A DNA stretch of 25,963 bases from a virus (taxonomy: Duplodnaviria > Caudoviricetes). This document shows, one piece after another, positions 1 to 25,963 of the stretch (positions within the stretch are counted from its first letter, which is position 1; the number at the start of each line of letters is the position of its first letter). The notes under the pieces are model-generated. The model searched no databases. It worked only from the letters and a program-made list of their open reading frames with translations, and was not told the origin of the DNA. Location of the stretch: positions 1-25,963 of IMG/VR virus record IMGVR_UViG_3300025103_000137; one strand, given 5' to 3'. A program made the translations under genes and the position numbers.

Positions 1-598
1 CCTGTGCATCCCTAAACTCTTCTTTCTTTATCATGTAAGCGTAAGGGTCTTCATTTTTTAAAGTATCCCAATCTACGCTACTGAACTCGTTTAGCTTGGC
101 CGATTGTTGCTCTTGCAACATCTGTAAACCATTTGCGTACATTTGCCTCTCTTGCTCTAGCCTTTGACGCTCGGACTGGATTTGCTCCGTCTCCTTACGC
201 TGCTCTGCTAATGCTTGAGACTTACGAGTGTAGTCAGCTTGCCTTTGGTATCCGTTCTTAAGTTCATCAATACCAACCTCAATTTCTTCTCCGTCTACCT
301 TAATGGTGTACTTTAAATCTTCTTCGGCTACTATTTCAGTTTCTTCTTCCTCTTCTACCTCTTCTTCGGTTTCTTCTTCAGCTTGTCCTTCCTCTTCCGA
401 TTCAGGGGCTTCTTCTTCTACCTCTTCAGCTTCCTCTGTTTCCTCTACCACTTCCTCGTCAACAGGGGTATCGGTTTCCTCGCTTGCGGTTTGCTCTTCT
501 GAGTCCCACATATTAAGGATTTGGTTTGCAGCATCTTCTGCTGAACCTTCTCTTACTCTTTCAAATCTACCTTCTTGGGTGTTCTCTGCAGAATCCAT
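1..598 (-). CDS. Capsid scaffolding protein (3' end runs off the window)
   Basis: Not in the ORF track because it is open at the edge. ATG at 598 with an AGGAGA RBS. Reads MDSAENTQEG..., a very acidic N-terminus, then YTIKVDGEEIEV..DEL..GYQRQADYTRKSQ and VDWDTLKNEDP, typical of podovirus scaffolds. Lies downstream of the portal. Confidence 0.8.
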   Translation of the reverse strand, partial: MDSAENTQEGRFERVREGSAEDAANQILNMWDSEEQTASEETDTPVDEEVVEETEEAEEVEEEAPESEEEGQAEEETEEEVEEEEETEIVAEEDLKYTIKVDGEEIEVGIDELKNGYQRQADYTRKSQALAEQRKETEQIQSERQRLEQERQMYANGLQMLQEQQSAKLNEFSSVDWDTLKNEDPYAYMIKKEEFRDAQ

Positions 599-610
599 AG
601 GTTGTCTCCT

Positions 611-871
611 CTATTCAGTTAAAAATTGTTCTTGCTCCCTTTCAGCAAGTTTGCCTGTCTCAAGCACTGAAGTTATATGTTGATTAACTAAATCCAGTGC
701 TTTGATTGTTATATATAATCTATCTCTTTCCACTTCTTCGGCAACTTTGGTATCAAGCAAGTATTGTACTAATGCTTCCTTGACTGTGGCTAGAGCCTCT
801 ACATATAGAGGATGTTCTAAAATCTGTTTAGCTTGGTCTGCCCTTGCTATCTCTTCTCCCTTGTTCCCCAT
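611..871 (-). CDS. Small helical hypothetical protein between portal and scaffold
   Basis: 86-aa ORF tightly packed between portal and scaffold on the same strand. Confidence 0.75.
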   Translation of the reverse strand: MGNKGEEIARADQAKQILEHPLYVEALATVKEALVQYLLDTKVAEEVERDRLYITIKALDLVNQHITSVLETGKLAEREQEQFLTE

Positions 872-872
872 G

Positions 873-2918
873 TTAAGTTCCTATTTTAACAGCTCGTTCT
901 TGTTGTCTTTCTAGTTCAAGCTCTTGTTGCTTAAGTGCAAGTTCTGCTTTCTTAATCTCAAGTTCTTGTGCTTTAATTTGCATGTCCACACTAGCTTCTT
1001 GTTGTTTAAGTTCCAAATCTTGCTGTGATATCTGTGCATCAAGCTGCATCTCTTGTTGTTTAAGTTGGGATTCTGCTTGTATTTTTTGTACTTTAACTTG
1101 TAGCTCTTGTTGTTTAAGCTGTGCTTCTTGCATTTTAGCCTGTTCTTCTGGGCTAGGTCCTTGTTGTTGCTGAACATCTTGGTCCCCGGGGTCTGTAATA
1201 AAGTCATCTACATTCTTCATACCCATAGCTTTTATTTGTTCAGCTACTAAATTGTATACATTCTTAGGTTTAAGTAGCATTCCTGCTGCTGGGTGTTGTG
1301 CAATCATTTGTATTGTTTGCGACAATCTACCTAAATGCATAAGGTTCATATCTTTATTACCAAAACCTAAACCTACCTGTGCAGTACAATCCATTTTGGT
1401 TTTCCATTCGTGTGGATATAAAGTAGTCCACTGATTGTTTAATCTAACTAGTTTTTCAGGCTTTTCAAATTTCTGTACTAACATATATACAGACTGTGCT
1501 AAATCTTTCATTCCTGTTTCAGCAAATATTCTAGCTATTAATTCTATTTTCTGCTGTGCTGCGGTCATAACTTGACCTACGCCTGTAGCAGTTTGATGCG
1601 ATTTTAATGCACCTTCAGATAAACCCATTGAATTCTTACTAACGCCAGTTCGCTCTTCTCTAATACTGTCTAGGTATCCTAGCATATTAAAAGAGTTCTG
1701 GTCTAGTTGTGGTGTTCCCAGAGGGTTGACAGCACCCGGTGTGCGTACTCTTACAATACCACCCGGTCTAGAAGTCATTAGGTCATCTAAATTTGCTTGA
1801 CCTTCCACTACCTCGTATCGCCCATTATTTGTTAGATACATATTGTCTAACAAGTTACGCATTAGTGTAGTCTTAATGAGTTGAAGGTCGGAGATTAAGT
1901 CATAAATACTCAGACCGTAAAACTTATGAGGCATTGGTATAGGTGTAAGGGAGGAGAAGGGAACACTATCCACAGCCTCATTATCTAACAGTTCATCTCC
2001 AACCTTCGTTACTTTTCTTAGTTCAGCAATGCCATCGTTGTCATAGTCAACACGCATGTAGCATTCTGTAACCCAAATTCCGTCATCAATATCACCTTCT
2101 GGTGCATTGTCTTGTTCTTGTGAGAATCTAGAAAGTCTTTCAGCTTTATAGTCAGCTTCATCATTACTAAATACATTCTCTATTTTACTCTTAGGGTAGC
2201 CTTGTTCTATTAGTTCAGACTTAGTTCTTTTTACCCTGTGTCCTACAAAACGAGCATCCTCTATTGTCTTGGCATACTTGTTTATTAAAAATTCTTCTGG
2301 TGGTACAGCTTCTATTCTAACTTGGCCATCATCATATGTTCTACTAACTACAACATCATGTGTTACTTGTTGTGGCTGTAATGAAATAACATCGCTAGCT
2401 TCTAATCCATTAGGAGTGTGCTCTAGTACCTCTACATTATCTTCTAATAGTAATGCAGTAAACTCTTCTTCTGTTAAGTTCTTGTACTCTTCTCGTAATG
2501 TTTCACTACTGTCATCCCAATAGTGTTTTACTATACCATTCTTTTGTAGCAGTGCATCCTTAAACCATTGATATATAATAGAAAATCCTGGGTTTTGTCT
2601 CATAATGACATGGTTCACATAATCTGTGGACTGCTTTGCCATTGTAACATCTTCAGGTCCCTGTGGTTCAAATTGTACTACCTTATCGCCCGAAGTAAAT
2701 ATCTTCATAAGGCTAGGCATAATCCATTCGATTACATCTGCTACATCTCTTGTGACAATCTGTGAACGACCTTCTTGCTCATTACCATACTTTTTGCCAT
2801 AGTAACGGTCTAACGCATCAGAGCGTTGTTCTGTCAGCTTTCCGTCTTTGTACCCTAGAGCTGAGTTAATTTCTTGCTCTAGGTGAGCAGATAGCTCACG
2901 CTTTGTCATTTTAGCCAT
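873..2918 (-). CDS. Portal protein with Gln-rich C-terminal coiled coil (P22-like barrel)
   Basis: 681 aa, downstream of TerL. Contains FKDALLQKNGIVK, P.PH..YG.S and ELIARIFAETG segments typical of this portal family, and a Q/E/K/L heptad tail. Confidence 0.88.
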   Translation of the reverse strand: MAKMTKRELSAHLEQEINSALGYKDGKLTEQRSDALDRYYGKKYGNEQEGRSQIVTRDVADVIEWIMPSLMKIFTSGDKVVQFEPQGPEDVTMAKQSTDYVNHVIMRQNPGFSIIYQWFKDALLQKNGIVKHYWDDSSETLREEYKNLTEEEFTALLLEDNVEVLEHTPNGLEASDVISLQPQQVTHDVVVSRTYDDGQVRIEAVPPEEFLINKYAKTIEDARFVGHRVKRTKSELIEQGYPKSKIENVFSNDEADYKAERLSRFSQEQDNAPEGDIDDGIWVTECYMRVDYDNDGIAELRKVTKVGDELLDNEAVDSVPFSSLTPIPMPHKFYGLSIYDLISDLQLIKTTLMRNLLDNMYLTNNGRYEVVEGQANLDDLMTSRPGGIVRVRTPGAVNPLGTPQLDQNSFNMLGYLDSIREERTGVSKNSMGLSEGALKSHQTATGVGQVMTAAQQKIELIARIFAETGMKDLAQSVYMLVQKFEKPEKLVRLNNQWTTLYPHEWKTKMDCTAQVGLGFGNKDMNLMHLGRLSQTIQMIAQHPAAGMLLKPKNVYNLVAEQIKAMGMKNVDDFITDPGDQDVQQQQGPSPEEQAKMQEAQLKQQELQVKVQKIQAESQLKQQEMQLDAQISQQDLELKQQEASVDMQIKAQELEIKKAELALKQQELELERQQERAVKIGT

Positions 2919-2921
2919 AAA

Positions 2922-3059
2922 TTATTTACCTTTATTTATAGGGTATTTTGTTTCTTTAGGTGGTGGCGTGGACATACTGACTGTTTTCATAATGTGTTTG
3001 AGGTCTTTAATGTCCTGTGCCATTTCTAATATTTTATTTTCTAACCATTTCGGATTCAT
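2922..3059 (-). CDS. Small hypothetical protein (45 aa, MNPKWLENKILEMAQDIKDLK...)
   Basis: Hand-translated. AGGAGA RBS; fills the gap between TerL and the portal. Confidence 0.7.
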   Translation of the reverse strand: MNPKWLENKILEMAQDIKDLKHIMKTVSMSTPPPKETKYPINKGK

Positions 3060-3069
3060 ATACTTCTCC

Positions 3070-4359
3070 TTATATTATCCAACTTAAATCAGTCTTAGGA
3101 AGTTCCTTTCCCCAAGCACTGTCATTACCTGTGAACACTACATCTGTTATACACAAGTACCTAAAAGCATCGCTGGCGTGTGATGTCCAGTCATGCACTG
3201 GTCGTTGTGACCATATCTTTTTCTTGTCATCATAGCTACTTCTATATTGTAGTAATGCTTCCAATCCTTTCTTGGTAGTGCTTTCATCAAACCAGCACTT
3301 GTTTAAATAAGTTCTAGTAGTATCAATACCATCCATAACCTTTAACTTTGGTGCTACTTGAAAGTCTATGCCTAGGTCAAATGCTAGGTCTCGTCTTGAC
3401 TTACCAGTAGAAAATTCTCTAACTACTATATCGTGTGGTGCTATGTGTGCACCATAATGATAACCCTTCCTGTTTAGTACCTCTATATAGTGAGGTAGTC
3501 CTTCATTAGAGTTTTCATAATAATCTATAACGTGTACTGCTTTACCAACAAATTGTACAAACCATATACTGGTTGCGTCTGATACCCCAAGGTCCCATGC
3601 TGTTACTACTTGTTTAGACGGGTCATAAGGGACTTTCCCCACTCGGTCTTCTTCATAAGCAGTTTCAATCTCTTTAGCATAATACGCACCTCTAAGTGCA
3701 GCAGACCAAGAACACTCGTATTCTTGTTCAAATTCAGTCTCTGCCATATCCTGTTTCGCAAGTTCAAGCTCTTCATCATCTAGTATCCCTGTTTCACTCG
3801 CCTTGTATAAGAATCTGGCCCATCCCTTCTTCTCTGGGGCAGAGTGGTATAAATCATAAAATTCGTTTTTCCCTTTAGGTGTACCAATAAATATGGCATA
3901 CCCTTTCCTATCTGATAGTGCTGGCCTTATAACCTCAGAGAACATCTTAGGGTTCATCTGAGCGTACTCATCCAATACTACACCATCAAGATAAATTCCA
4001 CGGAGAGTATCATAGTTATCAGCTCCGTACAGTTGTATCCTAGCTCCCATAAAGTCAGCTCTTAATTCCGCTTCATTAAACTTAACTTCTGGAAATACAG
4101 CACATAGTCTTTTTAATTCATCCCAAGCGACTGTCTTAGCCTGCTTAAATAGTGGTGCTATGTACGCATATCTAGGTGCTGGTTTACCTTTACCTATATC
4201 CTCTACAGAACTTTTGATTAACTGGTTTATAGCAAACACAGTCTTACCAAATCGTCTGTGACACACTACAACATTAAATCTATCTAGCGTTGTATGTAAA
4301 TGTCTTTGTAATTCCCTAGGTGTATAGGGTATTACTATAGGTTTTCTCTCCTCTTGCAT
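3070..4359 (-). CDS. terL: Terminase large subunit
   Basis: Walker A HRRFGKT, YIAP motif, LRG..LDGVVLDE Walker B, IGTPKG motif III, and an RNase H-like nuclease domain (WDLGVSD...HASDAFRY). Confidence 0.95.
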   Translation of the reverse strand: MQEERKPIVIPYTPRELQRHLHTTLDRFNVVVCHRRFGKTVFAINQLIKSSVEDIGKGKPAPRYAYIAPLFKQAKTVAWDELKRLCAVFPEVKFNEAELRADFMGARIQLYGADNYDTLRGIYLDGVVLDEYAQMNPKMFSEVIRPALSDRKGYAIFIGTPKGKNEFYDLYHSAPEKKGWARFLYKASETGILDDEELELAKQDMAETEFEQEYECSWSAALRGAYYAKEIETAYEEDRVGKVPYDPSKQVVTAWDLGVSDATSIWFVQFVGKAVHVIDYYENSNEGLPHYIEVLNRKGYHYGAHIAPHDIVVREFSTGKSRRDLAFDLGIDFQVAPKLKVMDGIDTTRTYLNKCWFDESTTKKGLEALLQYRSSYDDKKKIWSQRPVHDWTSHASDAFRYLCITDVVFTGNDSAWGKELPKTDLSWII

Positions 4360-4364
4360 AAAGT

Positions 4365-4952
4365 TTAGTGTACCTTACTATCTTTATCCCTTAATACTTG
4401 GTTAGCGTCTGCAATATCTTTTTCATCACTAGCCCATTGTATGTCAAACTGTCTATCTTCTACAACAACGTGGTGTTTAGGAGACCATCCGGCTTGTGTC
4501 TTTAACCAAAACGTAGTCATGCTAGGAGATTCACCGCTAACTGCCATTTCATAGGCTACACCTGCTACTCGGGCGGTGCGTTTTTCTTTACCTACTAGCA
4601 AATTGTGTGCATAATATTTTGTTAGGGTCGCATTACTAATACCCATAACCTTAGCTATAGTGTGCTGGTCTAATCCTATAGTAACCATCTCTTCTACTTT
4701 AGAATAGTCATCATCTGTAGGCTTATACGTTTGTCCTCTTTTGATTCTAGACTTTTTACCGCCAGCTTTTTTAGATTCTGAACTAAGACCACCAGTAGGT
4801 CGACCTCGCTTACGCTCTATCTTTAATACAGCATCTGCTGGTACGACACCCTTAGCTGATGCAACTGCATAACGTAGTTCTTCTTCGAGTTCTTTTTCTA
4901 TTTCTCTAATCTCATCTTCTGAGTCTATAGAGATTTCACCTTTATTTGCCAT
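4365..4952 (-). CDS. terS: Terminase small subunit (HTH, AT-hook-like RKRGRP)
   Basis: Immediately upstream of terL. HTH segment GLDQHTIAKVMGISNATLTKYY and FWLKTQAGW motif typical of TerS. Confidence 0.8.
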   Translation of the reverse strand: MANKGEISIDSEDEIREIEKELEEELRYAVASAKGVVPADAVLKIERKRGRPTGGLSSESKKAGGKKSRIKRGQTYKPTDDDYSKVEEMVTIGLDQHTIAKVMGISNATLTKYYAHNLLVGKEKRTARVAGVAYEMAVSGESPSMTTFWLKTQAGWSPKHHVVVEDRQFDIQWASDEKDIADANQVLRDKDSKVH

Positions 4953-4957
4953 ATACT

Positions 4958-4971
4958 AATATTATACCATA
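4958..4971 (-). promoter_or_regulatory. Extended -10 sigma70-type promoter (TATGGTATAATATT) directly before the terS ATG
   Basis: TGnTATAAT on the minus strand, -10 hexamer at 4961-4966. An identical 14-mer occurs at 5104-5117. Confidence 0.65.
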
Positions 4972-5002
4972 AAATTGCTTATTGTGTTCCTAGAATATAT
5001 AC

Positions 5003-5048
5003 AAAGTTATTCATTTAATTTATATAAACAATTAATATTGGTTCAATG
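5003..5048 (-). repeat. Dispersed AT-rich element, inverted homologue of 9088-9126
   Basis: Minus strand CATTGAACCAATATTAATTGTTTATATAAATTAAATGAATAACTTT aligns with plus strand CATTGAACCAATTTATTGTTTATATAAATAAATAACTTT using only small indels. Confidence 0.8.
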
Positions 5049-5103
5049 TAACTTTAGTAGCGTGGTTCTAGGAATAGTAGCTTAGTTAACTTAAAATATA
5101 AGC

Positions 5104-5117
5104 AATATTATACCATA
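5104..5117 (-). promoter_or_regulatory. Second extended -10 promoter for the packaging/head operon
   Basis: TATGGTATAATATT on the minus strand, identical to 4958-4971. Confidence 0.65.
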
Positions 5118-5275
5118 TATTTCTTAGTTTGTGTAAGTATTTTATTCATTGTGCCCGAATTCTGGGTAGGTGTGCAGGGAATTACTCAAAAAATAATAAT
5201 TTTGGATGGAGGTAGGATTCTGTGTGTGTGCAAATTCGTGGAAAGGGTGTCCGCCCCTCGCCTTTCTGGGCTTTT

Positions 5276-5345
5276 CTCCCCTCGTTTTTATTCGTAGACA
5301 CTCGAAGGGTATAAACTCCCCTTTTGTTTTTTATTCGGAGTCGAA
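5276..5345. repeat. Two imperfect direct repeats with a 40-nt period in the divergent intergenic region
   Basis: CTCCCCTCGTTTTTATTCGTAGACACTCGAA (5276-5306) versus CTCCCCTTTTGTTTTTTATTCGGAGTCGAA (5316-5345). Extra ATTCGT cores lie near 5234 and 5345. Confidence 0.55.
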
Positions 5346-5426
5346 TTCGTAGTTTTTATATATCATTTTCTTAATACACAAAGTGTACAAAGTTTTAATT
5401 AAATGTAAATAAATCCATGTTTTTAC

Positions 5427-5458
5427 TTGACAAAGTAATAAAAGCTAAGTAATATAAT
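5427..5458 (+). promoter_or_regulatory. Strong early sigma70 promoter
   Basis: TTGACA at 5427-5432, TAATAT at 17-nt spacing (5450-5455) overlapping TATAAT (5453-5458), and an AT-rich UP-like region upstream. Confidence 0.75.
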
Positions 5459-5493
5459 CCCTGCAATAATGCAAAAATGGAGATATAAAACAA

Positions 5494-5664
5494 ATGACAA
5501 ATAAAAAGCAATTTACAAAGGATTTAAACGAATATTTATATAAATGGTTTGAAGTTTACGAGTGCATTCCTTTAGTAGTTAGACTCAAAGGAAAAGAATA
5601 CACAAGGACTGAGTTCATGCCTTATGTTAATAATGAACTTAAACTCTGGAATATAAACGTATAA
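5494..5664 (+). CDS. First early hypothetical protein (56 aa, MTNKKQFTKDLNEYLYKWF...)
   Basis: Hand-translated. GGAGA RBS; lies directly after the early promoter. Confidence 0.75.
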   Translation: MTNKKQFTKDLNEYLYKWFEVYECIPLVVRLKGKEYTRTEFMPYVNNELKLWNINV

Positions 5665-5666
5665 TC

Positions 5667-5709
5667 ATAAAAGCTAAGGGCTTTCACATCGAGAGCCTTT
5701 ACCCTTTAT
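5667..5709 (+). promoter_or_regulatory. Intercistronic RNA hairpin (RNase III-like processing or stability site)
   Basis: 11-bp stem TAAGGGCTTTC/GAGAGCCTTTA with G-U pairs, plus outer ATAAA/TTTAT pairing. No clear U tract. Confidence 0.5.
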
Positions 5710-5730
5710 TATAAAATGGAGATATAAAGA

Positions 5731-6351
5731 ATGGAATACTTACACAGGCTCACAGAGTCAAAAATGACTGGTAAATTAAAAGGAATACCAGCTTTAAATA
5801 CTAACACCTTGACAAATGAATACTGTAGCAAAATGAGAAGCACAGACACTAATTGCATTTGTGAAATTTGTTATAGTGCCTCGATGTTAGAAGGTGCAAG
5901 GAAAAATTGCGCTCCATCATGGGAGAAGAATTCAAAGGCCTTAGAGAACATTATACCCCTTGATAATTTACCCTCGATTAACGCTCATACTTTCCGCTTC
6001 CATGCGCATGGAGAGTTAATCAACTACGAGCATTTAATAAACTTTATTAACATAGCTAAATTGAACCCTGATACACATTTTGCTTTATGGACTAAGAGAA
6101 GCAATCTAGTTAAGCAGTTCTTAGAGTGCGAGGAAGCACCCAAAAACATCATTTTTATTTATTCTAATCCAAAAACCAATAGAATAATAGAAAAGCCCCC
6201 TAAAGGCTTTCACAAGGTTTTTAACGCTTCATATGATGACAGTGTTAAAGAAGGCCAAGTGCATTGCACTGGTCAAAAATGCGTTGACTGTATGGCATGT
6301 TATAGACATAACGAAAATACAGTTATAATCGAGAAAGTAAAACGGAGATAA
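5731..6351 (+). CDS. Gp88-like Cys-rich early protein (possible Fe-S/radical-SAM-like fold)
   Basis: SKM.GKL start, C..M.....C.CEICY cluster, FRFHAHGEL, HFALWTKR and C-terminal C.G.KC.DC..CY. Resembles the phage gene 88 family from memory. Confidence 0.6.
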   Translation: MEYLHRLTESKMTGKLKGIPALNTNTLTNEYCSKMRSTDTNCICEICYSASMLEGARKNCAPSWEKNSKALENIIPLDNLPSINAHTFRFHAHGELINYEHLINFINIAKLNPDTHFALWTKRSNLVKQFLECEEAPKNIIFIYSNPKTNRIIEKPPKGFHKVFNASYDDSVKEGQVHCTGQKCVDCMACYRHNENTVIIEKVKRR

Positions 6352-6356
6352 AACAA

Positions 6357-6551
6357 ATGGAAAAAATACTTAATACTTATAAGATAGTACACTATCAAGA
6401 ACTTGATAACCTAAGCGAAAACTTAGGGGTATCAATTAAATTTATTAATGCTAAAAATGATTATGAAGCAATGGCAATAGTTAGAGATAACTATAACATT
6501 CCTTTGGGTTGGATTAAAAGCAGTACATTAGCTAAATCAGGGGGTAAATAA
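6357..6551 (+). CDS. Early hypothetical protein
   Basis: 64 aa, GGAGA RBS, operon packing. Confidence 0.7.
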   Translation: MEKILNTYKIVHYQELDNLSENLGVSIKFINAKNDYEAMAIVRDNYNIPLGWIKSSTLAKSGGK

Positions 6552-6667
6552 TGATATTAGATATATTCATTGCCTTACTGGTTATTATAGGCCTGTGTTG
6601 TGTTGTAGTAACTCAGGACTATGCAAAAGAGATTAACAATAAAATAGACAAGGAATTACAAGAATGA
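6551..6667 (+). CDS. Small single-TM protein (38 aa, MILDIFIALLVIIGLCCVVVTQ...)
   Basis: TAATG overlap with the previous stop, GGGGG RBS, and a hydrophobic N-terminal stretch of about 20 residues. Confidence 0.65.
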   Translation: MILDIFIALLVIIGLCCVVVTQDYAKEINNKIDKELQE

Positions 6668-6819
6668 AAACACTTTATAAAATACTTATGACACTAGGTG
6701 CAATCGGTGTTATAATTAATACAAGTATATTATTATGGCAAGTACAAGTGATTATCAGCCTTAATAATTCACATAATTGGCTTGACTTAACCTTCGATAC
6801 ATGGTTTAATAGCCTATAG
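6664..6819 (+). CDS. Small single-TM protein (51 aa, MKTLYKILMTLGAIGVIINTSILLWQV...)
   Basis: ATGA overlap, AAGGA RBS, hydrophobic helix. Confidence 0.65.
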   Translation: MKTLYKILMTLGAIGVIINTSILLWQVQVIISLNNSHNWLDLTFDTWFNSL

Positions 6820-6830
6820 AGATAATCTCC

Positions 6831-7109
6831 GAGTCCTGAGCATGACTTAATAAACTGCTCCCAAATTTGTGTAGAGTTAAGAGTACAAATATGTATAACC
6901 TTATCCGCACATCTTACCGGTATCTAGTGCCAATGGTGGAAGCCCTGAAAATCTAGAGAGGAGTCCTGAGTATGACATAAAACTGCTCACTTACTGGCTG
7001 TAATTTTGTATAGTGTATCCTAAGAACATTACAACAGTACGCACTTCCTAAGTATGAAGTCTGCTAATAAACTGCTTACTAACCATGAGTTTGTACAATC
7101 CATGTTAGT
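6831..7109 (+). ncRNA. Structured RNA array: three H-type pseudoknot repeats, each followed by a unique hairpin
   Basis: Repeats at 6831-6860, 6961-6989 and 7043-7078 follow stem1-CT-RAGYA-T-stem1'-A-rich linker ending AAAC-TGCTY. Both stems show compensatory changes. No ORF of 60 aa or more spans the region. Confidence 0.7.
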
Positions 7110-7118
7110 TGTTAGAAA

Positions 7119-7159
7119 TATAGGCTATTGCTATTTACTCATGAGGGCGATAGTCTATA
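7119..7159 (+). promoter_or_regulatory. 14-bp RNA hairpin (RNase III-like site) before the next cistron
   Basis: TATAGGCTATTGCT pairs with GGCGATAGTCTATA using three G-U pairs. Confidence 0.55.
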
Positions 7160-7187
7160 CTCCTATTAACTAAGAAAAGGATAAAAT

Positions 7188-7427
7188 ATGGAAATGCGAA
7201 ACTGGTCGGGAGATGCCACAAAAATCTTCAAAGGTAAGACTGTTGATAAAATTAGATATACGGCAGAAGATGAACTAGAAAGTCTTGGTTGGGATACGGC
7301 AACACCAGTTATTTTCTTCACTGATGGCTCATGGATATTAACCAGTAGTGATGATGAGGGAAATTATGGTGGTGCATTCTTTACTTCTTCCTCTGAGATG
7401 GAAGTTATACCACAAGGGGGTAGATGA
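7188..7427 (+). CDS. Early hypothetical protein
   Basis: 79 aa, AAGGA RBS, D-D-E-G-N-x-G-G motif. Confidence 0.75.
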   Translation: MEMRNWSGDATKIFKGKTVDKIRYTAEDELESLGWDTATPVIFFTDGSWILTSSDDEGNYGGAFFTSSSEMEVIPQGGR

Positions 7428-7738
7428 TGAAAGATATTACAAAGAAAGTACATAAAGTTGTTGCTGATATTAAAGAAGTAAAATTAGCACCCAAAGGCTT
7501 GGGTTTTTATAATGTAACTATATCTAAATCAACAACATTTGAAGATACCTTTGCATACAGTCAAGAAGAAGCAGAGGAATTAGCACTTAGTAGTTTTGAA
7601 ACTGGTGGTGGGCAAGGTGCATTAGATGGTGTATCTGCCGAGGCAGAAGCAGAATTGCAAACTGACGATAGAGCAGAAGTACAAGAGATGTATGAATGTT
7701 GTTGGAATGAAGAACCTATTGCCGAGCCGAGAGGTTAA
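7424..7738 (+). CDS. Acidic early hypothetical protein
   Basis: 104 aa, overlapping start/stop, GGGGG RBS. Confidence 0.7.
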   Translation: MMKDITKKVHKVVADIKEVKLAPKGLGFYNVTISKSTTFEDTFAYSQEEAEELALSSFETGGGQGALDGVSAEAEAELQTDDRAEVQEMYECCWNEEPIAEPRG

Positions 7739-7740
7739 AT

Positions 7741-7935
7741 ATGAATCCAAATAACAATAAACACTTTAATGATGAAGCCTTGAGAATTAATAGAACTCTC
7801 AAGAAAGAAAATGATGCACTCAAGCTAGAGATTAAAAGTCTTTGGGCTGACATCTCTGAAGTTGAAAAGCAATTAGCTAAATACCTAAGTGCTACTGAGT
7901 TTAATAACTATAACAAGGAGAATAATAATGAGTAG
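7741..7935 (+). CDS. Small coiled-coil hypothetical protein
   Basis: 64 aa, GAGG RBS, heptad pattern. Confidence 0.7.
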   Translation: MNPNNNKHFNDEALRINRTLKKENDALKLEIKSLWADISEVEKQLAKYLSATEFNNYNKENNNE

Positions 7936-8275
7936 GTGGCACATAACTAAAGAAGAACGAGAAGGTCTTATGTTTTCTGATTGGAAAATGTATGATGCTG
8001 ATGGTGATTTTATATGGATAATTGAAGATGAGCCAACAGAGGCAGATGCTATTGAGGAGTCTAATAACCCTTATGGTGGAAAAGATGGTCTTATTCCTGA
8101 TGCTGTTCGAGGTGTTAGAATAGAGCCTTATGATGGTGAACTAGAAAAGTTATGCGAAGAATTAGCAAACTATAAAGATGAGCCAAAGGTTGGACAATGG
8201 CAAGATTACAAGGATGATGAATACGCTGACAAAGGTATGAGTCGTGGTGATTTCATAGACAAGGAGTACACATGA
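7928..8275 (+). CDS. Acidic early hypothetical protein (start revised to ATG 7928)
   Basis: AAGGAG RBS precedes ATG 7928 (MSRWHITKEE...). The track start at 7889 overlaps the upstream gene. Confidence 0.7.
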   Translation: MSRWHITKEEREGLMFSDWKMYDADGDFIWIIEDEPTEADAIEESNNPYGGKDGLIPDAVRGVRIEPYDGELEKLCEELANYKDEPKVGQWQDYKDDEYADKGMSRGDFIDKEYT

Positions 8276-8499
8276 AAGGTGCAACAGAAAGTAATGAGTG
8301 GCTCAAAGAACTTGAGAAAGAATTGACAAGGAAGAACAAAGTCAAGAAGAAACTCAGGCAAGAGATTAATGACCGCATAGAAAAGATTAGGCTCATTGAA
8401 GAAGATACTGAGGAGATACTCAAGAAATATCTTGGTGGTAACACACCATCAAGGGAAGACGTTGAGTTTGATTTGATGTATAATAGACTCAATGAGTGA
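8272..8499 (+). CDS. Coiled-coil hypothetical protein
   Basis: 75 aa, AAGGAG RBS, ATGA overlap. Confidence 0.72.
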   Translation: MKGATESNEWLKELEKELTRKNKVKKKLRQEINDRIEKIRLIEEDTEEILKKYLGGNTPSREDVEFDLMYNRLNE

Positions 8500-8689
8500 T
8501 ATGACAGGTAGAAATTGGGAAGTTGAGCATAAGCTATTAGACTGTGCAGTCGAGTACAAGAGATTGCATAACTTATACTTAGATGCTGACTTCGAGGATA
8601 GGCTTAGTGATGCTCTGTTTTACAAGGGTAAGGCAGAGCATTTCAAGTCTTTAGTGGATAGAGGCATAGAGTTTGAGCCTCAATTTTAG
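8492..8689 (+). CDS. Small hypothetical protein
   Basis: 65 aa, coupled to its neighbours, ends G-I-E-F-E-P-Q-F. Confidence 0.7.
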   Translation: MSDMTGRNWEVEHKLLDCAVEYKRLHNLYLDADFEDRLSDALFYKGKAEHFKSLVDRGIEFEPQF

Positions 8690-8698
8690 GGAGTAAAA

Positions 8699-8938
8699 AT
8701 GAGTGGAATTAAAAGATATATTAGTTGGTGCGAAGATAAGGGCTATGTTAACGAGTCTGGTGAGGTCGAGAGCATGGATTTTGTAGACGAATACCTAGAA
8801 ACTAAGGAGTTTGAAAGGGAACAGAGAGAACAGGCCTTGAAGGTAGCTTTAAGCGAGGCTGACGAGGACTCCTTGTTTGGTATGATGCACAAGTTAGGCT
8901 ACTTAGTACAACGGCACAAGGATTTAAAAGGGAGTTAG
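8699..8938 (+). CDS. Acidic hypothetical protein, last gene of the early cluster
   Basis: 79 aa, GGGAG RBS. Confidence 0.72.
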   Translation: MSGIKRYISWCEDKGYVNESGEVESMDFVDEYLETKEFEREQREQALKVALSEADEDSLFGMMHKLGYLVQRHKDLKGS

Positions 8939-9016
8939 GGTGAATATCCTAACGAGGGTTCAAATCCCTCTACATGGTGCATGAGGAGAATTTCTCATGG
9001 GGGGTTCGATTCCCCC
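8934..9016 (+). ncRNA. Tandem pair of tRNA-half-like units (8-bp arm with GAAU loop plus canonical T-arm)
   Basis: GTTAGGGT-GAAT-ATCCTAAC-GAGGG-TTCAAAT-CCCTC (8934-8970) and CATGAGGA-GAAT-TTCTCATG-GGGGG-TTCGATT-CCCCC (8980-9016). Same geometry, different stem sequences. Confidence 0.65.
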
Positions 9017-9023
9017 TTTTTTT
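9000..9023 (+). terminator. Intrinsic terminator of the early operon (the second T-arm doubles as the terminator hairpin)
   Basis: GGGGG-TTCGATT-CCCCC followed by TTTTTTT. Confidence 0.65.
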
Positions 9024-9035
9024 ATGTACGATTGC

Positions 9036-9064
9036 TTTACAAAGTATAAAATCTATGATACAAT
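9036..9064 (+). promoter_or_regulatory. sigma70 promoter for the SSB/replication operon
   Basis: TTTACA (9036-9041), 17-nt spacer, TGnTACAAT (9056-9064). Confidence 0.7.
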
Positions 9065-9144
9065 ACTACCATTCTAAGAAAGAAATTCATTGAACCAATT
9101 TATTGTTTATATAAATAAATAACTTTTAATCAATGTTACTTACT

Positions 9145-9208
9145 TAGTATTACTAAGAGTGTAGTAGTTTTTACTTCCATTTTTTCTACTACACTTTTAG
9201 TAGTATTA
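9145..9208 (+). ncRNA. 23-bp hairpin with an 18-nt pyrimidine-rich loop in the SSB leader (possible sRNA or RNase III substrate)
   Basis: 9145-9167 pairs without gaps to 9186-9208. Three G-U pairs favour plus-strand RNA. Loop TTTTTACTTCCATTTTTT. Confidence 0.55.
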
Positions 9209-9261
9209 CTTAGAATACTGCTAGATGTAAAATTAAATGTTAACTATAAGGAGATGTAGAA

Positions 9262-9648
9262 ATGAGTGATTATATATCATTGACTGGTGAAGTTGTGTTT
9301 AACAAAGTAACTCAGCCCGATGTATTCAAAGGACAAAGTAAGTACACACTTACTGTATCCTTAGATAAGTCAGGTATCAAGGAAGCTGAGAAGAATGGCT
9401 TAGTGACTAAGGAGTATGAAGGCAAGACTCAGATTACTTCTAAGCGTAAGGTAGACTTTGGTCAGCCTAAGATTTACAATTCAGACAAAGCCGAGGTGGA
9501 TGCTACTCACCTGTCTTTGTTTGGAGATAAGGTTACTATGCTTGTTAAGAAAGGCAAAGCACCTTACGATGGATACACTTACTTAGAGCGTGTGAGGGTG
9601 GATGAGAAGGCAGATGGAGTAGACGAATACGACCCATCTGAATTTTAG
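9262..9648 (+). CDS. Single-stranded DNA-binding protein (T7 gp2.5-like)
   Basis: Beta-rich OB-like pattern, acidic tail ending in Phe (DEYDPSEF), directly upstream of the primase-helicase. Confidence 0.7.
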   Translation: MSDYISLTGEVVFNKVTQPDVFKGQSKYTLTVSLDKSGIKEAEKNGLVTKEYEGKTQITSKRKVDFGQPKIYNSDKAEVDATHLSLFGDKVTMLVKKGKAPYDGYTYLERVRVDEKADGVDEYDPSEF

Positions 9649-9678
9649 TTGTACTTTTAAATTAATCTAGGTTATAAT
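9649..9678 (+). promoter_or_regulatory. Probable sigma70 promoter for the primase-helicase operon
   Basis: TTGTAC at 9649-9654 and perfect TATAAT at 9673-9678. The context TAGGTTATAATATT resembles the other promoters. Confidence 0.5.
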
Positions 9679-9682
9679 ATTG

Positions 9683-9704
9683 GGGCAACTTCGGTTGCCC
9701 TTTT
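9683..9704 (+). terminator. Intrinsic terminator with a C(UUCG)G tetraloop after SSB
   Basis: GGGCAAC-TTCG-GTTGCCC-TTTT. Confidence 0.75.
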
Positions 9705-9723
9705 AATTTAAACGAGGAGAAAA

Positions 9724-11382
9724 GTGGAAAAGAATAATAAAGTAATACGGAAAGAACAATGTCCTAGTTGTGCAAAGCTAGGCAAAGACAGTAGCAGAGA
9801 TAACTTAGCAGTATACTCAGATGGACAGACACATTGCTTTTCTTGTGGAGAGCATGGCTTTGTTGAACACAGTAACAAACCTATACAGATTACAGAGCAA
9901 AGTGATGACTCTTGGAAGCACGAGTATCGAGGTGATTACTATACTCTACACGATAGAAAGCTAAGAGCCGAAACCTTAGAGAGATACAAGGTCAAGTGTG
10001 AGAAGGATGGCAAAGGCAAAGTGATTAAACATCACTACCCATACTACAATCATAAGAATAACATGGTTGGTATGAAAACAAGGGTAGTTGCTAGTAAGTC
10101 TTTCTATGGCAAGGGAGATACCACTAACAAGAATATGTTATTTGGACAGAACTTGTTTCAAGGTGGCGGTAAGTATGTCACAGTATGCGAGGGCGAGTTG
10201 GATGCTATGTCAGTCTATGAGATGTGTGGTAGTCGATGGGCATCAGTATCAATTAACAATGGAGTACACGCTACTGCGAATATCAAGGCCAATCTGGAAT
10301 GGCTTGACTCATTTGAAACTGTAGTATTATGTTTTGATAATGACGAGGTAGGCCGAGAAGCAGTAGAGAGAGTAGCACCTATACTTGGTCCGAATAAATG
10401 TAAGATACTAACACTAGCTAAGCACAAGGATGCAAGTGATTACCTCAAGCATGGTGATGGCAAAGAATTCTTAGATGAGTGGTGGAACTACGCAAAAGAT
10501 TACACAGTTAGTGGTGTTGCTACAGTTGAGGATATGCGAGAGGCTATGCTTAACTACAAGAACACAGAACTTGTACCACTACCTGACTCTTTTGGAGAGT
10601 TAAACCACATGATGAGGGGCGGTATAGCAAAGGGAGAACTGGTATCAATCATAGCACATACCAGTATTGGTAAGACTACTATACTTAACGAACTTATCTA
10701 CCACTTTGCTACAGAAACAGAGGAGAAGATAGGTTGCTTCATGGTAGAGGATAACATTGATGAGACAATCAGGAAGGTTGTGAGTGTACACACAGCAGAG
10801 AACTTACAACTAGTTAAACCAACAGAGCTTAATGTAGATAACATCATGGACAAGGCCATTGAGATAGGATTCGGCACAAAGATACAGTTACACAATGATG
10901 GTGGTGGTAGCATTGACCTTGAGGAAATGTTTTCTAAGATAAGATACTTTGTAAAGGGATTAGGTTGTAGTATAATATTAGTAGACCCATTACATACTGC
11001 AATTAAAAACCTAAGTAACGAGAACATTGAAGAAGTCATGGACAGATTTATTAAGTTATGTAAAGAAACTAAGTGTGCAGTTATACTAAGCACACACACA
11101 AGGAAGCCTGACGATGGCTCACATCCTCACAAGATTAGTGAGTATGATGTCAAGGGTAGTGGTGCAATACCACAGGCTTGTCATACTAACATACTATTCT
11201 CAAGAGATAAGTTAGCAGAGGATGATTACACTAAGAACTCAACACGCATTAGAGTACCTAAGCTAAGAAGAACAGGGCAGACAGGAGAGGGTGGTTGGAC
11301 ATACTTTAACCCTGAAACTGCTAGGCTAGAGAAAGGTGTTAATCCTGATGTGGGCGGATGGAATAATGACGCAGACTTTTAG
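9724..11382 (+). CDS. DNA primase-helicase (T7 gp4-like)
   Basis: N-terminal Zn finger (CPSC...HCFSC), TOPRIM motifs (EGELDA, FDND..G, KDASD) and SF4 helicase motifs (GKTT, LVDPL, H.RK, KGSGAI.Q). GTG start with GAGGAG RBS. Confidence 0.95.
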   Translation: MEKNNKVIRKEQCPSCAKLGKDSSRDNLAVYSDGQTHCFSCGEHGFVEHSNKPIQITEQSDDSWKHEYRGDYYTLHDRKLRAETLERYKVKCEKDGKGKVIKHHYPYYNHKNNMVGMKTRVVASKSFYGKGDTTNKNMLFGQNLFQGGGKYVTVCEGELDAMSVYEMCGSRWASVSINNGVHATANIKANLEWLDSFETVVLCFDNDEVGREAVERVAPILGPNKCKILTLAKHKDASDYLKHGDGKEFLDEWWNYAKDYTVSGVATVEDMREAMLNYKNTELVPLPDSFGELNHMMRGGIAKGELVSIIAHTSIGKTTILNELIYHFATETEEKIGCFMVEDNIDETIRKVVSVHTAENLQLVKPTELNVDNIMDKAIEIGFGTKIQLHNDGGGSIDLEEMFSKIRYFVKGLGCSIILVDPLHTAIKNLSNENIEEVMDRFIKLCKETKCAVILSTHTRKPDDGSHPHKISEYDVKGSGAIPQACHTNILFSRDKLAEDDYTKNSTRIRVPKLRRTGQTGEGGWTYFNPETARLEKGVNPDVGGWNNDADF

Positions 11383-13081
11383 TTGCGACATAGAAACTGA
11401 TGGTATAGAAGCCACTAAGGTGTGGTGCGTAGCAGTGCAAGACATATACACCGAAGATACACAAGTATTCTATGAGTCTAAAGACTTTAACGAGTGGATA
11501 GACTCACAGACTTTAGTGTTTCATAATGGTATAGCATTTGACATTCCTGTACTTGCAAGACTATGGGGTACTGACTTCGGTAACACAACAATAGAGGACA
11601 CACTGATACTCAGTCAGCTAGACAGTCCACGCAGAGAGGGTGGTCACTCACTAGCTAACTGGGGTGAGTACCTAGGATACCCTAAGGGAGACCATGAGGA
11701 CTGGTCAAAGCTAAGTGATGAGATGGTTGAGTATTGTTTAAGAGATGTAGAGATAACAACTAAAGTCTACAAACTCATGAAGCAAAAGAGATTAAGTGAG
11801 GATGCCAAGCAATTAGAGTATGCCACTAAAAGACACTGCTCTTGGCAAGAGAGGACAGGTTGGCTCTTTGATGAGCGAGGTGCGATAGAGATATTACAAG
11901 AAGTAAACGATGACCTACGCAGTACAGAGGAAGAAGTACATAAAACATTCAAGCCCCTACCTGTATGGAAAAGCAAGAAACCAGTGGAGCAGAGATTTAA
12001 GAAAGACTTCACTAGAACCAAAGGCTATCAAGCAGAGGTTGAACTCGAGTGCCATACCAATGAAGAAGGTGACTATGGTTACTGGGCATACCCTGAACTA
12101 AACTTAGGCAGTAGGCAACAGGTGGGTAGACATCTTATGCACTATGGTTGGAAGCCTGAGGTGTTTACTGAAACTGGCAGACCTAAGGTTGACGAGTCCA
12201 CACTCAAGGATGTAGAGATACCTGAGGCACAACTCATTGGTAGATACCTTATGTTACAAAAGAGGCAAGGTCAGATTAACTCATGGCTTGATGCTATAGA
12301 TGAGAGAACAGGTAGGATACATAGCAGAGTACATACTATGGGAACTGTGACTCACAGGATGAGCAGTAGCAATCCAAACCTACAACAAGTAACTGCTAGT
12401 GGCAAAGAGTATGGCTCTGAGATGAGAGCATTGTTTACTGTACCTGAGGATAAGGTGCTAGTAGGTGCTGACCTCAGCGGACTAGAACTTAGATGCCTCG
12501 CCCACTATATGAGAGATGAGAACTATACACAAGAGATATTAACAGGTGACATACACACTGCCAATCAGAAGTCAGCCGGACTAGACACAAGAGATAAGGC
12601 TAAGACATTTATCTATGCATTCCTCTATGGTGCAGGTGATAAGAAGATAGGTAGTATAGCAGGTGGCGGTATAGAAGAAGGCAAGGTACTTAAGAAAAAC
12701 TTTCTTGATAATACACCTGCCCTTAAAGTACTCAGGGAAAGAGTAGGCAAGGCATCAGACAAGGGATACCTCAAAGCATTAGATGGCAGACACGTCAGAG
12801 TTAGGAGCGAACATGCCTCACTTAACTTTTTACTACAAAGTGCGGGTGCTATAATAAGTAAGAGAGCATGGGTTATTTTTCACTCGCTTGCACTACACCT
12901 AGAGTACAGGCAACTGGGTGTTATACATGATGAGATACAACTGGAGTGTAGTCCAGAGGATGCAGATGAGATTGGTTCTTTGGTTGTTAAGGCCATGGAG
13001 CAGACAACAGATTATTACAAACTAAACTGTCCAATAACTGGAGAGTATAAAATAGGGAGAAGTTGGAATGAAACACATTAA
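11366..13081 (+). CDS. DNA polymerase family A with 3'-5' exonuclease (Tyr762 type); start revised to ATG 11366
   Basis: Exo motifs DIETDG, HNG..FD and YC..DV. Motif A ADLSGLELR, motif B RDKAKTFIYAFLYG, motif C IHDE. Confidence 0.95.
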   Translation: MTQTFSCDIETDGIEATKVWCVAVQDIYTEDTQVFYESKDFNEWIDSQTLVFHNGIAFDIPVLARLWGTDFGNTTIEDTLILSQLDSPRREGGHSLANWGEYLGYPKGDHEDWSKLSDEMVEYCLRDVEITTKVYKLMKQKRLSEDAKQLEYATKRHCSWQERTGWLFDERGAIEILQEVNDDLRSTEEEVHKTFKPLPVWKSKKPVEQRFKKDFTRTKGYQAEVELECHTNEEGDYGYWAYPELNLGSRQQVGRHLMHYGWKPEVFTETGRPKVDESTLKDVEIPEAQLIGRYLMLQKRQGQINSWLDAIDERTGRIHSRVHTMGTVTHRMSSSNPNLQQVTASGKEYGSEMRALFTVPEDKVLVGADLSGLELRCLAHYMRDENYTQEILTGDIHTANQKSAGLDTRDKAKTFIYAFLYGAGDKKIGSIAGGGIEEGKVLKKNFLDNTPALKVLRERVGKASDKGYLKALDGRHVRVRSEHASLNFLLQSAGAIISKRAWVIFHSLALHLEYRQLGVIHDEIQLECSPEDADEIGSLVVKAMEQTTDYYKLNCPITGEYKIGRSWNETH

Positions 13082-13562
13082 AATTACAAAAGAGAATGTT
13101 AACTTGGCTAATTCAATGTCAAGTGATATGGGTATTTTAAATAATTCAATAACACAAGGAAAAGGAAATGTAATTGGATTTCTAGGTGAGATTATTGTAG
13201 CAAAGGAACTAGGAATTTCCTTGAACAATACTTATGATTATGATTTAGTATTTAATAACAAAAAAATAGATGTAAAAAGCAAGAGGGTAACATCAGCACC
13301 TAGAGAATATTATGAATGTTCTGTAGCTGACCTGAACACTAAACAAAAGTGTGACTTTTACGTTTTTACCCGAATAAAAAATGATTTGTCAGAAGGATGG
13401 ATACTAGGCTACCTAGAAAAAGAAAAGTATTTAGCAGACTCAAAGTTTTTAAAGAAGGGGAGTATAGACCCTGACAATAATTGGAAAGTTTCAACAGACT
13501 GTCATAATCTACCTATAAGCAAATTAAAGGACATAGAAGAATTAGGCAAACATGAAGGATAA
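13068..13562 (+). CDS. Hypothetical protein, possible PD-(D/E)XK nuclease fold
   Basis: GE...YD.....IDVKSK pattern; visibly more AT-rich than the polymerase gene. Confidence 0.55.
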   Translation: MKHIKITKENVNLANSMSSDMGILNNSITQGKGNVIGFLGEIIVAKELGISLNNTYDYDLVFNNKKIDVKSKRVTSAPREYYECSVADLNTKQKCDFYVFTRIKNDLSEGWILGYLEKEKYLADSKFLKKGSIDPDNNWKVSTDCHNLPISKLKDIEELGKHEG

Positions 13563-13794
13563 CGAAATTAAAGTGCAATGGAATGAGAGCAGAGAGAAAG
13601 ACAACATCAATCCTGAGCATTACACACAAGGGATAGAGTGCATTGATTATATCACTTCAAAAAACATGAGTTTTCTGGAAGGCAATGTGATAAAATATGT
13701 AACTCGATACAAGATGAAGAATGGATTAGAAGATTTAAAGAAAGCACAATGGTACTTAAATCGGCTAATAGAAATTACAACAAGAGAGGAGTAA
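13552..13794 (+). CDS. DUF3310 family protein (T7 gp1.7 nucleotide-kinase-like)
   Basis: INPEHY..GIECIDYI...F..GNVIKY..R...KNGLEDLKKA.WYL signature. Confidence 0.85.
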   Translation: MKDNEIKVQWNESREKDNINPEHYTQGIECIDYITSKNMSFLEGNVIKYVTRYKMKNGLEDLKKAQWYLNRLIEITTREE

Positions 13795-13798
13795 GAAA

Positions 13799-14608
13799 GT
13801 GGAAAAGAGTATAAATACTATAATACCTGATGTGTATGAGGTGATGAAGTCAAAGGATTATTCCGGAGACCTAGACACTATCGCTATGCAATGTGGTAGA
13901 GAGGTTGAACAGGCAATTAAGAATGCCTTTGAGCCTTATGAACAAAAGAAAGACCTGAGAATGTCTAGCATTGGTCGTTGTGAAAGGGCGCAGTGGTATA
14001 CTGTGAAGGGGTACACACCTGAGGAGATAGATGGGAGTGTGTACCTTACCTTTCTACAAGGTCATGTGTTAGAAGCCATGCTTGTGGCTCTGATTAAACT
14101 ATCAGGACACGCAGTGACAGACCAACAAAAGAAACACACAGTAGAGGGAGTCAATGGCTCACAAGACTGTACTATTGATGGTGAGTTAGTAGACATTAAG
14201 ACTGCTAGTGCATGGTCTTGGGATAATAAATTTACTGAGGAAGGTATCAAGGATGATGGCTTTGGCTACATCAAACAACTATCGGCCTATGGTAAAGGAG
14301 ACAAAAGAAAGCATGGTTACTTCCTTGCTTTAAATAAAAACAAATCAACTCTCAAGCTGTGCAAACAGGAACTTGAACAAGATGTAGATACTTTTATTGT
14401 CGACCTGAAAAATAAAATGGAGTCGGATACACCGCCTATGAGAATAGCTAACGCTACTACTATGACTAAGTCAGGAGAGGAGAAGCTATGCATGACCTGT
14501 GCATTTTGTGGATTCAAAGAGGACTGTTATGGTAGCTTAGATGCCAGACCTATTCCTTCAGGCAAGATAACTAATTATTTTGTTGACAATAAAGGAGCAA
14601 GTTTTTGA
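13799..14608 (+). CDS. Cas4-like PD-(D/E)XK exonuclease
   Basis: LRMSSIGRC, GH..E, GS.D, VDIKTAS, QLSAY (QxxxY) and C-terminal C..C.....C, giving the split four-Cys arrangement. Confidence 0.8.
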   Translation: MEKSINTIIPDVYEVMKSKDYSGDLDTIAMQCGREVEQAIKNAFEPYEQKKDLRMSSIGRCERAQWYTVKGYTPEEIDGSVYLTFLQGHVLEAMLVALIKLSGHAVTDQQKKHTVEGVNGSQDCTIDGELVDIKTASAWSWDNKFTEEGIKDDGFGYIKQLSAYGKGDKRKHGYFLALNKNKSTLKLCKQELEQDVDTFIVDLKNKMESDTPPMRIANATTMTKSGEEKLCMTCAFCGFKEDCYGSLDARPIPSGKITNYFVDNKGASF

Positions 14609-14778
14609 AGCTACTACCAGAGTTGAAGGCTTTTATCTCTGCAACTTATGACACCTGTTTAATCTGTGATGAGTTAGAGATAGAGCCTGATGAGTTACTT
14701 GATGCATTTGAAGGTAAACTTATTGAGAAGAAAGATAGATTCTTAGAGGACTTTGAGGAGACCGAATGGAATACATAG
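14605..14778 (+). CDS. Small acidic hypothetical protein (57 aa, TTG start)
   Basis: Hand-translated MKLLPELKAFISATYDTCLICDELEIEPDELLDAFE...; AAAGGAG RBS, TTGA overlap. Confidence 0.7.
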   Translation: MKLLPELKAFISATYDTCLICDELEIEPDELLDAFEGKLIEKKDRFLEDFEETEWNT

Positions 14779-14969
14779 AGATAAGCCTAGCTTTTATGTT
14801 ACTAGGTGCAGTTGCTATTTACTTTACACACAAGAGAGCATACGACAAAGGAATAACAACAGCAATACTACTACATAGAAACGGAAGATTAAAGTACAAA
14901 GATTATTATGATGAGAATGGCGATAAGATGGTTGACATTGAAATCGCACCACTAGAGGATGATGAATGA
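14766..14969 (+). CDS. Small N-terminal TM protein
   Basis: 67 aa, hydrophobic residues 4-21, GAGGAG RBS. Confidence 0.7.
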   Translation: MEYIEISLAFMLLGAVAIYFTHKRAYDKGITTAILLHRNGRLKYKDYYDENGDKMVDIEIAPLEDDE

Positions 14970-16930
14970 ACACACTACCAAATGACTACCAAAATTTTAT
15001 AGCACTGAGCAGATACGCTAGGTGGCTACCTGATAAAAACAGGAGAGAGACATGGCAAGAGACAGTTGCTAGATACTTCGATTTCATGGAAGAACATTTA
15101 AAAGAAAATACTAACCAAGAGTTAGTACCTAAGACTCGTAAGATTCTTGAAGATGCAGTGCTTAATCTAGAAGTTATGCCAAGCATGAGAGCCTTAATGA
15201 CATCAGGTAAAGCACTTAAAGATAACAACATAGCTGGTTACAACTGTGCTTACCTTAGTGTTGACCACCCTAAAGCATTTGATGAGTGCCTCTATGTACT
15301 CATGCATGGTACTGGTGTAGGCTTTAGTGTAGAGAGACAGTCAGTCAACAAACTTCCAGAAGTACCTGAAGAAATGATTGATGTTGAGGACATAGTAGTT
15401 GTACAAGATAGCAAGGAAGGATGGCAGTCTGCATTCCGTAAACTAATTAACTACCTATATGATGGTGAGATGCCTAAGTGGGATTTCTCTAAGATTAGAC
15501 CTAAAGGTTCTAGGTTAGCTACCTTTGGTGGCAGAGCAAGTGGACCAGAGCCACTGCTTGACTTATTTAACTTCGCTACTAACTTATTTAAAGATGCAGT
15601 AGGTCGCAAGCTAACAAGTTATGAGTGTCATAGAATGATGTGTAAGATAGCAGAAGTGGTAGTTGTAGGTGGTGTGCGTAGGTCAGCACTTATATCTCTA
15701 TCGAACTTAACTGATGAGCGTATGCGTAACGCTAAGTCAGGTCAGTGGTGGTCAGACACACCAGAAATGGCACTCAGTAACAACAGTGTATGCTATACAG
15801 AGAAGCCAGACATTGGTATTTTTATGAAAGAATGGACTTCTTTATATGAGTCTAAGTCTGGTGAGCGTGGTATATTTAACAGAGAAGCGGCAATTAAACA
15901 GGTAGCTTCTATCGGTAGGCGTGACACCGACCATGACTTTGGTTGTAATCCATGTAGCGAAATCATCCTAAGAGATGGTCAATTTTGCAACTTAACAGAG
16001 GTAGTGATACGAGCAACAGACACACAAAAAGATATGCTCCGTAAGGTAAGATTAGCCACCATACTGGGCACATTTCAGGCAAGTCTTACTAACATTAAGA
16101 GACTTAGACCGAAATGGGTTAAAAATACAGAAGAAGAAGCCTTGCTTGGAGTGTCATTAACTGGTATAATGGACAACAGTTTCATGAATGGCAGTAATAC
16201 TGATAGAGGTTACTATGGTAAACGGAACTTACCAGACTTTCTTTCTGACTTAAAGAAGGAAACAGTTAAAACTAATGAGCATTGGTCAGAACTACTAGGC
16301 ATTAGTCAAGCAACTGCAACAACAGCAATTAAACCTAGTGGTACAGTCAGCCAATTAGTAGACAGTGCAAGTGGTATACACACTAGGCACAACGACTACT
16401 ATTTCCGTAGAGTAAGAGCAGATGCTAAAGACCCTATCGCTCAGCTCATGGAAGACCAAGGCATACCTTGTGAAGCTGATGTAATGAAGCCCAACAGTGT
16501 TAAAGTATTTACCTTCCCAATGAAAGCACCTGATGGTGCTATACTGAGGAATGAAAGAACTGCTATAGAACAACTAGAGTTATGGCTTACATATCAAAGA
16601 TATTATTGTGAGCATAAGCCTAGTGTAACCGTAAGTGTAAGAGAGCATGAGTGGATGGAAGTAGGTGCGTGGGTATACAAGCACTTTGATGAAGTCAGTG
16701 GTGTTAGTTTCTTACCACACTCCGACCACTCCTACCAACAAGCACCTTATGAAGATTGTACTAAAGCAGAGTACACCAAACTAGCTAAGAAGATGCCTAA
16801 GTCAGTAGACTGGGATTTGATTAGCCAGTACGAGTTGACAGATATGACAGTAGGTACTAAATCATTAGCATGTACTGGTAGTGTCTGTGAACTTGTTGAC
16901 TTAGTTGAAGAAGAGAGGGATGTAGAATGA
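14966..16930 (+). CDS. nrdJ: Ribonucleotide reductase, class II (adenosylcobalamin-dependent, RTPR-like)
   Basis: PSMRAL, YNC, GTGVG, VGGVRRSA, NPCSE, CNLTE, KPSGTVS and C-terminal AC...C. No beta-subunit gene nearby. Confidence 0.88.
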   Translation: MNTLPNDYQNFIALSRYARWLPDKNRRETWQETVARYFDFMEEHLKENTNQELVPKTRKILEDAVLNLEVMPSMRALMTSGKALKDNNIAGYNCAYLSVDHPKAFDECLYVLMHGTGVGFSVERQSVNKLPEVPEEMIDVEDIVVVQDSKEGWQSAFRKLINYLYDGEMPKWDFSKIRPKGSRLATFGGRASGPEPLLDLFNFATNLFKDAVGRKLTSYECHRMMCKIAEVVVVGGVRRSALISLSNLTDERMRNAKSGQWWSDTPEMALSNNSVCYTEKPDIGIFMKEWTSLYESKSGERGIFNREAAIKQVASIGRRDTDHDFGCNPCSEIILRDGQFCNLTEVVIRATDTQKDMLRKVRLATILGTFQASLTNIKRLRPKWVKNTEEEALLGVSLTGIMDNSFMNGSNTDRGYYGKRNLPDFLSDLKKETVKTNEHWSELLGISQATATTAIKPSGTVSQLVDSASGIHTRHNDYYFRRVRADAKDPIAQLMEDQGIPCEADVMKPNSVKVFTFPMKAPDGAILRNERTAIEQLELWLTYQRYYCEHKPSVTVSVREHEWMEVGAWVYKHFDEVSGVSFLPHSDHSYQQAPYEDCTKAEYTKLAKKMPKSVDWDLISQYELTDMTVGTKSLACTGSVCELVDLVEEERDVE

Positions 16931-16989
16931 TAGAAACAGCATTGCTTATCTTAGCACTTCAACTAATCATTATAAAAATGTTAGACTAA
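16927..16989 (+). CDS. Possible 20-aa hydrophobic micropeptide (MIETALLILALQLIIIKMLD)
   Basis: ATGA overlap with the RNR stop, GAGGGA RBS. Confidence 0.4.
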   Translation: MIETALLILALQLIIIKMLD

Positions 16990-17003
16990 TAAAGGAGTAA
17001 GTT

Positions 17004-17243
17004 ATGTTAGAGAAAATAAAGAATGGTGCTGATGGTGCTATAGATGTAGGTATTAAGTTGATTAGCTTATCAATTGTATTACAGATTATCTTTGGACAAA
17101 AGGTAGCCTTCCTTACAGGAAATGTAATTGGTTCTATACTTGATATAGTTTGGACTCTTGGTAATGCAGGACTAGCAGGAATAATCGCAGCCGGTATTAT
17201 TTGGAAACTACTCGATAAAGATATAACGAGTGGAGGCAAGTAA
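17004..17243 (+). CDS. Small multi-TM membrane protein
   Basis: 79 aa, two to three Gly/Ile-rich hydrophobic segments, AAGGAG RBS. Confidence 0.75.
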   Translation: MLEKIKNGADGAIDVGIKLISLSIVLQIIFGQKVAFLTGNVIGSILDIVWTLGNAGLAGIIAAGIIWKLLDKDITSGGK

Positions 17244-17364
17244 GCCAATCAAGAAACCTAGTGGTCTTGTTCAACTAGACAAGACTGCTAGACTCTACAA
17301 AGAATTACAAAAGAAAAAAAATAAACCTAGCCCAAGGCTTTGGAAATCTGATTGGAGAAAGTAA
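17230..17364 (+). CDS. Possible basic 44-aa protein (GTG start)
   Basis: Open frame MEASKPIKKPSGLVQLDK...DWRK coupled by TAATG to the next gene. Weak RBS. Confidence 0.35.
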   Translation: MEASKPIKKPSGLVQLDKTARLYKELQKKKNKPSPRLWKSDWRK

Positions 17365-17510
17365 TGAAGTTACTGATTATCCCACTTCTTATTGTTACCT
17401 TAATAGGGTGCAGTGTGCTAGAAGATAAACTAAACATAGAACAACAAGAATACTTAGAATGCAAGCCACCAGAAAGTACATTATGCATAGGGTGGAAGTA
17501 TGAAAAATAA
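17364..17510 (+). CDS. Small lipoprotein (48 aa)
   Basis: MKLLIIPLLIVTLIG-C signal with an LIGC lipobox, two further Cys residues, GGAGA RBS. Confidence 0.7.
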   Translation: MKLLIIPLLIVTLIGCSVLEDKLNIEQQEYLECKPPESTLCIGWKYEK

Positions 17511-17940
17511 AGGAATACTTCCATTACCTGTGTTTACAAGAGGCAGAGGAGAAAAGAAAAAGGAACACTTAGTTAGTTTAAACAATTTCTTTCCTATGCA
17601 TTTTATACAAAAGAACAATGTTAAACGAGCCTATCACGATACTGTCATGGAATGGGTACACACACTACCTAAATACAAAACCATACAGCCCCATTATAAG
17701 CTATACTTTAAAACAAAACACAAAAGAGATTTAGATAACTACACATTTACTATGCATAAGTTTCTTATGGATGCATTAGTAGAAGGTGAGGTTATTGAGG
17801 ATGACCATTACGAGATTGTAACTAAGGTTACTACAGAAATTGGTGGATTAGATACGGACAACTATGTTGTTGTCGAAATAAAAGGAGAGGAACTTGGCAC
17901 TGAACAAGAGCAAGGACATAAAGGAATTAAAGAAGTTTGA
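17500..17940 (+). CDS. rusA: RusA-like Holliday junction resolvase
   Basis: SLN motif and RDLDN...K...DAL.....IEDD catalytic signature. Confidence 0.8.
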   Translation: MKNKGILPLPVFTRGRGEKKKEHLVSLNNFFPMHFIQKNNVKRAYHDTVMEWVHTLPKYKTIQPHYKLYFKTKHKRDLDNYTFTMHKFLMDALVEGEVIEDDHYEIVTKVTTEIGGLDTDNYVVVEIKGEELGTEQEQGHKGIKEV

Positions 17941-18292
17941 TGTAGACCTAGAGTTTGGTCAGCAATGGGAGAAGCACATAGATGAGATGTTCTCAGGTGC
18001 TAAGAAGTGTGAAGTTAAAACAGAGAGAGATAAGTGGGCGAGTACAGGTAACATCTGCATTGAGACTGAAAGCTATGGTAAGCCATCAGGATTAACTAGC
18101 ACAGAGGCTGAGTTGTGGGTACATAATTTAGTTAAGGATGGAGAGTTGTGTTGTAGCTTAGTATTTAACACAGACAAACTACGAAAAACAATGGAAGAAA
18201 TGAAACCTTACACTGTTATGGGCGGAGATAACAAAGCCTCTAAGATGTACTTAGTTAATATAGCTAAGCTCTTGAAGGCTGTTTCTTCTTAG
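17894..18292 (+). CDS. Hypothetical phage protein, possible PD-(D/E)XK-like
   Basis: TTG start with GGAGAGG RBS; EVKTE...TGNI.IE...KPSG motif. Confidence 0.65.
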   Translation: MALNKSKDIKELKKFDVDLEFGQQWEKHIDEMFSGAKKCEVKTERDKWASTGNICIETESYGKPSGLTSTEAELWVHNLVKDGELCCSLVFNTDKLRKTMEEMKPYTVMGGDNKASKMYLVNIAKLLKAVSS

Positions 18293-18416
18293 ACCCTTTC
18301 TTTTTATCATAACCCCAATTAATATCTGACAAGCCTTTGTCAATAGCCTGTTGTAATGGCGGAGATTTTATATTCTGAAATCCCGGTTGGTTATCTAAGT
18401 CTATACATTTTCTCAT
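18264..18416 (-). CDS. Small basic protein (50 aa, MRKCIDLDNQPGFQ...), last gene of the structural arm
   Basis: Hand-translated. AGGAGA RBS, starts 2 nt after the stop of the 1115-aa gene. Confidence 0.55.
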   Translation of the reverse strand: MRKCIDLDNQPGFQNIKSPPLQQAIDKGLSDINWGYDKKKGSKKKQPSRA

Positions 18417-18418
18417 TA

Positions 18419-21400
18419 CTAATCTCCTAAGAAATATTCCTGTCCAATTCTACCAGTAGTAGCATTTAAAAATATTTTATACATTTCTTCCGCAGTATCC
18501 CCTATTGGTTCGTCACCCATAATCTTTTTCAAGAAACCATCAACATATGCCGGACCCGGACCTGCAATGTAACCTGCAACTTTAGCATCCCCAAGCTCTC
18601 CTATCAATGGAATACCAACAGCACTTACTGTTTCTAAGACACCTCTTTCTTCCTCTACCCCTTTAATAGCATCCTTGATTGCCATAGCTAATGCAGCCAT
18701 TCCTATTGCAGCACTTATGGATGAAATCGCAGCCATCTTGCCCACAAAATCAGAAGAACAAAACTTAGGATTTAACTTAGCGTTAACTCTCCTAGCTATT
18801 GTATTACCAAATAATATAGGGAAAGATTTAAGCTGAGCAATTAACATGAGATTAGGGTCTGACATCCAGAGTGGGCGATTACCAGCAGTAGGCTCAAGTG
18901 CTACATCTGTTGTTATCTTACGCATCCAAGGAATCATTACATCCCTTACAGAAATAGTGTTGCCTTTTGAATTTACAAATGTACTGTCTAAGAATGAATC
19001 ATCTAGTATAGCATTTTTAATGTTACCATTAGCAAGAGCACCTACCTTTTCAAAGTCTGACATGCTCAATCCATTTTCTTTTAGTTCTTGTAACAACAAT
19101 CTTTTCTTTGTCTTACTTAAATTATTTATGTTGTTTAACTGGTCTTGTATCATATTTAAACCAGCAGCAGCAGTCCATACTCTAACAGCGTTTGTATATT
19201 GTGTTAAAAACATAGCACCCGGGCTACGGAAGAAATAGTTTAATGCAACATTCCTATCCCCTGCCATTAGTTTGTCTATTCTTTCAGACATTTGTGGTTG
19301 CATTGCCATGCCCATAACTCTAAGTAAGTCTCGGCCAAAAGAAGTCCTCGCATCTTTTCCTTCTGCCCCTCCATAAATAGAACGAGCTAACCCTTTCAAT
19401 GCATATCCAGCCACAGTAGGTGAAGCCTTAAGCATGTTGTACCATCCAGTTCTTTGTCCAATCCACATAGGTTCAGTCCAAGAACTTATGGTAGCTAGCC
19501 CTAAGTAACTAATAGAAGTTACTGTAGACAAACCTTTCATAGCTTGTATAGCAGCCCGTTGCTCAGGTGTCTTTGGTTTTTTGTATACATTATGGTATGC
19601 ATCATAAATGCCCCATAGTTTTTCTACTTGAGCTGAGTCAACTGCACCTGATTTAATTAAGGTGTTAATAGCATCGTTATATTTATTAGCTTTGTCTCCG
19701 CCAAATGCCTCTGCTGATGCCATTCTTGTAACAGCACTAAACAAATACCTTTCTATAGAATCTAATGTATCTTCATTCCTAAACTCAGGAGAAAGATTAT
19801 CCCACTTACCATCTCTTGCTCTTTCAAAAGAAGATATTCCCATGCCACCATCTGTAGCTTCTGCCCTAATTTGCTCAGAAGTAAATACATTTGGGTCAAC
19901 ATCGTTTAGTACATTTTGTAATACTAAATCTGCTTCGACTGTACTAAGACCAACATCTTTTACTAAACTCTCTTTAAATCTTTCTGGATTCTTTTTTACT
20001 TTTTTGTAATCAATGCCTCTGCTCAAGTAACCTTCTTGGTGTCCAATAGTTAAACCATCTTTGCCCAGTGTTTTAGTTAAAGCCTGATAAATACTTTCTT
20101 GTATATCAGCAATGTCTTTTATACTAGCATCTAATTCTTTTTTCTTTCTCTTACCCAAAGCTCTAGTTACTTCAGCCTCAGCTTCTTGTAAATTGTACAA
20201 AGGACTAGCGTTACCTTCTTCCAACTTAGCTGCTATGTATTTATTGACAGAAGGTCTAACACTACTAGCCATTTCTCCCATAAGTGCAACATGTCGAGTC
20301 CATTTATTTTTAACTTTCTCAAACTTGTTTATATAATCACCTATGTACTTATGTCTTAATGTTTCAAAAGACTTAGATACATCTTGAGATTCACCGCTTC
20401 CAGTAGAAACATCTGTAATTGGAGAAGCTACTGACATAAAAGCTGCCATCTCCTTACCTGTCTGCACTTTGTTTCGTATATCAGGAAGACCATCTGTTGC
20501 TCTTCTTAGTAACACATTAGCAGCTGCGTCTTTAATATTAGTAAGAAACCCTTTAGGGTCTGCCTCTGCATTAAACAGCTCAGGAATTACATCTTCTACA
20601 TTTGCATCAATGTCTTTTTTTGGTGGCCTAATATTTACCATTGCATCCGGCTGTCTAACAACAGGACCTACACCAGCAGTAGCTACACCTGCTTTAGTCA
20701 TTGTATTAAACTGTTTTAGTAACTCATCATACTGCTTCTTATACTCGTTTACATTTAAAGTATACTGTTCACCAGCAGCTGCTTTTCTGCGAGCATCTTC
20801 AAAGTCTAAAATTAATTTGTCTTTTTTACGACTTCTGTTTACATCTGTAGCTTTACTAAGTGCAACAGGAGAACCATAGACACCACCACCAGCAGCACCT
20901 ACTACAAAATCAGTAGCTAAGTCGTTCTTGTCTAACCCCTCTAAACCTAATGCAGAAGTACGCATTGTGTTTATTTGTTGTGCAGTTTCTGTAGCACCTT
21001 CTATGCCTGCTGACTGAGCAGTTTGTTTTGCCCCTTTGTACAGCATAGCACCTATTTTTTCTTTATCTGTTTCTTTTAAATTCTTAGCTATTTGTTTAAA
21101 AGATTTTTTAGCAGGCAATCCTGCTTTGTTTAAAGACCTAGCCCATACATTAGGAAGTACAAAATCTAATCCTGCATTTTGTATAGCAGTCCAACTAGCC
21201 CTGCCTATTTCCTTATCTGTTAATTCATCTACTGTTTTGTTATCAGCAGCAGCATGTGTTTCTACCGCTTCATCTAATAACATTAAATAATTCATTCCGG
21301 CAGCAGCACCTGTTATACCAGCACCAATAAGTTTAGTAGCACCCGGTCCTTTCATCATAAGATTTTGACCTAGTGTTAAACCAAACATAGTTATTGCAGA

Positions 21401-21766
21401 AGCAGCACCATTTTCTGCTAACTTCTCACCAATAAATCCCGGCATGTCTGACAAAGACTGGTCAAATATTCCTCCTTCATACTCAGGGATATATTCTTCC
21501 ATGCCCTGCTCGCCTGCCTGTTGCATCTTACCTGCGTAATCTTTTACGTTTAAAGGCAACTCAGTACCCATTCTAGGCAACAACTCAGACAAGCCCCTGC
21601 CTGATGCTCTCATTAATCTATCTATTGAATAATCAAAAGCTGAGCCACTACCACTTGAATTAAAATCAAAGTTATTATAATAATCTTCACTTAGCTCAGG
21701 AGACGAAGCACTGCCAAAATCAAAATCGGCAAAAGGATGTTCTTCTTCTTCTTTTCTTGTAGCCAT
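18419..21766 (-). CDS. Large internal virion / DNA ejection protein
   Basis: 1115 aa, helical, with Gly/Ala-rich hydrophobic segments and an EGATE..QQ motif. Last large gene of the virion cluster. Confidence 0.65.
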   Translation of the reverse strand: MATRKEEEEHPFADFDFGSASSPELSEDYYNNFDFNSSGSGSAFDYSIDRLMRASGRGLSELLPRMGTELPLNVKDYAGKMQQAGEQGMEEYIPEYEGGIFDQSLSDMPGFIGEKLAENGAASAITMFGLTLGQNLMMKGPGATKLIGAGITGAAAGMNYLMLLDEAVETHAAADNKTVDELTDKEIGRASWTAIQNAGLDFVLPNVWARSLNKAGLPAKKSFKQIAKNLKETDKEKIGAMLYKGAKQTAQSAGIEGATETAQQINTMRTSALGLEGLDKNDLATDFVVGAAGGGVYGSPVALSKATDVNRSRKKDKLILDFEDARRKAAAGEQYTLNVNEYKKQYDELLKQFNTMTKAGVATAGVGPVVRQPDAMVNIRPPKKDIDANVEDVIPELFNAEADPKGFLTNIKDAAANVLLRRATDGLPDIRNKVQTGKEMAAFMSVASPITDVSTGSGESQDVSKSFETLRHKYIGDYINKFEKVKNKWTRHVALMGEMASSVRPSVNKYIAAKLEEGNASPLYNLQEAEAEVTRALGKRKKKELDASIKDIADIQESIYQALTKTLGKDGLTIGHQEGYLSRGIDYKKVKKNPERFKESLVKDVGLSTVEADLVLQNVLNDVDPNVFTSEQIRAEATDGGMGISSFERARDGKWDNLSPEFRNEDTLDSIERYLFSAVTRMASAEAFGGDKANKYNDAINTLIKSGAVDSAQVEKLWGIYDAYHNVYKKPKTPEQRAAIQAMKGLSTVTSISYLGLATISSWTEPMWIGQRTGWYNMLKASPTVAGYALKGLARSIYGGAEGKDARTSFGRDLLRVMGMAMQPQMSERIDKLMAGDRNVALNYFFRSPGAMFLTQYTNAVRVWTAAAGLNMIQDQLNNINNLSKTKKRLLLQELKENGLSMSDFEKVGALANGNIKNAILDDSFLDSTFVNSKGNTISVRDVMIPWMRKITTDVALEPTAGNRPLWMSDPNLMLIAQLKSFPILFGNTIARRVNAKLNPKFCSSDFVGKMAAISSISAAIGMAALAMAIKDAIKGVEEERGVLETVSAVGIPLIGELGDAKVAGYIAGPGPAYVDGFLKKIMGDEPIGDTAEEMYKIFLNATTGRIGQEYFLGD

Positions 21767-21775
21767 TTACTACCT

Positions 21776-22843
21776 CTATTTAGTTGCTGCTGCTTTTGCT
21801 TTTGCTTGGTCTCTTTCGTCTTCTAACAATTTCATTATTTCTGCATGCGTAAGTATAACACCATGTCTAGTAAAAGCTGCGTTTTGTATAGTTCTATATC
21901 TACCTATCATATTAGAAGCTGCTTTTTCTCTATCAGCTTCGCTTCTAAATTTAAACCATCCTTTCTTCGGTGTAAATATATTTTCTAAATCTTCTCTGCT
22001 CATGTCAACAGCATTAAATGCAGCAGTGTCTGGTTTACCAGCAGCAGCCTTAGTTGCCTGAGCTTTTTCATAAGCTACTAAAGGATTTTCTCCCCTGTCT
22101 TGTAAGTTTCTACCATAGTAATCCATAAGCATACCTAACTTATTTATAGTAGCTGGGTCTTTCATGCCTGCTTTAAATCTATCAGAAAAACTTTTCTTTG
22201 CTTCTTCCTCTTCTTTACTTCCTCTACCCTTAGCTAAATCATCTGCTGCTTTTTCATCTGCTATTCTCTGCTCTTCTTCAGTTTTAGTTTCAGTTTTTTC
22301 TTCTTCAGTTGTTTCGCCTGTTACATTAAAAATACCTCTGTCAAGTTCTTCTTGAACAGAATCTGCTTCAAACATTTCTGATGCAACATTGCCAGCATAG
22401 CCTAATTTAGCAGCAGTTTTTAACTTCATAAACCTTTTAGCAAACAAAGACACAGCACCGGCAGTTGTAGCTTTTACAGGATTTTCCTGTATAAACTTAA
22501 CAGTAGCAGCCCTTAACTCTGGGTCAGTCATGTTTTTTATCATTGTAGCAATCTCAGGAGCAGGATTAAGCACATCAATTAAACCACCCACATAAGGAGT
22601 TTCAGCTAATTCTGCTGAGTTACTTATCCAAGCATCCGGACTTGCTAGGTTTTTAATACCACTTATTATATTGTTTCTATCTAAAAAACCAGCCTGCCCT
22701 ACAGGAACTTCTTCTATTTCTTCTCTATTAAAAGCATTGCGAACTTGGTTTATTTCTGAGAATGTACCTCCTACTGCATCACAAGATGCTTTGTCATTAG
22801 CAAATGGAACTAATGCTCCATTAGCATTTGTACAATAACCCAT
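21776..22843 (-). CDS. Putative internal virion protein
   Basis: 355 aa, position within the ejection-protein cluster, AGGAGA RBS. Confidence 0.55.
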   Translation of the reverse strand: MGYCTNANGALVPFANDKASCDAVGGTFSEINQVRNAFNREEIEEVPVGQAGFLDRNNIISGIKNLASPDAWISNSAELAETPYVGGLIDVLNPAPEIATMIKNMTDPELRAATVKFIQENPVKATTAGAVSLFAKRFMKLKTAAKLGYAGNVASEMFEADSVQEELDRGIFNVTGETTEEEKTETKTEEEQRIADEKAADDLAKGRGSKEEEEAKKSFSDRFKAGMKDPATINKLGMLMDYYGRNLQDRGENPLVAYEKAQATKAAAGKPDTAAFNAVDMSREDLENIFTPKKGWFKFRSEADREKAASNMIGRYRTIQNAAFTRHGVILTHAEIMKLLEDERDQAKAKAAATK

Positions 22844-22880
22844 TATCTTTCTCCTTTAAATTTGTAATTCATATTTTTTT

Positions 22881-24857
22881 CTAAGCAAAAATATTCCTAA
22901 TGTCTCTACGTGTTGAAAAACTGTTGTTGCGTTGTTTTGTACTATAGCCTCCTGCTGGAGCAGAAGGTCTAGGTGCTGACGTAGGTGCTCTAGCTACTGG
23001 TCCTGTTTCATACCTGTCATTCATACGCTTTTGAGCTGCTGCTGCTTGTCTTGCTTTTTCTTCTGCTTTTGCTTTTGCTTTAGCTTGTGCTGCTGCTTGT
23101 CTTGCTTTTTCTTCTGCTTCTGCTTTTGCCTTAGCTTGTGCTGCTGCTTGTGCTGCTGCTTGTCTTGTTTTTTCTTCTGCTTCTGCTTTTGCTTTAGCTT
23201 GTGCTGCTGCTTCTGCCTGTGCTCTAGCTCTAGCTTGTTCTGATAACCTAGCTTGTTCTCTAGCTTGTGCTGCTGCTTCTGCTTGTGCCCTAGCTTGTGC
23301 TTCTGCTTGTGCTGCTGTTTGTTTATTAACAAGACTTGTTCTAGCTTCAGTAAAATCAGTTACTTCTTTTAATACTTCAGCATACATGTTATTAAACTTA
23401 GTATCATTCTCTAACCTAGCAATGTCATCATAAATTTCATTAAGAGTTTCTTCTTTAGGACCAGCAACTGGCTCTGGTGTTACTGGTTGTGTACCTAAAT
23501 CATCATAGTTTTTATAATAATTACCATCATTGCCTTGATACAAATCTTGGTTATCCATTTCAGCTTGAGTTAGTGGTTGATTAAACAACATGCTATCATT
23601 AAAAGAATAATCAGCTTCAGACTCTATTGGTGTTTTGTCTTGTAAAAATGTATCAGGTATCCCCATTTTACCTACAAAGTTTCCATCACTGTCTCTACTA
23701 AATGTAGGCTCAATAAACAAACCATCCCTTAATTCTTCTTTTGTTAAATTAAGTGCCATCTGGTCAGCCATATTTTGTAGTTGGTCAGCTTGGCTTTGTA
23801 CAGTAGGTTGACTATCTATGTAATTAGAAACAATTTCATCTGTAGCAGCTTGGTCATTTATATAATTAGAAACAATCTCATCTATAGCAGGTGGTTGTAT
23901 AGTTGCATTGCTTATTTGTCCTTGTTGCATTCTATTTTGCTCTGCTAATATAGCTTGTTGCTCCGGAGTTAAAAATAAAGAAGCCTCTGTATTATTAGGA
24001 CTAGGAAACATAGTGCTAGGTGGAGGATTGTCTGGTCCAAATATCCCCATTTCATCTATTGTTTGCTGGTATGTTAAATCTCCAGCAGAACTAGGAGGTC
24101 TAGGTGTAATACCATTAAATGCAGGCATACTAACATCAGCACTTACTTCTGGATTTACCGGCTGTACTCCTTCTGGTAATTCAACTGCTGGCATATTTAT
24201 TGCAGCATCTGCTACTCCTGCTGGTTCTGTATATCCTTCACCAAATTGTCCTTCATAATAAGGATTTGCTACATCAGCAGGTGTACCAAAGATACTATAA
24301 TCTGCACCACCTGTTCTTAATCCTTGGCCATAAGTGTACTCATCTAAGCCACCCGGACCAGTATAATTAAATAATGATGAGTCATTGTATGCAGATAAAT
24401 CTGGTGCGTATATAGTTCCAGAAGGTGTGCGTTGTCTAAAAACTTTTGAAGTTAATACTGGTGTTGTTGGTACTGCATTTGCTACAGTAGCAGCACTACT
24501 TCTTCCAGTAGTGTTTACTGGCGATGGTGTTCTGTTTGGTTCTGAGGGAGTTGTGTTAGGAGGTATAGGATTAAAGCTCCAGTCTGGACCTCTTGAGCCA
24601 CCATATGCTTCATACTCATAGTTTGCTTGCATATCATCTGCTGGTATGTCATATGTTAAGTCCATATTATTACTCATCCAGCTACTATCATCAAAAAGAC
24701 TTGGAGGCTGTACTGGGTTAAAATCATTCCAAGGACCGGGTCCGCTGGTATTTTGTGCTGGGGTAGACACCGGAGCAGTGTAAGGAGAATGCACATCTGT
24801 TGGATATGGGTTTGCGTACCTATCTGCTAAAGTAATTTTTATAGGGCCTATTGCCAT
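22881..24857 (-). CDS. Putative internal virion protein with Pro-rich disordered N-terminus and TolA-like Ala/Gln/Lys/Glu repeats
   Basis: 658 aa with an AQA/KAEAEEKARQAAAQ repeat tract; AGGAGA RBS. Confidence 0.55.
   Translation of the reverse strand: MAIGPIKITLADRYANPYPTDVHSPYTAPVSTPAQNTSGPGPWNDFNPVQPPSLFDDSSWMSNNMDLTYDIPADDMQANYEYEAYGGSRGPDWSFNPIPPNTTPSEPNRTPSPVNTTGRSSAATVANAVPTTPVLTSKVFRQRTPSGTIYAPDLSAYNDSSLFNYTGPGGLDEYTYGQGLRTGGADYSIFGTPADVANPYYEGQFGEGYTEPAGVADAAINMPAVELPEGVQPVNPEVSADVSMPAFNGITPRPPSSAGDLTYQQTIDEMGIFGPDNPPPSTMFPSPNNTEASLFLTPEQQAILAEQNRMQQGQISNATIQPPAIDEIVSNYINDQAATDEIVSNYIDSQPTVQSQADQLQNMADQMALNLTKEELRDGLFIEPTFSRDSDGNFVGKMGIPDTFLQDKTPIESEADYSFNDSMLFNQPLTQAEMDNQDLYQGNDGNYYKNYDDLGTQPVTPEPVAGPKEETLNEIYDDIARLENDTKFNNMYAEVLKEVTDFTEARTSLVNKQTAAQAEAQARAQAEAAAQAREQARLSEQARARAQAEAAAQAKAKAEAEEKTRQAAAQAAAQAKAKAEAEEKARQAAAQAKAKAKAEEKARQAAAAQKRMNDRYETGPVARAPTSAPRPSAPAGGYSTKQRNNSFSTRRDIRNIFA
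23030..23320 (-). repeat. Intragenic imperfect tandem repeats
   Basis: Recurrent GCTTGTGCTGCTGCTT and CTTCTGCTTCTGCTTTTGC units encoding the alanine-rich helix. Confidence 0.85.
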
Positions 24858-24866
24858 TTTGTCTCC

Positions 24867-25661
24867 TTAAAATAAACTATACATTTGAGCCAAACCACCT
24901 AAGTTACTCATAGCACTAGCACCCGGTGTTGTAGATATGGATTGTCCTGCGTTTCCAACTAAAGGACTAAACCCTGTAATACCAGACTGGTACTGTTTTA
25001 ATTGTTGATATGGTAAGTTTTGCTCAAACTCTTGTTGAGCCATAGCATCTTGTATCAATGCTTGCTCTCTTTGTTGTTGTTGACTACCAGAAGCACCTAA
25101 TGCACTATAAGGACTGAAGCCAGCTTGCATTAAACCACCAGTCATTCCTAAGGTAGCCCTTTGCTGCCCTAATCCTTGGCCATAAGCATTGCTGTATATT
25201 TGTGCTGCTGCTTGGTTAGCTGAGTCTGCTGCTCCAGCTATAGCATTACCTTCTGCAATACCTTGTCTGCCACCACCATAACCGCCTGACATAATAGCAC
25301 CACCTCGTATGTCTGCTAAACTATCCTGTACACCTGCCATTGCTCTATCTGCTGCTGCCTGTGCCATGTTATTAACATATGGGTTATTAGCCACATCAAT
25401 CATACTAGGGTCAAGGTTTTGCTGATAAGCACTTAACGCAGGATTCATTATACTAGGAGCACCTTGTGTTGCAAAGTCTCTAATACCTTGCTGTGCTGTT
25501 AGTTGGTCTGGTGTAAAGCCTGCTTGTGTTTGACCACTGTAGTACTGAGGTGTGTTGTTGTTATATAAATTAGCAGCTTCTTTAAAGCCACTTTCCATAT
25601 AAGGTACAGCGACATCCCAAGGGTCTTGGTTTACTGTACTTGTGTTGTCACCTTTAGACAT
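24867..25661 (-). CDS. DNA ejection/pilot protein (P22 gp7-like)
   Basis: Gln/Gly/Ala-rich, with NPY and GGYGGGRQGIAEG motifs and a hydrophobic C-terminus, typical of podovirus ejection proteins. Confidence 0.6.
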   Translation of the reverse strand: MSKGDNTSTVNQDPWDVAVPYMESGFKEAANLYNNNTPQYYSGQTQAGFTPDQLTAQQGIRDFATQGAPSIMNPALSAYQQNLDPSMIDVANNPYVNNMAQAAADRAMAGVQDSLADIRGGAIMSGGYGGGRQGIAEGNAIAGAADSANQAAAQIYSNAYGQGLGQQRATLGMTGGLMQAGFSPYSALGASGSQQQQREQALIQDAMAQQEFEQNLPYQQLKQYQSGITGFSPLVGNAGQSISTTPGASAMSNLGGLAQMYSLF

Positions 25662-25963
25662 TGTTTATCTCCTTTGCAAATAATCTTGTTTGTTCTTTAT
25701 AATTAATATCCTTAAGTACCTTTCCCCATCCTTTGCGACCAAATAGTTCTACATACTCACAATTGTTTTCTTTTCCAAATGCATTTAGGAGTGCATCTGC
25801 TTCATCTCTCCATTCCATAAATTCTTTTCCACCTAACAGTAATACACATAATATGTTTTTCTGTGGATACTTACTTATCTTTGTAACAAAAGCACCTTCT
25901 ACATGCGTGCCTATTTTTACCCAAAGCTGCATATTCTTTGATTTACAGGCACTTTTTATGTCA
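25654..25963 (-). CDS. Small virion-assembly protein, possibly GNAT-like fold (5' end outside the window)
   Basis: The frame stays open to the window edge (DIKSACKSKNMQLW...). C..VELFGRKGW.KVL motif; located before the ejection genes. Confidence 0.55.
   Translation of the reverse strand, partial: DIKSACKSKNMQLWVKIGTHVEGAFVTKISKYPQKNILCVLLLGGKEFMEWRDEADALLNAFGKENNCEYVELFGRKGWGKVLKDINYKEQTRLFAKEINNV

Follow-up and report, generated by a model that had tools for sequence, protein, structure and literature searches.

What purpose is served by a run of very small pseudoknots, separated by unrelated hairpins, in a stretch of a phage genome that encodes no protein? The window, by which we mean the whole stretch of DNA analysed here (25,963 nt, 57% complete by a completeness tool's estimate), belongs to a marine podophage. 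Terminase and portal genes lie leftward in it, and a T7-like primase/helicase and a family A polymerase lie rightward, the polymerase being at most 43% identical to those of cultured pelagiphages and roseophages. The cassette is non-coding and is surrounded by small ORFs of unknown function, which extend from the terminase small subunit to the replication genes. Gene order would put it in the early region, where a preliminary description of this DNA had also placed it.

Pseudoknots and hairpins in the window

The preliminary description had recognised three copies of an H-type pseudoknot, and all three (type A in Table 1) stand as it wrote them. A descriptor constraining only CU, AAAC and the pairings matched exactly these three on the + strand of the window and nothing on the - strand, and 200 dinucleotide shuffles of the window gave 0.045 matches on average and 1 at most. 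In pseudoknot 1 the hinge is position 6843 and the loop ends with AAAC. The CU loop, the U hinge and AAAC had been called invariant; this holds for the three copies, but the hinge varies beyond them (U in 119, A in 13 and C in 6 of 138). One of the spacer hairpins, placed at 6923-6956, is part of a fourth, divergent knot, of type B, whose long loop encloses a T-loop-like 2-bp hairpin (6935-6945). The other spacer hairpins fold as had been stated, but only the first clearly beats its shuffles. In 20 distinct knots with a GGUGGAA hairpin in the long loop, either of type B or of type A with a T-loop, both partners change in four of the five pairs of stem 2, and their stem-2 covariation score was reached by 0 of 500 shuffles; stem 1, where two registers are mixed, was left uncounted in this alignment. 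The nested fold of 361 nt is unremarkable (z -0.29), as expected because nested folding ignores pseudoknots.

Table 1. Coordinates of the cassette's elements and of the ORFs on either side of it.
Feature	Positions	Strand	Description
51-codon ORF	6664..6819	+	Hydrophobic stretch; stop 16 nt ahead of the loop of pseudoknot 1
Pseudoknot 1, type A	6832..6860	+	Stem 1 6832-6835/6844-6847; CU; stem 2 6838-6842/6856-6860
Cargo hairpin S3	6868..6911	+	Irregular; z -2.5; 7/300 shuffles as stable
Pseudoknot, type B	6919..6957	+	Stem 1 6919-6921/6929-6931; stem 2 6923-6927/6953-6957
Pseudoknot 2, type A	6963..6988	+	Stem 1 of 3 bp
Cargo hairpin S14	6992..7039	+	S12/S14 family; 56/300 shuffles as stable
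Pseudoknot 3, type A	7043..7077	+	Stem 1 of 5 bp; outer pair of stem 2 A-U
Cargo hairpin S4	7078..7109	+	Bulged A; 32/300 shuffles as stable
Closing long hairpin	7112..7170	+	Just upstream of the next gene's ribosome-binding site
First downstream gene	7188..7427	+	Hypervariable among relatives

No Rfam family matches the array, whether the query is the whole window, 381 nt alone, 20 knot loci or 12 related cassettes; the preliminary description had recognised no named family either. Twister, pistol and hammerhead ribozymes, compared by eye with their consensus structures, were set aside with no Rfam match, and so was stop-codon readthrough at the 51-codon gene, where a second stop follows two codons on. 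The 51-codon protein and its 15-nt spacing to the knot are kept in four diverged relatives, and profile searches with it returned no family match.

With regard to the cargo, S3 has seven members among the relatives' cassettes, window included, S14 shows one compensatory change in L246, and the top of S4 recurs nested within another module, S1. The long hairpin that bounds the cassette starts beyond the interval originally described (6831..7109) and is its most stable part (z -3.5; 0 of 300 shuffles as stable). Its consensus over 14 sequences comprises 16 pairs and a variable base, and two of the pairs show compensatory changes. Under the helix-size rule that we assume for RNase III sites (about two turns), it is a candidate site for this enzyme. 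RNase III is reported to process T7 transcripts at specific sites (PMC6938266).

Exchange of modules among relatives

A pattern built on the closing hairpin retrieved 27 viral and 78 metagenome loci; one of them, L232, seems to be the window's own contig and was left out. Once the window is added, 105 regions collapse to 66 distinct ones, 52 of them carrying knots: two knots in 7, three in 17, four in 6 and five in 1. Since 14 regions are knotless and 21 have a single knot (some of the 66 being cut by contig ends), the cargo is dispensable; in the minimal cassette, of which seven loci are shown, a stop, a knot and the long hairpin follow one another with no cargo at all. Spacers of at least 20 nt fall into 21 clusters, which recur in differing orders. 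Variation of the spacers between relatives, a point raised in the preliminary description, is thus borne out, with 21 kinds of interchangeable module, mostly hairpins, in the 66 regions. The cargo of relatives measures 34-171 nt, pieces of the knot and of other modules recur inside modules, and phages whose 206-residue neighbour protein is 94-96% identical have unlike cassette contents.

Modules are tied to what follows them. Behind S3 the type B knot comes every time (10 of 10) and behind S12/14 the knot-3 variant (6 of 6), and a fixed downstream partner was likewise found for S7 (5/5), S1 (12/12) and S2 (9/9). The upstream knot, on the contrary, is free, with eight variants before S1 and seven before S2. 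This places the point of exchange at the knot's 3′ end, which is conserved; the tie could also follow simply because stem 1 has to stay paired. The suggestion in the preliminary description that the knots might be nuclease blocks setting cargo RNAs free would be compatible with this, but it had drawn the unit as a knot followed by its cargo, an order that has to be reversed, the cargo going with the downstream knot.

In two near-complete relatives the closing-hairpin pattern occurs at the cassette site only. Relatives with 77-80% identity in the 128-residue protein lack the knot and the closing hairpin at the equivalent place, and a terminator and a promoter, read by eye, are found there. In L031 the flanks are unlike those of the window and the modules are near-identical. 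As the window is incomplete, a second cassette site in the same phages is possible. A scan of 6820-7110 found no promoter-like or terminator-like sites; a promoter of the cassette's own right before pseudoknot 1 was dismissed, the scan being negative and the region differing in L135, L138 and L139. Behind the closing hairpin, the relatives' genes begin with 31 distinct nine-residue starts, several of them near-variants. The ORF of the 206-residue protein (5731-6351) has a weak match to GP88 (E 2.9e-7) and is confined to the closest relatives. In a related phage (L144:1620-1750) a short repeat, CATGGATGG, is present in several copies close to the divergence point.

What do the modules contain? 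A z of -2 or lower was reached in only 5 of the 21. S1, S8 and S10 share a kink-turn with an invariant tandem GA and compensatory stems; across nine variants 98.8% of the cells are paired and three pairs are compensatory (0 of 500 shuffles). A short closed ORF (5-14 codons) behind a motif resembling a ribosome site is present in 3 of 21 modules, the longest, of 14 codons, in S2. Judged by their sequences, the modules are non-coding and structured. In S2, carried by L172 and others, an AGUA/GAA motif was noticed by eye that presumably resembles loop E.

A small knot carried by many phages

Two IMG/VR pattern scans for the knot returned 121 and 120 stretches, from estimated totals of about 530 and 810. 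Among the 69 distinct matches of the first scan, the free pairs 3 and 4 of stem 1 were Watson-Crick in all 69 and in 64, respectively (shuffle maxima 46 and 35), and the outer stem-2 pair was Watson-Crick in 63, G-U in 6 and A-C in none. With stem 1 fully free, pairs 1 to 4 held in 68, 70, 68 and 62 of 85 matches (shuffle maxima 64, 44, 47 and 35) and pairing was not kept at pair 5; these shuffle tests disregard kinship, and four pair types were found at several positions. The covariation of both stems, proposed from three copies, is therefore upheld across phages, and it marks the knot as an H-type fold that would operate at the RNA level.

On its own, the knot is a common phage element of many host groups and is nearly always single, at least two knots per locus being present in 1 of the 120 loci listed. 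A stop codon lies on the same strand within 40 nt upstream in 27 of the 61 copies with enough flank, and on the other strand in 6. A U-rich tail follows 10 of 64 copies, and a tRNA begins 3-6 nt downstream of 4 of 152. Among 11 cultured phages checked, eight carry the knot intact (S-RIM4, Labelle, Edson, ParMal1, RHph_Y65, Molivia, NMeng1 and H101), phiA050 and Aioli have one with a 2-bp first stem, and the match in Vibrio phage 1.188.A holds no intact knot. Six of these matches begin 5-10 nt past an annotated stop, and in two cases an annotated tRNA follows after 4-6 nt; in Arthrobacter phage Molivia the order is stop, knot, tRNA. In two classes of bacteria the pattern matched 1 of 301 genomes apiece, which we regard as background because the controls gave as many matches or more (1 and 5). 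A conserved small GC-rich hairpin lies about 20 nt upstream of many single knots (L002, L005, L011 and similar loci).

Several known elements share features with the array. The wcaG RNA of cyanophages (RF01761) has repeated small units and a UGG-led segment after a stem, but its unit sequence is different and its covariance model finds no match in the window. A wcaG-like pairing of GGUGGAA with tRNA 3′ ends was rejected, since it reaches at most 7 nt among the 64 tRNAs of G001 and G002, conservation does not extend to the leading U, and the pattern matched 11 times against 15 in the control, never at a tRNA. STAXI RNA (RF01728; PMC2864571) is also a pseudoknot in two or three copies on mobile DNA, but its units abut, contain a UUCG hairpin and other loops, and leave no variable cargo between them; STAXI was rejected, with no covariance-model match and no UUCG hairpin in our array. 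Features that define a CRISPR array are absent: the spacers are 34-171 nt long, folded and recurrent, the modules have no match in three candidate host genomes, and no cas gene was found among the flanking ORFs scanned. Searches of the literature, mostly by title and chiefly among openly accessible papers, turned up no account of the knot or the array in phages. The supplements of PMC10690425, with over ten thousand candidate phage RNAs, may hold the knot motif.

What the cassette might do

Comparison of sequences establishes that the knots exist and covary, that modules are exchanged, and where the exchange breaks. On this basis we favour, with a probability of about 40%, a reading in which the knots are 3′ caps and recombination joints and the modules give rise to host-directed RNAs. 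The cassette, with its four knots and three interchangeable hairpin modules, would be transcribed from the upstream early genes and freed by an RNase III cut at the closing hairpin. The knots would then cap RNA 3′ ends against host 3′-to-5′ exonucleases, and the capped module RNAs would pile up separately as stable species, probably acting on host RNA-binding proteins or RNAs; the knots would also mark the joints at which relatives trade modules. A 3′ cap is favoured because three contexts would put a new 3′ end right behind the knot, namely the candidate RNase III hairpin, the 5′ end of a tRNA and a U-rich tail.

Is the cassette transcribed? Eighteen RNA runs hold a small share of 6600-7500, and eight were compared. 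In X2, X3, X5 and X6, from four studies, RNA contigs span 6801-7123, and in three or four of these runs loose contig ends pass, at the border of a knot, into a different module or knot. At 88% likeness, cover of the cassette is weak in X9 and absent in X10, X11 and X17. These data are contigs from runs chosen for this region and speak for presence only, with ends and strand not given and DNA as a possible source.

As for targets, the window's three modules have no tRNA, rRNA or genome match in three candidate hosts. Module S6, carried by relatives only (L178, L198, L221, L225, L244, L255 and L179), aligns antisense to the initiator tRNA of G001, with two gaps and a score of 40; four variants score 35 and one 29, and the best of 1000 shuffles against 64 tRNAs reached 34, with 21 modules tested. 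Co-folding ranked the initiator tRNA first for three of the four S6 variants tried, at only -5.6 to -7.0 kcal/mol. In two variant types one block of the match is lost, the match lies partly within S6's own stem, and S6 is possibly the relic of a tRNA gene; two near-complete relatives carry no tyrosine integrase. Complementarity to rRNA was taken as chance, one of 27 stretches beating all of only 25 shuffles. An extended version of our reading sees a phage arsenal of knot-capped small RNAs traded like gene cassettes, each against a different host factor, in which the kink-turn and T-loop modules would be decoys for proteins or tRNAs and S6 an antisense RNA to the initiator tRNA; we regard it as speculative and improbable.

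Could the knots act only in cis? They might be mere punctuation and recombination joints, the hairpins being shuffled leftovers, or spacers that adjust the stability of the early mRNAs on either side, with no action in trans, an explanation that we find doubtful. The model would be the PeSL cassettes of T4-type phages, in which short repeats likewise form the joints for shuffling within an early region described as hyperplastic (PMC2839356); a PeSL consists of a sigma-70 promoter and a terminator and shuffles protein genes, whereas the joints in the window are pseudoknots and the shuffled units RNA folds. Such a role would agree with the occasional absence of cargo, the equal shuffling of downstream genes, the terminator and promoter that distant relatives have (by eye) at a comparable place, the knot fragments and pieces of one another that modules hold, and the merely modest stability of most modules relative to shuffles. 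Against it, the modules are nearly free of ORFs, keep an exact kink-turn through compensatory change, turn up repeatedly across many phages and have reached L031, and one of them, S6, aligns antisense to the initiator tRNA.

Alternatively, the knot could stop a host 5′-to-3′ exonuclease, RNase J, in the manner of coremin and other xrRNAs, and so shield the hairpin or gene behind it; this we judge unlikely. Coremin/xrRNA-C and xrRNA-WCC, from plant viruses and other RNA viruses (PMC6546385, PMC10520033, PMC10321173), share with the knot a very small H-type fold; the first stem has 3-5 bp and is often GUC/GAC, and the element often stands right behind a stop codon, is sometimes repeated and has a hairpin next to it. 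The common core includes a short stem and an A-rich linker ending AAACU (PMC6546385, PMC10321173), which is present in the three type A copies of the window, and the type A knots of the array each have a hairpin 0-7 nt behind, as coremin requires. An ATG ORF begins on the same strand within 60 nt downstream of 30 of 61 copies, compared with 3 on the other strand. The host range is skewed too: seven of the eight intact cultured-phage knots come from cyanobacterial, actinobacterial, Bacillus or alphaproteobacterial hosts, and of the 41 genomes from G001's class, RNase J was found in 39 (a tally that includes the unpublished G035, on which the claim does not depend) and in 1 of 61 of G002's class. 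It is this coremin likeness and host skew that favour a 5′ block. However, the knot, found in DNA phages, differs from coremin in its 8-nt loop starting with CU, its 5-bp second stem and its hinge base, and it breaks the loop rules of both coremin types: the xrRNA-C loop consensus is YGAD / YGNNAD, but the second loop base is U in all copies, and xrRNA-WCC needs G as its single first-loop base and a 3-bp second stem, where the knot has CU and 5 bp. The second hairpin, seen in the array and the minimal cassettes, directly follows just 13 of 64 single dispersed copies; gammaproteobacterial phages carry one intact knot and two with 2-bp stems; and if cleavage does take place in the closing hairpin, the minimal cassette would leave a 5′ block almost nothing to shield. 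The coremin papers, in the parts consulted, describe no test in bacteria.

A third possibility, put forward in the preliminary description, is that the array serves to divert a type III toxin: as a decoy, this pseudo-ToxI-like RNA would be cut by the toxin into inhibiting pseudoknot monomers. The several H-type knots with A-rich loops, their variable copy number and their phage non-coding locus do recall ToxI, antiQ and CptI, and phage phiTE with its pseudo-ToxI provides a precedent (PMC3475682). In type III antitoxins, nevertheless, the repeats are head-to-tail and of a single length, 34-36 nt in the ToxIN family (PMC5086642), whereas the knots here start at 6832, 6963 and 7043, 131 and 80 nt apart, with unrelated cargo between copies and no constant unit (units of about 80-131 nt or more), and with the A-runs within the knot and not in linkers. 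There is no sequence match: no Rfam antitoxin was hit at E <= 5 or 10, though Rfam may omit some antitoxins; no toxin, a gene to be expected beside true antitoxins only, was found among the flanking ORFs scanned, and the ToxN profile matched nowhere, its controls included. Because the knot is also mostly single and spread across many host groups, the idea is not borne out and we deem it very improbable. Least credible of all is that the element works as single-stranded DNA, as a recombination or replication signal (a question also raised for STAXI): it adjoins the genome divergence point and marks exchange points, and DNA too tolerates G-T pairs, but it is strictly co-oriented with genes, sits at stops and before tRNAs, and has modules with RNA-specific motifs, and the two near-complete relatives lack a tyrosine integrase.

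Phage counter-defence is known mainly in the form of proteins, plus a few single RNA mimics. If our preferred reading of 3′ caps, joints and host-directed modules is true, a variable set of structured RNAs assembled by recombination would be a new format for it. What is unusual is the shuffled non-coding cassette, which lies outside every family tested; the knot alone would be a variant of a coremin-like kind, and the modules may constitute a shifting repertoire of small RNAs directed against the host. As RNAs, all 21 are short and open to testing, and the 27-nt knot, with its many host groups, would be a candidate for a very small exonuclease block acting in bacteria.

Elsewhere in the window, the + strand at 8924-9024 gives a weak Rfam tRNA-Sec match (31 bits against a cut-off of 47) but really consists of two units of a stem and a T arm, with a U tract at the end; one T arm is identical at 17 of 18 positions to that of tRNA-Ser of G002, and the element recurs as a module in the L179/L256 cassette. 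At 9130-9215 a long inverted repeat with compensatory-looking changes in distant relatives lies upstream of the 128-residue gene, and near it, at 9214-9249, RNA contigs of three runs start. A 79-residue hydrophobic protein (17004-17243), whose gene is well covered in RNA runs, is present in 155 relatives and is 84-100% conserved among the 120 listed. It also occurs on five small contigs, which belong to four assemblies (two alphaproteobacterial, one gammaproteobacterial and one archaeal).
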